Of a DNA stretch of 64,000 bases, positions 1-64,000 are shown one piece after another. Origin of the DNA: a virus; IMG/VR virus record IMGVR_UViG_3300032249_001192, positions 5,524 to 69,523 of that record. One strand, written 5' to 3'. The first letter of the stretch is position 1. Each line of letters begins with the position of its first letter. The notes beneath the pieces were generated by a model. It was not told where the DNA came from. It ran no database searches and saw only the letters and a program-made list of their open reading frames with translations. The translations under genes were made by a program, and so were the position numbers.

Positions 1-954
1 TTGTTTGTGACTTAATGATGCTCCAAAAATAGCAACAGAATTATGTATTCCTGCTTCCTCTAATCTCCATACATTACCGGGACTTTCTACTAAAATTACA
101 GTATGAGAAGATGCAATATGATCCTTGGCAAACCAATAATTGTATAAGTTCTCCTGTGTTTTGAAGTTCTTATTATGTCTCCATTTAGAATATTTCCATA
201 CTTCATAATCAGAAGGACAAGATGATTCTGTTTTATGAAATCCATTACATTTGACACATTTATTATGAACAGTTCGCCCAGTACATCCTGTCATATTTTG
301 ACCAGTATCATCATAAACAGGAACTACGGCTCTGTCACACATTTCTTTATTGGAATCTAGGCAGTCTCCAACGTCATATTTCCTCAGTACTTGCTCGCTA
401 AAGCCCCTATTTAAAAAGTATTGAGACGGAATAGACAGAGCTTTAACCACGGCCGATCTGGGGATAGTGTCCGTATGGACAGCCCTATCATTCGACTGAA
501 TATTCTTTATAGCATTGACAAAACTTGTTTTTTCTTTGGCTTTTTTAGATACTTTAATATTGGTCAAATCTGACTTGCTAAAACTAATGGCAAATTCTAG
601 GGCTTCTGCAAAAGATACTACTGGATCACCAGATTTTACCCATCCCTTTTCATGAGATAAGCATCCTCTTATAAAGCCAATAATAGATGACTTAAAAATT
701 TCCTCACATTGATGAGTTCTGCATTTCCAATTGCCTCTGTAAGAGTCTCCTTGGTGATACAGATTAAATGCGGAGTCGTTATCTCCACCATGAATCGGAC
801 AACTCATAATGACCATCTTATCAAGCATTCTGTATGACGGTATTCCAAGATGATTTAGTAAATTCTCTATATCATCACAAACAACATCAGAAAGATGCTT
901 TAATTGATGCTGATCATACGAATGGTATTTCTTCTGTTTCTTCATTGTTTTCAT
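1..954 (-). CDS. dnaG: DnaG-type DNA primase (3' end runs off window start; absent from ORF track)
   Basis: Manual translation from ATG at 954 (or 945): MKTMKKQKKYHSYDQ... CHC2 zinc finger SCPIHGGDN...WKCRTHQC, and TOPRIM segment VILVESPGNVWRLEEAGIHNSVAIFG near the window edge; directly follows DnaB. Confidence 0.85.
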   Translation of the reverse strand, partial: MKTMKKQKKYHSYDQHQLKHLSDVVCDDIENLLNHLGIPSYRMLDKMVIMSCPIHGGDNDSAFNLYHQGDSYRGNWKCRTHQCEEIFKSSIIGFIRGCLSHEKGWVKSGDPVVSFAEALEFAISFSKSDLTNIKVSKKAKEKTSFVNAIKNIQSNDRAVHTDTIPRSAVVKALSIPSQYFLNRGFSEQVLRKYDVGDCLDSNKEMCDRAVVPVYDDTGQNMTGCTGRTVHNKCVKCNGFHKTESSCPSDYEVWKYSKWRHNKNFKTQENLYNYWFAKDHIASSHTVILVESPGNVWRLEEAGIHNSVAIFGASLSHKQ

Positions 955-2386
955 TGTTACTAACTATAAAGCCGTCTTTTTTTGTCTGAACATTGTTGAC
1001 TAATTCTAAACGAGTTTTGCCTTCGGTAATTTTAGCACACCAACCCTTCATGTGACAATTGATATAGTCGTTGTCATCCAGACCTCCACCATGACGACTA
1101 ATCAACGGCACCAATTTACGATTTCCATTATCTGGACCATCTTCAGCAATTTCTTCATCTGATTTTCTTTTAAAGATGGTAAAATTACTACAAAGCCAAA
1201 TAATTCTGTCAGATCCGCTTGCAGTATCTGTACTCTCTTTAGAGATACCATCTCTGTTTAACTGTATAAAAGCTACTATAGGCACTTTATATCTAACAGC
1301 AAAATTGTGCAACGATGTCATCATAAAACCAAGAACCTGATATTCCTTCATGTCCTGAGAAATACCAGCAGAATCCATAAGCTTTAGATAGTCATAAAAA
1401 ATCACACACTCTTTAGCTGTACCATCATCATTGAGTCCGACCTCTTTCACTATCCATCTTCTCATCAGGGCTAATTGTTCTTCAAATGCTTTACCAGCAA
1501 TACTATGATGATATAGTCTACTCTCTTTTAGTTCGGTTACTGCTTGTTGCATTTTTGACATAGATCCTGGAGTTTCAGCAAATTTACCAGTCTCTATTTT
1601 GTTTATCTCTAGTTCTGATGACATGGCGAGTATGCGATGAACATGGTCTTCTCTAGTCATTTCAGTATCCATATTCAGTACTGGTATCTTTAATTTACTA
1701 GCAATATAGTAACCCATGTTATCTGATAACAGCGTTTTCCCTACTTTGGGTCTTGCAGCTATCACATTTACTGTTCCTCGACGCAAGCCTCCCCCAATAG
1801 ATTGATCATAAACTGGGAATCCTGTAGAGATACCAATTTGATCAACTCTGTGTTCCTGTAAAAACTTAATATAATCATCAATATCTTTGCCTATAGAAGA
1901 AGGAGAAGAGTCTCCGTCGCTAGACAAAGAAGAAGAGAAGTTAAATATGGATTCTTCTGCTATGCCTATAATAGAAGATATATTCTCTGAGCCAGTAACG
2001 TCTAATAGTTGTTCCTGTACACTTTCTAATTCTTTATGAAGTAGTCTGGCTATCTCTAGCTTTTTGATCTTAGCAGCAAACTTCCTGACATTTTCTAGAT
2101 TAACAGGAAAATCAAATATTGCTTTCAGATGCTGTGCTTCTTCTTTCTGAGATAATACCTCAGATAGTCCTACTTCTTGAGCAGATGAGTAGATTGAGGC
2201 CAGATCAAGTTTAGTTTGTGGATTTTTATCACAGATATTCTTAATACACTTATAGATTATCTGATTACTATCAATAGTAAAAGCACTCTCTTGGATTATA
2301 TCGCAAATATCCAAGTAAGCATCTTCACCATACTTTAATATGCCGCTCAGTACCGCTCTCTCTGCGGAAGGATCACATAAAATCAT
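914..2386 (-). CDS. dnaB: Replicative DNA helicase, DnaB family
   Basis: N-terminal AERAVL, GISTGF, Walker A AARPKVGKT, IFYDYLKLM, FIQLNR motifs; no intein-sized insertion. Confidence 0.95.
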   Translation of the reverse strand: MILCDPSAERAVLSGILKYGEDAYLDICDIIQESAFTIDSNQIIYKCIKNICDKNPQTKLDLASIYSSAQEVGLSEVLSQKEEAQHLKAIFDFPVNLENVRKFAAKIKKLEIARLLHKELESVQEQLLDVTGSENISSIIGIAEESIFNFSSSLSSDGDSSPSSIGKDIDDYIKFLQEHRVDQIGISTGFPVYDQSIGGGLRRGTVNVIAARPKVGKTLLSDNMGYYIASKLKIPVLNMDTEMTREDHVHRILAMSSELEINKIETGKFAETPGSMSKMQQAVTELKESRLYHHSIAGKAFEEQLALMRRWIVKEVGLNDDGTAKECVIFYDYLKLMDSAGISQDMKEYQVLGFMMTSLHNFAVRYKVPIVAFIQLNRDGISKESTDTASGSDRIIWLCSNFTIFKRKSDEEIAEDGPDNGNRKLVPLISRHGGGLDDNDYINCHMKGWCAKITEGKTRLELVNNVQTKKDGFIVSNNENNEETEEIPFV

Positions 2387-2388
2387 AA

Positions 2389-2796
2389 TTACCCTGCTTG
2401 AGTTGAACAGTTATTACATTTGTATCTTGAGGCGCCCTCAAATACTAAACCAGGACTAACAATCTCTTTTTTACCACAAATTCTGCATGTTACTTGTACT
2501 GGTTCAAATTCTCTCATTCTTGCTACCGGAGGATGTTTTGATAATTTTTTGTCTACGGAACTGTCCTCTTTGTGCATACTAAACTCTGGCATTCTGGCAA
2601 ACTTGTTGACTGATTCTTCGTTGTCGTTTGAGGTCTTACCTCTCTGACGACTTTTTGTTTTAATCTTAGGCTTTGAAGACTTAGTCTCTGACTCTGCTTC
2701 TTGCTTAGGAGTCTGATCGTTGGGTAATAAGCTTTGTAGTAAGTGGATTAGTAATTTAACATTTTCTGGATTATTTAGCACTTCTTTAGGATCCAT
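2389..2796 (-). CDS. Hypothetical protein with C-terminal zinc ribbon
   Basis: CRICG...CNNC; tightly packed in operon. Confidence 0.65.
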   Translation of the reverse strand: MDPKEVLNNPENVKLLIHLLQSLLPNDQTPKQEAESETKSSKPKIKTKSRQRGKTSNDNEESVNKFARMPEFSMHKEDSSVDKKLSKHPPVARMREFEPVQVTCRICGKKEIVSPGLVFEGASRYKCNNCSTQAG

Positions 2797-3277
2797 GGGT
2801 CACCTTTGCTCTTTGAATAGACAACATGATATCAGATAAATTCTTTAGACTATTTGCTATATAGGATAGTCTGTCGCTTCTTTGTTTAGCATATTTCTTA
2901 ATATTGCTTAAAGACTGAGCTTTGTCATTGTGTTTTATAGCCTGTAAAGACTTTTCGATATAACCATATCCTTTATAATTATTAATCTCATCTGCTATAG
3001 TTTCTTTAATAGACTCTTCAGCCCAATTCTGTCTGGCAATTTCTCTGTTAATTGTTCTTTGAACATGAAAAGCAAACTGGCCAAGTCTGTAAGATATTTG
3101 AGCACAATCTTCTGGAGATAACTTCTCAATTTCATCACGAGACATTGTTAAATATGTATTCATTTCTTGTTCTGAAACACCATATGCTTGAGCATACTCA
3201 GGCAGAGAGATGCTCTTTTCGTATTCGTCGAGCACCTTATCCCAGTGTTGTAAATCTTCTTTTGCACTTCTATTCAT
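2786..3277 (-). CDS. Helical hypothetical protein (positionally a possible UvsY-like recombination mediator)
   Basis: 163 aa helical/coiled-coil ORF between RecA/nuclease and helicase; function inferred from position only. Confidence 0.45.
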   Translation of the reverse strand: MNRSAKEDLQHWDKVLDEYEKSISLPEYAQAYGVSEQEMNTYLTMSRDEIEKLSPEDCAQISYRLGQFAFHVQRTINREIARQNWAEESIKETIADEINNYKGYGYIEKSLQAIKHNDKAQSLSNIKKYAKQRSDRLSYIANSLKNLSDIMLSIQRAKVTHGS

Positions 3278-3680
3278 TATTAGTGATCCTTTGTTCCCAC
3301 ACTTCTGGAGATTCCATATATCCCAATACTATATATTTGATTCCATTTTTTTCACACCACTCTTGTTTGTCATGATCTCTTTTTTGAGACTTGAGAAAAG
3401 AAATTCTAGAATTATGATAGAATGGGATGAATTTATAATGCTGCTCTCCATGCACTTCTACTGACATCTTTAATAGAGGAATATAAAAGTCTAAATACAA
3501 AGTTTCCGATTTACGCAACGGTACTGGAACCTCCTCCAGTATTTGCATAGTTGGAAAATTTTTAGTCAGAATCTTTCTGGCTTCCAGATGAAAAGATGAC
3601 TTATTTTGCATTTTACCCTTCGCAATGTAACCTGTCAAGTGCCAAGAATGAGAATTCCCATCCAAATCAACTATATTCAT
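3270..3680 (-). CDS. PD-(D/E)XK endonuclease (Vsr/DUF559-like)
   Basis: YLDFYIP...SVEVHGEQHY...RDHDKQEWCEKNGI motif pattern. Confidence 0.8.
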   Translation of the reverse strand: MNIVDLDGNSHSWHLTGYIAKGKMQNKSSFHLEARKILTKNFPTMQILEEVPVPLRKSETLYLDFYIPLLKMSVEVHGEQHYKFIPFYHNSRISFLKSQKRDHDKQEWCEKNGIKYIVLGYMESPEVWEQRITNNE

Positions 3681-4699
3681 TTATTAATTCCTAACACTTC
3701 TTTTACAGCACTTTCAACAGCAGCATAAGCGGTAGGGTTTTCTAGTAGATAGTTTCTTACCTTTTCTGCTCCTTGGAATTTAGGTTTGTCTTCTACTACA
3801 GTAATAGTATACCAAGCACCACCCTTATGAATAATGCCAACATCAGAAGCTAAATTGATAATTTCAGTACATTTATCAATACCTTGACCATATCTAATAT
3901 AGCTAGTTGTTGTTGCTCCGGGTGGCCCTAATGCTGAACATATAACTTGCCATTCTATCTCTTGTCCTATTTGAGTATTATCGGTACCTAGCAGCCAAGG
4001 CTTAAATGTTTTTGCTCTGAGTTTGATATCGGTCTGATATGCAATAGCCTGCCCAGACTTTTCCTTAAATTCTGCACCATAGCCAGTTGGATTACCCATT
4101 AAGTGAGTAATGCCAATAACAATATTTTTATTAACCGGAATAACATTAGCGACCTTACGACAGAACTTAGCCAAAAGCTTGGCCCCGTCTGCTCTTTGCA
4201 TTTTATCCATATCAGATGTAATTTCTGCTTCTGTACACAGTGCAGAGTACGAGTCTATGATTAGAACACATCCGGGAATTTCATTAATAATTCTTTCTCC
4301 AATTTGCAAGTATTCTTCAGCGTGTAGAATCTTACCTTGCTGAGAACCTATTACATGAAATCTGGAAAGATCTAATGCTGGTATTCCTTCAAGATCTCTT
4401 TTCTTTAATCTACCTTCAATATTTAGGTAGTACACTTGACGACCTTCTTTAAAAGATCCATAAGCATATTCTAGCCTCTGTGCTGTTGCGGCAAAGTCTA
4501 GTGATGAGGTTGTTTTACCGCATTTGGGTTGTCCGGTAAGAACAACAAAACTACCCTCTGGTATTCCTCCGTTGAGAGCAATATCTAAAGCTGGACCAAT
4601 AGGTATTGTTAAGATTTTTTTGTCTACAATAGCATTACCAGACAAAATAATCCCATCACCAAAATTCTTATTAACATCTTCTTTTAGCGTTGTAGCCAT
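3677..4699 (-). CDS. recA: RecA/UvsX-like recombinase
   Basis: LDIALNGGIPEG, Walker A GQPKCGKTT, Walker B LIIDS, C-terminal GIIHKGGAWY and FQGAEKV. Confidence 0.92.
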   Translation of the reverse strand: MATTLKEDVNKNFGDGIILSGNAIVDKKILTIPIGPALDIALNGGIPEGSFVVLTGQPKCGKTTSSLDFAATAQRLEYAYGSFKEGRQVYYLNIEGRLKKRDLEGIPALDLSRFHVIGSQQGKILHAEEYLQIGERIINEIPGCVLIIDSYSALCTEAEITSDMDKMQRADGAKLLAKFCRKVANVIPVNKNIVIGITHLMGNPTGYGAEFKEKSGQAIAYQTDIKLRAKTFKPWLLGTDNTQIGQEIEWQVICSALGPPGATTTSYIRYGQGIDKCTEIINLASDVGIIHKGGAWYTITVVEDKPKFQGAEKVRNYLLENPTAYAAVESAVKEVLGINK

Positions 4700-5118
4700 T
4701 ATTCTAAGTCTCGTAGTTTGGAAATGATATTTGGTTTACTGTTATTAACTTTTCTATGTACTATGTTTTCTTTACGATCATAATCCGTAGATAATTCTGT
4801 GTTCTCCTGCTCTACTATTTTCTGGTATTGATCTATAATAGCCAGAAGGTGTGGCGCTCGCAAAGAGTAAATCTTGACTGACTTTACATCATTTAGAGCT
4901 TTTATAATAGCTTTAGGATGATATTTTTTAAGTAGCTTATTTGCTGATCCTATTTGGTTTCTATAATAGGTTGACCATTCCTTAGTCAGCCAGAACCTAT
5001 AGTGTAAGTCCTTGCCATTTAATTTAGCTTTATGCTCACATATTATCTCTGTAATATACTGAGCAGCGGACACATCCTTACCGTTAGAATACCTGGAAGG
5101 ATATTGTATTTTATTCAT
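4699..5118 (-). CDS. Hypothetical phage protein
   Basis: 139 aa ORF abutting neighbours. Confidence 0.6.
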   Translation of the reverse strand: MNKIQYPSRYSNGKDVSAAQYITEIICEHKAKLNGKDLHYRFWLTKEWSTYYRNQIGSANKLLKKYHPKAIIKALNDVKSVKIYSLRAPHLLAIIDQYQKIVEQENTELSTDYDRKENIVHRKVNNSKPNIISKLRDLE

Positions 5119-5474
5119 TACTTGGACTTGTTTGGCCTAAAGATATTTTTATCTTGATTTCTTCCTGGTGATGATTCTGCTTGCTTTCTTGTCTCGTCTG
5201 CAACAGTCGAAGCGTCTTTGGTCATAATTGCCACATTGTTTAATTTCTTACCAGATGTGTGGGTAATCATTAAATTTTTAGGATTAGTTTTTGGTGCCGC
5301 AACTGCCTGAACTGTTGTTTCTAGTGCTTCGCTGATCTGCTTTTCTGATACTCCTAATTCAGATGATATTTTATTAATATCTTCACCAATATGATTAAGC
5401 CACAGAATAGCGTACTTATTTACCTTGCTTAATTTAGCCATCAAATCTTCTCTCTTTCTGCTTTGTTGAGCCAT
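5118..5474 (-). CDS. Hypothetical protein with N-terminal HTH-like segment
   Basis: INKISSELGVSEKQISEAL resembles an HTH; real start probably MAKLSK. Confidence 0.55.
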   Translation of the reverse strand: MAQQSRKREDLMAKLSKVNKYAILWLNHIGEDINKISSELGVSEKQISEALETTVQAVAAPKTNPKNLMITHTSGKKLNNVAIMTKDASTVADETRKQAESSPGRNQDKNIFRPNKSK

Positions 5475-5821
5475 AATAAATTTTTGGAACTAAGGAATTG
5501 TAGATAGTATTCAAATACTGCTGGGCTTACTGGGGTAAAACGATTAGTAGGACGACAAGTGTTATCAACAATGCTAGAAGACTTATCTTCTCCTAATTGA
5601 GATATTGGATTATATAACTTATTGTTTGTTGATAGTCGTATAAAATACTGTATAGGACTATTGATCTTCGTAATTTTTTTAGCTAGCACCTTATTGCTAT
5701 CAATAGTAAGCATAGGATTACCATTTGAATCGATGTGATCTTCATCTCCAACTAAACAATAGAACTTGTAGTCCGTTGTTTCTTGCTTGTTGTTATCAAT
5801 AGTAAAAATAAAATCACTCAT
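5441..5821 (-). CDS. Hypothetical protein, paralog of 6512..6910
   Basis: Start moved to MSDFIF (5821) to avoid overlap; shares FYCLxGxEDxID, Y(F/Y)IxxxxxxxxYNPI and F-x-x-YLQFL motifs with 6512..6910. Confidence 0.7.
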   Translation of the reverse strand: MSDFIFTIDNNKQETTDYKFYCLVGDEDHIDSNGNPMLTIDSNKVLAKKITKINSPIQYFIRLSTNNKLYNPISQLGEDKSSSIVDNTCRPTNRFTPVSPAVFEYYLQFLSSKNLLWLNKAEREKI

Positions 5822-6170
5822 TTGTGTCTGATGCTTTCTCTGTTGCTTCTTTGTCTGATTCCATAATACATTTCTGTAGTCTGTCAAAGAACCCTGCCAT
5901 GTACTCATGATAGTTTTTGTTCTGTGGTACGGGAACGTGGTAGTTCTGTTTGCAAATTTCATTAATTCCCACAACATTGCCAGTCTCGTCTTGCTCTAAG
6001 ACCTTGGCATTTACAGTAATCACAAGTTCATGAGGGCACTCTAAAAGTTTATCATATTCTTGACTAATCTCATTTGCTAATGAGTTTTGTTTTAATATAC
6101 TCTCTAATGCAGCATCTATGACTCTTTTTTCTTCTTCCGAAATATTTTTTTCTGTCATTATTTTGTCCAT
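5814..6170 (-). CDS. Hypothetical protein
   Basis: 118 aa ORF in tight operon. Confidence 0.6.
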   Translation of the reverse strand: MDKIMTEKNISEEEKRVIDAALESILKQNSLANEISQEYDKLLECPHELVITVNAKVLEQDETGNVVGINEICKQNYHVPVPQNKNYHEYMAGFFDRLQKCIMESDKEATEKASDTNE

Positions 6171-6508
6171 TTGGTTTTTGTTTTAGGTTTTTTAATTTGT
6201 GACATTCCTTTTGGGAGATTTGCTATTTCTTCGGGATCTTTATATGAATTATGTTTTTCTTGTAAAGACATTCTCTGGTCATCACTTAAAGAGTCTCTAT
6301 TACGATTAGCTAGATCTCCTAATGTTTTCAATTCACTAGAATGTTTCTTAATAGAACAAGAGACATTTATAACATCGTCTTCATAAGATCTGTCTGTGTT
6401 TTTTGCAGAACAGTGTTGACACTTGGGGTGTTCTTTATAGTCTGAAAAACTAGCAAATAACTCAAATTTTTTTTCGCACTTATTGCATATATATGTATAT
6501 GTTGGCAT
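6158..6508 (-). CDS. FmdB-family zinc ribbon regulatory protein
   Basis: MPTYTYICNKCEKKFE...PKCQHCSAK matches the MPxYxYxCxxC...CPxCG FmdB pattern. Confidence 0.85.
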   Translation of the reverse strand: MPTYTYICNKCEKKFELFASFSDYKEHPKCQHCSAKNTDRSYEDDVINVSCSIKKHSSELKTLGDLANRNRDSLSDDQRMSLQEKHNSYKDPEEIANLPKGMSQIKKPKTKTKWTK

Positions 6509-6511
6509 AGA

Positions 6512-6910
6512 CTACTTTGTATCTCTCTCTATTTCTTTTAACCAAACAATATTCATTGTGTTTAAAAATTGCAGATATTTATCAAATATGATTTTGTTTA
6601 CTTCCTTAAAAACCCATTCTGTTTTGCACACTTGTGTGATAATGTTGTGTTTCTTATCTTTAATCTTATGGTACTGAATAGGATTATACACTTCACCAGT
6701 AGGGCTGATCTTTATATAGTACCTGTAATACTGACTAACGCTACTAAAATGTTTAGGTTTTTTATTTTGTATACACTTAGCAACAATATGTGTAGAAGAC
6801 GGGTCGGATAATCTTGATCTGTCATTATCATCAATAAAATCCTCATTACCCCTTAAACAAAAGTACATTTCTGTATCTTTATCTTGTTTAGCTCGAAATA
6901 TGTGTTCCAT
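6512..6910 (-). CDS. Hypothetical protein, paralog of 5441..5821
   Basis: YFCLRGNEDFIDD, YYIKISPTGEVYNPI, FDKYLQFLNTMNIVWL. Confidence 0.7.
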   Translation of the reverse strand: MEHIFRAKQDKDTEMYFCLRGNEDFIDDNDRSRLSDPSSTHIVAKCIQNKKPKHFSSVSQYYRYYIKISPTGEVYNPIQYHKIKDKKHNIITQVCKTEWVFKEVNKIIFDKYLQFLNTMNIVWLKEIERDTK

Positions 6911-7505
6911 TACTTTTCTCGTGGTGAATAAACGGTTCCCACTCTGATAATACCTGAGTGTTATCTATACTAGACAATTCCTTATACCAAGGCAAGTACT
7001 CTACTGAGTATTTCGGCTCAACAGGAGATTGTAGTAGTGTCATTCCTGCTTCGTTCGGTGTTTTATTGCCTTTTTTATGGTTACACGGTCTACAGGCAGT
7101 TACTATATTATGCCAATTAGTAGATGCTTTTCTGTTTGGGGCATATCTACTTTTAGGTATAATATGATCATACGTTAATTGAGCATTAGAGCACTTTTGC
7201 CCACAATATTGACATGTAAAATTATCTCTAATAAATAGATTATGTCTAGAAAAATTAATCTTTCTACCGTAGAGATTAAAATATCTGATTGTTCTAGCAA
7301 CAGATGGAACTGGAAATCTTTTCCCATTTGGACCATGAATATTTTTGTCTTTATAATAGTCTAGTATTTCAATACCATAACTACTATCATTTTCATATTT
7401 CATAGACCAGACAATAGCCCTCCGCCAAGAGATAATGCGCAGAGGGGTCATGTCCGCATTTAATAATAAACACTTACTGTGTTCAGCTTTGTTGCTCATA
7501 ACCAT
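6888..7505 (-). CDS. HNH endonuclease (McrA/HNH_5 type)
   Basis: CLLLNAD..PL, NLFIRDNFTCQYCG, LTYDHIIP, NIVTACRPCNHKKG. Confidence 0.92.
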   Translation of the reverse strand: MVMSNKAEHSKCLLLNADMTPLRIISWRRAIVWSMKYENDSSYGIEILDYYKDKNIHGPNGKRFPVPSVARTIRYFNLYGRKINFSRHNLFIRDNFTCQYCGQKCSNAQLTYDHIIPKSRYAPNRKASTNWHNIVTACRPCNHKKGNKTPNEAGMTLLQSPVEPKYSVEYLPWYKELSSIDNTQVLSEWEPFIHHEKSNGTHISS

Positions 7506-8250
7506 CTAGTTTAGATAAGATCTTAGCAATGATTGGATTACGCACTATATCACATGATTCTAGTCTGGCACAACCAATCCCATCTATTCCATGCAAAGCT
7601 TCAATCATGCTAGCAAAACCACCCTGTAAATGTCTAGTTAAGTCCGACTGACCAACATCTCCAGTTAGTACCATTTTACTATCTGTGCCTGTGCGAGTTA
7701 TTAACATTTTAAGCTGTTCGTAGGAAGAATTTTGACACTCATCTGCGACAATAAAAGCATTATGAAAATTACGACCTCTCATTAAACCTAATGGAACAAC
7801 TTCAATTTTATTGTTTAGCTTTAAAGATGTATACTGAGCAGTTGATATAAAGTAGTTGACTTCATCAAGAACAGGCAGAAGATATGGATGTAATTTTTCT
7901 TCTGCTGATCCTGGAAGATAACCGATCTTTTCTCCTGCTTCAATTATAGGCCGAGTTATGATAATTTTCTTTACTTTTTCGTCAAGAAGATACTCTATAG
8001 CCATACCTATAGCAATGTGTGTTTTCCCACTACCTGCTAAACCTTGACAAAAGGTTATTGTATTTTCTGCTATGGTTCTAATATACTCTTTTTGATTTTC
8101 GCTTCTTGGCCTTAATCTATTTCTGTATACATTAACAACCTGCGTAGGCTCCAGAGGATTGGTAAGATTTATTACTTTGGACTTCTTTTTGGCAGTTTTG
8201 TTGTTTTTTCTCAAGAGTATTCCTTTGTAAAAACGGAGTATAATTACCAA
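7483..8250 (-). CDS. phoH: PhoH-family ATPase
   Basis: GLAGSGKT, IIITRP, GYLPG, MRGRNF, ADECQN, TGDVGQSD, DIVRNP; start may be the TTG near 8214. Confidence 0.95.
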   Translation of the reverse strand: MVIILRFYKGILLRKNNKTAKKKSKVINLTNPLEPTQVVNVYRNRLRPRSENQKEYIRTIAENTITFCQGLAGSGKTHIAIGMAIEYLLDEKVKKIIITRPIIEAGEKIGYLPGSAEEKLHPYLLPVLDEVNYFISTAQYTSLKLNNKIEVVPLGLMRGRNFHNAFIVADECQNSSYEQLKMLITRTGTDSKMVLTGDVGQSDLTRHLQGGFASMIEALHGIDGIGCARLESCDIVRNPIIAKILSKLDGYEQQS

Positions 8251-8264
8251 TTATGCATTAATAA

Positions 8265-8270
8265 TACACC
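8265..8270 (-). promoter_or_regulatory. GGTGTA motif (putative phage-specific promoter element) upstream of phoH
   Basis: ATGGTGTATTATT on minus strand in the intergenic gap; same motif recurs in many gaps. Confidence 0.55.
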
Positions 8271-8285
8271 ATTGTTAACTTAATA

Positions 8286-8738
8286 TTATTTGCCGCTAGA
8301 ACCAAAACCGCTGACGGATCTTGAGGTTTCTCCTAAGCTATTAGCCTCTTGAAATATAACAGAATGATAGGTTTCAAAAATAATCTGCGCTATCCTATCA
8401 CCACATGAAATTTTGAACATATTGTTTTGATCAGTATTGTACAACACCACCCCTATTTCTCCTCTATAGCCGGGATCTATAACCCCAGCCAAGACATCTA
8501 TACCATTTTTAAATGCTAGTCCAGAACGTGGTGCTATGCGACCATAGACACCACTGGGCATCGAGATAGATATACCTGTGCGAACCAGTTTTCTGGTTAG
8601 TGGAAAAATAACCATATCTTCTATAGAATATAGATCAGCACCAGCATCATCAGCATTTGCTCTTAATGGAGTTCTAGCTAATGGATTTAGTTTTACAAAA
8701 TCAATATTCATTTTATAGTAGACACGCTCCACCAGCAC
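8286..8738 (-). CDS. dut: Trimeric dUTPase
   Basis: AGADL, IAPRSGLA, GVIDPGYRGEI, GDRIAQ, R...GFGSSG; real start probably MNIDF. Confidence 0.97.
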   Translation of the reverse strand: MLVERVYYKMNIDFVKLNPLARTPLRANADDAGADLYSIEDMVIFPLTRKLVRTGISISMPSGVYGRIAPRSGLAFKNGIDVLAGVIDPGYRGEIGVVLYNTDQNNMFKISCGDRIAQIIFETYHSVIFQEANSLGETSRSVSGFGSSGK

Positions 8739-10908
8739 AACTAATTTCTTCTATTCCTGCTGTATTGTCTTCTAATTCTGATAATTGAGTGTAATCAACC
8801 TTAGTAAAGCCATTGAATAGATCACAATAGATTTTCCAGTTATATACGTCTTTCATGCAATATGTTAAGCGACGTAAATCAGAATCAAAGTATTTACTAG
8901 CAAAATTTGTCATTTTCGTCATGAACTTTAGCTTATTTGCATCGTCTGTTTCTTTGGTTTGATTTAGGCTGATATAATCACATGCTGCCCATAGATTATT
9001 ATTAAAGGCATTCAAGCCTAACTCAATTAATCCAGAGCACCACAATGCAGCATCTCCATACTCCTTAACTATTTCTCTGCTGGTATAAACAGTAGTAAAA
9101 GGAGCCTGTGGATAATCTTTATCTCCGCTTTGTGGTATCAATGATATGCCAGCGAAATATTTTCTATTATCATAGATAAACCTAGTAACACTTTCCCACT
9201 CATCCGGCTTAACTGTTACTGTATTGCTAACATTATGACTAAGATAGTCTTGTGTGCATAGTGATCTATTCTTTCCAGAATATACCCAATTTTTTTGAGT
9301 ATCTTTAACAACCTTTAGCATCTCTACTGCCGGTAACTGATTCTTTAACTTTGCACCATCTGGTACTTCAATAGGAAACTTAATGACCTCATCAGTATTA
9401 TTAGCAGACCATGATGACTTTTCACACGCTTGTGGGTTTAGTTTCTTAAAGTATTGATATGGTGCTTCTAAGATATTCGCTTGAACGTGCCTAATATATC
9501 TTTTGGCGTGGTGCGGATGTATTCCAGAACTAGTACCAAGCATACTGCTGCTAGTTCCTTCTGGCTTTAAGCAAGTTACTCTGGCTGCTTGATTAATACC
9601 TATAGCTTTAGCCATAAGCTTGTTCGTTTCAACAGCAATCTTTGCTCCATTCTTTAATGCTTTTTCTGTCAGTACAAGATCATGCTTTTCCATAGTACCA
9701 GTTAATGATACTCCTAATAAAGCTTCTCTTGCAAATATCTTACAGCTGGTGTCTCCAAGATAATCTAGTTTAGTAAAACCTGCCTGTAAAGTACCGATAA
9801 TAGCAGCTGCTTTACATCTCTCATAAAAATCTTCTTCATCTTCTATTGATGAGCAGTTGATTGTAGAAAGATTACATCCTTGCCATCCGCTTTTGCCGCT
9901 TTCTTCATCAACGGGCCACATACCGACTTCAACGCAAGGATTAAATGTCATTTCTGTAGAATCACTCCAAATAAATCCTGGTTCTCCAAATTCTTTCACA
10001 GACTGCATTAAAGTATCAAACTCTTCATATGTTGTTGAATCTTTTATCAGGAGTGCTGAGTTATTACTTCTTGCTCTTTGTGGATTATCCATATACCAAT
10101 TACCTGTTTTAGCCTTAGCCATTTCCGTATCGTCATGACTAAACAAAGCCAAAGAAGCACTTCGTCGAACACCACCAGAAAGAACCGCGTCACTACTATG
10201 CATAATAATATCATAAGCATCAATTGGTCTAAGCTTCTTTTGACCATTAGAGATGCATCTGTCTAGTAAGGTTCTGATTTTTTCTAGTCCGTTAGCTAGG
10301 GGTTCGTATCCGGGAGCTTTGCCAACACCGGATGCTAATGATGACCCCTTTGGTCTAATATTGGAATAATCAAACACTATATGACTATTCTTGTATTGTT
10401 TGAATTCTTCTACTGGCTTACTAAAGTAGGAACTTAGTAATACTCCAAGAGAATTTGCCCAGCCTTCTATGCTATCTTCAATTATATATTTTACTGCTTG
10501 ATCTTCTTTAACATCATGTTCTAGCGATGGTAGCTTGGATATATGATGTTTTTGAACACTGAATCCAGTACCAGATCCACATAGTAGTAGCCAAAAACAT
10601 TCTTGAAAAAACCTTAAACGATCACAGTATGAGCTTGTGCAATTATAGATTTTTGCATGTCGTTTTAGGATGGGTTCTCCACCAAATTGCAGTGCTCTTT
10701 GTGATCCAAGTACTTTTCTTTTGAGCATTAGCTCATATGCCCAGTCGATATCGTTTGCGATACCCTTATCGGTATAAAAGGAATGCATCATATTCTTAAC
10801 ACGATCTACTGCTTCTTTCCATGTTTCTCTGCGATTTTTATCTTCAATCCAACGAGCATATTTACTAACGAAAGTATAGTTTTGTAATTCTTGCAGAGCT
10901 GACATCAT
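8713..10908 (-). CDS. nrdJ: Class II (adenosylcobalamin-dependent) monomeric ribonucleotide reductase
   Basis: YNCTS, GSGTGFSVQ, GGVRRSA, GEPGF, NPCVE, CNLSTI, TCLKPEGTSS, C-terminal CAGGAC; no NrdB partner. Confidence 0.93.
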   Translation of the reverse strand: MMSALQELQNYTFVSKYARWIEDKNRRETWKEAVDRVKNMMHSFYTDKGIANDIDWAYELMLKRKVLGSQRALQFGGEPILKRHAKIYNCTSSYCDRLRFFQECFWLLLCGSGTGFSVQKHHISKLPSLEHDVKEDQAVKYIIEDSIEGWANSLGVLLSSYFSKPVEEFKQYKNSHIVFDYSNIRPKGSSLASGVGKAPGYEPLANGLEKIRTLLDRCISNGQKKLRPIDAYDIIMHSSDAVLSGGVRRSASLALFSHDDTEMAKAKTGNWYMDNPQRARSNNSALLIKDSTTYEEFDTLMQSVKEFGEPGFIWSDSTEMTFNPCVEVGMWPVDEESGKSGWQGCNLSTINCSSIEDEEDFYERCKAAAIIGTLQAGFTKLDYLGDTSCKIFAREALLGVSLTGTMEKHDLVLTEKALKNGAKIAVETNKLMAKAIGINQAARVTCLKPEGTSSSMLGTSSGIHPHHAKRYIRHVQANILEAPYQYFKKLNPQACEKSSWSANNTDEVIKFPIEVPDGAKLKNQLPAVEMLKVVKDTQKNWVYSGKNRSLCTQDYLSHNVSNTVTVKPDEWESVTRFIYDNRKYFAGISLIPQSGDKDYPQAPFTTVYTSREIVKEYGDAALWCSGLIELGLNAFNNNLWAACDYISLNQTKETDDANKLKFMTKMTNFASKYFDSDLRRLTYCMKDVYNWKIYCDLFNGFTKVDYTQLSELEDNTAGIEEISCAGGACLL

Positions 10909-11045
10909 GATCTCCTAGAGTTTAGAATCGCCGCTAGTCCGATTATTACGGCGGCGTGAAAAGAATAATTTATAGTGTCAATATTTGTATTAAAAAATCT
11001 TTGATACATATACACAACTGTTGAAATATAAAATGCGATAGACAT
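10905..11045 (-). CDS. Small membrane protein (46 aa, not in ORF track)
   Basis: MSIAFYISTVVYMYQRFFNTNIDTINYSFHAAVIIGLAAILNSRRS*; fills the gap exactly and its stop overlaps the nrdJ start (ATGA). Confidence 0.6.
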   Translation of the reverse strand: MSIAFYISTVVYMYQRFFNTNIDTINYSFHAAVIIGLAAILNSRRS

Positions 11046-11047
11046 AA

Positions 11048-11512
11048 TTATACACCGTTAATATTTTTAAGCCAAGATAAATCTGGTTTAACTTTTACTA
11101 TCTTAATACCGCTCATTTGTACGAACAAATCAAATCTTTTTTTGGCCTCTTCGTCAAATAAATGAGTACCATGATCATCAGACATCACAACAGAAATAAT
11201 ACCTTCTTGCCATAAAGCCATAATACAATCATTACAGCTTTGACCAGTTACATATGCTATACCATTATCTGGCCTAACAACACAATTACTTAGGGCATTT
11301 CTTTCTGCATGAATCATCCAAGGATATTTTTCTGGACGAGTCTTGGGAAGGTCATCATCATCTAATCCTCTAGGATACCCATTGTATCCGACTCCAAGGA
11401 TTCTGTTGTGCTGATCTGTGATTACACATCCGTGTTGAGTATGTATATCATGGCTACGCTGAGAAACAGCTTTAGCTAATCCTAAAAAATAATGATTCCA
11501 AGATGGTCGCAT
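11048..11512 (-). CDS. dCMP deaminase
   Basis: GVGYNG, IHAERNA, SCNDC zinc motifs. Confidence 0.92.
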   Translation of the reverse strand: MRPSWNHYFLGLAKAVSQRSHDIHTQHGCVITDQHNRILGVGYNGYPRGLDDDDLPKTRPEKYPWMIHAERNALSNCVVRPDNGIAYVTGQSCNDCIMALWQEGIISVVMSDDHGTHLFDEEAKKRFDLFVQMSGIKIVKVKPDLSWLKNINGV

Positions 11513-11549
11513 AGTAATTATGTAAGTTTTGTGTGTGGCTTGATACTGT

Positions 11550-11578
11550 ATTGTATCTCGCGTCTTCTATGGTGTCAA
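11550..11578 (-). promoter_or_regulatory. Sigma70-type promoter for the nucleotide metabolism/replication operon
   Basis: TTGACA-17 nt-TACAAT on minus strand, about 40 nt upstream of the dCMP deaminase start. Confidence 0.8.
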
Positions 11579-11642
11579 GAGAGAATCTCTCGGACGCTTG
11601 GACACATTATTATAGCTAGACTAAAGTATTTTTTGATTATTT

Positions 11643-12491
11643 TTAGGAGGGACATTCCTGATTTAAAACTTTTTCTAACCAGCCGTTCATAGAACATCCT
11701 ATAATATTTTTTGTATTTAAAGACATTATTTGAATGTCTATTTTAGAAGCTTCTGTCTCTTTACAAGGATATACAAAAGCCAATCCTCCAATATTATTAA
11801 TTTCGACAGGGTCGTATGTTCTAACATTAGACAGGTGTTTGTGATAGCACTTGATAGTATTACATGGATTGTACAAATTCCATCCGTATATACTCATAAG
11901 ATAAGCAAATTTATTATCACAACGAAATTGTCCAGTAGGTATATCCAATTTAGGTAAAAAGTTTATATTTTGAATATGATCCCCGTTTATTGCCCAAACA
12001 TCCTGAGACCAATGTGGATTTGGATGAAGTTTTGTAGATTTTAATAGATCTTCATGTCTAGATAAACAAATAATATTATCTGGTTTTGTTAAATAGTCTG
12101 ATATTTTATTAATTGATTCATCAAAATAAATATCAGCATTAGAAAATAAAGAAATAGTGTTTGCAGAAGAGTGTTCGATCCAATTTTTATACGTAGGCAT
12201 TTTATCTAAGCAAATAAAATTTAGTTTATTACAGTATGGATGAAGTTCTTCGTTTTCAAAAAAATGATAAAAATTAGAACTTTTTGTTTTGTGGTCTAAA
12301 AAGACATTGATTTGATTAATGTAAGAATTTTTTAAATTATTAATCAGACAGGAGTCTAGCTCCTTTTGTCTCTCTTGGGACTCAGACTGGTAGTAAGTTG
12401 TAAATAATTTAATTTTCATTAACATACCCATAAAATGTTTTAGAAATAAGATTTGTATTCTTATATATTCCATTATCCACAAGCTCATCAC
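11643..12491 (-). CDS. Putative GT-A-fold glycosyltransferase-like protein
   Basis: FSNADIYFD, CLSR, SQDVW, CDNKF motifs shared with the middle domain of 19213..21015; real start probably MKIKLF (~12419). Confidence 0.55.
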   Translation of the reverse strand: MMSLWIMEYIRIQILFLKHFMGMLMKIKLFTTYYQSESQERQKELDSCLINNLKNSYINQINVFLDHKTKSSNFYHFFENEELHPYCNKLNFICLDKMPTYKNWIEHSSANTISLFSNADIYFDESINKISDYLTKPDNIICLSRHEDLLKSTKLHPNPHWSQDVWAINGDHIQNINFLPKLDIPTGQFRCDNKFAYLMSIYGWNLYNPCNTIKCYHKHLSNVRTYDPVEINNIGGLAFVYPCKETEASKIDIQIMSLNTKNIIGCSMNGWLEKVLNQECPS

Positions 12492-14031
12492 AATATTGTT
12501 TTACCCCTGGATAATTGGGGTGTCCGTAGTCGTGAAAAGCTACTAAGCATGTATTTTTTAAATTTCTAGTAGCTAATTCAAATTGTATTTTGCAGTCTTC
12601 ATACGAATGTCCTGTATCTATAAATATCATGCCTAAATTTTCTATTGTTAAATGTTTTAGTATAATATTTGCGTCACCAGCTATTTGTATTGCTCTTATA
12701 TTATTTTTTTGCATATTATCTTTCCAGGCATTGTGCTCTTCTTCTGACCATCTACTTATACAAAAGAGTTCGCCGCCGCCTTTTGCCTGTTTAAGCCCAA
12801 GACCCAAGCACACAGAGCTTAAGCCTTTAAAAGATCCTATCTCTAAAATATTTTTGCCTTCAGGTAAATTAGAAGCTAGATTAAAAAGAAGTTGTGTTTC
12901 AACATGTTTATGTATTAGTCCTTCTGTTTTTTCTATAATTTGTTTTATATTATTGTAGTCCATATTTAAATTTTTTCTAGATTGTAGTAATTTGTTAGGA
13001 TCAATCGTAATATTATATTTTTCATCTGCTTCTATAATAAGATGATTATAGTTTTGAGCCATCTTAAAACAATTTCTAAAATTATAACATATTCTATTAT
13101 GCGGACAAAATTCTATAATTTTTGTTTCTGAGTTACAAAATATAGTATTAACAAATAATGATCCGTGTGCACCTATTATAGTTTTAGCATTACCAAAATA
13201 CTTTACGATATCTTGTAATGGTTCTTTACCGGTCAATATAATAAAGCCTTTTTTTGTTAATGATTCAATAACTTCTTTTTCGTTAAGAACGCCTCTAGAT
13301 CCTGCTCGAATATGATTTCTGCTTAGATATAAATTATACTTAGGCTCAATATCTTGTATGTCAAAATATTTAAAGTATTGATTTAATATCCATAAATATG
13401 CTTCTTTGTCCATTTCTGTAGGTACTGTTGGAGATATTGAATAAATTAGTTTTGAAATATGTAAATTATTATTTAGGATTAAATCTTTTTCTATAATAGC
13501 TCTATTGGTCAAAATAGATAGATGTTTTGTAAAGTCTATTATATTATGATATTCAGAGACTATAAATTTAATATTTTTATCATGTAGTAATTCTTTTATA
13601 GGATACAGTCTTTGAAAAGTATCAAATAAATGACCAAAAGCATAATATCTAAAAGGATGAGTCAAATCAATACAGGTCTCTTTTATATCTGTAAAGTCTG
13701 TATTGAAAGATTCTTTATTATATCTTTTTAAAATAGTCTCTGTTCTTTTATTCACCTCTTGATTGAATAATATGTCGTCTTTATAGTATTCACATATACA
13801 TTTTGGTTTCCAAAAAATTTGTTCATGAAGAGTGGACTCTATTACTTTTTGATCTTTATCAAATATAATACCATCTAACATAAAGACATCATCAAATGAG
13901 TATGCTAGTTTTTTGTGTCCAAAATAATTATGTCGATTACAATCTAAAAAACTGTATGATTTTTTCTTAGGTAAATTGAATTGGATTGTCATGATAGTAA
14001 ATCCTTGACATCTGTGTCGTATACAAACCAA
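12409..14031 (-). CDS. GT61-family glycosyltransferase fused to a class I SAM methyltransferase
   Basis: YLSR...RGVLNEKEV...IIGAHGSLFVNTIFC (GT61); ILEIGSFKGLS, IFIDTGHSYE, FHDY (Methyltransf_24-like). Confidence 0.8.
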   Translation of the reverse strand: MVCIRHRCQGFTIMTIQFNLPKKKSYSFLDCNRHNYFGHKKLAYSFDDVFMLDGIIFDKDQKVIESTLHEQIFWKPKCICEYYKDDILFNQEVNKRTETILKRYNKESFNTDFTDIKETCIDLTHPFRYYAFGHLFDTFQRLYPIKELLHDKNIKFIVSEYHNIIDFTKHLSILTNRAIIEKDLILNNNLHISKLIYSISPTVPTEMDKEAYLWILNQYFKYFDIQDIEPKYNLYLSRNHIRAGSRGVLNEKEVIESLTKKGFIILTGKEPLQDIVKYFGNAKTIIGAHGSLFVNTIFCNSETKIIEFCPHNRICYNFRNCFKMAQNYNHLIIEADEKYNITIDPNKLLQSRKNLNMDYNNIKQIIEKTEGLIHKHVETQLLFNLASNLPEGKNILEIGSFKGLSSVCLGLGLKQAKGGGELFCISRWSEEEHNAWKDNMQKNNIRAIQIAGDANIILKHLTIENLGMIFIDTGHSYEDCKIQFELATRNLKNTCLVAFHDYGHPNYPGVKQYCDELVDNGIYKNTNLISKTFYGYVNEN

Positions 14032-14789
14032 TCCTTGGGACTTTTGTAATAAGTACTATTACCAAGTATGTATGCAATATGACTAAAGCCGCTAGGAGAC
14101 CCAACGACAATATCTGCATTAACCATGTGATAAAAAATTTCTGTAGCTGCTTTATCTATAAGAGAAATAGGAGCAAACTCATCTAACATACTTAAATCTT
14201 CTATGTTGGGTTGAGAAGCTATGTAGATATTATATTGTGTAGTCTGAGAAGACACAATCTGTTTGATGGCATTGTAGAAATAACTAATGGGCAAAATTCT
14301 TCCTGGTATTCCAATAGCGTCTCCTCTTCTGATATGTACAATCAAATTATTGTTTGTGTTATATGGGTTTTTATTATGATAAATTGGCCGTAAAGTATTT
14401 TTATGTTTTTTGTAGAGTTTTAGTAGTAATGGTTTATTATCTACATTTTTAAGCAATTCGTTAAAAATATTAGAATCTTCTACTAGATTTAGATCTAGAT
14501 TGTATATGGTTTGTGTTTCAGTAAGAGAAGATATGTCTTCAGATTTATTTATTTTTTTATTTATTGCTTCTGGTTTTTTTTGAAAGCAATATTTTTGTTG
14601 AGCATAATCTAATTCATGCAGAGAAGAGAAGGATAGCACGTCCTCAAACTGTGCGGAAGCTCCTATAAAAGGAGTATATACTAGTTGAAGATCGTAAAGT
14701 TCGCATATTACTAAAGCAGAAAAATAGTTACATACTTGGTGTCCTATTCCAGCTCCTCTATTCTGTGTAATGTAAAAATAATTTTTCAT
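13989..14789 (-). CDS. Fucosyltransferase-like glycosyltransferase (GT11/GT23-like)
   Basis: GAGIGHQ, IVHIRRGD, ADIVVGSPSGFS motifs. Confidence 0.7.
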   Translation of the reverse strand: MKNYFYITQNRGAGIGHQVCNYFSALVICELYDLQLVYTPFIGASAQFEDVLSFSSLHELDYAQQKYCFQKKPEAINKKINKSEDISSLTETQTIYNLDLNLVEDSNIFNELLKNVDNKPLLLKLYKKHKNTLRPIYHNKNPYNTNNNLIVHIRRGDAIGIPGRILPISYFYNAIKQIVSSQTTQYNIYIASQPNIEDLSMLDEFAPISLIDKAATEIFYHMVNADIVVGSPSGFSHIAYILGNSTYYKSPKDWFVYDTDVKDLLS

Positions 14790-15544
14790 TTTGAATTCTT
14801 GTAATCAATCAAATTATAGTTAAATGCGTCAAGTTTGTCTTGAGCGCGTTTCATATCTTTCCACCCAGTCCAAGCAGGGTCTTTGTAAGAACGAACCCAT
14901 TTTTCCATTCTTACTTTTCCTTCTTTACTCCACCTAAAGTGATGGGTCTTTCCAGAATCATTTATTTTTATGCCAAACTCGTCAATAAACCTTTTATCTA
15001 TGTAATGATGACCACAACCAACAAATTTATAGTACTCTTTTTTAATTAAACTAATTTTTGGCATTACAAATAAATTTTCATTATATTTTGGGAATTGTTC
15101 GAAAATACTCTGTGTTGAAAGCATTTCTTTAGAAGATCCATCTTCAGATATTCTTTCTATAGTATGTCCAGATAAAACGTCAAATAAATTTTTTTCTAAA
15201 TAGTCTATGTTTAACAAAACATTATTTTCTTTGTACTCATGAAACTCATCCATGTCAGCAGGTATTATATACTCTATATCTTTTTTTGTTTCTAATAGTT
15301 CTTTTGTCCTTTTGACACCCATTCCATCGTCTAATACATGAGGCCCAATGTTGTATATGATTTCTGGATATTTCTTTGTTGTCTTATTTACAAACTCTTT
15401 GAAATTTTCCTCATCTTCTGGAAACCTATAACTAAAGTTAGCAATAAATAAATTAGCTCCAACTTTTTTATAATAGTCAATAAAGTGATCTATTAGATAG
15501 TCATCATCTTGACAACAACGAAATAAAACAGCAATTTTTTTCAT
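14786..15544 (-). CDS. GT2-like glycosyltransferase
   Basis: LIDHFIDYYKKVG, IIPADMDEFH, GHH motifs. Confidence 0.7.
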   Translation of the reverse strand: MKKIAVLFRCCQDDDYLIDHFIDYYKKVGANLFIANFSYRFPEDEENFKEFVNKTTKKYPEIIYNIGPHVLDDGMGVKRTKELLETKKDIEYIIPADMDEFHEYKENNVLLNIDYLEKNLFDVLSGHTIERISEDGSSKEMLSTQSIFEQFPKYNENLFVMPKISLIKKEYYKFVGCGHHYIDKRFIDEFGIKINDSGKTHHFRWSKEGKVRMEKWVRSYKDPAWTGWKDMKRAQDKLDAFNYNLIDYKNSK

Positions 15545-15560
15545 ATATATCTCGTAATTT

Positions 15561-15773
15561 TTATATCTCTTTGATAATCATCTCTTCTGAGAATGTAGAT
15601 ATAACGATAGTATGAATATTTTTTGTAAGATTTAAATCAGACAATGTATACCAAATATAATCTACAGAATTTTCATATGGAATCTCGAAAGGTATTAGTG
15701 CTACTTCTATATCCCAAGAATTGTCTTTTTTGATACGGTAATATTCTACTTTTCTAAGCTCTGATGTTGACAT
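15561..15773 (-). CDS. Hypothetical protein
   Basis: 70 aa ORF filling the gap. Confidence 0.5.
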   Translation of the reverse strand: MSTSELRKVEYYRIKKDNSWDIEVALIPFEIPYENSVDYIWYTLSDLNLTKNIHTIVISTFSEEMIIKEI

Positions 15774-15785
15774 ATTAAGATAGTC

Positions 15786-16787
15786 CTATTGGTATTGTAT
15801 TTTTGATATGGTTCCTATAAAATATAGAAAACCACAGGGTTTTATGACTTTAGTGACCGTCCAGTCAACTTGCTCTTTAGCAGATGATCTGTCGAAATCT
15901 TCTTGAGATACTTTTATGAGAAGTTTACTTTTGAACTCTTTTCTTATTTTTAAAACTTCTCTTTCATAATAACACCAACAGTCCCACAGGTCTTGAATTG
16001 ATTTTTCAGTATCGTCAACAATTAATTCAATCTTTCCAGAATATGGTCCAACGTTTTGAAAAAGTCCTATAATTTCTGCACTTCCAATGATAGACATTTC
16101 TTCATAAATAGTTTTAGAATCTATAGGTATCTTTTGAATATTGCTATATTTAGTTTTGGAAATGTCTGAAAAGTTGAGGTTGTTAAATGGAAGTATTTTT
16201 TCTAAAAATGTTTGATATATAAATTCACCATAAATTTTACTACCAAGCTTTAAAGTATGAACAGTATCTCTATATAAATCTTTTGTCGGTAAGTCTTTAA
16301 CGCGTTCTCTAAGATCAATATATGGAATATTGTATTTTTCAGCGTAGGTTATTGCTTGATTATACATATTTATTCTTTTGTCTGACATATGTTCTTCAGA
16401 TCCAGATAAGAACAAAAAAATAATTTGACAATTGTTATTAATGAATTTATATCTAAATGTATCTAAATATACGATAAGTTCTGATTCTGAAGGGATGTAC
16501 CCTGTGCTAAACCAATCAATGAAACAATAATTAGGATTTCCGGATAAAACATCGTCTATAAAACACATGCCAGCATCTCTTATATGAAGAGAACCATATG
16601 CGTATTTAGTAATCTCAAATTTTTGAATAACGTCTAATGCCTGAAAAATATCAACATATCCTCCTTTCTGTCTAGTTACTGATGCTCCAAAAAACGCTAA
16701 TTTAATAGGGGTTTCTCTTATTTGATCAAAAATATCCGCAGGTCCATCAACTGAAGACCCCAAATATTTTTCTTCCATTTTATCCAT
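15786..16787 (-). CDS. SGNH/GDSL hydrolase-fold protein (glycan O-acetyl esterase/transferase-like)
   Basis: FFGASVT block I, C-terminal DTVH (DxxH) motif. Confidence 0.75.
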   Translation of the reverse strand: MDKMEEKYLGSSVDGPADIFDQIRETPIKLAFFGASVTRQKGGYVDIFQALDVIQKFEITKYAYGSLHIRDAGMCFIDDVLSGNPNYCFIDWFSTGYIPSESELIVYLDTFRYKFINNNCQIIFLFLSGSEEHMSDKRINMYNQAITYAEKYNIPYIDLRERVKDLPTKDLYRDTVHTLKLGSKIYGEFIYQTFLEKILPFNNLNFSDISKTKYSNIQKIPIDSKTIYEEMSIIGSAEIIGLFQNVGPYSGKIELIVDDTEKSIQDLWDCWCYYEREVLKIRKEFKSKLLIKVSQEDFDRSSAKEQVDWTVTKVIKPCGFLYFIGTISKIQYQ

Positions 16788-16800
16788 AAAGACTCCTTAA

Positions 16801-18246
16801 TTATCTTATGTGTGATAAGTATTGTAGAATTTGTTGGTATTTTTTTTCTTTTATCCAGCTACTGTGTTCTGCTGTCGGTTGTTTTAACCATTCAAAAACC
16901 ATTAGAGAAGCATCTTCTAAAGACTTTTGATAAACTTCAGGAGCCCAACTGTATTTAGATTGTGTGGTACGGTTACAAATAAAATAATTTTTATCCTTAC
17001 TTATAATTTCAAAATTTTGCAATTCAAATGAGTTGTTCCAAAGTTCACTATTCAAACAACACTGTTTGTGTAATTCTGTTAATAAATACGGATGAAATTT
17101 GGTAGTAGAATGATTTACTCTTGTATTATTGTCATGGGGGACATGATATATGGTATCAAGATTAAATAATTTTTTGTGTAGTCCGAGCAATAGTAGTCTT
17201 GAGGTAAAATCAGAGTCATCCCAACCATAGTCTATAATAATTTCATTATATCCATTAATGCTAAAATAGTCATTAATATTTAAATACATAATTCCATGAG
17301 TAAATTTTTCATTATCATTTCTTGCACATAAATAGTCGCTAACGTAAAACTCTCCTGATTTTATAACATGTTTATCTAAAAATTTTTGATCTGTTATGTT
17401 GATATCTGCATCAAGTTTTAATATCTTGTTGTATCTGCAAAATTTAGCTCCTAGATTTTGAGCGTATGACCTTATGTAATTAATCTCGTTTTCTACTCTA
17501 ATATATCTAATTTTATCGTTATTTAATTTCTCTAGTATGGAAAGAAGAGATTCGTCTGAGCACCAGTCTACTATTATAAGCTCATCAATTCCAGAAGATA
17601 GCCAACTTCCAATATTTTTAATTAGATGTGATGTTCTATTTTTTATACATACTAGTGCTGTTGTTCCTTCTAGTATTTTTTCGTTAAGAATATTATTTTG
17701 TCTTTTAGGGTTATTTCTTTTATATTTTTTTTTAGTTAGATTTAAAGAATTTATATACTGATAATCAATATAAGGATTATAGATTAATTTTTTATCATAT
17801 TCGTTATGAGTATTAAGTATATTATATCTAGGATATTCCTGTTTGTATAATATAATTTTAAAAGGTTCTATTATTTTATTTTCGGTATTTAGTAAACAAA
17901 TTTTTATTTTACGACAAGTTATATTGCACTTAAAAATAGCTATATCTTTGCTATGTTTGAAATTAGTATTCAAAAAAGTATTTTTTTCATGAACCCATGT
18001 ATCTTTATCTGGTAATAGATAAGAGATATTAAGTTTTATGTGTCTTGAATTTTTTGTAATAATTTTAATTTGTTGTATGCTATATGAATTTTCGAAATGA
18101 AAAGTAATTGGACTCATTTCTTCGATATTATCAGGAGCCCAAAACCCTTCATATGTAGAGTCTAGAGAATCTATTCTATTATGATTTGCAGAACATGTAA
18201 TCTGACTTGGGTTAAGGAGGATTTTTTGTAACACAACTAAGCTCAC
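16801..18246 (-). CDS. Discoidin-like domain plus GT2/GT7 (beta-1,4-galactosyltransferase-like) glycosyltransferase
   Basis: IIVDWCSD, LKLDADI, GYNE...YGWDDSDFTSRL (GT7C-type motif); N-terminal F5/8-like beta sandwich. Confidence 0.75.
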   Translation of the reverse strand: MSLVVLQKILLNPSQITCSANHNRIDSLDSTYEGFWAPDNIEEMSPITFHFENSYSIQQIKIITKNSRHIKLNISYLLPDKDTWVHEKNTFLNTNFKHSKDIAIFKCNITCRKIKICLLNTENKIIEPFKIILYKQEYPRYNILNTHNEYDKKLIYNPYIDYQYINSLNLTKKKYKRNNPKRQNNILNEKILEGTTALVCIKNRTSHLIKNIGSWLSSGIDELIIVDWCSDESLLSILEKLNNDKIRYIRVENEINYIRSYAQNLGAKFCRYNKILKLDADINITDQKFLDKHVIKSGEFYVSDYLCARNDNEKFTHGIMYLNINDYFSINGYNEIIIDYGWDDSDFTSRLLLLGLHKKLFNLDTIYHVPHDNNTRVNHSTTKFHPYLLTELHKQCCLNSELWNNSFELQNFEIISKDKNYFICNRTTQSKYSWAPEVYQKSLEDASLMVFEWLKQPTAEHSSWIKEKKYQQILQYLSHIR

Positions 18247-19235
18247 TTAAAAAGCATATTAAAGTTTGGAGTTTCGCAATTTCTCATTTTGTGGAAAAAA
18301 TTATCAGCAAAATACTTTTCAGCATCAATATTGATTTCATATCTTGTAAAAATAGCTTCTAAAGTATCTACGAATTTTTTTCTATATTTTTTTGCTAAGT
18401 CTATATGGTCTTGTCTAATTTTGTTTGGGTCTTTTGGGTTGTTTACAAAGTACTCAACTGCCAAAGATATTTGCTTTGGATTATCTTCACATATAATTGA
18501 ATTATATTCATTATACCAGACATCTCTTCCTCCATAAGAATGCGTAGAAACTACTGGTATCCCACATAATAGATATTCGCTAGAACTAAAACATGCTCCT
18601 TCTTTATAAGATAAGATTAAACCAGACCGTGCCTGATTAATTAATTTTGGCATATCTTGATAAGGAATTGCTTCTGTCGGACAAAAAATACTATCAGGCA
18701 TTTTATAGTCTATGTCATGATAGTGGTTCGACCCAGAAGTTATCAGCGCTAAATTTTTAACATTATTAGCCAGATCATGTCTTTTAAATTTAGATTTTCT
18801 AGATATTAATATAGCATCGTATATTTTTTCTACAGGATTTACGGAAAAAAGATTTTCGTCTAGCCAGCAATTATGGTTAATAATTTCTCCAACGAAACCA
18901 TATTTGTATAAAATAGATTGTTCTAAAGCAGAGTTAAAAAGAAAAAAGAAATTGTTTTTGTTCAGTTTTAAATTTTCGAATATGTCGTTGTACACCTTGG
19001 CAAACCAATCATCATGAAACCATCCACAATACACAAAGAAAAAATCGGTATCTTTAATTTTGTTTTTATATTCGTTTAACCAATTGTAATTGTGCATTAT
19101 GTTTTCAATAATGTAAATATTTAATTTTTCACTTTTATAATAATGTCGAAATGGTATGGCTGGACTAGGCCAAACATATGGTGATTTATATATCATATAT
19201 TGGATCCTTTTTTTAATAAAAACAGATAAGTTCAT
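18243..19235 (-). CDS. GT-B (GT4-like) glycosyltransferase
   Basis: KRHDLA, EGACFSSSEYLLCGIPVVS (EX7E motif). Confidence 0.8.
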   Translation of the reverse strand: MNLSVFIKKRIQYMIYKSPYVWPSPAIPFRHYYKSEKLNIYIIENIMHNYNWLNEYKNKIKDTDFFFVYCGWFHDDWFAKVYNDIFENLKLNKNNFFFLFNSALEQSILYKYGFVGEIINHNCWLDENLFSVNPVEKIYDAILISRKSKFKRHDLANNVKNLALITSGSNHYHDIDYKMPDSIFCPTEAIPYQDMPKLINQARSGLILSYKEGACFSSSEYLLCGIPVVSTHSYGGRDVWYNEYNSIICEDNPKQISLAVEYFVNNPKDPNKIRQDHIDLAKKYRKKFVDTLEAIFTRYEINIDAEKYFADNFFHKMRNCETPNFNMLFK

Positions 19236-21015
19236 TAAAAGCTTTGTATGCGTTCAATGCATTCATTTGCATATTCTTTATTTGTTCCGGAGTAATAGAA
19301 AGCAAAATATCTAGTGTTTTTGAGTATTCATTCATGGGTATTCGTATAGAAAAACTTTCCCATTTATATTTATTTAACTTTGGTGGTTCCCAGGTGTCTG
19401 AGTATATTACGGGTATTACTCCTACTGACAGACTCTCCCACACCCTGAGAGTGTTGGGGCCAGCACCTTCTGGACAGAGAGAAAAGATAGAATCGCTAAG
19501 TATTTCGTTATATCTCTTTTGTTGAGACTCTAAGATCTGATTATCTTGATAAGTCCAAGGCATATTTTTTGTTTGGTAATCAAAAACATATTTTTGATAA
19601 AACCATTTATCTGTTAGTTCATATATAAATGGATGCTTTTCAGATTTTAGATTTTCACAATAGTCTTTAAGTTGATATCTAATTTGAGATTTGTGGTGTC
19701 TTGTTACTGATCCAATGAATGAAAACAAATATTTTTTATCATATAAGTTGTACTGCATATTACTATGCTTAAAATTACTAGCAGTTAATTTCCAAGGATG
19801 TATTTGTATATTTTCTATATTAGGTGTTTCTTTTTTATAATGAGAAACATAAAGATCTGTTATTCTTAATTTTTTACAGATAGGGATTATTCTATCCCAA
19901 TGGATGTGCTGACACACCGTGTGTATATTTTTATCTTCTATTTTTTGTATGTTTAGTTCTGTTTTTGTTAGAGTATCAAATACATCTTCTGTGTCTTTAC
20001 CATATACCGTAGCAGTATCTATCAATGAGGCCCATGGAAATCCTATATAGATATTAGAAGGATCTTGGGAATTTATATATAGGTGTTTAATATAAGCATC
20101 TTTTTCTGTTGTAGCAGGATGTTGCCAATTCATATCTTTTGTTAAAAGGATTACGTTTTCTTGCTCAAAATTCAAATTATACCTAGGTCTTCTCTTTGAT
20201 TCTCTGTAGTCAATATGTACACAAAAAATATCTGGATATAAATTAATAAAATCTATGTTGTTATAAACTAAATTATTTTTAAATATTCTATCACAATTTT
20301 CGTAACCTAAAAATAAATTGGTATTGATCTTATTGATATTTTTAAGATTATTTTTAAAAATCCAACAATCTTGAGAATATATATGATTTATTTCTATAGA
20401 GTTTTCTTTATAAAGTTCTTTACTATTGACAATATCTCCATCTTTGGTTAGATCTTTTCTGGTTAAAGTATACATTCTTGTGTCATCAAATTTACAAGAT
20501 TTTAATATCTTAATAGAATCTAATAAATATATGTCAGAGTTAGTTAAAATTTTAATATATTCTGGATAGTGTTCAGAAGAATAGTCTATCCAATATTTAT
20601 ATGTTAGTCTTTCTTCTATTAGAGATGTCGAAACTTTTTCCCAATGAGCTGGTTTAGATTTTAGATTATCTTCACTATTTTTCTCATAGAAGATATGTAT
20701 TTTATCTATATGTTCATTATCTATATTTTTTAGTATACATTTAAACCTATCCCATTCTGTAGACTTATCAAGATACCACTGTAAAAATACTATTATTTTA
20801 TTGTCTTCTGATACGTCTGATATGTAATGAGAGAGTGGATATGTTTTATTTTGACAATAATATTCTCTTTGTTCATACTTTCCGTGGGATAAATAATGTA
20901 TTATGGCATCTTTTTCATTTAGGATTCCAGCATTAACAAGATCTGGATGAATACTAAGATAATACTTCCAGTTAAAGTCTTTTGGTAAATTAGACATTAA
21001 TAATTTTTGTGACAT
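19213..21015 (-). CDS. Multidomain glycosyltransferase with C-terminal exostosin (GT47) domain
   Basis: N-terminal DFNWKYYL..HPDL...HYL.HG motif; middle GT-A-like domain; FSFIGS, FSLCPEGAGPNTLRVWESLSVGVIPVIYSD. Confidence 0.85.
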   Translation of the reverse strand: MSQKLLMSNLPKDFNWKYYLSIHPDLVNAGILNEKDAIIHYLSHGKYEQREYYCQNKTYPLSHYISDVSEDNKIIVFLQWYLDKSTEWDRFKCILKNIDNEHIDKIHIFYEKNSEDNLKSKPAHWEKVSTSLIEERLTYKYWIDYSSEHYPEYIKILTNSDIYLLDSIKILKSCKFDDTRMYTLTRKDLTKDGDIVNSKELYKENSIEINHIYSQDCWIFKNNLKNINKINTNLFLGYENCDRIFKNNLVYNNIDFINLYPDIFCVHIDYRESKRRPRYNLNFEQENVILLTKDMNWQHPATTEKDAYIKHLYINSQDPSNIYIGFPWASLIDTATVYGKDTEDVFDTLTKTELNIQKIEDKNIHTVCQHIHWDRIIPICKKLRITDLYVSHYKKETPNIENIQIHPWKLTASNFKHSNMQYNLYDKKYLFSFIGSVTRHHKSQIRYQLKDYCENLKSEKHPFIYELTDKWFYQKYVFDYQTKNMPWTYQDNQILESQQKRYNEILSDSIFSLCPEGAGPNTLRVWESLSVGVIPVIYSDTWEPPKLNKYKWESFSIRIPMNEYSKTLDILLSITPEQIKNMQMNALNAYKAFNELICFY

Positions 21016-21127
21016 AATATTACTTTATTTATTATTTAGAGAATATTGGTATTAAGTGTAATTTTTCTTCTACAATTCTTTCAATTGATTTACCGCTAAA
21101 CCACTTTATGCTCATGTTATCCTGCTT

Positions 21128-22051
21128 CTATATTCCTACATAAGTATTATGAGCTATTTTTATATATTTTCTAGTATGGCTATTAGAAAGATGATGCCAA
21201 ACTATAGTAAATGAGTTCTCACACCTATGCAATAATCTACCGCATACTTTTATATCTTCTTCTAAAAAAACATACCCATTATATGTGATAGATAAATGTA
21301 GTTTATTTGTTGGAGATTTTGTATTTATAATACGTATTGTTTCATATCTTGAGTAATCAGTTCGAAGATTATGATATTCACATAAATAACCAAATATTCT
21401 TTCTAGACTATGAGAATATGTTCCTCCTTTATTATCTGTGATATAACCAGTTTCCTGCATTAAAAGGGGGTTTAAATAACTTATAGAGTTCTTATTTAAA
21501 AAACTACTATACAGACTACTTTTACTCATAAACATAGTACCAGCAGCAAAAACTCTGCGAGTTATACTGTCTTTGGGTATCTGATAATATTTTAGTATTT
21601 CATTAATTTTACTAGAGTTTGGGCCTTCTTGATTTTTAAAGAGAAGACTACGATGGCTAATTAGACCAATATCTCTGTACTTTTGTAAGCGATTAATATT
21701 ATTGTAAAAATTATTACCATTATTTCCAATTAAAGAATGAAGAAGAATCTTCCTCCATTGTATCTTGTTCATTAACATACTTTTTTTAGAATGAATTTTT
21801 AAAAAGATATCTTGTTTGCAAGAATTGTTAGAAAAATCCTTGATGAACGGTAGAATATCTGCTCCGGCATTTGAGTGTTCACTAATTTGTAGATTTGGGA
21901 ACCCCTGTTCTGCCAAGCTAATTACTTCTTTATTCAAGGTGTCGAGACATAGCCCAAGATGAAGGACAATGTCTTTTTTAACGGGAGATAATACCTTATA
22001 AAACTCATCCCATAAGTCTGTATGATATAACCAGAGATAAACATCAACCAT
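21128..22051 (-). CDS. Rhamnan synthesis protein F (RgpF)-like
   Basis: NAGADILPF, LKIHSKKS, FAAGTMF, HSLERIFG. Confidence 0.8.
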   Translation of the reverse strand: MVDVYLWLYHTDLWDEFYKVLSPVKKDIVLHLGLCLDTLNKEVISLAEQGFPNLQISEHSNAGADILPFIKDFSNNSCKQDIFLKIHSKKSMLMNKIQWRKILLHSLIGNNGNNFYNNINRLQKYRDIGLISHRSLLFKNQEGPNSSKINEILKYYQIPKDSITRRVFAAGTMFMSKSSLYSSFLNKNSISYLNPLLMQETGYITDNKGGTYSHSLERIFGYLCEYHNLRTDYSRYETIRIINTKSPTNKLHLSITYNGYVFLEEDIKVCGRLLHRCENSFTIVWHHLSNSHTRKYIKIAHNTYVGI

Positions 22052-22057
22052 AAAAAA

Positions 22058-22318
22058 CTATTTGATAGGAGATGTTATTTTATTGTAAAGGACAAGGGAT
22101 AATATCGCACCAGCAACACCCATAAAAATACCTGCTGGACTTAAGCTGCTATATTGACCAATCATATATAATACGGCTCCGCCCATGTAAGATCCTGCAA
22201 CTCCTAGAGCTACAGTTTTAACAAAGCCGAAATTTTCTTCGCCGGGAACTAAGCTTTTAGCGATAGAGCCAACGAATAAACCATAAACACACCATACTAA
22301 TATATTAAACATTGGCAT
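22058..22318 (-). CDS. GlsB/YeaQ/YmgE (transglycosylase-associated) membrane protein
   Basis: GLFVGSIAKSLVPG...LGVAGSYMGG...GAILSLVLY, three hydrophobic helices. Confidence 0.85.
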   Translation of the reverse strand: MPMFNILVWCVYGLFVGSIAKSLVPGEENFGFVKTVALGVAGSYMGGAVLYMIGQYSSLSPAGIFMGVAGAILSLVLYNKITSPIK

Positions 22319-22703
22319 TCTCCACTAGGGTTTGAATCTCATCATCCGTGAGAATTTCTCCTGTTTCTAACAAAGCGTTTAGAATACTTAACGAGTATTT
22401 ATCATAATCTTCTTTTTTCATTTCTCTACGAAGAATTTTTTTAATTCTCATTTTTGTAAACCAACCTCTACGCTCGCTAAAAGTATGAAGCTGCTCTCCA
22501 TACATTAAATATTTATCTTGTGCTGTAGATTGAGATGTTAATTTATTTTTATTGCACTCTTGGAGTATTCTTACGCAAGTTAAAATTATGCTAATAATCA
22601 TTAAAATAGTAACAATAGCGAATCCATAATTGTCTTCTTTGGGTACTCTAGACTTTTCTAAAACTTTAATAGCTATAGCTTTGAGTTTTTCATTATCAGC
22701 CAT
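22305..22703 (-). CDS. Single-pass membrane protein
   Basis: FAIVTILMIISIILTCV transmembrane segment. Confidence 0.65.
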   Translation of the reverse strand: MADNEKLKAIAIKVLEKSRVPKEDNYGFAIVTILMIISIILTCVRILQECNKNKLTSQSTAQDKYLMYGEQLHTFSERRGWFTKMRIKKILRREMKKEDYDKYSLSILNALLETGEILTDDEIQTLVENANV

Positions 22704-22708
22704 AGTAT

Positions 22709-23083
22709 TTATCTCCTTGGTGTTTTAGGAATTGGACAGTTTCCGTCTGGGCAATTTATTGGAGCTGAGTATATCTTGATTGGAGGAGCTGGCGGATTAA
22801 TCGATTTGATTGGTCCCACAGAAAGAGAACCTTTATCAACTTCACAATATGTACAATCAATTTTTAGAATATCATCACCGCTTATATAGTATCCCTTACC
22901 CTTGCAAACCGGGCAGTCTTTTCTTTTATACTTTTGGGTGACTTCCTGTACATGCTTGGCTTTAATAATGCCTCCAGCAAGTGTTACTGGCGCTGTTGTA
23001 GAGCCATAGTAACGAGAGTCGGCGAATAACAAACTAATACAGAACAAACTGATAAATAGCTTATTCATTTTTGTTCTCTCCAT
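22709..23083 (-). CDS. Exported protein with DnaJ-type zinc finger
   Basis: Signal-like MNKLFISLFCISLLFA; CPVCKGKG...CTYC; C-terminal CPDGNCP. Confidence 0.6.
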   Translation of the reverse strand: MERTKMNKLFISLFCISLLFADSRYYGSTTAPVTLAGGIIKAKHVQEVTQKYKRKDCPVCKGKGYYISGDDILKIDCTYCEVDKGSLSVGPIKSINPPAPPIKIYSAPINCPDGNCPIPKTPRR

Positions 23084-23253
23084 GGTAATATATTGTCTAC
23101 CAAATCTCTCAAAGGTCTTTTGGGCTTTGGTTTTACTGGACCATCTGGTTTGTTCTCAGGAGTACTTTTATCAAACATCTTAATAATAGTTAAGATAAAG
23201 TCTAAAAGCATTTTTACTGCTCTGTTGAGAGCTATTCTATCTATTAATTTCAT
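23065..23253 (-). CDS. Small hypothetical protein
   Basis: 62 aa, amphipathic N-terminus; preceded by GGTGTA motif. Confidence 0.55.
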   Translation of the reverse strand: MKLIDRIALNRAVKMLLDFILTIIKMFDKSTPENKPDGPVKPKPKRPLRDLVDNILPWREQK

Positions 23254-23292
23254 AGAAATAATCTCTGTAGAAAGGAAGGATTATAGTATATA

Positions 23293-23298
23293 TACACC
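23293..23298 (-). promoter_or_regulatory. GGTGTA motif
   Basis: TTGGTGTATATA in intergenic gap. Confidence 0.55.
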
Positions 23299-23332
23299 AA
23301 TTTCCATCCTTGATTATTTTACTTAGATTATT

Positions 23333-24256
23333 TTATAGATAATCTTCAAAACCGTAGCTCGGTAGTTTTTGTAGTGGAAAACCGTCAAATCCACTAAAAA
23401 CATAAGAACCATTGGCTGATAACATTCCAGCAGCTACATCGGCATGAATTAGGAAAGACCCCTCTGGGATAGGACCCCATTCTGGATGTCCTCCATCATT
23501 CCATTTACCCCAGCTATTTTGGACCAGAAAAGCTGGTTCGCTACCAGTATCATCACATGCTATCCAAGCCATACAATGGGCCCAGTTACCAGATGTTCTA
23601 GCAAATCCCTTTTTATCTCTAGTATTACTAAATCCATAATTAGAACATACTGCTAATCCATAACCATTAGCGAGAGCATCACGAGCTTCTTCTACTGTTC
23701 TAATTAGTGAAGCAGTCTTAATTTGATGATCGTTAGAAAGATCTAATACTTTATCGGGTAGACCCCTACCACCCCATCCTGCTCCTAAATTACCATTATA
23801 TTTACTAAAGTCTACAAAACCATAATTCTTTCTCACTACAAGACCACCAACCTTACTAACAAATTCAGCTGCTCTGGCGCAACTCATACCCTGTCCACTA
23901 AAACCTCTGTATCCATAGATAGCTTCTGTTGCTCCTCTTGCTATCCAATCCTCTCTCTCGTTATGTATATCTATTTCTACGGCTCGGGTTACATCACAAG
24001 CGTTTCGCGTTCCGTGACTAACACAATCGCCAGTAGTTTGTCTTTCATTATAAGGATGTTTGTCAAACTTTAACACACTCTTGTATGGTGTTGAAAGCTT
24101 ACCTTTACCGCTACCATTAATTCTTTTACTAGCATCTCCAAATAATGGATACTTAGAAGTTTCCATCAGATGATTGAACACATGCTCTTCCCATAAGCAT
24201 CCGCTGAATCCTTTGCGATAATTATCGTATAGTTCTTTTGGGGATAGTTTTGGCAT
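23333..24256 (-). CDS. Papain-like (C1) cysteine peptidase
   Basis: QTTGDCVSHG (oxyanion Gln, catalytic Cys), WAHCM (His), VQNSWG (Asn). Confidence 0.88.
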   Translation of the reverse strand: MPKLSPKELYDNYRKGFSGCLWEEHVFNHLMETSKYPLFGDASKRINGSGKGKLSTPYKSVLKFDKHPYNERQTTGDCVSHGTRNACDVTRAVEIDIHNEREDWIARGATEAIYGYRGFSGQGMSCARAAEFVSKVGGLVVRKNYGFVDFSKYNGNLGAGWGGRGLPDKVLDLSNDHQIKTASLIRTVEEARDALANGYGLAVCSNYGFSNTRDKKGFARTSGNWAHCMAWIACDDTGSEPAFLVQNSWGKWNDGGHPEWGPIPEGSFLIHADVAAGMLSANGSYVFSGFDGFPLQKLPSYGFEDYL

Positions 24257-24747
24257 TATTTTGACCCCAGATTACAAGCCCAAGCTAAAGCATTAAGACC
24301 TTCTACAGCTTTAACTCTTAGCTCTTTGGATAATAGAATTTGATCATCGCCAATTGAAGCAACAACTACTTCTTTTGCTTCTTTTGCTAGATCAGGATAC
24401 TTGCCCTTAATATCTAGTCTAAGCATAACACCAGCTAAACTATTAGCTTGACGAATTTCTTCAGTACTTTTAACTACTTCATCTTCTCCATCAAGCTCAA
24501 CCAGTTTTGCCAGATCAAGATACAGGTCTCGTAGTCTTTTAGCATCTACTTTTGCTCCAGATTCTTTTAATACCAGAACAACATCATCGGCTTCTTTTTT
24601 GACAACTTCATCTGTTGGTGTTGGTAATTCGAGAACATCTACTACAGATGGTCTAGGATTAAGCACATTAGAAAATTCTGGTTTTAATAGTCCTAGAAGA
24701 ATTAACAAACCGCCTAGTGCTAGTAATACTTTTTTATCAATACTCAT
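24256..24747 (-). CDS. N-terminally membrane-anchored protein
   Basis: KKVLLALGGLLILLGLL anchor followed by a helical domain. Confidence 0.65.
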   Translation of the reverse strand: MSIDKKVLLALGGLLILLGLLKPEFSNVLNPRPSVVDVLELPTPTDEVVKKEADDVVLVLKESGAKVDAKRLRDLYLDLAKLVELDGEDEVVKSTEEIRQANSLAGVMLRLDIKGKYPDLAKEAKEVVVASIGDDQILLSKELRVKAVEGLNALAWACNLGSK

Positions 24748-25136
24748 GATACTTTATCCTCATTTTGTTTACTACATACGTTCGGACTTAAATATGGAAA
24801 CATTTGATCAGCAACCTTAACTGCTTCAGAACAACCACTCTGAACAGCCAAGTCGCGGGTTTGTTTCCACGAAACCACTAGCTTAAAAAAGGTATCTTCA
24901 GCATCAGTTCTTTTGGGAACAACTACCGGAGAAACTGATGGAACATGAACTACGGGTAAAGAAGTATCAGCAGAACCACCTTTAAATTTTTCAATAAGAC
25001 CAGCTATTAGTTTTTGTACTGGACTAAGTTTATCCTTAAATAAAACCCATAGTACAAGACCAACACCGGCATAAAGAGCCAAATCCGTTGTGCTCAGTTT
25101 ACTACTAAATTCTTGAAAGCTCTCTGTAAAATTCAT
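24744..25136 (-). CDS. Single-pass membrane protein
   Basis: LALYAGVGLVLWVLF transmembrane segment. Confidence 0.65.
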   Translation of the reverse strand: MNFTESFQEFSSKLSTTDLALYAGVGLVLWVLFKDKLSPVQKLIAGLIEKFKGGSADTSLPVVHVPSVSPVVVPKRTDAEDTFFKLVVSWKQTRDLAVQSGCSEAVKVADQMFPYLSPNVCSKQNEDKVS

Positions 25137-25146
25137 TTTATTTTCC

Positions 25147-25572
25147 TTATTTATCTGACACTTTTGGAGTATTATCTATGACGGGATCAACTTTATAACT
25201 AGGATCAACAAAAATTCCACTATTTCTAAAAGTGGTAACTAGAGCATCAATTGTTGCGCTGACCAATAGCATGAGTATTTGTTTAACATACTTCTGTATA
25301 ATAGGCTGTAAAACTTGGGGCACAAATGGAAAATTTATTATTGTAAATACTTGATCATAAAACTTAGAAATCATACCCATAGCAAGTGTTTTTTTATCAA
25401 CCCCTTTAAGAGAGGGGTTATTATCTTCTACTGTTTGAATAACTTCAGCTGTAGCTAGTTGCAATACTTTCCATGCTTGTGGCATTGCTACGGCTTTTGC
25501 ATTTTTAAGTATTTCTTTGGCTTTAACTACTAAATTCCCAAGATCATTTACTGGTAGGTTTTGGTTTTCCAT
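25147..25572 (-). CDS. Hypothetical protein (amphipathic)
   Basis: 141 aa ORF in membrane module. Confidence 0.6.
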   Translation of the reverse strand: MENQNLPVNDLGNLVVKAKEILKNAKAVAMPQAWKVLQLATAEVIQTVEDNNPSLKGVDKKTLAMGMISKFYDQVFTIINFPFVPQVLQPIIQKYVKQILMLLVSATIDALVTTFRNSGIFVDPSYKVDPVIDNTPKVSDK

Positions 25573-25888
25573 TTGTTTTTCTCTTTTTTCTTACTGTTAC
25601 TGGTTTATCGTTCTTTCTATTTGCTTCTTTTCTTTCTTGTGGAGTTGCTGTGTTCCACCAAGTCTTTTTAAGGTCTGTTCTTCCATTAATGTATTTAAAT
25701 AATACAGTTAATTGCCCTATAACAAGAATTGTTGCTTCTAGTCCTCTAGTAGTTTCTTGAATTAGATCTTCTTTTTGAGAATTTTCTCCAATAATTCCCA
25801 CCAGATATAAACCACTAAATACAAAACTAACTACTGTGAACCAAAATTCACTTGTTCTATAGCCGGGTTTTACCATTTTAAGCTCCAA
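25544..25888 (-). CDS. Holin-like two-helix membrane protein
   Basis: KPGYRTSEFW followed by two hydrophobic helices and a basic C-terminal tail. Confidence 0.55.
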   Translation of the reverse strand: MELKMVKPGYRTSEFWFTVVSFVFSGLYLVGIIGENSQKEDLIQETTRGLEATILVIGQLTVLFKYINGRTDLKKTWWNTATPQERKEANRKNDKPVTVRKKRKTNGKPKPTSK

Positions 25889-25918
25889 TTAAAGATAGTA
25901 GTAATTACTAGAGTAATA

Positions 25919-25924
25919 TACACC
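25919..25924 (-). promoter_or_regulatory. GGTGTA motif
   Basis: TTGGTGTATATT in intergenic gap upstream of the membrane module. Confidence 0.55.
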
Positions 25925-25933
25925 AATTTATAA

Positions 25934-26554
25934 TTAGGCATTTTGATCAACAAATCCGAAACAAACTGTGCAATAATTTTCACTAACAGTATAATTAAAA
26001 GTTACAGTAGTTACAATCCCATCTATTCGAATTATATTATATCCTTCTTCTCCGGTAAACTGAGAATATTGTGTAGCATTTACTGGATTTTGATATGTTG
26101 TACTTGTGCCCCAAATCGGAGTAAATGGAGAAGATATTTGTACTGGAACAGGGGTGCCTCCTTGACCAACGCTAGCAAATGCAACCAATGCATCATTAAC
26201 AGGTTGGCTGAAAGTTGCAGTGAAGATGCCTGCTTGGGTATTTTTTATTTGAGTTCCATTAAGTGGCACGCCATATGATTCAGGAAAAGTTGTTGCTCCA
26301 ACCATACCAGTATGGGCATCCATACCTCCACCAGTTTGTGTGATAGAGATCGTTATATTGTTTTGACCAATTCCAGAAGCAGTACTAGAAGTAACAGAAC
26401 TTATATTCATCCACTGAAAACCAGAGGTGCCGAAACCTGTTCTTTCAAAGACTAAATTATTTCCTAAAAAAGCTTTAGAAATATCTCTATTTCTTAGCTT
26501 AATAGAAGTTATGTTAGAGTTACTTAAAAATATATCACTGTTTACTGTTGGCAT
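25934..26554 (-). CDS. Putative virion fibre-associated protein
   Basis: N-terminal SIKLRNRDISKAFLGNNLVF motif typical of fibre-associated proteins; beta-rich Ser/Thr/Gly body. Confidence 0.5.
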   Translation of the reverse strand: MPTVNSDIFLSNSNITSIKLRNRDISKAFLGNNLVFERTGFGTSGFQWMNISSVTSSTASGIGQNNITISITQTGGGMDAHTGMVGATTFPESYGVPLNGTQIKNTQAGIFTATFSQPVNDALVAFASVGQGGTPVPVQISSPFTPIWGTSTTYQNPVNATQYSQFTGEEGYNIIRIDGIVTTVTFNYTVSENYCTVCFGFVDQNA

Positions 26555-26566
26555 ACAAATTTATCC

Positions 26567-26827
26567 TTAGCCATTAACTATATATAGGGTATTAGGATCT
26601 TTTGTAGCAAGAGCGTCGTAGTTGCTCTGAGAAATACTAATCATATTTGTTATACGACTAGAATTATTAACTAAGCTAGTATTACTTTGAACCAACCCAG
26701 AATGAAGAACGGATACCGGAACTTTTTTTGTTAAAGCAGATCCGGCTGGGTCATCCATAATTAGAAATATATCATCACTAGTCAACCCACTAGCTGCTGG
26801 AAATTCATTGATACGTTTTATACTCAT
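26567..26827 (-). CDS. Short tail-fibre-type structural protein
   Basis: KRINEFPAASGLTSDDIFLIMD...TKK fibre N-terminal motif and ISQSNYDALATKDPNTLYIV C-terminal motif. Confidence 0.6.
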   Translation of the reverse strand: MSIKRINEFPAASGLTSDDIFLIMDDPAGSALTKKVPVSVLHSGLVQSNTSLVNNSSRITNMISISQSNYDALATKDPNTLYIVNG

Positions 26828-27040
26828 TTAACCACCTATTACTGTTTGGTCGCCAACTAATTGAACAAAAATACCATTATAGAATCTATTATCATATTTT
26901 GTTTCAATATCACTAATTGTTGGGGTATTTTTAACATATGTGTCGATTGTGGAGTATTCTCCAGTAACTGTTGTTGTTACAACAATTGTTCCGTTTTTTA
27001 CCTGATTAGCACTAATTGCTTTATTTATATCGTTTGCCAT
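26828..27040 (-). CDS. Small putative structural protein
   Basis: 70 aa beta-rich ORF in the same unit. Confidence 0.5.
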   Translation of the reverse strand: MANDINKAISANQVKNGTIVVTTTVTGEYSTIDTYVKNTPTISDIETKYDNRFYNGIFVQLVGDQTVIGG

Positions 27041-27043
27041 AAA

Positions 27044-27415
27044 TTACCTTTCTATTCTATCTTCTAGGGTTTCTAGAGTTTTACCAAGCATTGCTATTTG
27101 AATTTTCAGTTCTGTCATAACTTCTGTATTTCTTTGAAGAGCCAGCGCGAAAGCTGCTTGACTTTCTTTATTAGAAGCTAATCTTTCCATAATAAATTGC
27201 TTATCATGAAGGTATGGAGATTGTGTCTCTATCATAACCAAAACCTCTGATTTAGTTGCCATATTTCTTCCTATTGCTACCCAAAAACCAACCATAGTAA
27301 CAATTATACCAATACTGGTGGTTGCAATATTTTCCCAGAAATGAATAATGGTTTCAGACATATGAAGCCCTTTATGATATTTGTGGAAAGTTTTATTTCC
27401 ATACATATAATACAC
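27044..27415 (-). CDS. Membrane protein with coiled-coil tail
   Basis: IATTSIGIIVTMVGFWVAI transmembrane segment; real start probably MSETII (~27361). Confidence 0.6.
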   Translation of the reverse strand: MYYMYGNKTFHKYHKGLHMSETIIHFWENIATTSIGIIVTMVGFWVAIGRNMATKSEVLVMIETQSPYLHDKQFIMERLASNKESQAAFALALQRNTEVMTELKIQIAMLGKTLETLEDRIER

Positions 27416-27416
27416 C
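27411..27416 (-). promoter_or_regulatory. GGTGTA motif immediately after a terminator
   Basis: ATAGGTGTATTAT directly downstream of the terminator U-tract. Confidence 0.6.
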
Positions 27417-27419
27417 TAT

Positions 27420-27452
27420 AAAAAAAGAACCAGAAAGATGATTCCTGGTTCT
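27420..27452 (-). terminator. Rho-independent terminator
   Basis: Minus strand AGAACCAGGA-loop-TTCTGGTTCT followed by a T run. Confidence 0.75.
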
Positions 27453-27480
27453 CTTATTATTGGTAGAATTTGATTAACTA

Positions 27481-28023
27481 TTAGCCATTTTTAGCTGGAT
27501 AGTTTTTTGCAACAGCAACGGGAGCGCCACTCTTGAATCTCATAGAGCCAGGAACGCTTCTGGTTGGACTAGCAGCGTTATCTGTGCCTGGATTTTCTGT
27601 AACTGGTGTTGGGTTAGTTGTAAACTTCCCAGTATAAAGACTAAAATAGCCAGCTCTAAAAGCAGTTGCAGTACCGGGTGATCTGTAGCTTTCTCTCTTG
27701 TTAATACTTCTCAATTGACCTGGAACATTGGCTGTAGTCGATAGAGCACTACTAGCAACTCCACCAAGTTCTGCGGTTACTTTAGCAGTAATCGGCTTAA
27801 CATGATTGTGGGCGATAGTGCCTGCAGAAACGGCTTTATCTGTGTAATCTCCATTAATAACTGTTGAACCAAAAACACCAACATCTACTGATCCTAGTGG
27901 ACGATTCTCTAAAATAGAAGATGCTGTTCCGATGCTTTTAGCAGTACCGTGATTGTTATTTGTAGAGCTACCACTCCAGTATGTGCCTGTTGAGGCTGCT
28001 CCACCTTGTTGAATTGTAGCCAT
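27481..28023 (-). CDS. Putative abundant virion structural protein
   Basis: Ala/Gly/Ser/Thr-rich; monocistronic between a GGTGTA motif plus GGAG RBS and a terminator. Confidence 0.55.
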   Translation of the reverse strand: MATIQQGGAASTGTYWSGSSTNNNHGTAKSIGTASSILENRPLGSVDVGVFGSTVINGDYTDKAVSAGTIAHNHVKPITAKVTAELGGVASSALSTTANVPGQLRSINKRESYRSPGTATAFRAGYFSLYTGKFTTNPTPVTENPGTDNAASPTRSVPGSMRFKSGAPVAVAKNYPAKNG

Positions 28024-28077
28024 TTGTAAAACTCCATGAAAATTAAGGAAAAGACAAGTATATACTTATTATTCGTA

Positions 28078-28083
28078 TACACC
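28078..28083 (-). promoter_or_regulatory. GGTGTA motif
   Basis: TTAGGTGTATAC in intergenic gap. Confidence 0.55.
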
Positions 28084-28096
28084 TAAAAACAAAGAA

Positions 28097-28738
28097 TTAG
28101 CTATTTATTAGCTGTAAACCGTTTAGGGAATTTATTCTTAGACCGTATAATTGGTTATTTTTAATCATTTTTAAGTGATTATTGTTCCAAAAATTACTAT
28201 TGCAAATAATATTGATATTAGGCACTTTTTTATTAATTAAAGCAGATGCTATGATATTGTCACTAATATCGTCTAGGGAGTACCCGGTAGAAGGATAAAT
28301 TATTTGAACATTAAAGTCATACAAAATTTGAGCTACTTTGTATAATAACTCATAAGAATATTGTCTATATTCTAAAACATATCTTAGTTCAACATTTACA
28401 GAAGAACATAGATTTGTTAACTGTTTAATATCATCTCTAAATTTATCATATTTTCTGTTACATAATAATTGAGCTGGACAAACTGCTTCAATTATATCAA
28501 CATTATTTTTTAAACAAAAGTCAACAACAGATAGTCTAGATTTTATATCCAGTACCCCCAGAGGGTAATCAATCGGGCAAGAGACCTTCATAGTATTAGA
28601 TACCATAGACTTTATAAGTTTAGAATATGGTGGTAATACAGATATTGTCTGTATATTGTGTTTAAGGGCTTCTGTTAAATTCTTTTGAATTTCTGTATCA
28701 TTTGAAGCGATATCATAGTATGAATATTCTAATAGCAT
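28097..28738 (-). CDS. Degenerate deoxyribose-phosphate aldolase (DeoC-like TIM barrel)
   Basis: CPIDYPLG (cf. TVIGFPLG), LRYVLE (cf. KVIIE), IYPSTG (cf. VKTSTG): fold motifs present, Schiff-base Lys absent. Confidence 0.7.
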   Translation of the reverse strand: MLLEYSYYDIASNDTEIQKNLTEALKHNIQTISVLPPYSKLIKSMVSNTMKVSCPIDYPLGVLDIKSRLSVVDFCLKNNVDIIEAVCPAQLLCNRKYDKFRDDIKQLTNLCSSVNVELRYVLEYRQYSYELLYKVAQILYDFNVQIIYPSTGYSLDDISDNIIASALINKKVPNINIICNSNFWNNNHLKMIKNNQLYGLRINSLNGLQLINS

Positions 28739-29409
28739 TATTTTTTAAGCGAGTCCATGTTGGGATATTTTTTGCTACCAAGGATACCATCAGCAAAACC
28801 ATAATAGACTGCCTCTTCAGCAGTTAATATCCAATCGCATTTATTAGCAAGTTGTGAGACAATATGTTTTTTTGCCATCATTCTTTTCCAATTTTTCTCT
28901 TTAGCTATCGTACTATTCATACACCTATCAGTAAAAATATCAATCATCTTATCGCTCTCTTTTTCGTTCCATTGAATACCTGCCGCAGCCGCTTTACTGT
29001 GTTCTCCGTCTAAGCTAAATGACCCATAATGAATCATTACATTTGTATTTGGCATCAGTATTCTTAAATCGCCAGCTTGGAAAAGAAAACTACTGGAGGA
29101 TTCTGCTTTAGCATATGCTAGGATAACAACTTTAGCTTTAGACGCTCGTATAGCATCATACATACCTAAACAGTCTTGCCAATCTCCTCCTGGTAAATGC
29201 ATATGAACTAAAATTGTTTCTAAAGACATAAGGTTTAAGAATCTCAAATTTTTTTCAAACATTACAGCAGATCTATAGTCAACACCACCTTCTTCATTAT
29301 CTGATATATATGAATGTAAATATATTTCTCTATTTTTAGCATCTATATTAGAAGAATGTAATGACTGTAATTCACTTTCGAGCTCATTGAATGATTTTGT
29401 TGCTGACAT
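28738..29409 (-). CDS. clpP: ClpP-family serine protease
   Basis: REIYL, PGGD, AESSSS (Ser), VMIH (His), DWILTAEEAVYYGFAD (Asp). Confidence 0.9.
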   Translation of the reverse strand: MSATKSFNELESELQSLHSSNIDAKNREIYLHSYISDNEEGGVDYRSAVMFEKNLRFLNLMSLETILVHMHLPGGDWQDCLGMYDAIRASKAKVVILAYAKAESSSSFLFQAGDLRILMPNTNVMIHYGSFSLDGEHSKAAAAGIQWNEKESDKMIDIFTDRCMNSTIAKEKNWKRMMAKKHIVSQLANKCDWILTAEEAVYYGFADGILGSKKYPNMDSLKK

Positions 29410-29411
29410 TA

Positions 29412-29900
29412 TTATGATAGCTCCGAGTATACTCTCTTATTTATATCTCTCATTACAGAAGAATCATCAAAAGCTTTACCAATAGCAATTCGGAATCTAT
29501 ATCTAGTAAAAATATCTAGAGTTTCAACTCCATCAGTTTTTTCAATAATATCAGAAACTTTATGAGTTATATCAAAGTTTGTATGACCAATCCAAAAATT
29601 AAAAATCTTCCCACTCATAGTATTGTCTGTGACTGGAATAATTCCCATAGGAGTAGCAATAACTTTTACTCTTTGTGTTGTACTAATTATTTTTTTTTCT
29701 TGTTCTTTTTCATGATTGTCATTTTCAGAACTCTCGTCTAATTCGTCTTCTTCATAGTCCCCAAGATACGGGTCATGTTCAAATTCTTCTGCATCATCAG
29801 AACCAAATGGATCAAACCACTTTTGCCAGGATATAAGACTAGTCATATAGTTTATTCTTTTATTTAGATTCTTATTTTTTAGATATACCATGTAATACAC
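29412..29900 (-). CDS. Hypothetical phage protein
   Basis: Acidic stretch then FNFWIGHTNFDIT...TRYRFRIAIGK; real start probably MTSLIS (~29848). Confidence 0.6.
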   Translation of the reverse strand: MYYMVYLKNKNLNKRINYMTSLISWQKWFDPFGSDDAEEFEHDPYLGDYEEDELDESSENDNHEKEQEKKIISTTQRVKVIATPMGIIPVTDNTMSGKIFNFWIGHTNFDITHKVSDIIEKTDGVETLDIFTRYRFRIAIGKAFDDSSVMRDINKRVYSELS

Positions 29901-29901
29901 C
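29896..29901 (-). promoter_or_regulatory. GGTGTA motif
   Basis: ATAGGTGTATTAC about 50 nt upstream of the probable start codon. Confidence 0.55.
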
Positions 29902-29939
29902 TATGGTATAGTAATAAGAAATTGGCCGACAAACAACTA

Positions 29940-30356
29940 CTATTTAGAGTTAAAAACTGATCTTGGCCTAATTAACGGACCATTATCTAGTAATTTTTGC
30001 TCAAATTCTGTTTTGATTAGATCATAATAAGATAAAACATTATCATAAAATAATTGTTCTTTGTCATTATTTGTATTTTTAGCCTTATCACGAATTATAG
30101 TCAATACTTTGGGTTCCATTAGACCGCTAATAGCATAAATTAAAAGTTCAGCAAATTTTTCTGCTTCTGTAGAAATTTCAATAATAGATAAATTATCGAT
30201 CCTTGGATGTAAAAATATTACATCAACTATATCATTTGGATATAGACTAACGCTCAGACTATGTATATCTTCTGTCTTATTCTCTTCTTGATTTTTTATA
30301 TCAGTAGAGGGGCTTTGTTTTTTACTGAGACAATAATGAAAGAGTTTTTGTAGCAT
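29940..30356 (-). CDS. Hypothetical protein
   Basis: 138 aa ORF in operon. Confidence 0.55.
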   Translation of the reverse strand: MLQKLFHYCLSKKQSPSTDIKNQEENKTEDIHSLSVSLYPNDIVDVIFLHPRIDNLSIIEISTEAEKFAELLIYAISGLMEPKVLTIIRDKAKNTNNDKEQLFYDNVLSYYDLIKTEFEQKLLDNGPLIRPRSVFNSK

Positions 30357-30747
30357 TTTGTGGTAGTATGTCAGTGTTAATATCTATTGTTCTAGTTACG
30401 CTATCAATTGTATCAGTTTCGTAGTTAACAAAACACATATAATAAATATCTAGTTTAGAAGTTATAACAATATCTATTAATTTAGGATTTATACTAGAGG
30501 GTTCTTTAAGATGTCTATTCAATAGCATTAATATGAGCTCGTGAATATCTTGATCTGGTTCTATCTCAGTAGAAGGTAGACGTAGATCATAGTCTAACAA
30601 CGACAATATCTCATATCTATTCTTAGAAGGAATAAAAATTGGTATGATTAAATTAAGTTGTGCATTTATCATAAGATCGAATAATATCCAGTGCTCGTTT
30701 AATGTTTTGTCTAATAGCTTCTCTAGAAACCCCGAACTTTTTACCAA
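30322..30747 (-). CDS. Hypothetical protein (possible degenerate NUDIX fold)
   Basis: LRLPSTEIEPDQDIHE loosely resembles a NUDIX region without catalytic Glu residues; real start probably MINAQL (~30672). Confidence 0.4.
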   Translation of the reverse strand: MVKSSGFLEKLLDKTLNEHWILFDLMINAQLNLIIPIFIPSKNRYEILSLLDYDLRLPSTEIEPDQDIHELILMLLNRHLKEPSSINPKLIDIVITSKLDIYYMCFVNYETDTIDSVTRTIDINTDILPQNATKTLSLLSQ

Positions 30748-31252
30748 TATATGATAAAGTATGATTTTGTAGATAATACATCTTGATTTGTATTTTCTGT
30801 TTTTCAGAAAGAATACTATTATTAAGCAGTTGATCGATGCTTGATGTTAGTTGGTTAGACTCTTCTTTGTTTATTAAAATATCTACAGGATCCATAGCCT
30901 TCTCATCTGCTATAGAAGAATAGAACGATGAGTCAGCACCTTCTTCACTAAAGTTAAGACTAATACTAGTATTAATCTGTTTTTTGTATTTATTAGTTAC
31001 ATACGTCTTGATTGCCCATATGGCACATTGATTACGGTATGAATAAAGTGTCTTTTTTTGACCACTCTTTCCTGGTCTGTCCGGATCAAATCTCCAGTCA
31101 GCATACATAATGGCTGTCGCAACATCAGACACAGCATCAGTATTTTTCAACATTTCTGCTGAAAGCCCATTATAAAATCTGGGTCCAAATTTTACTATCG
31201 TTTTCTTTGCTAAGTTTATATAGGAATCCAAACTGTCGTACGTTCTGTCCAT
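30653..31252 (-). CDS. Phage RNA polymerase sigma factor (sigma70 family, regions 2 and 4)
   Basis: AIMYADWRFDPDR...LYSY (region 2); LSEKQKIQIKMYY...TLSYIGKKFGVSREAIRQNIKRAL (region 4 HTH). Confidence 0.88.
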   Translation of the reverse strand: MDRTYDSLDSYINLAKKTIVKFGPRFYNGLSAEMLKNTDAVSDVATAIMYADWRFDPDRPGKSGQKKTLYSYRNQCAIWAIKTYVTNKYKKQINTSISLNFSEEGADSSFYSSIADEKAMDPVDILINKEESNQLTSSIDQLLNNSILSEKQKIQIKMYYLQNHTLSYIGKKFGVSREAIRQNIKRALDIIRSYDKCTT

Positions 31253-31282
31253 TAAAAGTCCTTTTATGTAATTGAAAGTGTC

Positions 31283-31711
31283 TTACTTAGTTAATTTTTT
31301 CCACTGATCAGGATCTGGTCTGTCTTTATCTCCTCTTTTTGCTGGCTTGTAATTCTTGCCTTCTCGTTCCTTTTTCTTTCGGATATTATCCCAAAGTCCG
31401 GGCTTATTCCCAGCAAAAGAGTTATCGTCATCTGATGGTACATACTTTACAAAATCATGAATGGTTCGCATGTAGTCCTCAGTTATGGCGATTTTACCCT
31501 GTAGCCAGCTCTCTGTCAAGTTTTCTTTAACTGATGGATCATCCATAGCATCAAGTATATTTTGAGCATGTTGAATAATTGCCCTGAGAGAACCAATATT
31601 CATCTCTAAGAACTCGTTTTTATATTCGCTTAATTCTGCTTGTGTTGAATCAGTTTCTTGATTCTCTAATGCTGCCTGAACATTGTTTAATAAATCGTAT
31701 ATTCTATCCAT
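31283..31711 (-). CDS. Hypothetical phage protein with basic C-terminal module
   Basis: ESWLQGKI and KPGLWDNIRKKKER...DRPDP modules of the type seen in large-phage proteins. Confidence 0.55.
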   Translation of the reverse strand: MDRIYDLLNNVQAALENQETDSTQAELSEYKNEFLEMNIGSLRAIIQHAQNILDAMDDPSVKENLTESWLQGKIAITEDYMRTIHDFVKYVPSDDDNSFAGNKPGLWDNIRKKKEREGKNYKPAKRGDKDRPDPDQWKKLTK

Positions 31712-31735
31712 TGTTAAACCTTTATCTAATATTGG

Positions 31736-32329
31736 TTATGCTTGTAAAGTTAGGAAATTGTCGATACCCATTTGTTCAATAAGCTTTAAGTAGCCTTCAT
31801 ATAGTTCTATACCGTCTTCACTACCTTGTAGTAAAGGAATCATTATATTAGCTGTTAGCTCGTCGCCTACTGCTCTGGCTGCAAGAATAGTTGCTCTCTC
31901 TGTCTCTGCAGCTTCTCTTACAGACGCTAAATTATAGTTGATAATAGCCATCATGTCATGCCGTGTCCATGATGGAGGAGATACTACTAATGGTTGATAA
32001 TCTTGATCAAAAAATTCTAATCTTGTTAGATTAATTATTGAGTGTTGATGTTCTTCTAATGCGTCTGCTTTGATAATAGCAGCAAGTTTTTTGTAACCCC
32101 ATCTTTCAAGATGAACAGCCTGAGCACTTAATGATGTTGTTTGTTGCCAGTGTATATTCAAGGATTTTTTAAGTAATACAACTACACTATTTTCAGTTTC
32201 AGATACAATATTTTCTATTGTTTCATCAACCTGATTAACTTCATTAGTTTCGTTAGCTTGAACTTCCTCCACTTGATTTTCCTTTATTTCAGCATTTTTG
32301 TTTAATAGTTCATCTATTGTTTTGGTCAT
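31736..32329 (-). CDS. Bacterioferritin-like protein with degenerate ferroxidase centre
   Basis: HLERWGYKKLA, EEHQH, LIEQMGIDNFL align with Bfr; acidic N-terminal extension; start moved to MTKTID. Confidence 0.8.
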   Translation of the reverse strand: MTKTIDELLNKNAEIKENQVEEVQANETNEVNQVDETIENIVSETENSVVVLLKKSLNIHWQQTTSLSAQAVHLERWGYKKLAAIIKADALEEHQHSIINLTRLEFFDQDYQPLVVSPPSWTRHDMMAIINYNLASVREAAETERATILAARAVGDELTANIMIPLLQGSEDGIELYEGYLKLIEQMGIDNFLTLQA

Positions 32330-32351
32330 AATTAAATCCATATTTGTTATA

Positions 32352-32906
32352 TTACCACGCCTTACAACTCCAATACCTACTTTTCCACTTGGGACCAGGA
32401 TTTTCGCAATTATGTCTTGCACGAAAATTTTTCCTTCGTGAAGGAATGTTTTTTTTAATTTTCATGTTAGGATCACCGAACCTAACAATAACAACTTTGC
32501 CACTACCATTCTTTACATAAACTGCAGATTTTTTAGGACCATCTGGAGTTCTGAATGGTTTATTTAAAGTAACTTTACGACCTTGATACTCTGAAGAGAT
32601 AGCAGATAGATCAAATTCTTCTGTAAGCTCATCAATATCTATATAATCATCGACTTCTGGCGTAACAAGATTTGCTGTTGTTAATTCTTCACCATCTTTA
32701 TCTAAATCTAGATCTTCAGCTTCTTCGGATTCAGAATGGTCTATGATCTCACATACTTGTTGTATTAGAGAAGATTTTGTTTGACCAAGACAGACAACGA
32801 TTCTTTGTTTTGAATCTGGGTATTCTTTTTGCATTTTTTCATCACCCATACATCTTGCAACAAAGTCATTAGATTTTTCACCAGGATTAGGATTGGGTAT
32901 TGGCAT
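32352..32906 (-). CDS. Phage protein with DUF6321-like basic C-terminal domain
   Basis: MPIPNP...FVARCM..QR.VVC N-module; VTLNKPFR...VRFGDPNM...FRARHNC...YWSC C-module. Confidence 0.65.
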   Translation of the reverse strand: MPIPNPNPGEKSNDFVARCMGDEKMQKEYPDSKQRIVVCLGQTKSSLIQQVCEIIDHSESEEAEDLDLDKDGEELTTANLVTPEVDDYIDIDELTEEFDLSAISSEYQGRKVTLNKPFRTPDGPKKSAVYVKNGSGKVVIVRFGDPNMKIKKNIPSRRKNFRARHNCENPGPKWKSRYWSCKAW

Positions 32907-32915
32907 AATATTAAC

Positions 32916-33977
32916 CTATTTATTCATGTAACTGAGTATCTTTTGTGCTGTATTTGTCCACGATAACTGATTAGCAGTATTTACACCAGGAAGATTATTA
33001 TTAATCCTATTATTGACCACATATCGCATATGGTCGATCAAAGTGTCTTTTTCAGATTGGTCTATTTTTGCCCAATTACCTTGACCCATAAAAGCTTTAC
33101 CATCGTAGGCTTTTTCTGTAGCTGATATATCTACTAGGTATGAGTTATCTTTATTACAAAACTCTGTATGTGCTGAATAATTAGTAGTTATAACAGGTTT
33201 ATTCATAGCCATACACTCTAATAGCTCCATGTTCCACCCTTCTGCTCTAGAAGGGAAAATACCACAGTTAGCTTTTGATATTAGTTCTGCAATCTCAGAA
33301 TGTTGAGCAAACCCCGAAAATAATTTAACTCTACTATCATTTTGGTACATATTTTTCCACTGTTCAATTTCAGTAGGAGAAGAATATCCATTAGTTGTTT
33401 CTGAAGCTAAAACCCAAAGCTCTACATCTGGATTATCTGGAAAAGCCTTAGAAAATAATTCCAGTAAAATATCATGACCTTTTCTAATTTCCCACTTACC
33501 TATATTAATAAATACATATTTATTGTCAGAAGGTTGAGAATACTTAGATTTATCAAATATTGATAAGTCAACACCAAGAGGAGCAACATGAACTGGTGTC
33601 GCAACATATTTAGACACTACGTCAGCAGCCCATTGACTAGTAGTAAAAATACCATCTGGAGTTGTTAAACTATTAATTTCTATGTCACTAAAAGTATCTA
33701 ACTCAAAAAAGGGGAAAGCAAAATATCGGCCTCTACCTACACGTTCCAGCAAATCAAACTGATGCCATATTTTAAGATAGAGAGCATTAACATCGCATAA
33801 ATATCTTTGCTTAATTATTTTTGAAACAAAAGCATGATCTTCTTGTGTTTCTACAGAAGGTTGTCCTATTGGAAAGTAGGAGATGGTATTATTTAAAGCG
33901 TGTAAAGCTTTGATTATGTTGTACGAAGCTATACCATATCCGGTACTATTAATTGGCGATGATACATTGATGTTCAT
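32916..33977 (-). CDS. GT4 glycosyltransferase
   Basis: TGYG, IGKWEIRKGHD, FPSRAEGWNMELLECMAMNKPVI. Confidence 0.9.
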   Translation of the reverse strand: MNINVSSPINSTGYGIASYNIIKALHALNNTISYFPIGQPSVETQEDHAFVSKIIKQRYLCDVNALYLKIWHQFDLLERVGRGRYFAFPFFELDTFSDIEINSLTTPDGIFTTSQWAADVVSKYVATPVHVAPLGVDLSIFDKSKYSQPSDNKYVFINIGKWEIRKGHDILLELFSKAFPDNPDVELWVLASETTNGYSSPTEIEQWKNMYQNDSRVKLFSGFAQHSEIAELISKANCGIFPSRAEGWNMELLECMAMNKPVITTNYSAHTEFCNKDNSYLVDISATEKAYDGKAFMGQGNWAKIDQSEKDTLIDHMRYVVNNRINNNLPGVNTANQLSWTNTAQKILSYMNK

Positions 33978-35095
33978 TTTTCAAATATCCTATTATGAGT
34001 ATTATTAACTTGTATAAATGTTGTTTTTTTTCCAAAGTCTTTGATTTTAGAAGAACCAATATAAGTGCACGAACTTCTAAGACCTCCTAATATATCTAGG
34101 ATAGTATTTTCTGTCGTGCCTTTATATGGAATAATAACAGATTTTCCTTCACTGGTTCTATAGTTAGCAACGCCATTATTATATTTGTCCATAGCGTCTT
34201 TTGAACTCATTCCATAGAATTTAAGACTAACTTTTCTTTTTTCTGTTTCATACCCAGGATTGAATGGTTGCCAAAATTCTCCAGCCATGCCAGCTTTTGC
34301 ACATTTATATTCATATACCCATTCTCCCTCACAGCAATCTGTACCAGCTAACATACTACCAAGCATTACAAAATCAGTATTTCCACCAAAAGCTTTACAA
34401 ATATCTGCAACTATTTTACAGCCGCCATCACTACAAATATGACCACCTACTCCATGAGCAGCATCAGCACATTCCATTACAGCAGATAGCTGGGGGTATC
34501 CTACACCAGTTTTTAATCTTGTAGTACAAACAGACCCAGAACCTATACCAACCTTAACTATATCAACCATCCCATGCATTAATAGCTCTTCTGTCATTTC
34601 CGGAGTAACAACATTTCCGGCCATAATTACAATTTCTGGATACATATCTCTTATATATTTAACCGCTTTTACAAACTTGTCACTGTATCCGTTAGCAACA
34701 TCTACACATACATTGGGTAAATATAGATTTTTAAGCTTTAGTTGCTCAAAAGTTTCTTTGAATTTTTCTAGATCTGGCTTATTAATTCCTGTTGAATAAA
34801 ATACCAGCTGTGGATTTTGCAAATTTGTGAAGTAACTAATAATATCATTAACAGAATAATGTTTATGTAAACATGTTATAGCATTGAATTGAGTCAGAAC
34901 TTTTGCCATATTCATTGTTCCAGTTGTGTCCATATTGGCAGCAATGATAGGAGTACAAGATAAAGATCTTGTAGAATATAGAAATTTAAAATCTCGTTGT
35001 AGAGAAACTTCTGATCTACTGCCAAGTCTTGATCTTTTGGGTTTGATTAACACATCATCAAAATCTAGTTTTAGTTCGTTGATAATTTTTTGCAT
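33974..35095 (-). CDS. guaC: GMP reductase
   Basis: LDFDDVLIKPKRS, IAANMD, DVANGYS, KVGIGSGSVCTTR, SDGGC, FYGMSS. Confidence 0.95.
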   Translation of the reverse strand: MQKIINELKLDFDDVLIKPKRSRLGSRSEVSLQRDFKFLYSTRSLSCTPIIAANMDTTGTMNMAKVLTQFNAITCLHKHYSVNDIISYFTNLQNPQLVFYSTGINKPDLEKFKETFEQLKLKNLYLPNVCVDVANGYSDKFVKAVKYIRDMYPEIVIMAGNVVTPEMTEELLMHGMVDIVKVGIGSGSVCTTRLKTGVGYPQLSAVMECADAAHGVGGHICSDGGCKIVADICKAFGGNTDFVMLGSMLAGTDCCEGEWVYEYKCAKAGMAGEFWQPFNPGYETEKRKVSLKFYGMSSKDAMDKYNNGVANYRTSEGKSVIIPYKGTTENTILDILGGLRSSCTYIGSSKIKDFGKKTTFIQVNNTHNRIFEK

Positions 35096-35096
35096 A

Positions 35097-35300
35097 TTAT
35101 GTTTTCTTTAGATACTCATCAGTGTCGTAACACTTCCATGTTTTATGACTTTCAAAACCACTTTCGCTAACACAAATTTTTGGTCCTGTTAAAAAACCTC
35201 GACCTTTAAAATGATATAATGCTGCCAAGATTGCTGATATAGGATCATTACAATCAATAATGTATTTTATTTGACCAGACTTTACATAATATTTGGGCAT
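35097..35300 (-). CDS. Hypothetical protein
   Basis: 67 aa ORF, tight spacing. Confidence 0.55.
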   Translation of the reverse strand: MPKYYVKSGQIKYIIDCNDPISAILAALYHFKGRGFLTGPKICVSESGFESHKTWKCYDTDEYLKKT

Positions 35301-35301
35301 G

Positions 35302-35832
35302 TTATACCGAGAAAAAATACCATCTTTTATGAGTATCTATATTTTCTGATGTGTGGATATGTGACAGATAGCTTTTGATATCATCCCAAGAAGAAAAAAT
35401 AGTTTGATGGGGCACTGTTCCAAATAACCAGTCTGGTGCATTTATCTTACCCTGTTCCATATGAATTATGATAGGTTTTTTCTGACGATTAGCCCAAAAA
35501 ATTTCTTCATAGGTTCCACACGGATGGATATCTAGATTAAGATTTACAACCAAAAAATCACTAATATCTACAAGTCTTAGATCTACCCTTCTAATAACTT
35601 TCATCATTTCTGAAAGCTCATCATATCTTTCTGTTCTCTTTAGCTTAGTTTTAACTGCGTGAGAGTCGCTATCTTCCATGCCTGTATTTGTTGGCTTGGT
35701 AATAGGATTAAAGACTATGGAACCCATTTCTTCAAGAAATGGAGTAATATTATCTCTCCAAGTAGCTCCACGATCAGCCACTCTATCCATAGCCCCGGCT
35801 AAATAAACTCTTTGATTCTTCAATCTATTCAT
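35302..35832 (-). CDS. Nucleoside 2-deoxyribosyltransferase-like / nucleotide N-glycosidase
   Basis: VYLAGAMD, FNP, DLRLVDISD, GTYEE. Confidence 0.8.
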   Translation of the reverse strand: MNRLKNQRVYLAGAMDRVADRGATWRDNITPFLEEMGSIVFNPITKPTNTGMEDSDSHAVKTKLKRTERYDELSEMMKVIRRVDLRLVDISDFLVVNLNLDIHPCGTYEEIFWANRQKKPIIIHMEQGKINAPDWLFGTVPHQTIFSSWDDIKSYLSHIHTSENIDTHKRWYFFSV

Positions 35833-35840
35833 ATTTAAAA

Positions 35841-35987
35841 TTAGTAACGATCAGTAAATAAAAAGGTAAATAAGTTTCTTGATGAATATAGTTTACTACA
35901 ACTAGATCTATCTTGAATTTTGTATTGAGCATCAATGAAACCGAATACAATAGAAACAAACAAAAAGAACAATATAATTTCAATCAT
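35841..35987 (-). CDS. Small membrane protein (48 aa, not in ORF track)
   Basis: MIEIILFFLFVSIVFGFIDAQYK...TDRY*; ATG overlaps the upstream stop (ATGA) and the ORF fills the gap. Confidence 0.55.
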   Translation of the reverse strand: MIEIILFFLFVSIVFGFIDAQYKIQDRSSCSKLYSSRNLFTFLFTDRY

Positions 35988-36706
35988 GGTTTTAAATATC
36001 CAATATAGTTTCGTCTCATTCTGTTAACCTCGTCAACCATCTCTTGCAAGTGTTCTGGATCAGTAGACCTACCCGTTGGGTTGTGGTAATACAAACCGAC
36101 TGGATGGTTGATCATTTCTATTCTAGCACCTCCGACGGCGCAACGCAACCAAAAATCTCCATCTGCAGCTGTTTTATAGTTTTCATCAAAATATCCGAAT
36201 CTATCATGTAAATTACGTCTCCATAATGGCATACAATGAGGAGAATTATTTCTTAATAGATTCTCAAACGAATGAGGAAGACAGGGGTAAATTTGATTAT
36301 ATGTATTGTCTTCATATCTCTCATTTGCTTCTGTGGAAACATAAGTAATCCCGTATGCTATGTCTAATAAAGAATTCCTGTCAAATGCTTTAAGTAAAAT
36401 ATCTATACTGTCAGTATTTTTGCGATCATCAATATTCCAGTTTCCTATTATAGACGACGAACATAGACCAATAGCAATGTTCCATGCAGCATATAATCCT
36501 GGATCTTTTTCTAGTTGGTAGTATTTTACATTTTTGAACTTTTGTGTAATAGGCAGTATCTGATTTTTTTCATTATCTGGTGAGTTGCAGTCTAAAAAAA
36601 TAAATTCAATATTATCAAATACAGACTGTCGTAGCATATCATTGAGATATCCCTCAATAAATTTTTCACCTTTATAAAACGAACAAAATATTGAACATTT
36701 AAACAT
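35984..36706 (-). CDS. GT2 glycosyltransferase
   Basis: FLDCNSPD, GLYAAWN, NWNIDDR, GYFDE...DGDFWLR. Confidence 0.88.
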   Translation of the reverse strand: MFKCSIFCSFYKGEKFIEGYLNDMLRQSVFDNIEFIFLDCNSPDNEKNQILPITQKFKNVKYYQLEKDPGLYAAWNIAIGLCSSSIIGNWNIDDRKNTDSIDILLKAFDRNSLLDIAYGITYVSTEANERYEDNTYNQIYPCLPHSFENLLRNNSPHCMPLWRRNLHDRFGYFDENYKTAADGDFWLRCAVGGARIEMINHPVGLYYHNPTGRSTDPEHLQEMVDEVNRMRRNYIGYLKP

Positions 36707-36709
36707 ATA

Positions 36710-37813
36710 TTAGTTCTGTTTGAGGAAGTGTATGATCTTGTCGCAGATAAAACTAATTTGACTTTCGCTAAGGGTAGGATATGATGGCATTATTAAACAT
36801 TGGTTTTGTAACATTTTTGAGTTGTCATTAGATATGCATCTGGTAGACTTTAGATATTCGTGTTGATGTATATCGTAAAACATTGGCCTTGTATCTATTC
36901 CCGCTTCATACAAATATAATTCGAGTGATTTTTTCTTTTCTAAATCAAAATCTACAAATCTCATTCCAAACATCCAATTAGAATGAGAGGTGTCAGGATC
37001 TGTATTCTGGAAAGATATGTTAGATCTGTTTAAGATAGATTTATATTGCTTAAAAATGTTCTTTTTTTGTTTTACAATCCAGTCTAAGTCGTTTAATTGG
37101 CCATATAATATAGCGGCTTGTATATTTGTCATTCTATAATTATAACCAATATAGTCGTGAATGAATTTTTTATGGGATTGTCCTTGATTTTTTACTGTAT
37201 TAATATAAGAGAAAAGTTCATCATCAGAAGTTATAAAAGCACCACCTTCTCCGCATGTTATTGTTTTATTACCAAAAAAAGATACTGACGAAGCAAAACA
37301 TTCCGATCCGGATGGTTTGTCTCCATATGATCCCAAGAAGCCTTCGCAATTATCTTCTATAAAAACAGTATTTGGGAATTTTTGTTGTAGTTTTGGAACA
37401 TTGATAATATTTCCAATATTATGTACTATCAACACTGCAGTTTCTTCATCTAAATACTCTTCCAGATAAGAGTCCTCAAAATTCCAAGTACTTAAATTGG
37501 CATCTATCGCTATTAGTTCGTATTTTTGAGTATATAAAAAAGCATTCCATGCCGCTACATATACATTATTTGGAACAATAATCTTTTTTATAGACGGATA
37601 TTTATACTGTAATGCCAGAGCTAATAGGTGAGTTGCTGTAGTTCCATTATTTGTTAGTATTATTTTATGATTATTGTATTGGGCTTTTGATTTTAATAGA
37701 TTTTTTGTTAAATCTAGGTATTCTCCTTGAGATGATATCCATCCACTATCTAGTGCTTTATGGGCGTGTTCTAGATTGTTTTTAGTCAGATATGGTTGAT
37801 ATATGGGTATCAT
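36710..37813 (-). CDS. DegT/DnrJ/EryC1/StrS aminotransferase (perosamine synthase-like)
   Basis: GWISSQG, NGTTATHL, IEDNCE, SFFGNKTITCGEGG, GYNYRMTNIQAA. Confidence 0.93.
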   Translation of the reverse strand: MIPIYQPYLTKNNLEHAHKALDSGWISSQGEYLDLTKNLLKSKAQYNNHKIILTNNGTTATHLLALALQYKYPSIKKIIVPNNVYVAAWNAFLYTQKYELIAIDANLSTWNFEDSYLEEYLDEETAVLIVHNIGNIINVPKLQQKFPNTVFIEDNCEGFLGSYGDKPSGSECFASSVSFFGNKTITCGEGGAFITSDDELFSYINTVKNQGQSHKKFIHDYIGYNYRMTNIQAAILYGQLNDLDWIVKQKKNIFKQYKSILNRSNISFQNTDPDTSHSNWMFGMRFVDFDLEKKKSLELYLYEAGIDTRPMFYDIHQHEYLKSTRCISNDNSKMLQNQCLIMPSYPTLSESQISFICDKIIHFLKQN

Positions 37814-38406
37814 TTTATTTTTTGGATATGAGCTAGTCCCGTACTATCAGGTATAACATTTATTAGTTTAAAGTTAGTGTTGTTAGTATCCTGTAAATAT
37901 CTTTGAATAAAGTTACCCCTACCTTCTGGAACACTCCAGTCATGTAGTAATAGATTACAGCCTATTTTGATCTTGTCTTCTAAAAATTTAAAAGACTGTA
38001 CGTTTTCTGACACATTGTAATTTTGTATATATGCACTAATATTAAGCTTATGTAATCCGTTTGGTAGTTCATCTCCTCCATCTAGCAAAATTAAGTCAAC
38101 AGAATTCAAAAATTCATAGGATAAATTTTTTAATCCGTCAATAAAAGAAGTATTATAAAGTTTGATATTATTGGTATAACTACTATTATCGTAAAAACGT
38201 TTAGCCACCTCGTAGAAGCTATGGTTTTCCTCAAAAGTATATAATATTCCTCCTGTTTCAGATAAACCTTTGACAAGACTTAGTGTGCTACCACCACCGT
38301 ACCAAGTTCCTGATTCGATAGCCTGCTTACTGTTAGTGTTTTTAACAGTATTGTATATGTATTCTTTTTCCTTTATTGACATTTGTCCTAGCGGGATTGT
38401 GTTCAT
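37810..38406 (-). CDS. Class I SAM-dependent methyltransferase
   Basis: IESGTWYGGGST, LILLDGG, LLHD. Confidence 0.75.
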   Translation of the reverse strand: MNTIPLGQMSIKEKEYIYNTVKNTNSKQAIESGTWYGGGSTLSLVKGLSETGGILYTFEENHSFYEVAKRFYDNSSYTNNIKLYNTSFIDGLKNLSYEFLNSVDLILLDGGDELPNGLHKLNISAYIQNYNVSENVQSFKFLEDKIKIGCNLLLHDWSVPEGRGNFIQRYLQDTNNTNFKLINVIPDSTGLAHIQKIK

Positions 38407-38414
38407 GATATTTT

Positions 38415-38723
38415 TTAATATGTTTTATAACTTCTCTGTAAAAATTTACCATTATCTAATTCTTCTCCATTTATCTTAGCATTAATAATTTCAATAATTT
38501 TTTGATCTACTTCATTAATTAGTTGATTTCTTTGAACATTTAAATCGCATGCTTTTTTTAAGCACTCCCATAATTCCATAGCTCCGCCTTCTGTCTCAAA
38601 GTATTTAGATTTATATTCATCAAAGGTCATACGTCTAATATTATATAGTAATTCTTGATTATTCCACATTTTTAAATCGACAGTAGTCAATTTATCCACA
38701 AGACTTCCTAGCGTGTCTGACAT
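38415..38723 (-). CDS. DUF4254-like protein
   Basis: TLGSLVDKL...LKMW...LNVQRNQLINEVD. Confidence 0.65.
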   Translation of the reverse strand: MSDTLGSLVDKLTTVDLKMWNNQELLYNIRRMTFDEYKSKYFETEGGAMELWECLKKACDLNVQRNQLINEVDQKIIEIINAKINGEELDNGKFLQRSYKTY

Positions 38724-38737
38724 TAGTTATCTCCTTA

Positions 38738-39202
38738 TCATATTTCTAAGTATCCAACAAAAGTTGAGTCTGATTGTGATTCTAGCACATATCCTAATTT
38801 ATTGTATAAGTTAATAGCTTTTATATTGTCTTTATATACAGTTAGTCTAATTTTGGAAACACCTCGTTCTTTGGCTCTAGAATGTAAAAACAACATCATT
38901 TTTTTGCCAAAACCAAATTTTCTGTAATTAGGAGATACCGCTATTCCTATGCTTGGTATAGTAAATCCTTCATCCCATCCTCGCAATATACCATAGGATA
39001 CAATTTGTTCATCTTGACACATAATCCAGTATTCGTCTAGGCTATTGCTTGATATAATTTTTTTAATGGTATTTATATCAAACGCATGAGGATGGAATAT
39101 ATTCTCTTCTTGATTATCTGTAAGGTCTTTCAAAAAATCTAAGAATAAAAACAAATATTTATCATTGAGTTTACAGAAGTTGTTTTTTATATCATTATCC
39201 AT
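38738..39202 (-). CDS. GNAT acetyltransferase
   Basis: IAVSPNYRKFGFG (motif A), NIKAINLYNKLGY. Confidence 0.9.
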   Translation of the reverse strand: MDNDIKNNFCKLNDKYLFLFLDFLKDLTDNQEENIFHPHAFDINTIKKIISSNSLDEYWIMCQDEQIVSYGILRGWDEGFTIPSIGIAVSPNYRKFGFGKKMMLFLHSRAKERGVSKIRLTVYKDNIKAINLYNKLGYVLESQSDSTFVGYLEI

Positions 39203-39840
39203 GATTTATGTGGTTTTTTCATAACACTTATATGGTCAGGGTATCTTTTTATGTATCTGTGATTAAGTAAAGGAATATTTCCTGTATCAATCGAGTCTAC
39301 TAAACAAATAAAAGAAGAATCAATACAATGTATTTCTTTAGCATGCTGTATAGTGTATATCCAATCAAAAAACTTCCCGTGAGTTGGTGAGATCAAGGGA
39401 AGATTATGGCGGATAATATATGGAGATTTAACTATACTATGGTCGTGAACAAATATGTATTCATTTTCTTTAATATTCAACGAATCAAACAATTGTTTTT
39501 CATCAGCTAAGTTTCTATTGATATAAAATTTTTGGTACTCATATTCAATGGGGACATTTGCCATTTTATAAAATTGAGCAATAAAATTTTCTCTTGTATG
39601 AAGCTGAAATCCAATATACAGAACGTTTTTAAGTTGATTCTTTTTTATAAAGTTTTGAACATATTCATCATCACCAACTATCAATTCTAGGTTATTTATA
39701 TCATTATACATGTACTGTACATTATCTTTATTGTGGGGTTTAACAAATAAAGAAACCTTGTCATTATTTTCGCAATAGTGTCTAACTATTCCATGACAGG
39801 ATATGTGATCTCCAAGACCAAGATGGTGATAAATAAACAT
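39187..39840 (-). CDS. Putative GT-B glycosyltransferase (GT9-like)
   Basis: HHLGLGDHI N-terminal motif and IHCIDSSF C-terminal motif. Confidence 0.55.
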   Translation of the reverse strand: MFIYHHLGLGDHISCHGIVRHYCENNDKVSLFVKPHNKDNVQYMYNDINNLELIVGDDEYVQNFIKKNQLKNVLYIGFQLHTRENFIAQFYKMANVPIEYEYQKFYINRNLADEKQLFDSLNIKENEYIFVHDHSIVKSPYIIRHNLPLISPTHGKFFDWIYTIQHAKEIHCIDSSFICLVDSIDTGNIPLLNHRYIKRYPDHISVMKKPHKSWIMI

Positions 39841-39846
39841 AAGTAT

Positions 39847-40497
39847 TTAAATATTGAAAGAATTTAAGTATTCAAACTGATCTTTGGTTTTTATGTAATG
39901 AAATGAAATATGTTCATGGGGTTTCTGAATACCATAAAATTCTGGTGGTTGAGAGTACACTCCTGGTAAATTTTCATTAATAATACCAGCCTGTCTACCT
40001 ATAAGTCCTATAGCAACATCGGAGTATACTAAACTATTTAGCTCACCTATAGTATATTGATTATGAGCACACAAAGATTTAAGAGAAACCTTATTAAACA
40101 AAATTCCTCCACCTCCAAGAACATAGAATAAGTTTCTATCATTTGGCCAAGTATTGCTTACTTGTCCATATATTCTATTATCATATTTGTTTAATGTTTC
40201 TATGATAGAATCTAAATTATTTACATAAACGAAAACATCGTCACCAATAAAGAAAAACCAATCAAACCTATTTATATGATTATCTAAAGCATAATACATA
40301 GCATAAAAATTTTTATACATACTAGACAGGTAGTCGTCTCTGTCTGTGCAGCAGATGTAGTTGGGCCTGTTATCTATTCTGTCTGTAATATGAAATATGT
40401 TTTGATTTTTTGCCCAAGTGTCATCTATTAGACGACATCTATCTAGGTGTTTATGTGTTGTAAAAGTATAGAATCCACAATTAGTTAATATTTTCAT
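39847..40497 (-). CDS. GT31 Fringe/core-1 beta-1,3-galactosyltransferase-like protein
   Basis: DWFFFIGDDVFVYVNNL, YVLGGGGILF, SDVAIG, ISFHYI parallel the C1GALT1/Fringe motifs DWFLKADDDTY, YMSGGAG, EDxxxG, SFHY. Confidence 0.75.
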   Translation of the reverse strand: MKILTNCGFYTFTTHKHLDRCRLIDDTWAKNQNIFHITDRIDNRPNYICCTDRDDYLSSMYKNFYAMYYALDNHINRFDWFFFIGDDVFVYVNNLDSIIETLNKYDNRIYGQVSNTWPNDRNLFYVLGGGGILFNKVSLKSLCAHNQYTIGELNSLVYSDVAIGLIGRQAGIINENLPGVYSQPPEFYGIQKPHEHISFHYIKTKDQFEYLNSFNI

Positions 40498-41147
40498 ATT
40501 AAAAACTTATAGAATTCTGGGTGTCGAACGTTGTGTTCGTCATAAACGTCTCCAACAAATTCAGTGTCTTCTCTTATGGTAGGAAAAGGTTTTTTGTCAA
40601 AAAACTCGTCGTGAACAACTTTGTCGTCACCTATCAATGGGTAAAGTTTGTTTCCTAAAAATTCATAATCAGTGCCATATTTATCTGTGGCAGTGTAGTT
40701 TTTAAGAAGTTCTTCAATATTGTATTTGTTGTTTTTTCTATACCCCCACATGCCACCCAATATAGGATATCCATGATGAGGATGATCTCTCATTATGTGA
40801 ATAGTTTTATTTTGTTTTAACCAATAGTCAACAGCATATTTTTCTCTCATATTAAGACGACTATCAGTATCTCTGAATATACAAACATCAAACCGAGGAT
40901 CAAAACAAGTTTGAAATCTCCAGAATAGATTAGACCATGAGTCTGATCCGTTCATTGTTTTTATAATCACATGATCAAATTTTTCTAGTTCTATTTTTGT
41001 TTGTTCTGGAACAGATGAGTCGCTTATGAAGAATACGCATTTCCATTCTGGATATATTGTTAAAGCTAATTCTGCGTTTTTAATAGCTCCAGCATTATAT
41101 TTGGGATTATTTCCCCATAAGCTAAAAGCAATACATTTATTAGTCAT
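40494..41147 (-). CDS. Putative glycosyltransferase (GT-A-like)
   Basis: IAFSLWG..PKY..GA, FWRF, FRDTDSRL, HIMRDHPHH...ILGGMWG. Confidence 0.55.
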   Translation of the reverse strand: MTNKCIAFSLWGNNPKYNAGAIKNAELALTIYPEWKCVFFISDSSVPEQTKIELEKFDHVIIKTMNGSDSWSNLFWRFQTCFDPRFDVCIFRDTDSRLNMREKYAVDYWLKQNKTIHIMRDHPHHGYPILGGMWGYRKNNKYNIEELLKNYTATDKYGTDYEFLGNKLYPLIGDDKVVHDEFFDKKPFPTIREDTEFVGDVYDEHNVRHPEFYKFLI

Positions 41148-41754
41148 TTAACTTATTATTTGTTTTAGGAGGATAGTTATACACAATAACGTCGAACTGC
41201 CCCCAAATATCGTCAATCAAATCAGAAACGAACTGCCAATTACCACCAGCTAGTCCGCTACCAAATTTAGGACAATGTATTTCTATCTTTTCGCTTTTAT
41301 TAGAGAATCCCGTATTTGATTTAATATATTGGGACAAAGTATTCATCGACTTAACTAATGCCAAATAGTTTAAAGGCCTAATATTATTAGTTCCTTTAAC
41401 TCCATTTTGAGCTATCATATTAACGAAAAATAGTTTATGCTTAAACTTATTGTCTTCATAGACTTTTAGTACTTGGCTATATCCAAAGTTGTTACGCAAA
41501 AAGTGTTTGCCCAATAAGTGATAGTCTTGTTTAACTGAAGGATATTTTTCAGCTAACTGAGCGGCAAATCCAGCACCGAATAGATCTATGTTATTGCACA
41601 CATGAGGAACAAATACCGTAGATCCATTGTTACCGGAACTTACTCTTTCTCTGATAGATTCAAAAAGATTTTGATTAGAAAATCTGTAGTTGGGTAATAG
41701 TTTATTTATTTTTATTGACATTTGATTACCTTTGAATTTTTGGCCATTTGCCAA
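41140..41754 (-). CDS. Macro domain (ADP-ribose processing; Poa1p/DarG/TARG1-like)
   Basis: PHVCN...FGAGFA...KYP, NMIAQ, PKFGSGLAGGNW; real start probably MSIKIN. Confidence 0.85.
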   Translation of the reverse strand: MANGQKFKGNQMSIKINKLLPNYRFSNQNLFESIRERVSSGNNGSTVFVPHVCNNIDLFGAGFAAQLAEKYPSVKQDYHLLGKHFLRNNFGYSQVLKVYEDNKFKHKLFFVNMIAQNGVKGTNNIRPLNYLALVKSMNTLSQYIKSNTGFSNKSEKIEIHCPKFGSGLAGGNWQFVSDLIDDIWGQFDVIVYNYPPKTNNKLND

Positions 41755-42004
41755 TAGGACATTCTTGATCAGCCCATGCTAATTTATTTAAGAATCTCTT
41801 CTTCTTGCTCAAATAACATCCACACACATTGCATTGCTCTTTACTTGCGTTGAATTCTTGACATGTTTCACATATCTGGTATCTATCCAGTATTTCTTTT
41901 TGTGTGGACTTTGGAAATCCACCATAAATATGAAACCATAAGGACTTAATGAAGATCTGTAGTCTGATTAGGAACATCCTTCTTCCTTTCTTTAATGGCA
42001 ACAA
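41726..42004 (-). CDS. Small Cys-rich zinc-binding protein (DUF6171-like)
   Basis: RYQICETC...CNVCGC...ECPIGKW. Confidence 0.7.
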   Translation of the reverse strand: MLPLKKGRRMFLIRLQIFIKSLWFHIYGGFPKSTQKEILDRYQICETCQEFNASKEQCNVCGCYLSKKKRFLNKLAWADQECPIGKWPKIQR

Positions 42005-42197
42005 TATTTGAATCTTTGTCTACTGTAAAAAGATCAATTTGTTCTATGATAAGATCAGGCAACATCCATTTTGTTGTTCCATCAAGAAGAGAAACACATA
42101 AACGAGAGCCATTTTTCTTGTAGTCTGTGGTGACCACATATTGGCATCCATTGTGCTGATAGCAATCACCAATTAATAATTCTTCTAAGTATTTCAT
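41946..42197 (-). CDS. Hypothetical protein
   Basis: 83 aa ORF. Confidence 0.55.
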   Translation of the reverse strand: MKYLEELLIGDCYQHNGCQYVVTTDYKKNGSRLCVSLLDGTTKWMLPDLIIEQIDLFTVDKDSNIVAIKERKKDVPNQTTDLH

Positions 42198-42202
42198 ATT
42201 AA

Positions 42203-42415
42203 TTAATGATTGTAGTATCTATCCCAGTCTTCCCATTCTTCGTCTTGAAGATCTTCTTTGTGTTTTTTAATCTGTTTATTTATATCTTTAGGAGAAAAAT
42301 CAATATCGTCGTAACGTGGTTTGTTACGCTTATTTTTGATTTTGTCTCTTCTGTCGAGTTTTCGGTCTTTTTCTGGAAATTCGTTGTTTGGTTTCATGGA
42401 AGTTGTAATTGCCAA
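42203..42415 (-). CDS. Small charged hypothetical protein
   Basis: Basic then acidic/aromatic tail; first gene after a sigma70 promoter. Confidence 0.5.
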   Translation of the reverse strand: MAITTSMKPNNEFPEKDRKLDRRDKIKNKRNKPRYDDIDFSPKDINKQIKKHKEDLQDEEWEDWDRYYNH

Positions 42416-42428
42416 AAGTATCTTCTGT

Positions 42429-42456
42429 ATACTAACTCATAAATTCTCTGTGTCAA
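42429..42456 (-). promoter_or_regulatory. Sigma70-type promoter (leftward)
   Basis: TTGACA-16 nt-TAGTAT with an upstream A-tract on the minus strand. Confidence 0.6.
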
Positions 42457-42481
42457 CTTTTTTTTAATGGCCAATCCACCC

Positions 42482-42510
42482 TTGACAGCATATCGAATTC
42501 GGATTAGTAT
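42482..42510 (+). promoter_or_regulatory. Sigma70-type promoter (rightward, no sense gene downstream)
   Basis: TTGACA-17 nt-TAGTAT on plus strand. Confidence 0.5.
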
Positions 42511-42561
42511 TATGCAGGTCGGTGGATATAATATATACTCTTACTACTTATCCCGGAGTTC

Positions 42562-45237
42562 TCAATTGATATACACTCTGGTTGACCTAGCGCTACTTGC
42601 ACCAGCCACATTTACTGATCTAATAGAAATATCATAATTTTTACCTCTCGTTATTGCGTAGCCGCTATTCCCATAGATAGTATAGTATAAATTTGCATGA
42701 GGAGACGAATAATTATCCCATCCTATTGGGGTGGATCCTTGGTCTTTAGCACCAGCACCAACAAATATTTGACCAGTAATAGAAGGGTCCTCTACTTGTG
42801 TAAAATTAATCAAGTATTGATAAACACCAGTTGTAAACATGTTAGGCCATTGCAGATTCACTATTGTTCCAACAGAATTTGGAAAATTAGATGATGCAAT
42901 TAATGATGGTGGGGCGGATGGTAACTCTGCATACTCGGCATAGAATTGCAATTCATTTCCGTCGCCTCTTGAATTGTTTGGAATAATGCGAATTCTATAA
43001 GGATTACCAATTGTGGATGTGGGAATAATACATTTCCATTTTGAAATACTATAATCAAAACCTATATTAGTAGTAGTTAATGTTGGAATACTAGATTGCC
43101 ACCAGTCTCCATTTGTTGCCAATTGATATTCACAACGGTAAGATACCGGAGCAACATTTTCTCCATAATAGTCTGGCGGAGCTGTCCATAAAACAGTCAG
43201 AGAATTTGAGTTTCTATTAACTGAAACATTCTTAGCATTAATAAGAAATCTATACCTACCAAGGTAGTAAGAATATCCAAATTCAAATGCATTTTGCACA
43301 TTGGTTGCTAAATAATTATACAGATTAAGATTAACTATTGAATTATTATCATTATTAACCGAACCAGGTCTCCCAGCAAAACTATACGGGACTATAGTAA
43401 CAGGCGTACAATAAGGACCAACGTTTCCGTTACTATAAACTGGAGCGATTGATATTGAATACGTTACTCCGCCTTTAAGCATTCTAACTCTATATCCATA
43501 TGATGTTATTGCTTGTAAAACTCCATATTGATTAGCATATGGGTATGGAGGAGGATTAGAATCCCAATATGAAAGACCATTAATTACCCTGTATGAATTG
43601 TTGTTATCCCAATTTATGATATATTCTTGTTTAGATGGATCTGGTTGAATAATATTATTGACTTCTGAAGCGGTAGAACCGTAAGCTCCTCTTGGATCTA
43701 TTGGTCCTCCTGCTATTTTTATTTTCCAAGAAAGAGGATATCCTATTTTAACAATACCTGATGACCAAGATATGTCTATTTCGGCGCTATTATATCGCGT
43801 ATCAGTAACAGATAAACTGCCTAATACTAACCTAACGGACAAATTCGATGCTCTTTGAGCTAGCGTTTCAGTTGGGGTTACTGTTGGTGTTGGTGTTGTT
43901 GTTGGGGTTAATGTTCTTGTTCTTGTTGGGGTAGCTGTTGGAGTTAATGTTCTTGTTATTGTTAGAGTAATTGTTGGGGTGGTTGTTGGGGTTGTGGTTA
44001 TTGTTGGAGTTATTGTTGGAGTAGAAGTTTTTGTTATCGTTGGAGTCAGTGATCTAGTTGGTGTTTGTGTGGCTGTTATGGTTGGTGTTGTTGACGATGT
44101 TATTGTTGGTGATGGCGTCGGAGTTGGAGTTCTGCTAGCGTCTGGTGTTGGAGTAATTGTTGGAGTTCTTGTTGGGGTTACTGTTTTGGTTGAACTGATG
44201 GTAATTGTTGGAGTAACAGATGGTGTAATTGTTGGCGTTTTAGTTGCCGTAATTGATGGAGTAGTAGTTGGAGTATTTGTTCTTGTTGGTGATACCGACG
44301 ATGTTATTGATGGCGTAACTGTTGATGTTGCAGTTATTGTTGGTGTTACCGTTGATGTTGGGGTGACACTTGAGGTTATGGTAAGAGTAGGCGTTACTGT
44401 AATGGTCGGAGTAGTAGTTGGCGTTGGAGTTATAGAGGACGTTACTGTTGGTGTAACGGTTGGTGTTGCTGTTATAGTCGCTGTTGGAGTTGGTGTTTCA
44501 CTTCCGGTAATTGTTATGGTTGGAGTCAACGAAGACGTTGGAGTAATTGACGGCGTTTGTGTTTGCGTGGCTGTAATTGTTGGTGTTTGACTTGGAGTAC
44601 TTGTAATCGTACTTGTTACAGTAGGAGTTATAGTACAAGTTGGTGTTGGTGTTGTTGTACAGGTACTGGTTGCTGTTGGCGTTATTGTCGATGTTGGTGT
44701 GCTAGTATTAGTTAAAGTTATGGTTTGGGTGGGTGTTTGAGTTGGTGTCGATGTTTTTGTTGGTGTTAGTGTTGGTGTTGTGCTAGCACCCGGAGTGGGG
44801 GTCCTTGTGGGTGTAGCTGTTCTAGTAGGTGTTTTACTCCTGGTAATTGTTATTGAAGGAGTTATAGAGGAAGTTACAGTACTAGTTGGAGTTACACTAG
44901 GAGTAGTTGTAATTGTTGAAGTTATGCTAGGAGTAATAGTGGGAGTGGCCGTTATTGATGACGTAATAGTAATGGTGGGAGTAATAGTGGGAGTAATAGT
45001 GATTGTTGTAGTTGGAGTTGGGCTGCGTGTTGGGGTTTTTGTAGGGGTTTTAGTAGGTGTAGGAGTTCTACCTGTACGTGTTGGTGTTCTTGTCGTAGTT
45101 ATCGTTGGAGTTATTGTTTGGGTTTTGGTTGGGGTTCTTGTTGGAGTTGGAGTTTTTGTTGGAGTTCTGGAGGGACCAAGACCAACATCACTCAATGCCT
45201 TTTCACAATTATTACAGTCGTTTGGTGACATAGTCAT
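42562..45237 (-). CDS. Mucin-like Thr/Pro-rich stalk protein with C-terminal FN3-like domains
   Basis: About 430 aa of TPT/TPS repeats, then beta-sandwich segments ([27 protein letters not shown]); no signal peptide. Confidence 0.8.
43861..45180 (-). repeat. Degenerate low-complexity repeat encoding (T/S)PT(x)T units
   Basis: Codon-diverged GTTGGTGT/GTTGGAGT-rich tract on the plus strand. Confidence 0.85.
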
Positions 45238-45357
45238 AATAAATTCGATTCTTTATGATATTAAACTAGATTAGCCATATTTATAATACTAAATTTTCTA
45301 ATACTTAAGTATTACACTATAATTGCAATAATCTAAGAACAAAGACTGCTTTAAACC

Positions 45358-45385
45358 TTGACTTCAACAACACCAAGAATATAAT
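45358..45385 (+). promoter_or_regulatory. Sigma70-type promoter for the inverted glycosylation cassette
   Basis: TTGACT-16 nt-TATAAT about 45 nt upstream of the ATG at 45430. Confidence 0.7.
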
Positions 45386-45429
45386 CTTATTAGTGTAGCG
45401 CAAGACTTTTAAATGACAAGTTTTTTATA

Positions 45430-47088
45430 ATGAAATCAACCATAGTTACCGGCATATGGGATTTGGGTAGAGATTCTCTGTCTGATGGCTGGAGCAGATC
45501 ATTTGATCATTATAAAGAAAAATTTGCTGTATTACTTGATTCTTTACAAAATATTCCAACTATAGTTTTTATAGACAAAAAACATGAAGATATAGTATGG
45601 AATCATCGTAATAAAGAAAATACAGTAGTATACCACCATACTGCTAATGATTTTGATAATAATTTTTTCCCTTTCAGAGATAAGGTAGAAAAAATAAGAA
45701 CTAGCGAGCAGTGGTTATGTCAAGCAGGATGGCTCAGAGAAAGCACTCAGGCCAAATTATCTCTCTACAACCCAATGGTTATGAGTAAGATGTTCCTACT
45801 GCACAATGCCAAGGTATTTAATCCATTTAATACTGAATATATGTACTGGCTTGATGGTGGAATATCTAATACTGTTCACCCAGGATACTTTAGCCACGAC
45901 AAAGTCTTAGAAAAAATACAAGATATCACTAAAAAATTTCTATTTGTTTGTTTTCCTTATGAAACAGAATCAGAGATTCATGGATTCGATATAAAGAAGA
46001 TGAAAGAATATGCTAAATCAGAAGAGGTTAGTAGGGTTGCTAGAGGAGGATTTTTTGGTGGACATATTGACTATATAGCTGAGGCTAATAATCTATATTA
46101 TAGTCTATTAAGTGATTCTCTTAATAATGGTCTTATGGGTACTGAAGAAAGTATATTTACCCTAATGACATACTTGCAACCAGAAACCTACCAGCATGAA
46201 ATGATTAATCATGATGGTTTGTTGTCTACATTCTTCGAAAAAGTTAAAAATAATCAAACTATTATAGAAGAAACCGTAAAAAATAATCCTAGAAAAAAAC
46301 ATTCAAACAACGAAACAATATTATACATTAATGCTTTTAATTCTCCAGAACAATTACAAATGGTCTTGGATAGTTTTGAACTACATGATAACTCATTTAT
46401 TACTCAAACAAAAAAGATTCTAATAAACAATAGCACAAAAGAAGATCTCTTCAGTAAGTATGATGCCATTTGCGAAAAATACGGATTTTCAGAGCAGATT
46501 AAAAAAGGAAATTTAGGAGTTTGTCGAGCTAGACAATTTGCTGCTGAACATTTTGCAGACCTTGGTTCTAAATACATGATCTTTTTTGAGGATGACATGT
46601 TGTTAGATTATTCTATATCTAATTGTAATTTTGGTTTTAAAAAATCGACACCTAATTTATTAAGTAGTCTTATTCGTATAATGGACAATGAAGAGTATGA
46701 TTTTTTGAAATTTAGCTTTAGCGAATTTTATGGACATAACGGAGAACAGTGGAGTTGGCATAATGTTCCTTCAGAATTACGGGTAAAATATTTTGGAGAC
46801 GCAAAGAAAAAACCTCTCACCAAGTTTTCTTGCATAAAATCTTATAATGGCATACCTTATGCAGAAGGGGAGATTTACTATTCAAATTGGCCCCATATAA
46901 TAGATCAGGAAGGCAACCAAAAACTATTCTTAGATACTACATGGTCAAATCCTTTTGAACAAACGTGGATGAGTCACATATATACTCTAACAATTAACAA
47001 TAAAGTTAAACCGGCAATATTATTAGCTAGTCCAATAACACATAATAGGGTTCATTTTTATGAAGCGAACGAACGCAAAGAAAACTAA
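45430..47088 (+). CDS. HtrL/YibB-like domain fused to a GT2-like domain
   Basis: TIVTGIWDLGR, YWLDGG, GGFFGG, GTEESIF (HtrL-like); C-terminal FFEDDMLL. Confidence 0.75.
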   Translation: MKSTIVTGIWDLGRDSLSDGWSRSFDHYKEKFAVLLDSLQNIPTIVFIDKKHEDIVWNHRNKENTVVYHHTANDFDNNFFPFRDKVEKIRTSEQWLCQAGWLRESTQAKLSLYNPMVMSKMFLLHNAKVFNPFNTEYMYWLDGGISNTVHPGYFSHDKVLEKIQDITKKFLFVCFPYETESEIHGFDIKKMKEYAKSEEVSRVARGGFFGGHIDYIAEANNLYYSLLSDSLNNGLMGTEESIFTLMTYLQPETYQHEMINHDGLLSTFFEKVKNNQTIIEETVKNNPRKKHSNNETILYINAFNSPEQLQMVLDSFELHDNSFITQTKKILINNSTKEDLFSKYDAICEKYGFSEQIKKGNLGVCRARQFAAEHFADLGSKYMIFFEDDMLLDYSISNCNFGFKKSTPNLLSSLIRIMDNEEYDFLKFSFSEFYGHNGEQWSWHNVPSELRVKYFGDAKKKPLTKFSCIKSYNGIPYAEGEIYYSNWPHIIDQEGNQKLFLDTTWSNPFEQTWMSHIYTLTINNKVKPAILLASPITHNRVHFYEANERKEN

Positions 47089-48376
47089 AGCCAAGACTCA
47101 AACAACTAAAAAGAGTAATAAAGTAGAGACTATTTTTATTCAGATAGCTTCATATCGAGATCCTCAACTCCTTCCAACCTTAAGAGATTTGTTTAGTAAA
47201 GCAAAAAATCCAAGCAATATCACCGTTGGAATATGCTGGCAACATTCTCCAGAGGATACATGGGACGTACTAGCGGAGTTTGAGAACGATCCAAGAATAA
47301 AAGCTATAGACATAGACTATAAAGATAGTCAAGGTGTTTGCTGGGCCAGAAATTTGGTTCAGTCTCTATATGATGGAGAAACATATACTCTACAACTAGA
47401 TAGTCACCACAGATTCGTTCAAGACTGGGATGAAATTCTAATAGATATGCTAAAAGGTTTACAAAAAGATGGATACAATAAACCGTTAATAACAGCATAT
47501 ATACCCAGCTTCGATCCAGACAATGATCCCGCATCTAGAGTTCAAGAGCCTTGGAAAATGAATTTTGACAGATTCATTCCTGAAGGAGCAGTTTTCTTTT
47601 TACCTGCCTCTTTTGATTCTTGGGACGATAAAACCAAACCTCTTCCAGGCAGATTTTATAGTGCTCATTTCGCTTTTAGTGTAGGAGCATTTTGTAAGGA
47701 GGTTCCTCACGATCCTCAGTATTATTTTCATGGTGAAGAAATTAGTATTGCCGCTAGAGCATATACTCATGGGTACGATATATTCCATCCTCATAAGGTT
47801 GTCTGTTGGCATGAATATACCAGGAAAGGAAGAACCAAGCAGTGGGATGATGATAAAAAATGGGGTGACAGGAATAATATCTGTCACCTAAGAAACAGAA
47901 AATTGTTTGAAATGGATGGAGAAAAAAGAGATATAGATTTTGGCCAATATGGTTTTGGCACAGTAAGATCTTTGAGAGATTATGAAAAATATAGTGGATT
48001 ATCATTTGGTAAAAGAGCTATACAAAAAAGAGTACAGGATCATCAAGCACCACCAGATCCAGAAACGTCCTATCTAACCGATGAAGATTTTGATAAAAAA
48101 CTGTTAAGAATATTCAAACACTGCATAGATATTCAATATGGTCAAGTACCAGAAAATGATTATGATTTTTGGGCTGTTGCTTTTAAAGACAAAGAAGGCC
48201 AAGATATATACAGGCAGGACGCAGATAAAGATGAAATATTACGTATTAAAAATGATCCAGATGGATATTGTAAGGTGTGGAGAGAGTTTCAAACAGAAGT
48301 TAGCCCAACAAGCTGGTTGATTTGGCCTCATAGCTTATCAAAAGGATGGGCAGAACCGATTATAGGATATCTGTAA
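47060..48376 (+). CDS. GT60-family polypeptide N-acetylhexosaminyltransferase (Skp1 GlcNAc-T/Gnt1-like)
   Basis: IFIQIASYRDP, GVCWAR, LQLDSHHRFVQDWD (DxH), SAHFAFS, EVPHDP..YFHGEEISIAARAYTHGYD. Confidence 0.88.
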   Translation: MKRTNAKKTKAKTQTTKKSNKVETIFIQIASYRDPQLLPTLRDLFSKAKNPSNITVGICWQHSPEDTWDVLAEFENDPRIKAIDIDYKDSQGVCWARNLVQSLYDGETYTLQLDSHHRFVQDWDEILIDMLKGLQKDGYNKPLITAYIPSFDPDNDPASRVQEPWKMNFDRFIPEGAVFFLPASFDSWDDKTKPLPGRFYSAHFAFSVGAFCKEVPHDPQYYFHGEEISIAARAYTHGYDIFHPHKVVCWHEYTRKGRTKQWDDDKKWGDRNNICHLRNRKLFEMDGEKRDIDFGQYGFGTVRSLRDYEKYSGLSFGKRAIQKRVQDHQAPPDPETSYLTDEDFDKKLLRIFKHCIDIQYGQVPENDYDFWAVAFKDKEGQDIYRQDADKDEILRIKNDPDGYCKVWREFQTEVSPTSWLIWPHSLSKGWAEPIIGYL

Positions 48377-48385
48377 AAACATTTT

Positions 48386-48997
48386 ATGCAAATATTCTCA
48401 AATATTAGTGCTATTGGAGATTCTCATGTTGGTGCTTTTTCACCATACTGTAGATTGTGTACTCTTGGTCCAGTTACCATGTATTCGTTGACAACAGATA
48501 AGCTTAATGAATATATTGTTTATTTACTTGAACGAAAAGAAATAGATATTAATGGCTGGTGGATTTTTTGTACCGGTGAAATAGATATAAGATGCTTATT
48601 GTACAAACAAATAAATGAGTACGGCAGAAAAGAGGACGAGACTATAGAAACATTAGTAGATAATTATATCTCTAGTCTATATAAGCTGAATCACGCAAAG
48701 TTAGCCATATCAACCACAGTACCTCCTGCAAAAACAGAAGGTTTTGAAGTTCAACAAAAACATACCATCAATTCTGACTATCCTTTTAAGGGATCAGATT
48801 CAGAAAGAAACAGATGGTCTAAAAAACTAAATCACTATCTAATAAATAAGTGCATAGAAAAAAACATTACTTATTTAGATATATACTCTCTATTCAAAAA
48901 CAACGAAGGATTTTTAGATCATCAATATATAGACGCAGATATGATACATGTTTCAAAAAATGATAAAATCGTCACACTACTTAATAATTTATACTAG
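48386..48997 (+). CDS. SGNH-hydrolase-like protein
   Basis: IGDSH, GEIDIR, DMIH (DxxH). Confidence 0.7.
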   Translation: MQIFSNISAIGDSHVGAFSPYCRLCTLGPVTMYSLTTDKLNEYIVYLLERKEIDINGWWIFCTGEIDIRCLLYKQINEYGRKEDETIETLVDNYISSLYKLNHAKLAISTTVPPAKTEGFEVQQKHTINSDYPFKGSDSERNRWSKKLNHYLINKCIEKNITYLDIYSLFKNNEGFLDHQYIDADMIHVSKNDKIVTLLNNLY

Positions 48998-49005
48998 GAG
49001 AAACT

Positions 49006-49746
49006 ATGAATTTACTTTCCGCTCTGACAACATATGATGTTAATTCAAATAAAATAAGAATAGGTAATCAGCATGATGGTGGATATATTATCAATGATCT
49101 CATAGTTAAAAATACCAAAAGATTGATTTCTGTAGGAATAGGCGGAGAAGACAATTTTGAATTACAGTGGGCAGAAAAATTCCCAACAACATCCATAGAA
49201 GCATACGACGGAACGTACCCATGTAACAATTTGTGTAATAAATTTCCTGATAGAATTAACAAAAACATTTTTTACGTTCATAATGACGTTGGTTTTGGAG
49301 AAAAACAAATTCCTCTCAATACAATCGTAGATAGCAAAGAAGGAGTTTTATTAAAAGTTGATATAGAAGGTGGCGAATATACTGCATTTGATAATTTATA
49401 TCCAGACAGTAATCTAACAGGACTCATCTTAGAAGTCCACGATTTACATATACCTGAGAATTGTCAAAAAATAGCAAAAATAATAACTGAAAATTTCAAA
49501 AACTTGCTTCTTTTCCATGTTCACGGAAATTCGTGGGGAGGTATGTTTGATTTGAACTTGACACCCAGTGTCAATGACGGTATACTAATCAAGAGGTTCC
49601 CTCATGTGCTAGAACTTACATTCATATCAAAGCATATTGTGGATAATTACTCTCTTGAAAAGGGTAAATTCCCTGTAGACGGTTTGGATAATACTAACAG
49701 ACATGATTTTCCTGATATAGATCTTTATTGGATAAATGCTATATGA
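49006..49746 (+). CDS. FkbM/Methyltransf_22-like methyltransferase
   Basis: RIGNQHDGGY, LKVDIEGGE, LEVH, HVHGN. Confidence 0.8.
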   Translation: MNLLSALTTYDVNSNKIRIGNQHDGGYIINDLIVKNTKRLISVGIGGEDNFELQWAEKFPTTSIEAYDGTYPCNNLCNKFPDRINKNIFYVHNDVGFGEKQIPLNTIVDSKEGVLLKVDIEGGEYTAFDNLYPDSNLTGLILEVHDLHIPENCQKIAKIITENFKNLLLFHVHGNSWGGMFDLNLTPSVNDGILIKRFPHVLELTFISKHIVDNYSLEKGKFPVDGLDNTNRHDFPDIDLYWINAI

Positions 49747-50603
49747 TATACATATCACTATGTGCCATGCCAGATAGACTAGAGACTAAAGATAGTTCGT
49801 CTCAGTGTTTATCTTCTTTATTAGAACAAGAAACAACCCATGAATATAAAGTTCTTTTGAATATTCCTTTAAAATTAAGGAACTATGAAAATACAACTAT
49901 ACCACAATGGGTATTGGATTTAGAAGTAGCATATAATGGTAAGCTTATTATTCTTAGAGACGATATAGACTATGGACCAATATCTAATCTATTGTCTCCC
50001 ATTAAGCTAATAAGTATGGATCCAAATGATATTATTATTATTTGCGATGATGATCATATGTACGACCCAAAGATGATTGAATACCATCTTAAAAAGCTGC
50101 AACAATATCCTGACCATCATGCTATTTGTTTTAGAGGGAATCAACCACTAGAACTAAGAACGTGGTATATAGATAACGTTAAATATGGTAAACTCTATAA
50201 TTCGTGTGTTTTATTTCCAACAAGAAATGATATTTATTTAAAATTGCCTGATCATTGGCATAGCGTATCGTATCGTAGAAAGTTTATTCAACAAGATATT
50301 TTTGATCAAGATTTTTTAAATATATCTTGGAATAACGACATTTTAATGGGGTGCTATGCATGGTCTCATGACTTTTATTTTTTATGTGCTAACTACGATC
50401 AAGAGAGTGATTTTAGACCCGTTAACTATGATGGTCGAGGAGCTAATTCTTTCCCTTTAATGAAGATGCTTCCATTTTCTGGAGACAGTGGTTGCAATAG
50501 ATGGAGGAATCAAAATAAGAAACCGGGTGAAGATATATGGGATTTAGAAAAATTTCGACAACTATTTGATAAGGATAAAGGAATAATACAATTATGGAAA
50601 TAA
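49728..50603 (+). CDS. GT-A-fold glycosyltransferase
   Basis: ISLCAMPDR, DYGPI, IIICDDDHMY; paralog of the next gene. Confidence 0.7.
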   Translation: MDKCYMIYISLCAMPDRLETKDSSSQCLSSLLEQETTHEYKVLLNIPLKLRNYENTTIPQWVLDLEVAYNGKLIILRDDIDYGPISNLLSPIKLISMDPNDIIIICDDDHMYDPKMIEYHLKKLQQYPDHHAICFRGNQPLELRTWYIDNVKYGKLYNSCVLFPTRNDIYLKLPDHWHSVSYRRKFIQQDIFDQDFLNISWNNDILMGCYAWSHDFYFLCANYDQESDFRPVNYDGRGANSFPLMKMLPFSGDSGCNRWRNQNKKPGEDIWDLEKFRQLFDKDKGIIQLWK

Positions 50604-51364
50604 TTATATCTCTAACAACTGTACCTAATAGGTTATATGAGCATCACGGTCATTCAGCCACTAGGGCTGCTCTCACCACTTTATTAGAACAGTCATATCC
50701 CTTATATTCTGTTCACCTAAATATTCCTTTAGAATATAGAGGAGAGCAAGTTTCTATACCAGATTGGCTTAATGACTACACAAATAAATACAAACATCTA
50801 AAAGTTTTTTTAACACAAGACTACGGATCAATAACCAAGCTAATACCAACTCTAGAGAGAGTTGAAGATCCAGAAAGTATTATAATACTAGCAGATGATG
50901 ATCTTTACTATATGGATGGATTAATTGCTGCACATATCAATGGAAGACAAAAATACCCAGACTATGCATTAGGTTTCGCTGGCATGGCGGCAATAGATGG
51001 TTCCTGCCACTTTTGTACAACGATACCAAAGGATACTAGAGTTAAAGTTCTAGAAGGATACAAAACTGTATCATACCTAAGAAAATTTTTCGATATTAAT
51101 GAACTCAAAAAAGATTTCGTTGGCAAGTCTTGGAGAGATGACGAAACATTATCGGCTTATATGGGCTATAGGAATATTAAAAAACTAGTACTATCATATG
51201 ATGGAGATACTGACTTTTCTCCTAGAGTAGAGTCCTTTCCGGTAATTGGTCATGTTCCAGCAGAAAGAGGTGGATGTAATTTATTTAGGGACTGCTCTGA
51301 TTCTCAAAACAAGTCAGAACAAAATATACAAGAATTTTTTAAACTTGGTTACTTAGAAAGATAA
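50594..51364 (+). CDS. GT-A-fold glycosyltransferase
   Basis: ISLTTVPNR, DYGSITKLIP, ILADDDLYY, DDETLS. Confidence 0.75.
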   Translation: MEIIISLTTVPNRLYEHHGHSATRAALTTLLEQSYPLYSVHLNIPLEYRGEQVSIPDWLNDYTNKYKHLKVFLTQDYGSITKLIPTLERVEDPESIIILADDDLYYMDGLIAAHINGRQKYPDYALGFAGMAAIDGSCHFCTTIPKDTRVKVLEGYKTVSYLRKFFDINELKKDFVGKSWRDDETLSAYMGYRNIKKLVLSYDGDTDFSPRVESFPVIGHVPAERGGCNLFRDCSDSQNKSEQNIQEFFKLGYLER

Positions 51365-51366
51365 TT

Positions 51367-51747
51367 ATGAAATACTTTTATTGTGTTATTTTAACGGTTG
51401 TTTTATCCCAGAACGTCTGCGCTCAACAGTGGTCTAATCCTGAAAATGCTAATCTTACAAATAGTATGACAAATTTAATGGTTAATTTTGGCATTGCAGG
51501 AATGCAAACGGCACAACCTTCTTTAGCAAATAATACTAATTCATATTTAGATTATCAAAATGGATATTATCAAGAACTACAAAATAGTTTAACTAAAACT
51601 GAAATATATTTTCAAAAAAGACAAACTAATATGTACTACAGAGAACTTGAAGTTATTCAAAAACGAGAACTTAAAGATCTTAAAAAATATAATCAGTTGA
51701 CGATACCAGAACTAAATAGGATTTTTGATAGAGATATCAGAAACTAA
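51367..51747 (+). CDS. Exported hypothetical protein
   Basis: Signal peptide MKYFYCVILTVVLSQNVCA; Q/N/Y-rich helical body. Confidence 0.6.
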   Translation: MKYFYCVILTVVLSQNVCAQQWSNPENANLTNSMTNLMVNFGIAGMQTAQPSLANNTNSYLDYQNGYYQELQNSLTKTEIYFQKRQTNMYYRELEVIQKRELKDLKKYNQLTIPELNRIFDRDIRN

Positions 51748-52679
51748 AATACCGGATTAATAATTCCATATCCTTGGTACTTTCTTATTCCTTTATATCT
51801 AGGATTTTCTAAAGAAATAGCATGTAGTTTAAATACTTCTATATAGTCTTCGTATGTTTTAAGTTGATATTTTTTATGCTTATTATTATAGCTTAATAAT
51901 AAAGAAGCACAACCAACCACAAATGGATTACTCATGCTGGTTCCACTCATACTAGCATATCTATTTCCTGGAACACATCCAATAATATTGTGACCAGGAG
52001 CTAAAAAGTCTAAATCATCTCCACTACAAGTAAATGAAGTACGATTCATATTTTCGTCTATCGCCCCTATAGATATAGTATTTTTATATCTAGCAGGATA
52101 CATTATCTCAGCATTCTCTCCGCTATTTCCAGCAGCGCAAAAAACAACACATCCCTTACCATTAGCATGTGTTATAGCCTCCTCTATAGCTTTTGATGGT
52201 GCGGGTGAACCAAGGCTCATGGTTATAAAATCTACATCTCCGTGATCTGCAGCCCAGTAAATCCCATCTGCAACTGTGTTCATTGATCCTGACCCATCGT
52301 CTCCAAGTGATTTAATCGGAATAATTTTAGTCATAGGAGCAACGCCAACCATACCAAAACCATTATCTGATGCAGCTATTGTAGAAGCAACATGGGTTCC
52401 ATGCCCAGCGCCGTCTATTGGTTCTTTATTTTGGTTAATAAAGTTTTTCCCGGGTAATAAATTATCTACTAAGTCTTTATGAGTTAAATCACATCCTGTG
52501 TCTATAACAGCTACGACCACTCCTTCTCCTTTAGATTCTTTCCATAGATTCGGTATATTAAATTTTGTAAGTTCCCACCCTTTGAATTGTGGATCATTTA
52601 CAGATAGTCCATATACATCTTCTCTGACATATGGTAATAGAGAGATATTGTTTTTCTTTTTAAAAAAACCTCTAGTCAT
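51744..52679 (-). CDS. Subtilisin-like (S8) serine protease
   Basis: VAVIDTG, HGTHVA, AAGN, SGTSMS. Confidence 0.95.
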   Translation of the reverse strand: MTRGFFKKKNNISLLPYVREDVYGLSVNDPQFKGWELTKFNIPNLWKESKGEGVVVAVIDTGCDLTHKDLVDNLLPGKNFINQNKEPIDGAGHGTHVASTIAASDNGFGMVGVAPMTKIIPIKSLGDDGSGSMNTVADGIYWAADHGDVDFITMSLGSPAPSKAIEEAITHANGKGCVVFCAAGNSGENAEIMYPARYKNTISIGAIDENMNRTSFTCSGDDLDFLAPGHNIIGCVPGNRYASMSGTSMSNPFVVGCASLLLSYNNKHKKYQLKTYEDYIEVFKLHAISLENPRYKGIRKYQGYGIINPVF

Positions 52680-52681
52680 GA

Positions 52682-53428
52682 TTACTCCTTAGTTTTTGCT
52701 AATATTTCTGTTATCCATTCAACATGATCGCTAATTCGCGTATGTCCACTTTCTGTACCGTACGTTGATCGTACAGCACCCTTTTCATGTATTACACAAG
52801 AATTAATTCCTGCTATTTTGTTGTCTATAAATAATCCACCACCACTATCCCCACTCCCTATACAAAACTCAAGTTCTGTTCTATTAGATCTAGAAGGAGA
52901 ACATATTAAAAGTCCCCGATCAATTCTATCTACAATATTAGATCCTGCTCTTTTTTTATCGTCAGAAATATTTGCACCAGTTAGAAAAGTTCCGGTAATC
53001 CCATAACCGGAGATAGAGCAAACTTTACCAGTTTCATTAGTTTTTGTATATAGCTCAGGATACCAATCTAATCCAATATTTTCTTCTAAAAAACATATTG
53101 CAATATCGTGATAACCAAATTGATCAGAATTATATTTGGGATGAATAATAATTTTAGCCACTTTTATATTTTTACCATTTATTTCAACAGCACAATCTAT
53201 AATATCTTCTACCATATGGGCAGCAGTTAATACTACTTTATCTTTATGTGCAACTCCAGAACCAAAAAAGGGTTTAGTGTCTGGCATTTTCCCTTTTACT
53301 TTAGAAACATAAACGAACTTGGATCCGTATGAGACATATTTAGAGTCTGGAGTATTAGGGTCTATGGTTCCAGAATAAGCTACAGAACCTATCAAGAATA
53401 CTACTAAAGATAGTAAAAATTGACGCAT
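52682..53428 (-). CDS. Exported trypsin-like (S1) serine protease
   Basis: Signal peptide; LTAAH, DIAI, GDSGGG. Confidence 0.92.
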   Translation of the reverse strand: MRQFLLSLVVFLIGSVAYSGTIDPNTPDSKYVSYGSKFVYVSKVKGKMPDTKPFFGSGVAHKDKVVLTAAHMVEDIIDCAVEINGKNIKVAKIIIHPKYNSDQFGYHDIAICFLEENIGLDWYPELYTKTNETGKVCSISGYGITGTFLTGANISDDKKRAGSNIVDRIDRGLLICSPSRSNRTELEFCIGSGDSGGGLFIDNKIAGINSCVIHEKGAVRSTYGTESGHTRISDHVEWITEILAKTKE

Positions 53429-53735
53429 GGTTTTGCACTTTAAGAGAGTAGGGGCGATTCTTAACCTTATTTAAATACACCGAGCAATCATTAATCACAT
53501 CAACATTCCAACTACTATAATCCATTAAATGGCCAAAAATAAAATGACAATTAGGACATAAAGTAATAAGATTAGTTAAATCCAACTCTCTGCTTGGATT
53601 GACATGAAAAGGCTCTATATGATGTACCTGAATTTTTTTGCATGAACCGCAAGCCATGCAGCAGGGTTGTGATAGTAGGTGTTTTTTTCTTACTGATGTC
53701 CATTCAGGAGATCTGTCGGATAAAATATTCCACAT
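53355..53735 (-). CDS. Small HNH endonuclease
   Basis: CMACG...VHHI...NLITLCPNCH. Confidence 0.85.
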   Translation of the reverse strand: MWNILSDRSPEWTSVRKKHLLSQPCCMACGSCKKIQVHHIEPFHVNPSRELDLTNLITLCPNCHFIFGHLMDYSSWNVDVINDCSVYLNKVKNRPYSLKVQNHASIFTIFSSILDRFCSLFWNHRP

Positions 53736-53750
53736 TTTTTCACTATACTA

Positions 53751-54290
53751 TCAGCTTATTTCCATATAAACACAATAATTTCCAACATTATCAAACCATG
53801 TTCCACTATCCCATATTCCACAATATACATATCCAGAGGATGGGGCAACTATATTTCCTCCCAATCCTATATAAAAAGCATTAGTAGTAGTAAATGGTAT
53901 TGACGGTGAGTTTGTTGCAGATATAACTCCAAATACAGCGTTGTAATTGCCTATAAAAGCATTGGGAGTACCATATAGACCACGAGCATCACTAAGACAA
54001 GAACCAGCAATACAAGAAACACACCCTCTAACAGAGAAACTTATAGTCTGACCCGCTGTCACAAACTGCTGACCAATTCTTTTAAGTGTTGCTCCATCGG
54101 AATAAACTAATGATGTTTCAATGGGTAGGCACGTAATACTTTCGGCACTTATACACATTCCGGTTCGCGTGGGTGTGATTGTTGGTGTGGGTGTAGGTGT
54201 ATTTGTTGTTGTTATCGTAGGAGTCGGAGTAACGCTACTTAATGGTTTTTGAGTAGCTACTGGACAGCAATTAATATTAATAATAGTCAT
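53751..54290 (-). CDS. Thr/Pro linker plus LecA (PA-IL)-like lectin domain
   Basis: TPTPT linker; AGQTISFSVRG...IGLGGNIVAPSSGYVYCGIWD..WFDNVGNYCV resembles the PA-IL fold. Confidence 0.6.
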   Translation of the reverse strand: MTIININCCPVATQKPLSSVTPTPTITTTNTPTPTPTITPTRTGMCISAESITCLPIETSLVYSDGATLKRIGQQFVTAGQTISFSVRGCVSCIAGSCLSDARGLYGTPNAFIGNYNAVFGVISATNSPSIPFTTTNAFYIGLGGNIVAPSSGYVYCGIWDSGTWFDNVGNYCVYMEIS

Positions 54291-54311
54291 AAATAATACT
54301 TTCTTAAATTA

Positions 54312-56771
54312 TTATACAATAGGATTATGCTCAAAAAAGTAAACATCTGAGTCAGCAACAACCCCATTATTAGTTACTCTACACCACAGCTTATAGTAAC
54401 CTCTGCAACTCCTATTAAACCTAATACTATTTGGATCTAATGTATCAATGGAATTAGGTATAGATCGCGTCCAACAAGGAGAAGTAAGCATAATGGGAGA
54501 AGTCGGGGATGAGCAATCTCTATCATAGTATATGGCCCACCATTCATATATTGTATTTCCCTGTGGGTTCTGAATAGTAGAGCTTACACTAAACACATCA
54601 CCATCTCTAGTAATATCAGAATTTAATGGATCAGTTATGATGCAATCACTGAGACATCGTGGGAATTGATCACTCCGTGGGTGAAACTGATTACCGTTAC
54701 ATCCATTAGTGGTCGTATTGTTTTTTGTAAAAGATATCGTGGTTGGCGGACAAATAAATGACCCCGCAACAACAATATCGTTAGGTATACATACCGCTAA
54801 TACAATATTATTGGATGGATTTTTTAAGACTACTCTTCCAATACCATTATGACACCTTTCCCCCGCACAAACCAGCTTTAATTCTGTTAAACTACTTGTT
54901 ATTATATGATTATTTATAGTAAAAACACCCTCTCTATATCCTCCGTCACCAGCATTATTTAAATTAGCTTGTCCTATTAAAATGTTATCTATATAGAAAT
55001 CAAAAATAGCTCTATTACAACTATGTCCGCCTCCGCAATTAACTGGATCATATGAGACTATTGCGGTATAGCCATACAGATCAATACCTGCAGCTAAACA
55101 TACTTCTGGTTGTGGTGGGGGTGGGGGTGGCGGCACCGCAGGTATTATTATATCTCTAATATTAGATCTTGAACAACAAGTTCTTCCCCCAATACGTAAC
55201 TGTATATTAGATGCTCTATTCCCTCCTGGAGATATTATAGAGTTTGGTATGTATAGTTTGAGAATTTTGTGATCACAACCAACAACTGCTGCTCTAGTAG
55301 GATTCGGAGTTTTTGTTACTGTGGGTGTTAGCGTTATTGTAGATGTTACCGTAGGAGTAGCCGTAACAGTTGGAGTTGCTGTTGACGTAGTTTTAATGGT
55401 GGGAGTAATCGTTAAAGTTGGAGTTGGTGTTGGAGTTGATGTTTGCGTTGCTGTGACGGTTATTGTTGGTGTTGGTGTGGGGGTAGAAAATAGACCATCT
55501 CCCACACTATTTGCACTAACACAGGTTGGATCACTATCGCTTTGAGTAGCATACTTCCAATATCCAGCATTGGTTCCTCCACCCTTATAATATGCTGCTT
55601 TATACCATTCGTTTTCCGTTGGAATGTGGTATTTTGCGCCAGGATTCCTAGCCACAGCATCTCCGGTAGTACTGCCATTTAAAGTATAGGCTCCGTCTTC
55701 AGTAGTGCTGCTGTTTTGAGACCCAGTTGGTTTTCCGTTATGTAGCCAATTACAATATCTTGCACAGTCAAACCAGCTTACATATATTACCGGCTTGTTT
55801 CCGTAATTAGTTTTTACTGAGTAAGTGTAGCTTCCACTAGCTCCTGATCTATTGATCGCCGACCCCTGAATCGAATTACTCGCCATATTGACATTGTAAA
55901 GAGCATACGAGTCAGTTGCGGCAACAGCATTCAAAAATTCAACATATTCACTATTAGTAACAAGATATTTTCCCACGGCGTAGCTGTAACCAACACTGCC
56001 TCTTCCAACTCTTCCTCCAGTATCAGGAGAGTTGTTAACATCACCCACAGTCACAAAGTTAGAAAGGACTAAAGGATTAAGTATGGAGAAGGAACTGGCG
56101 ATACGAAAACCGATGATATTGATCACTTCCGACGTGGTGGAGGCGGGTAGGCCGAGGGAGGGCGACGCCAAGTAGAATGCAGCAGCATCGCCCCAATAGC
56201 CGCCCCGCAACTCGCGAGCTGAATCATTCCACTCATAGACTTGCCCAATTTGATCATAAGTACCATATGCACTAGGTCCACCATTAGTTCCAACAGAGGT
56301 GACATTGCCATTTTTACCATCCCAATCAGCACAATAATTAAAATTAGCAGAGTTAGATCCCGGACACAATGAGTTAAATACTAATCTGTTATTTCCTCCC
56401 ATATATCCATGGTAATAACAGTAATAGCTTAATTCTGGTGGTTGTGCTCCTACTCCATTAACAGTAATTGTTACATTACCATAGTAAAAGTCATATGACA
56501 CTCCACCAACTGTTTTTGTTAGTTTATTATTAACGTCTCCAGAATATGATATAAATGATTCATAGCCTGAGTTTAAAATTGCAATAGGATGAGCAGAGGG
56601 GACTCCTGTTAAAGTATATGTACCTATTTGATATCCTAGTTTATGATCAAGATTATTAGGATCAAAACCCGGACCCTCTGCAAAAGTAAAGTTGTAATTT
56701 CCTTCAACAGCGGATACTGCTGTATTATTTCTCATACATCTAATTATCATGGTATAATATCTCCAAAACAT
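54312..56771 (-). CDS. Modular adhesin-like protein: cupredoxin-like, circularly permuted FGE-sulfatase (CLec) domain, Thr/Pro linker, Cys-rich domains
   Basis: HP...YYCYYHGYMGG; FGE motifs GQVYEW, RGG.W, IGFR, GKYLVTN.EY, PV.YVSWFD, PTENEWYKAAY; TPT tract; polyproline stretch. Confidence 0.8.
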   Translation of the reverse strand: MFWRYYTMIIRCMRNNTAVSAVEGNYNFTFAEGPGFDPNNLDHKLGYQIGTYTLTGVPSAHPIAILNSGYESFISYSGDVNNKLTKTVGGVSYDFYYGNVTITVNGVGAQPPELSYYCYYHGYMGGNNRLVFNSLCPGSNSANFNYCADWDGKNGNVTSVGTNGGPSAYGTYDQIGQVYEWNDSARELRGGYWGDAAAFYLASPSLGLPASTTSEVINIIGFRIASSFSILNPLVLSNFVTVGDVNNSPDTGGRVGRGSVGYSYAVGKYLVTNSEYVEFLNAVAATDSYALYNVNMASNSIQGSAINRSGASGSYTYSVKTNYGNKPVIYVSWFDCARYCNWLHNGKPTGSQNSSTTEDGAYTLNGSTTGDAVARNPGAKYHIPTENEWYKAAYYKGGGTNAGYWKYATQSDSDPTCVSANSVGDGLFSTPTPTPTITVTATQTSTPTPTPTLTITPTIKTTSTATPTVTATPTVTSTITLTPTVTKTPNPTRAAVVGCDHKILKLYIPNSIISPGGNRASNIQLRIGGRTCCSRSNIRDIIIPAVPPPPPPPQPEVCLAAGIDLYGYTAIVSYDPVNCGGGHSCNRAIFDFYIDNILIGQANLNNAGDGGYREGVFTINNHIITSSLTELKLVCAGERCHNGIGRVVLKNPSNNIVLAVCIPNDIVVAGSFICPPTTISFTKNNTTTNGCNGNQFHPRSDQFPRCLSDCIITDPLNSDITRDGDVFSVSSTIQNPQGNTIYEWWAIYYDRDCSSPTSPIMLTSPCWTRSIPNSIDTLDPNSIRFNRSCRGYYKLWCRVTNNGVVADSDVYFFEHNPIV

Positions 56772-58909
56772 TTGTTGTGTACTGAATAAGAATAATATCC
56801 AGGATTTGCTGGGTCACAATCAACGGCAGAACTTGGTAGTGCTGCCCAGGTGTTGCTATTATCTAAAGAGTATTCAATATCACAACAACATAGTTCGTTT
56901 TTCTCTACTTGTAATTCTACTATAATACCACCATCAACTAATGAGCCGTCTATGAATCCATCACAAACAATTATTGCTGGACAGTATGATGGAGATGGTG
57001 TTATTGTGGGGGTTGGCGTTAGTGTAGGAGTAGGAGTTGGTGTTACACATATAGATTCTAAACAATATATTCCAGAGAATACTGTCCATGAACTAGAGAT
57101 CGGTGAAGGAGAAGTAGATATTGAATCGTTATATGCTGAAGAACAATCGGTAAAATCAATGGCTCTTATTCTGAAAGTTAATGGTCTACCAGCAGTATTT
57201 ATACAGGTTCCGTCTCCTCTTATAATATCGCTACTAGTTAAAGTATACGTATAAGAAGTAATGCTTGTATTAAAAATACAAATATTGTCTACTATGTTGC
57301 CAGGTAAGCCGCTACTACCGCGACTATCTAATGTTTGTATTTGATAACCGGTCATACATGCTTGGTTACGACCATTAGTACCCTTTAACCAATCTAATAT
57401 CACTGTTGCTTCTGAACCAGATATACCAACAGATGAGCATGAAGCAGATATATTATTGACTGTTGGCGCAGCAAGTGCACAATTGGGTGTTGGTGTAGGA
57501 GTTGGACTTTGACTAGGAGAAGGGGTACAACAATTACAGTTGCTTGTATTACCTTCAAATGTCCATATTGGAGGAATATTACACTGACATGCAGTAGATA
57601 TTCCAGTTATAGTTAATCCTCCAACACAAGAGATATTAGCATTTGCTGTCCATTTATTAGCACATGATCCAGCACCAGTATATGCTACACTAGGATCACA
57701 AGTAACAGACATAAAGTATGTGTCACCACAAGCCAATGTTCCGCTACTAGTCCAATAATTAGGCATGACCTTCGTAAATAATAAGTCTAAAGATATGGTT
57801 CTGGTCACATTACTACAATTTAATACAAATGTAGTCAAACCATTCCATTCACAGCAGGATTGTTTACTTGGTGAGGGGGTTAATGTTGGAGATGCTGTTA
57901 ATGATGGAGTAGGAGTTAGTGTTCTTGTAACTGTTTGAGTTGGTGTTCTTGTTGGAGTAGGAGTACAGCAAGTACAATTAGTAAAATCGCCAATGAAACT
58001 CCAAATAGGAGGAGCATTACATTGACATGCTTCTTTTATTCCGGTAATTATTAAACCAGTAACACAGGATATTGTCAATGAGGAAGTCCATTTATTAACG
58101 CAAGAGCTGAATCCTGTGTATCTAACAGTTGGATCGCAAGTGATAGTAGCACTAAACGTATCCCCACATAATAAAGTCCCACTAGCCTGCCATCTATTTG
58201 CTGCTGTTTTGGTATAAGTTACTGGAATAACTAAATTACCACAAGAAGCATCAAATTCTAAATATGTATTACCATCCCATTCACAACAGGTAACTGTAGA
58301 TGGACTTGGAGTATTTGTTGGAGTAGCAGTAATTGTGATAGAAGGAGTAATAGAAGGTGTTACTGTGGCAGTAGCAGATCTTGTAACAGTGATTGTTGGA
58401 GTTTGACTTACTGTGATACTTGGTGTTAGCGTAGGTGTTTGCGAAGGTGTTCTTGTTTGTGTATTAGTTTGAGTAATACTAGGAGTTAGTGTAGGGGTCG
58501 ATGTAGCCGTTTGACTATTAGTGGGGGTTGCAGTTGGTGTTCTTGTATTAGTGGGGGTGTTTGTTCTAGTTGTTGTTGTGCTTGGGGTTACAGTAGGTGT
58601 TACTGTTCTTGTTACTGTTCTAGTTGGTGTTCTTGTTGGAGTAACTGTTCTAGTAACAGTAGTGCTTGGAGTTATTGTCGGCGTAAGGGTTGGTGTGGGT
58701 GTTGGTGTTTTTTTAGGGGTTTTAGTTGGTGTTGGGGTTTTAGTGGGTGTCTTAGTAGGCGTTTGACTAAGAGAATTTCTATCTATAAAAGGACACCCAT
58801 CATCCGACCTTATCCTTGGGGGTTTTGGAGTTTCTGTTGGTGTTCTGGTTGGTGTTGGAGATGGCGGAAGTATTTTCCGCTCATTTTGTCCGTTCATTCT
58901 GTTTGTCAT
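56747..58909 (-). CDS. Mucin-like Thr/Pro-rich protein with two 12-Cys repeats and an FN3-like domain
   Basis: Several TPT tracts separated by duplicated CCEW...CGDT...CDP...CQC...CxCC domains; LTFRIRAID. Confidence 0.8.
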   Translation of the reverse strand: MTNRMNGQNERKILPPSPTPTRTPTETPKPPRIRSDDGCPFIDRNSLSQTPTKTPTKTPTPTKTPKKTPTPTPTLTPTITPSTTVTRTVTPTRTPTRTVTRTVTPTVTPSTTTTRTNTPTNTRTPTATPTNSQTATSTPTLTPSITQTNTQTRTPSQTPTLTPSITVSQTPTITVTRSATATVTPSITPSITITATPTNTPSPSTVTCCEWDGNTYLEFDASCGNLVIPVTYTKTAANRWQASGTLLCGDTFSATITCDPTVRYTGFSSCVNKWTSSLTISCVTGLIITGIKEACQCNAPPIWSFIGDFTNCTCCTPTPTRTPTQTVTRTLTPTPSLTASPTLTPSPSKQSCCEWNGLTTFVLNCSNVTRTISLDLLFTKVMPNYWTSSGTLACGDTYFMSVTCDPSVAYTGAGSCANKWTANANISCVGGLTITGISTACQCNIPPIWTFEGNTSNCNCCTPSPSQSPTPTPTPNCALAAPTVNNISASCSSVGISGSEATVILDWLKGTNGRNQACMTGYQIQTLDSRGSSGLPGNIVDNICIFNTSITSYTYTLTSSDIIRGDGTCINTAGRPLTFRIRAIDFTDCSSAYNDSISTSPSPISSSWTVFSGIYCLESICVTPTPTPTLTPTPTITPSPSYCPAIIVCDGFIDGSLVDGGIIVELQVEKNELCCCDIEYSLDNSNTWAALPSSAVDCDPANPGYYSYSVHNKCFGDIIP

Positions 58910-58912
58910 TTA

Positions 58913-59914
58913 TTACAATACTTTCGCAGCTATTAAGCATCCTTTTGATACTGAGTGCAAAGGATCGGCAGCGTGCTTAACTTCTTTAATAGATAAAGGA
59001 AAATTATTCTCTAATAGTTTTTTCTTAAAGTGTTCAATATAACCACCTGCTTGGGATGTGCCACCAGCTATTACTATTGTTAGAGGTTCTTTAAACTTAG
59101 GCAAAGACTTATGATCGGTAAGTGCTGCTGATAATTGCTTGGTAGTATAATCTATTAAACGATCATAATAAGAAGATATAGCAGCTAAAATAGGGCTATC
59201 ATTATGCTGACCAACATTAAAATTCCCACCCTCCTTCTCAGCCTGTACAACACTATCTGGTTCTCCCGTGGCTACTGCGCTCATTCTGTCAACCCAATCT
59301 CCAGACTTTGTTGTAGAAAATACAACAGTCGGCTCACCATTTAGCATGACGCAAACATTAGTCATACCCGCACCACAGCTGATAGCTATTCCAGTATAAT
59401 CGTTATCTGCTAACTCAGCATAACACAAGGCTTCTGCTTCGTTAATTGATTTAGCATCATAGCCACAACTATCCAAGATAGTTTTTACCACATCTTCATG
59501 ATATCCAACATCAAAATCTTCATCTTCTTGGTCTACTGGTTGAGCAGGGACGCAGAAAACAATCTTTTCAAGGGGCTCTGAAGATTGCCCGACTACTTCC
59601 TTTAAAATAAAAGCCAATACTCTTTTTGCATCCTTCTCTTTTGCTGAAACCACTCCTTTAAACATGGGTCTTTTAGCATTGTCATTTCTTTCAATAGCTT
59701 TTTCTATAGCGTCTTGTCCAAGAATAATAAAAGATCCGTCTGCATCTTTAATAAAAACTTTACCAGCTAGACCCTTCTCTATCATCTTCGTTGCTACAGG
59801 AGTAGCCGGTTTAATGATATAAAAAGCATCTCTAAAGTCTTTATATTGTACTTTATTTTCTTTGTCTTCTGATAATACAATATAACTTGTTCCTACATCC
59901 AAACCCTTTGCCAT
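58913..59914 (-). CDS. Actin-fold ATPase (MreB/FtsA/MamK-like)
   Basis: Phosphate-1 GLDVGTS, VFCVPA, connect-1 INEAEA, phosphate-2 ISCGAGMTN, adenosine IAGGTS, connect-2 DPLHSVSKG. Confidence 0.85.
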   Translation of the reverse strand: MAKGLDVGTSYIVLSEDKENKVQYKDFRDAFYIIKPATPVATKMIEKGLAGKVFIKDADGSFIILGQDAIEKAIERNDNAKRPMFKGVVSAKEKDAKRVLAFILKEVVGQSSEPLEKIVFCVPAQPVDQEDEDFDVGYHEDVVKTILDSCGYDAKSINEAEALCYAELADNDYTGIAISCGAGMTNVCVMLNGEPTVVFSTTKSGDWVDRMSAVATGEPDSVVQAEKEGGNFNVGQHNDSPILAAISSYYDRLIDYTTKQLSAALTDHKSLPKFKEPLTIVIAGGTSQAGGYIEHFKKKLLENNFPLSIKEVKHAADPLHSVSKGCLIAAKVL

Positions 59915-59917
59915 AAT

Positions 59918-60226
59918 TCACCTTTTTAAATTTTGAAGTTTATTAACAGATTCAGAAATATTATCATTTGATAATTTAGTATCGCCCAATTTGTTATATT
60001 TTTTTTCTATGCCGTCTGTACTTATATCAGTAACAAATTTCCTGTCATCTATAATAATCTTATTTTGACTTTTTTCACTATTATATTGTTTATTTGTTTT
60101 TGATACTAATTTATCAGTCATTACACATCCTCTATTCTTTAATTGTCCTATAATATAACCCATTCCAAAAGATACAAAATTAAATAGTATCAATATTATA
60201 CTTAACAACGATGCAGTGTCTATCAT
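59918..60226 (-). CDS. Single-pass membrane protein
   Basis: LLSIILILFNFVSFGMGYII anchor; first gene after the GGTGTA motif. Confidence 0.65.
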   Translation of the reverse strand: MIDTASLLSIILILFNFVSFGMGYIIGQLKNRGCVMTDKLVSKTNKQYNSEKSQNKIIIDDRKFVTDISTDGIEKKYNKLGDTKLSNDNISESVNKLQNLKR

Positions 60227-60249
60227 GTGGATAGCCTCCTTACCAGATT

Positions 60250-60255
60250 TACACC
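60250..60255 (-). promoter_or_regulatory. GGTGTA motif immediately after a terminator
   Basis: TATGGTGTAAAT between the terminator and the GGAGG RBS. Confidence 0.6.
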
Positions 60256-60262
60256 ATACAAT

Positions 60263-60293
60263 AAAAGAAAAAAGGAGCGATTGCTCGCTCCTT
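60263..60293 (-). terminator. Rho-independent terminator after ruvB
   Basis: AAGGAGCGA-GCAA-TCGCTCCTT (GNRA loop) followed by TTTTCTTTT. Confidence 0.9.
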
Positions 60294-60331
60294 AATTTTA
60301 AAAACAGGGTTGTAATCGGCCCGTAGTTTTA

Positions 60332-61222
60332 CTACATCGTACCCATGACTCTACCCTTTTGAGTACGAACAACATACCCCTTACGAACCAAAAACGGCTC
60401 AATACTATTTTCGATAGTGTCTAAAGCTATTCCTGTCATTGCTGATATAGACTTGAGACCCAAAGGATTGCCCTTATTTCGTCGCAAAGCATCAATATAA
60501 AGCCTATCATAGAGATCTAAACCCTTACTGTCTATACCCTGAGTAGAAAAAATTGTATCAATTGTACATGGTTCAGCATGGCATATCTTATAATTTTTGT
60601 ACCATAATAGTCTAGCATTAAGAATTCTTGGAGTACCCTTGCTTCTTTTTGCTATCTCAACCAAATCATCATCCGAAATCTCTAAATCTAGTTTAGCAGA
60701 GTTCAATCTTGCTACTTTAGCTAGATCATCGTCCGTATAGAAAGAAAGATGTTCTTTAATTGTGAATCTATCATAAAATGGCTGACTTAAGCTTCCTCCA
60801 CTTGTAGTCGCTCCGATCAGAGTAAACATCGGCAGATCAATAGTTTCTGGAGCATCGTCTGACGATATACTAAGTACGAAATCTTCCATAATAGGATAGA
60901 GAAACTCCTCTACCGCTTTGGGCAATCTGTGTATTTCATCAATAAATAACACAGACCTAGCAGATATTCCCATAATATATGGCAAAATATTCTTTATGCT
61001 ACGAACATTCGCCGCGTTAAGAGTATAAAGACTGACACTCATCTCGTTAGCTATGGCACTCGCTATGGTGGTCTTACCAAGCCCAGGAGGGCCATCTATT
61101 AAAACATGAGGCAGCACACTGCCAGACATTTTACAACCCGTTGCAGAGATGCGTAGACGCTCAATAACGTCTCCCTGTCCAATAATTTCATCGAAACTCT
61201 TCGGTCTTGTAACATTTGCCAT
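60332..61222 (-). CDS. ruvB: Holliday junction branch-migration helicase RuvB
   Basis: RPKSFDEIIGQ, GPPGLGKTT, LFIDEIHRL, IGATT, GTPRI, IEPFL...RTQKGR. Confidence 0.95.
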   Translation of the reverse strand: MANVTRPKSFDEIIGQGDVIERLRISATGCKMSGSVLPHVLIDGPPGLGKTTIASAIANEMSVSLYTLNAANVRSIKNILPYIMGISARSVLFIDEIHRLPKAVEEFLYPIMEDFVLSISSDDAPETIDLPMFTLIGATTSGGSLSQPFYDRFTIKEHLSFYTDDDLAKVARLNSAKLDLEISDDDLVEIAKRSKGTPRILNARLLWYKNYKICHAEPCTIDTIFSTQGIDSKGLDLYDRLYIDALRRNKGNPLGLKSISAMTGIALDTIENSIEPFLVRKGYVVRTQKGRVMGTM

Positions 61223-61225
61223 AAT

Positions 61226-61642
61226 TCAGATTCCTCCAAAAATTTTAAGTGCATCCTTCACTAACAATAAAGGATTGTCACACTTATTAGTACTATATAC
61301 CTTAGTTATTAAATCTACAGCTTCTTTGTTAGAAAAGCCATAGGTTGCCAAAATTTTATATGCTTTTTTAAGATACTCAGGCTCAACTTGTATCACTATT
61401 TCAGACAGCTTATCGTGTTCGGTTTTAGGTTTTTTATTCTTTTTGGAATATTGTGTTTTTATATTTGTAATCTGTCTTATTTTATAGACAATACCACAAT
61501 CACAAACAAGCTTAAAGCCTTTAACCTGAACTTGATTTAAAAATAGCCAATGTTCTGATTCACAGTCTGTATTTGTACATCTATATTTAAACTGAGCATC
61601 TAGACTAATCGGTTTCAGGCTTTTGACTTGATTTTGTATCAT
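61226..61642 (-). CDS. Zinc ribbon plus RuvA C-terminal (domain III)-like protein
   Basis: CTNTDC...CDC; AYKILATYGFSNKEA...LLVKDALK parallels RuvA ALVALGYKPQEA...LIREALR. Confidence 0.7.
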   Translation of the reverse strand: MIQNQVKSLKPISLDAQFKYRCTNTDCESEHWLFLNQVQVKGFKLVCDCGIVYKIRQITNIKTQYSKKNKKPKTEHDKLSEIVIQVEPEYLKKAYKILATYGFSNKEAVDLITKVYSTNKCDNPLLLVKDALKIFGGI

Positions 61643-62042
61643 CTTCTTCTTTCACCCAAAAGATAAAATCATTTTGATCACTATCGTACGCACTATCAAG
61701 AACCCCCTTATTAACCAAAGAGTTTAGTATATTGCTAATCATTCTATTATTCAGATCTTCTATGATAGACTGAAGAAGCTTGTCTGTTAAACAATATCTG
61801 ATTTCTTTTGTTTTCTTATTGATTTGTTTTTTTGCATGGTTTTTGATGATTATGGCGGATTCATCGTGAGTTAGTGTTTCGTTCATTTCTTCTGTCTCTT
61901 GTTTGCTCATCTCATAAAGAGAGGCAGTCATCGAATCATCCGCTACCTTATTTACTTCTCCAAAAAACTTGAACACTAAAGATCTAGAATGATCAACAAA
62001 GTCATCAAAGTCATTAATAAAAAACCATTGATCGTTATTCAT
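61605..62042 (-). CDS. Hypothetical phage protein
   Basis: 145 aa ORF; LNSLVNKGVL suggests a winged helix. Confidence 0.55.
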   Translation of the reverse strand: MNNDQWFFINDFDDFVDHSRSLVFKFFGEVNKVADDSMTASLYEMSKQETEEMNETLTHDESAIIIKNHAKKQINKKTKEIRYCLTDKLLQSIIEDLNNRMISNILNSLVNKGVLDSAYDSDQNDFIFWVKEEDDTKSSQKPETD

Positions 62043-62281
62043 GATATTAGGGTAGTGCCGTCCTTGTATTTGGGTATCTCAGTCCATTCCAGTTTAGCAG
62101 AGAAGTTGGGTTTGTAAATTGTTACAGTTCTGTGCGTTTTACTATCTTTTTCTATTACCGTTTCAGCTATGGCTCTGTCCTCATTAAGAATTTTAGCTAT
62201 AGCAGAATTAACCTCCAACATTGTATCAAACGTATCATTATATTGGGTTCTATTAAAAACTACCTGAAAATAAGTATTCAT
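62039..62281 (-). CDS. Hypothetical protein
   Basis: 80 aa ORF, tight spacing. Confidence 0.55.
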   Translation of the reverse strand: MNTYFQVVFNRTQYNDTFDTMLEVNSAIAKILNEDRAIAETVIEKDSKTHRTVTIYKPNFSAKLEWTEIPKYKDGTTLIS

Positions 62282-62282
62282 A

Positions 62283-62531
62283 TTATTCCCTTAATTCTGA
62301 TTGACAGTTGTTGTGTTTGTCCACAAAAGTTCTTTCAAACCCTAACTCTGCTAGTATGGGCATTTTATAAAATGTAATGGTGAATCTTACATTGTTGTTA
62401 TCGTCTGTCATTTTTGTCCATTCCACTCTTTGTGCTTTACTAATATGGGTAGCTAAATCATAAGCAATATATGGAGTTTCAGTAAATGAACTAAAAAACA
62501 TTGCTAAATACAAAAGGGCTGATGGTAACAT
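62283..62531 (-). CDS. Small protein with signal/anchor
   Basis: Hydrophobic N-terminus MLPSALLYLAMFFSS. Confidence 0.5.
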   Translation of the reverse strand: MLPSALLYLAMFFSSFTETPYIAYDLATHISKAQRVEWTKMTDDNNNVRFTITFYKMPILAELGFERTFVDKHNNCQSELRE

Positions 62532-62540
62532 CTGTATCTT

Positions 62541-62948
62541 TCAGTTTAAAATATCAAACATACCTTTATAGTAGTTTGGTTGTTGTAGAAAGTGAACCGC
62601 ATGTGCTCTTAAATGATTTTTATATTCACTGTGTATCTTGTCATGAATAAAGTATTGTGTTTTGTATATTGGTTCTTTGTAATGATTGTTCCCCAAATAC
62701 AGGGAGTTTTTAAAGTTCCCTGATTTGGAGAAGTAATCATTCACAGGTAACGAACCTTTCGGAAAGCTAGGGCCAATATACCATACGTTTGAAGGATATT
62801 CAACTATTTCATTTAGAGTATCATATAACATCTTTCCCCAAGCATCCCAAGCATCGGGATCAAACTTGAAGTATTTTTTATAATGACTCTCTAAATTGTC
62901 CTGACTATCATCGTCATCGTAGTTGTCATCTTCATAATCTTCGTGCAT
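62541..62948 (-). CDS. Hypothetical protein with acidic N-terminus
   Basis: 135 aa ORF. Confidence 0.55.
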   Translation of the reverse strand: MHEDYEDDNYDDDDSQDNLESHYKKYFKFDPDAWDAWGKMLYDTLNEIVEYPSNVWYIGPSFPKGSLPVNDYFSKSGNFKNSLYLGNNHYKEPIYKTQYFIHDKIHSEYKNHLRAHAVHFLQQPNYYKGMFDILN

Positions 62949-62953
62949 GGAAT

Positions 62954-63211
62954 TTACCTATAGCTGTATCTGTTTTGACAAGTTACATTCTTACGATTAC
63001 GTCCTCTACGACCCTTAAAGCCTAATCTTCTTATGATATTATTAATCGTTTGGCGACTAAGATAATACTTATTACCATAAAACTTGTTTTCTTCAAAATG
63101 ATAATAAAGACCTTTTGCTGATCCTAGCACGCTCATCAATTCAATAAACTTTTTCTTCGCTTCTTCATCAGATAACAAAAGTTGTAAAAGAGGATTAATA
63201 TGTCTACCCAT
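62954..63211 (-). CDS. Small basic HTH-like DNA-binding protein
   Basis: LSRQTINNIIRRLGFKGRRGR; AAGGAG RBS. Confidence 0.55.
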   Translation of the reverse strand: MGRHINPLLQLLLSDEEAKKKFIELMSVLGSAKGLYYHFEENKFYGNKYYLSRQTINNIIRRLGFKGRRGRNRKNVTCQNRYSYR

Positions 63212-63276
63212 TTGTTTTCTCCTTATGCGGTTGTGTCAAAGGGTACGGAACCCCCAATACCCCTGACACTGAACCC

Positions 63277-63999
63277 TCACCCGATACAAAATTTGTCACT
63301 GATTTTAGATGCCAGTTCTTTAGCAGAATTAGAAAGGAATCTGTTGTTGCTAAAGTAGAGGGGCGTTGAGACTTGATTAAGGAACTCCACAACCGTCTTT
63401 AAAAGCTTGGTCTGGGAACCGTCAAGATCTAAATCCTCGCCCCCAGCGTCAGCAGGAAGCGGCTCAAGAGAATCTGTATCGTCCTCAACCACAGGAGATA
63501 CTGGAGTAGGATCACCATAAGCCTTATTGAACAAAGCGCCGCTGCTAGTATAAACGTATTTAGAATTGTTATAATTCTTGATATCGTCTGTACTATTCGT
63601 ATAGGTGTTAAGGTTTAAAGAGCTCATCTGATTAGCAATAGTTGAGGCAACATTAACTGATACCGGAACACCAGTAATATCAGACTTCTTATAAGCCTTA
63701 GCATATTCCTTAAACCATTCGTCGCTAGTCTTATTTGCAACAACATTAACAACAGCAGACACTCCATCAAGAGCCTCTTTAAGCTGTTCAATATTAACCC
63801 AATTACCAGTTGATCCTGACAAAATACTGGTAAAGTAAGGTTGCTTTCCTTCCCAGCCCTTCCTCCACCAAGTATAAGGGATTCTATAAATCTGATTGAT
63901 TTTAATAGCTCGGGCATCACCACCAAAATGGTTTTCCAGTTTCTTTTGAATACCATTCCAATAAGTCTTGTGAGGATTTATATTGTTTTGGTTTAGAAT
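63277..63999 (-). CDS. RepB-type (AEP superfamily) primase-like protein, 5' end beyond the window
   Basis: Frame of ORF 63277..63822 stays open to the window end: ...YWNGIQKKLENHFGGDARAIKINQIYRIPYTWWRK matches the RepB primase GGD...R(I/L)P.T..K motif. Confidence 0.6.
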   Translation of the reverse strand: MLNQNNINPHKTYWNGIQKKLENHFGGDARAIKINQIYRIPYTWWRKGWEGKQPYFTSILSGSTGNWVNIEQLKEALDGVSAVVNVVANKTSDEWFKEYAKAYKKSDITGVPVSVNVASTIANQMSSLNLNTYTNSTDDIKNYNNSKYVYTSSGALFNKAYGDPTPVSPVVEDDTDSLEPLPADAGGEDLDLDGSQTKLLKTVVEFLNQVSTPLYFSNNRFLSNSAKELASKISDKFCIG

Positions 64000-64000
64000 C

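Follow-up and report, generated by a model that had tools for sequence, protein, structure and literature searches.

Diversity-generating retroelements (DGRs) are usually regarded as self-contained, with the template repeat (TR), the reverse transcriptase (RT), and the targets in one genome. In the DGR of Bordetella phage BPP-1, TR, Avd, and bRT lie beside the gene of the target, Mtd, a phage ligand-binding protein with a C-type-lectin (CLec) fold whose C-terminal variable region (VR) is rewritten from the TR in an adenine-specific manner; NNC codons arise from AAC, and homology stops at the 3' end of the VR. FGE-type variable proteins, such as TvpA from Treponema denticola (PDB code: 2y3c), share an FGE-sulfatase/CLec fold in which RGGxW-like and IGFR-like motifs flank the VR. 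Remote-target DGRs, in which one TR serves VRs away from the RT, are known with their targets on the same genome, and remote targets would escape the survey of Roux et al. 2021, as its authors state. When avd, TR, and RT are supplied on a plasmid, a VR carried by a replicating phage can be retargeted (Guo et al. 2011, PMC3240598).

The locus described here lies in a window of 64,000 nucleotides, the whole stretch of DNA analysed, from a 69.5-kb virus record. As in BPP-1, a phage protein of CLec-type fold and predicted ligand-binding function carries a VR that differs from a TR mainly at template adenines, with NNC codons opposite AAC and homology stopping at the VR 3' end. Unlike in BPP-1, none of TR, Avd, and RT was found in this phage, the VR is mid-protein, and no consistent hairpin was detected, whereas one is described for BPP-1 (PMC3240598). 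The VR is placed between RGGYW and IGFR of an FGE/CLec module, as in TvpA; however, the VR-bearing C-terminal half precedes the N-terminal half in the phage protein. The VR stands away from the RT, as in remote-target DGRs, with the difference that the phage around it has 33% GC and the TR belongs to bacterial DNA of 60-68% GC. The arrangement also resembles the donor plasmid avd-TR-brt of Guo et al. 2011 (PMC3240598), which has template and enzymes on one replicon and the target on a replicating phage, but that construct was made in the laboratory from the parts of one element, whereas here a natural bacterial element and unrelated large phages appear to be involved. In the literature covered, no description of a naturally occurring link from a bacterial TR to a phage VR came to light; this RT cluster may be listed in the supplements of Roux 2021.

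The target gene and its GC-rich island

The features of the locus are as follows.

54312 to 56771, minus strand: target gene, 819 aa (ORF list)
56067 to 56369, minus strand: C-terminal half of the FGE/CLec fold, with the VR, placed first (aa 135-235; BLASTP to bacterial target)
55491 to 56054, minus strand: N-terminal half of the FGE/CLec fold, placed second (aa 240-427; BLASTP; Pfam profile 34-133)
56095 to 56222, minus strand: VR, ~128 nt, partly decayed, homologous to nt 6-124 of the TR (124 nt in length) by local alignment with the copy of locus L141, with 3 additional codons (9 nt)
56094 to 56111, minus strand: 3' end of the VR, codons G-F-R-I-A-S, where TR/VR homology stops in bacterial and phage copies (alignments)
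56112 to 56198, minus strand: hypervariable codons, RGG to IGFR, aa 192-220, predicted ligand-binding loop of a CLec-type fold (codon table; alignment of 14 orthologs)
56126 to 56225, no strand: GC-rich core of the island, at 0.66 GC the highest 100-nt window in the 64 kb

The first-pass annotation, made from the sequence alone, had estimated ~66% GC at 56121-56220, and the value is indeed 66.0%, or z=5.2 against a mean of 0.336 (sd 0.062) for 100-nt windows of the 64 kb. The share of these windows that attain it is 0.009%, none lying off the island, and the second-ranked window anywhere in the 64 kb is at 0.55. That the island encodes ARELRGGYW...IIGFRIASS was likewise confirmed (aa 185-227 of the minus-strand ORF 54312-56771). 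The GC content at codon positions 1/2/3 is 0.61/0.64/0.76 in the island and 0.42/0.50/0.26 in the whole gene; therefore the composition of amino acids alone is insufficient to explain the island, and was ruled out as its cause by GC3 (0.76 vs 0.26). Adenine is scarce on the coding strand of the island (13 of 105 bases). An ancient GC-rich remnant was also rejected, since the flanks have reached saturation at synonymous sites and yet the fixed codons of the island are conserved. A possible second variable loop at 55850-55890, as suggested in the same annotation, was unsupported: its 46% GC is matched or exceeded by 23% of the 41-nt windows of the gene, and so is ordinary.

The 819-aa protein starts with an N-terminal domain (aa 1-134), followed by an FGE/CLec-like module with swapped halves (aa ~135-427), which is conserved across 72 related viral loci. 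A linker rich in Pro and Thr (aa ~430-500) then leads to a C-terminal region rich in Cys. The Pfam FGE-sulfatase family (PF03781) was matched with E 8.5e-16 and 58.8 bits (cut-off 23.3), with aa 260-406 covering profile positions 34-133 only; the VR-bearing half scanned alone matched positions 159-191 at E 9e-4 and 19.4 bits, under the cut-off. In BLASTP against the bacterial target described below, residues 11-97 of the phage query aligned with 330-416 of the target (47% identity, E 1e-18) and residues 109-297 with 137-323 (54% identity, E 7e-57), so that the phage protein departs from the canonical order of FGE-domain halves. The AF2 model of the swapped-half unit is compact (pTM 0.88), with low pLDDT near residues 74-78, which agrees with the predicted hypervariable loop. 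Its similarity to the TvpA structure 2y3c (Z 6.0, rmsd 3.9, 145 residues aligned) is weak if taken alone, Z being below 8, and Foldseek of the model against the PDB gave no match at E<=1e-3.

The same island is present in the orthologs of ~12 related AT-rich large phages. In what follows, G000 is the phage of this window, and other G and L numbers are related phage records or metagenome loci. Among 14 orthologous copies, the fixed GC-rich codons of the island are conserved even at synonymous sites, while interspersed NNC codons vary at positions 1-2. Pairwise identity in the hypervariable stretch is 0.48/0.46/0.64 at codon positions 1/2/3, with C at 56% and G at 30% of third positions in the hypervariable codons; the flanks have the opposite pattern, 0.88/0.88/0.54. 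Metagenome contigs of relatives span the flanks of the island but not 56156-56199. The patches are identical in L007, L008, and L043, which are identical or near-identical phage records from different samples, and in L013, L014, and L015 the differences are confined to outside the patch; the patches that are unchanged among near-identical records are the more decayed VRs.

The template repeat and the bacterial cassette

The TR was found with a motif built from the alignment of the phage orthologs. Across 68 metagenome loci, the motif search yielded 54 different copies, biased to TR-like sequences by the 22 specified bases that the motif fixes: four TR copies, 48 high-GC VRs, one low-GC phage-type VR, and one TR-flanked mutated copy. 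The four TR copies have AAC at the NNC sites and differ at 0-2 of 32 A sites. The TR was seen in L102, L111, L128, L141, and L172, and the contigs that hold the five TR-flanked copies are all of 64-66% GC and encode PEP-CTERM targets.

Differences between VR and TR are focused on template adenines, as would be expected of a DGR. In G000, the weaker and decayed case, mismatches fall on 20 of 32 A sites and 14 of 87 other sites (Fisher p=2e-6); the non-adenine changes and nine gap columns make the link to this exact TR looser, and the alignment contains frame-breaking gaps put in by the aligner. The VR of L149 differs from the TR at 17 of 32 A sites and at none of 69 others (p=7e-11). Corresponding counts are 18/32 against 4/92 for L032, 13/31 against 4/90 for L011, 17/32 against 6/92 for L010, and 837/1517 against 176/4363 for the 48 bacterial VRs together. 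Identity between phage copies and the TR has the same start and stop as that between bacterial VRs and the TR, and the phage sequence beyond is AT-rich. Homology of TR and VR stops at ...CTC GCA AG, the next base being T in VRs, against C in the TR. Folding of the 60 nt 3' of the VRs, phage and bacterial, gave z from -3.0 to +1.7, mostly near 0, with no consistent hairpin.

The VR of G000 has drifted, with 16% change at non-adenine sites (14/87), three extra codons, and a changed 3' end, ATC GCC AGT in place of CTC GCA AGT, unlike both the TR and fresh VRs. This altered end may have put an end to retrohoming, and the copy is probably a former target or one served by another template variant. 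The annotation had taken the island for a current or former DGR VR located mid-protein, which the TR with AAC at NNC sites, the RT and bAvd adjoining the TR, and the adenine-focused mismatches support; 'former' fits the partly decayed G000 copy better than 'current'.

The full DGR is on metagenome contigs of 60-68% GC and consists of an FGE+PEP-CTERM target, bAvd, RT, and TR. The targets are canonical FGE domains (Pfam profile 25-254). RVT_1 was matched (E 2e-21 to 6e-23) in a 376-aa ORF that ends directly before the TR in L141, L111, L120, and L102; this RT beside the TR is putatively of DGR type. bAvd (PF22296) sits between target and RT, with E 1.6e-21 and 2.5e-21 in L141 and L120. Copies were binned to freshwater Planctomycetota and Verrucomicrobiota MAGs: VR-like copies are found in MAGs of Planctomycetota and Chthoniobacterales, with 1-4 TR-like copies per MAG, and one Planctomycetota MAG adds TR and RT. 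The RT of that MAG is 95% identical to the cassette RT (E 8e-236) and served as a positive control of the RT search.

For a phage of 33% GC, a host of 60-68% GC would be unusual. The RNR and UvsX-like proteins are less than 50% identical to those of cultured phages, and therefore no host is inferable from cultured relatives. GenBank phages had no match to the module. The 0.7-GC insert of relative G010 yielded no DNA link to 401 Planctomycetota genomes beyond one marginal 41-nt match.

Origin of the variable tract in the phage gene

No TR or RT had been noticed in the 64 kb by the first reading; this holds, and both are also absent from the whole 69.5-kb record and from 20 related phage records. 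RVT_1 was found neither in the phage's own record, which is ~50% complete, nor in any of the 20 related ones, nine of which are at least 90% complete by CheckV estimates. The bacterial RT protein as query matched 0 of 15 VR-bearing phage records, and bAvd is absent from the record of this phage. With the TR as DNA query, each VR-bearing phage record gave one match, and G013 two, but never a second, template-like copy. In the phage's own record, self-BLAST matched the island only with itself, a repeat finder returned nothing at the island, and the best hit of an adenine-tolerant scan for the TR had nine non-A mismatches in 60. Such scans, run on the 20-kb loci around 23 GC-rich patches and on the full length of G009 and G010, gave only A-rich chance matches and no TR. 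A first motif search of viral contigs returned three known VRs and one chance match in a high-GC phage; a 21-mer of L009 matched TRs of other DGR families but not the TR of this cassette, and a junction 30-mer of L149 had no match in viral contigs. The usual layout, with TR and RT sharing a genome with the VR, was thus not seen in this phage, of which about half is in the record. The near-identical repeat and the DGR RT/Avd that were to be looked for elsewhere were found, as TR, RT, and bAvd, in the 60-68% GC bacterial contigs.

It is likely that the island is the VR of a DGR target that was rewritten in trans by retrohoming from a bacterial DGR. When the phage replicates in a cell with this DGR, TR-derived cDNA would replace the homologous tract of the phage gene, so that ~128 nt would be put in from the TR through adenine-mutagenic reverse transcription; the replacement would reset the GC-rich fixed codons and randomise the AAC-derived ones. 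We infer that transfer occurs as cDNA during infection, with these bacteria as hosts. The first-pass annotation had proposed diversification in trans or from a remote locus; the former stands, while a remote phage locus is not borne out, the template being in 60-68% GC bacterial contigs.

Alternatively, with no reverse transcription acting on phage DNA, homologous recombination could have exchanged the phage tract, as a cassette, for bacterial VR DNA diversified beforehand. The conserved VR ends (5' ~27 nt, 3' ~20 nt) would be the homology arms, and the phage UvsX-like recombinase, encoded in the window, may help. Such an exchange predicts the identical boundaries and the adenine pattern, and it agrees with the identical terminal stretches of phage and bacterial VRs and with the AGT at which phage VRs end, as bacterial VRs do, where the TR has AGC. 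However, the arms are very short, 0 of 14 phage copies reach into the GC-rich bacterial flanks, and the phage would still need to be in a DGR-bearing cell, so that we consider this route rather unlikely. It is the narrower form in which the annotation's fallback, a recombined host fragment, survives.

That the phage lineage owns a DGR, with RT and TR located in the half of this genome that the record lacks or in regions of its relatives that were not assembled, and the island as an ordinary remote target, appears improbable. The incompleteness of the record leaves room for it, as does the reliance on CheckV estimates for the relatives, of which only G020, itself without the GC-rich patch, has terminal repeats; moreover, remote targets inside one genome are known from the cases described by Roux 2021 and Wu 2018. 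It is opposed by five VR-bearing relatives at least 90% complete that lack RVT_1, a homolog of the bacterial RT, and a second TR-like copy, by the negative scans of G009 and G010, and by the five TR-flanked copies, whose contigs all have 64-66% GC and PEP-CTERM targets. An origin without any retroelement, through local composition, selection on RNA or DNA structure, or a phage-bacterial assembly chimera, is largely refuted and very improbable. The k-mers common to the GC-rich tract and abundant bacterial VRs could mislead an assembler, but the same junctions occur in independent assemblies of many samples. The island folds no better as RNA than shuffled sequences (z=-0.66), the pattern of NNC and fixed codons fits a real TR, and the adenine bias in G000 and L149 likewise argues against such an origin.

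Implications for phages and their bacteria

A family of large uncultivated freshwater phages has bona fide VRs, with template, RT, and Avd found only in GC-rich bacterial DNA. The swapped-half target domain and the mid-protein VR extend the range of known architectures. The phage VRs form a natural series, with non-adenine change of 0% in fresh copies and 16-24% in decayed ones, which is material for studies of target retention and loss.

We lean, by a small margin, towards natural mutagenic retrohoming between genomes, in which DGRs of freshwater Planctomycetota and Verrucomicrobiota rewrite the ligand-binding gene of infecting large AT-rich phages. In one reading, the phages exploit the diversifier of the host and need no RT of their own; in the other, the bacteria scramble the phage adhesin in defence. 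If such retrohoming is true, the many decayed phage VRs, G000 included, would mark lineages in which the link was lost or evaded. If the transfer happens in infected cells, hypermutation machinery would act across the virus-host boundary. Surveys demanding an RT beside the VR would then miss such targets, a limit stated in Roux et al. 2021, and a TR-VR match would be a new virus-host linkage marker, akin to a CRISPR spacer match, for phages without cultured relatives.

The GC-rich island and its gene

The island is a variable region (VR) of a diversity-generating retroelement (DGR), present without a DGR of its own. The GC-rich tract reported in the first-pass annotation is borne out, since positions 56121-56220 have 66.0% GC against 33.6% for the whole window (z = 5.2; standard deviation of 100-nt windows, 0.062). 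The GC-richest 100-nt window is 56126-56225 (0.66), and the runner-up across the 64 kb reaches 0.55. A smaller patch that had also been proposed, at 55850-55890, proved ordinary (46% GC). The features concerned are as follows.

54312-56771, minus strand: target gene, an 819-aa ORF containing the island
56095-56222, minus strand: VR, aligning to positions 6-124 of the bacterial template repeat (TR)
58913-59914, minus strand: 333-aa ORF adjoining linker-rich genes, with no PHROG match at 1e-5

The island encodes aa 185-227 (ARELRGGYW...IIGFRIASS). At codon positions 1/2/3 the island has a GC of 0.61/0.64/0.76, compared with 0.42/0.50/0.26 for the whole gene; therefore, the GC excess is largely synonymous and amino-acid content is not its cause. 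The FGE-sulfatase Pfam match in the gene covers only profile positions 34-133 (aa 260-406), downstream of the island, and the VR-bearing half scanned by itself matches profile positions 159-191, under the cut-off. In BLASTP against the bacterial target, phage residues 109-297 correspond to target residues 137-323 (54% identity, E 7e-57), whereas residues 11-97 correspond to target residues 330-416 (47%, E 1e-18). The two halves of the target module are in swapped order, as shown mainly by this comparison. The region aa 130-440, modelled with AlphaFold2 from 31 sequences, forms a compact unit (pLDDT 83.7, pTM 0.88) in which the variable loop is predicted with low confidence. Foldseek gave no match to the model at E<=1e-3; VIA-align gave modest Z values for CarF (6.4), the DGR variable protein TvpA (2y3c; 6.0), EgtB, PvdO, and pFGE (about 5), FGE-fold matches being mostly on model residues 100-298, and for Mtd on residues 13-101 (2.1).

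The window covers bases 5524-69523 of a 69,523-bp IMG/VR record rated about 50% complete. Its PHROG matches include a DnaB-like helicase, UvsX-like recombinase, PhoH, ribonucleotide reductase, dCMP deaminase, head maturation protease, sigma factor, and clamp loader, and therefore its source is a large tailed phage, for which no cultured relatives were found. Four minus-strand genes (42562-45237, 53751-54290, 54312-56771, and 56747-58909) combine Cys-rich domains with long Pro/Thr-rich linkers, visible as big families of direct repeats spaced by 12 or 18 nt; among PHROGs they match only phrog_15511, whose function is unknown. The N-terminus of the 333-aa ORF, judged by eye, may resemble actin/ParM-like ATPases. 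The N-terminal domain of the target gene (aa 1-134, 56370-56771) lacks a Pfam match and has relatives of 40-58% identity over about 100-130 residues in other viral contigs, several of which are named giant-virus MAGs (L062-L064 and L071).

Codon pattern and adenine specificity

Viral contigs scanned with aa 1-440 of the gene gave 72 loci, which share a conserved unit at aa ~135-427. About 12 distinct AT-rich phages (30-40% GC) supply the closest orthologs, in which the homologous patch is likewise GC-rich (0.51-0.66) and has a GC3 of 0.57-0.85; in more distant paralogs its GC3 is 0.02-0.47, mostly <0.3. In a codon alignment of 14 copies, fixed GC-rich codons are kept even at synonymous sites, and between them positions 1 and 2 vary while position 3 stays C. 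Pairwise identity at codon positions 1/2/3 is 0.48/0.46/0.64 in the patch, while the conserved flank upstream of it has 0.88/0.88/0.54. Such a pattern is the opposite of ordinary protein evolution and is what would be expected from repeated rewriting off one template with AAC codons. Near-identical phage records from different samples carry identical patches. One 151.8-kb relative (G017) has at least eight tandem or clustered FGE-like units in 22 kb, with patch GC of 0.26-0.48, none GC-rich, and the TR query did not match its genome. In another relative, G009, a GC-rich 100-nt window at about 45851-45950 (0.64) encodes Gly-X-Y collagen-like repeats and was ruled out as a VR.

A 27-nt motif of fixed positions, which required 22 specified bases to match and biased recovery towards template-like copies, recovered 54 distinct copies at 68 loci when run against metagenome contigs. 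Four copies (L102, L111, L128, and L141) are TRs, having AAC at the variable codons as predicted by the phage alignment and a 3' flank unlike that of VRs. VRs in high-GC DNA make up 48/54; one copy, L149 (37% GC), is a phage-type VR, and all other motif loci have 58-68% GC. Mismatches concentrate on template adenines, which, together with the AAC template, upholds the earlier assignment of the island as a DGR target.

Mismatches to the 124-nt TR of bacterial locus L141 (32 A) in phage VRs, at A sites and at other sites. Fisher p is 7e-11 for L149 and 2e-6 for the VR of this window (G000).
L149: A 17/32; other 0/69
L032: A 18/32; other 4/92
L011: A 13/31; other 4/90
L010: A 17/32; other 6/92
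L006: A 16/32; other 7/88
L037: A 21/32; other 8/92
L016: A 18/32; other 8/92
L009: A 14/32; other 11/92
G000: A 20/32; other 14/87, plus 9 gap columns
L003: A 15/32; other 14/92
L007: A 18/32; other 15/92
L002: A 20/32; other 17/82
L015: A 15/32; other 18/90
L004: A 17/30; other 22/91

Non-A mismatch rises to 24-46% in four further copies, which belong to other paralogs or to relatives at a greater distance. The 48 bacterial VRs differ at 837/1517 A sites versus 176/4363 others; since this non-A change of 4.0% is comparable, allowing for the motif bias, the freshest phage VRs equal bacterial VRs in likeness to the template.

The VR of this window has 16% non-adenine change, 8/14 of it GC-to-AT, together with three additional codons and a changed 3' end that L002 shares. 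It is possible that a variant template lies behind it, because some bacterial VRs are longer by one or two codons; on the simpler reading, the VR would no longer be refreshed and would be drifting to genome composition. L149 and the phage locus L010 are 90.5% identical over 895 nt; the L149 VR is fully template-like and that of L010 has six non-adenine changes, which suggests that rewriting postdates the split of these lineages.

The template in a bacterial cassette

By Pfam, the cassette runs from an FGE-sulfatase protein, with a PEP-CTERM anchor at its end and the VR at its C-terminus, through bAvd and a 376-aa RVT_1 reverse transcriptase (RT) to the TR; in L128 a further target follows the TR. 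One extra copy carries the template flank.

L119:1388-1414, minus strand: copy downstream of the RT, on a 7608-nt contig common to L120

It is adenine-mutated (16/32 A sites versus 2/92 others), either through overwriting by its own cDNA or through mixing of TR and VR reads by the assembler. A fragment of an ISL3-family transposase just 3' of one TR (L102:875-1288, minus strand; E 1.9e-15) hints that the cassette is mobile. In species-representative genomes the motif occurs at 10 loci, in MAGs titled Planctomycetia/Planctomycetota, Pirellulales, Chthoniobacterales (532-kb contig), and Kuenenia, one of which (L172) holds the TR; the remaining motif loci lie on short contigs that binning placed in two groups of actinobacteria. 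TR-like copies (E<=1e-10) are found in 9/401 sampled genomes of the phylum of genome record G025 and 8/401 of that of G021. Four unrelated higher-GC viral contigs (L095-L098) carry TRs of another DGR family, which have nothing in common with the L009 VR beyond the first 21 nt.

Origin of the phage variable region

The first-pass annotation had seen neither template nor RT, and this absence holds: the phage's own record contains no RT homolog or bAvd, and no template copy by BLAST or an adenine-tolerant scan. RVT_1 was found neither there nor in 20 whole relative records (nine rated at least 90% complete), and no template copy was found in 20-kb loci of relatives or across the whole of G009 and G010. 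Used as a DNA query, the TR matches 14/20 phage records (five at least 90% complete), each once, at the VR, except for G013 with two VR-bearing paralogs. The bacterial RT protein had no match in 15 VR-bearing phage records, the control MAG giving 95% identity. The complete relatives, and the GC content seen in all TR-bearing contigs, make a phage-borne DGR located in unsequenced DNA unlikely. As causes of the island, composition, structure, and assembly artefact were rejected.

Retrohoming in trans is the best-supported account. The bacterial cassette would produce TR-derived, adenine-mutagenised cDNA, which would replace the homologous tract of phage DNA inside the infected cell. Identity between phage and TR starts within a few bases of the bacterial VR-TR start and stops at a common ...CTC GCA AG, after which VRs have T and the TR has C; beyond it, phage sequence is AT-rich and does not resemble the bacterial flanks. 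The main rival, which is possible, gives an identical boundary prediction: the phage tract may have been exchanged with already diversified bacterial VR DNA via the short conserved VR ends. For retrohoming in trans, PMC3240598 provides a laboratory precedent, in which a plasmid-borne cassette acts on a replicating phage.

A relative phage of 38.6% GC (G010) has ~700 nt at about 70% GC between two paralogous genes (L085:2700-3420, about 42300-43020 in G010), encoding a small ORF. It looks like a recent uptake from a GC-rich organism; as a link between phage and host DNA, it gave one marginal 41-nt match in 401 Planctomycetota genomes and nothing else.

No natural relation between a bacterial template and a phage target was found in the literature searched; according to Roux et al. 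(2021), remote targets would not be detectable by the approach of that study. The novelty of the present case is the location of the template.
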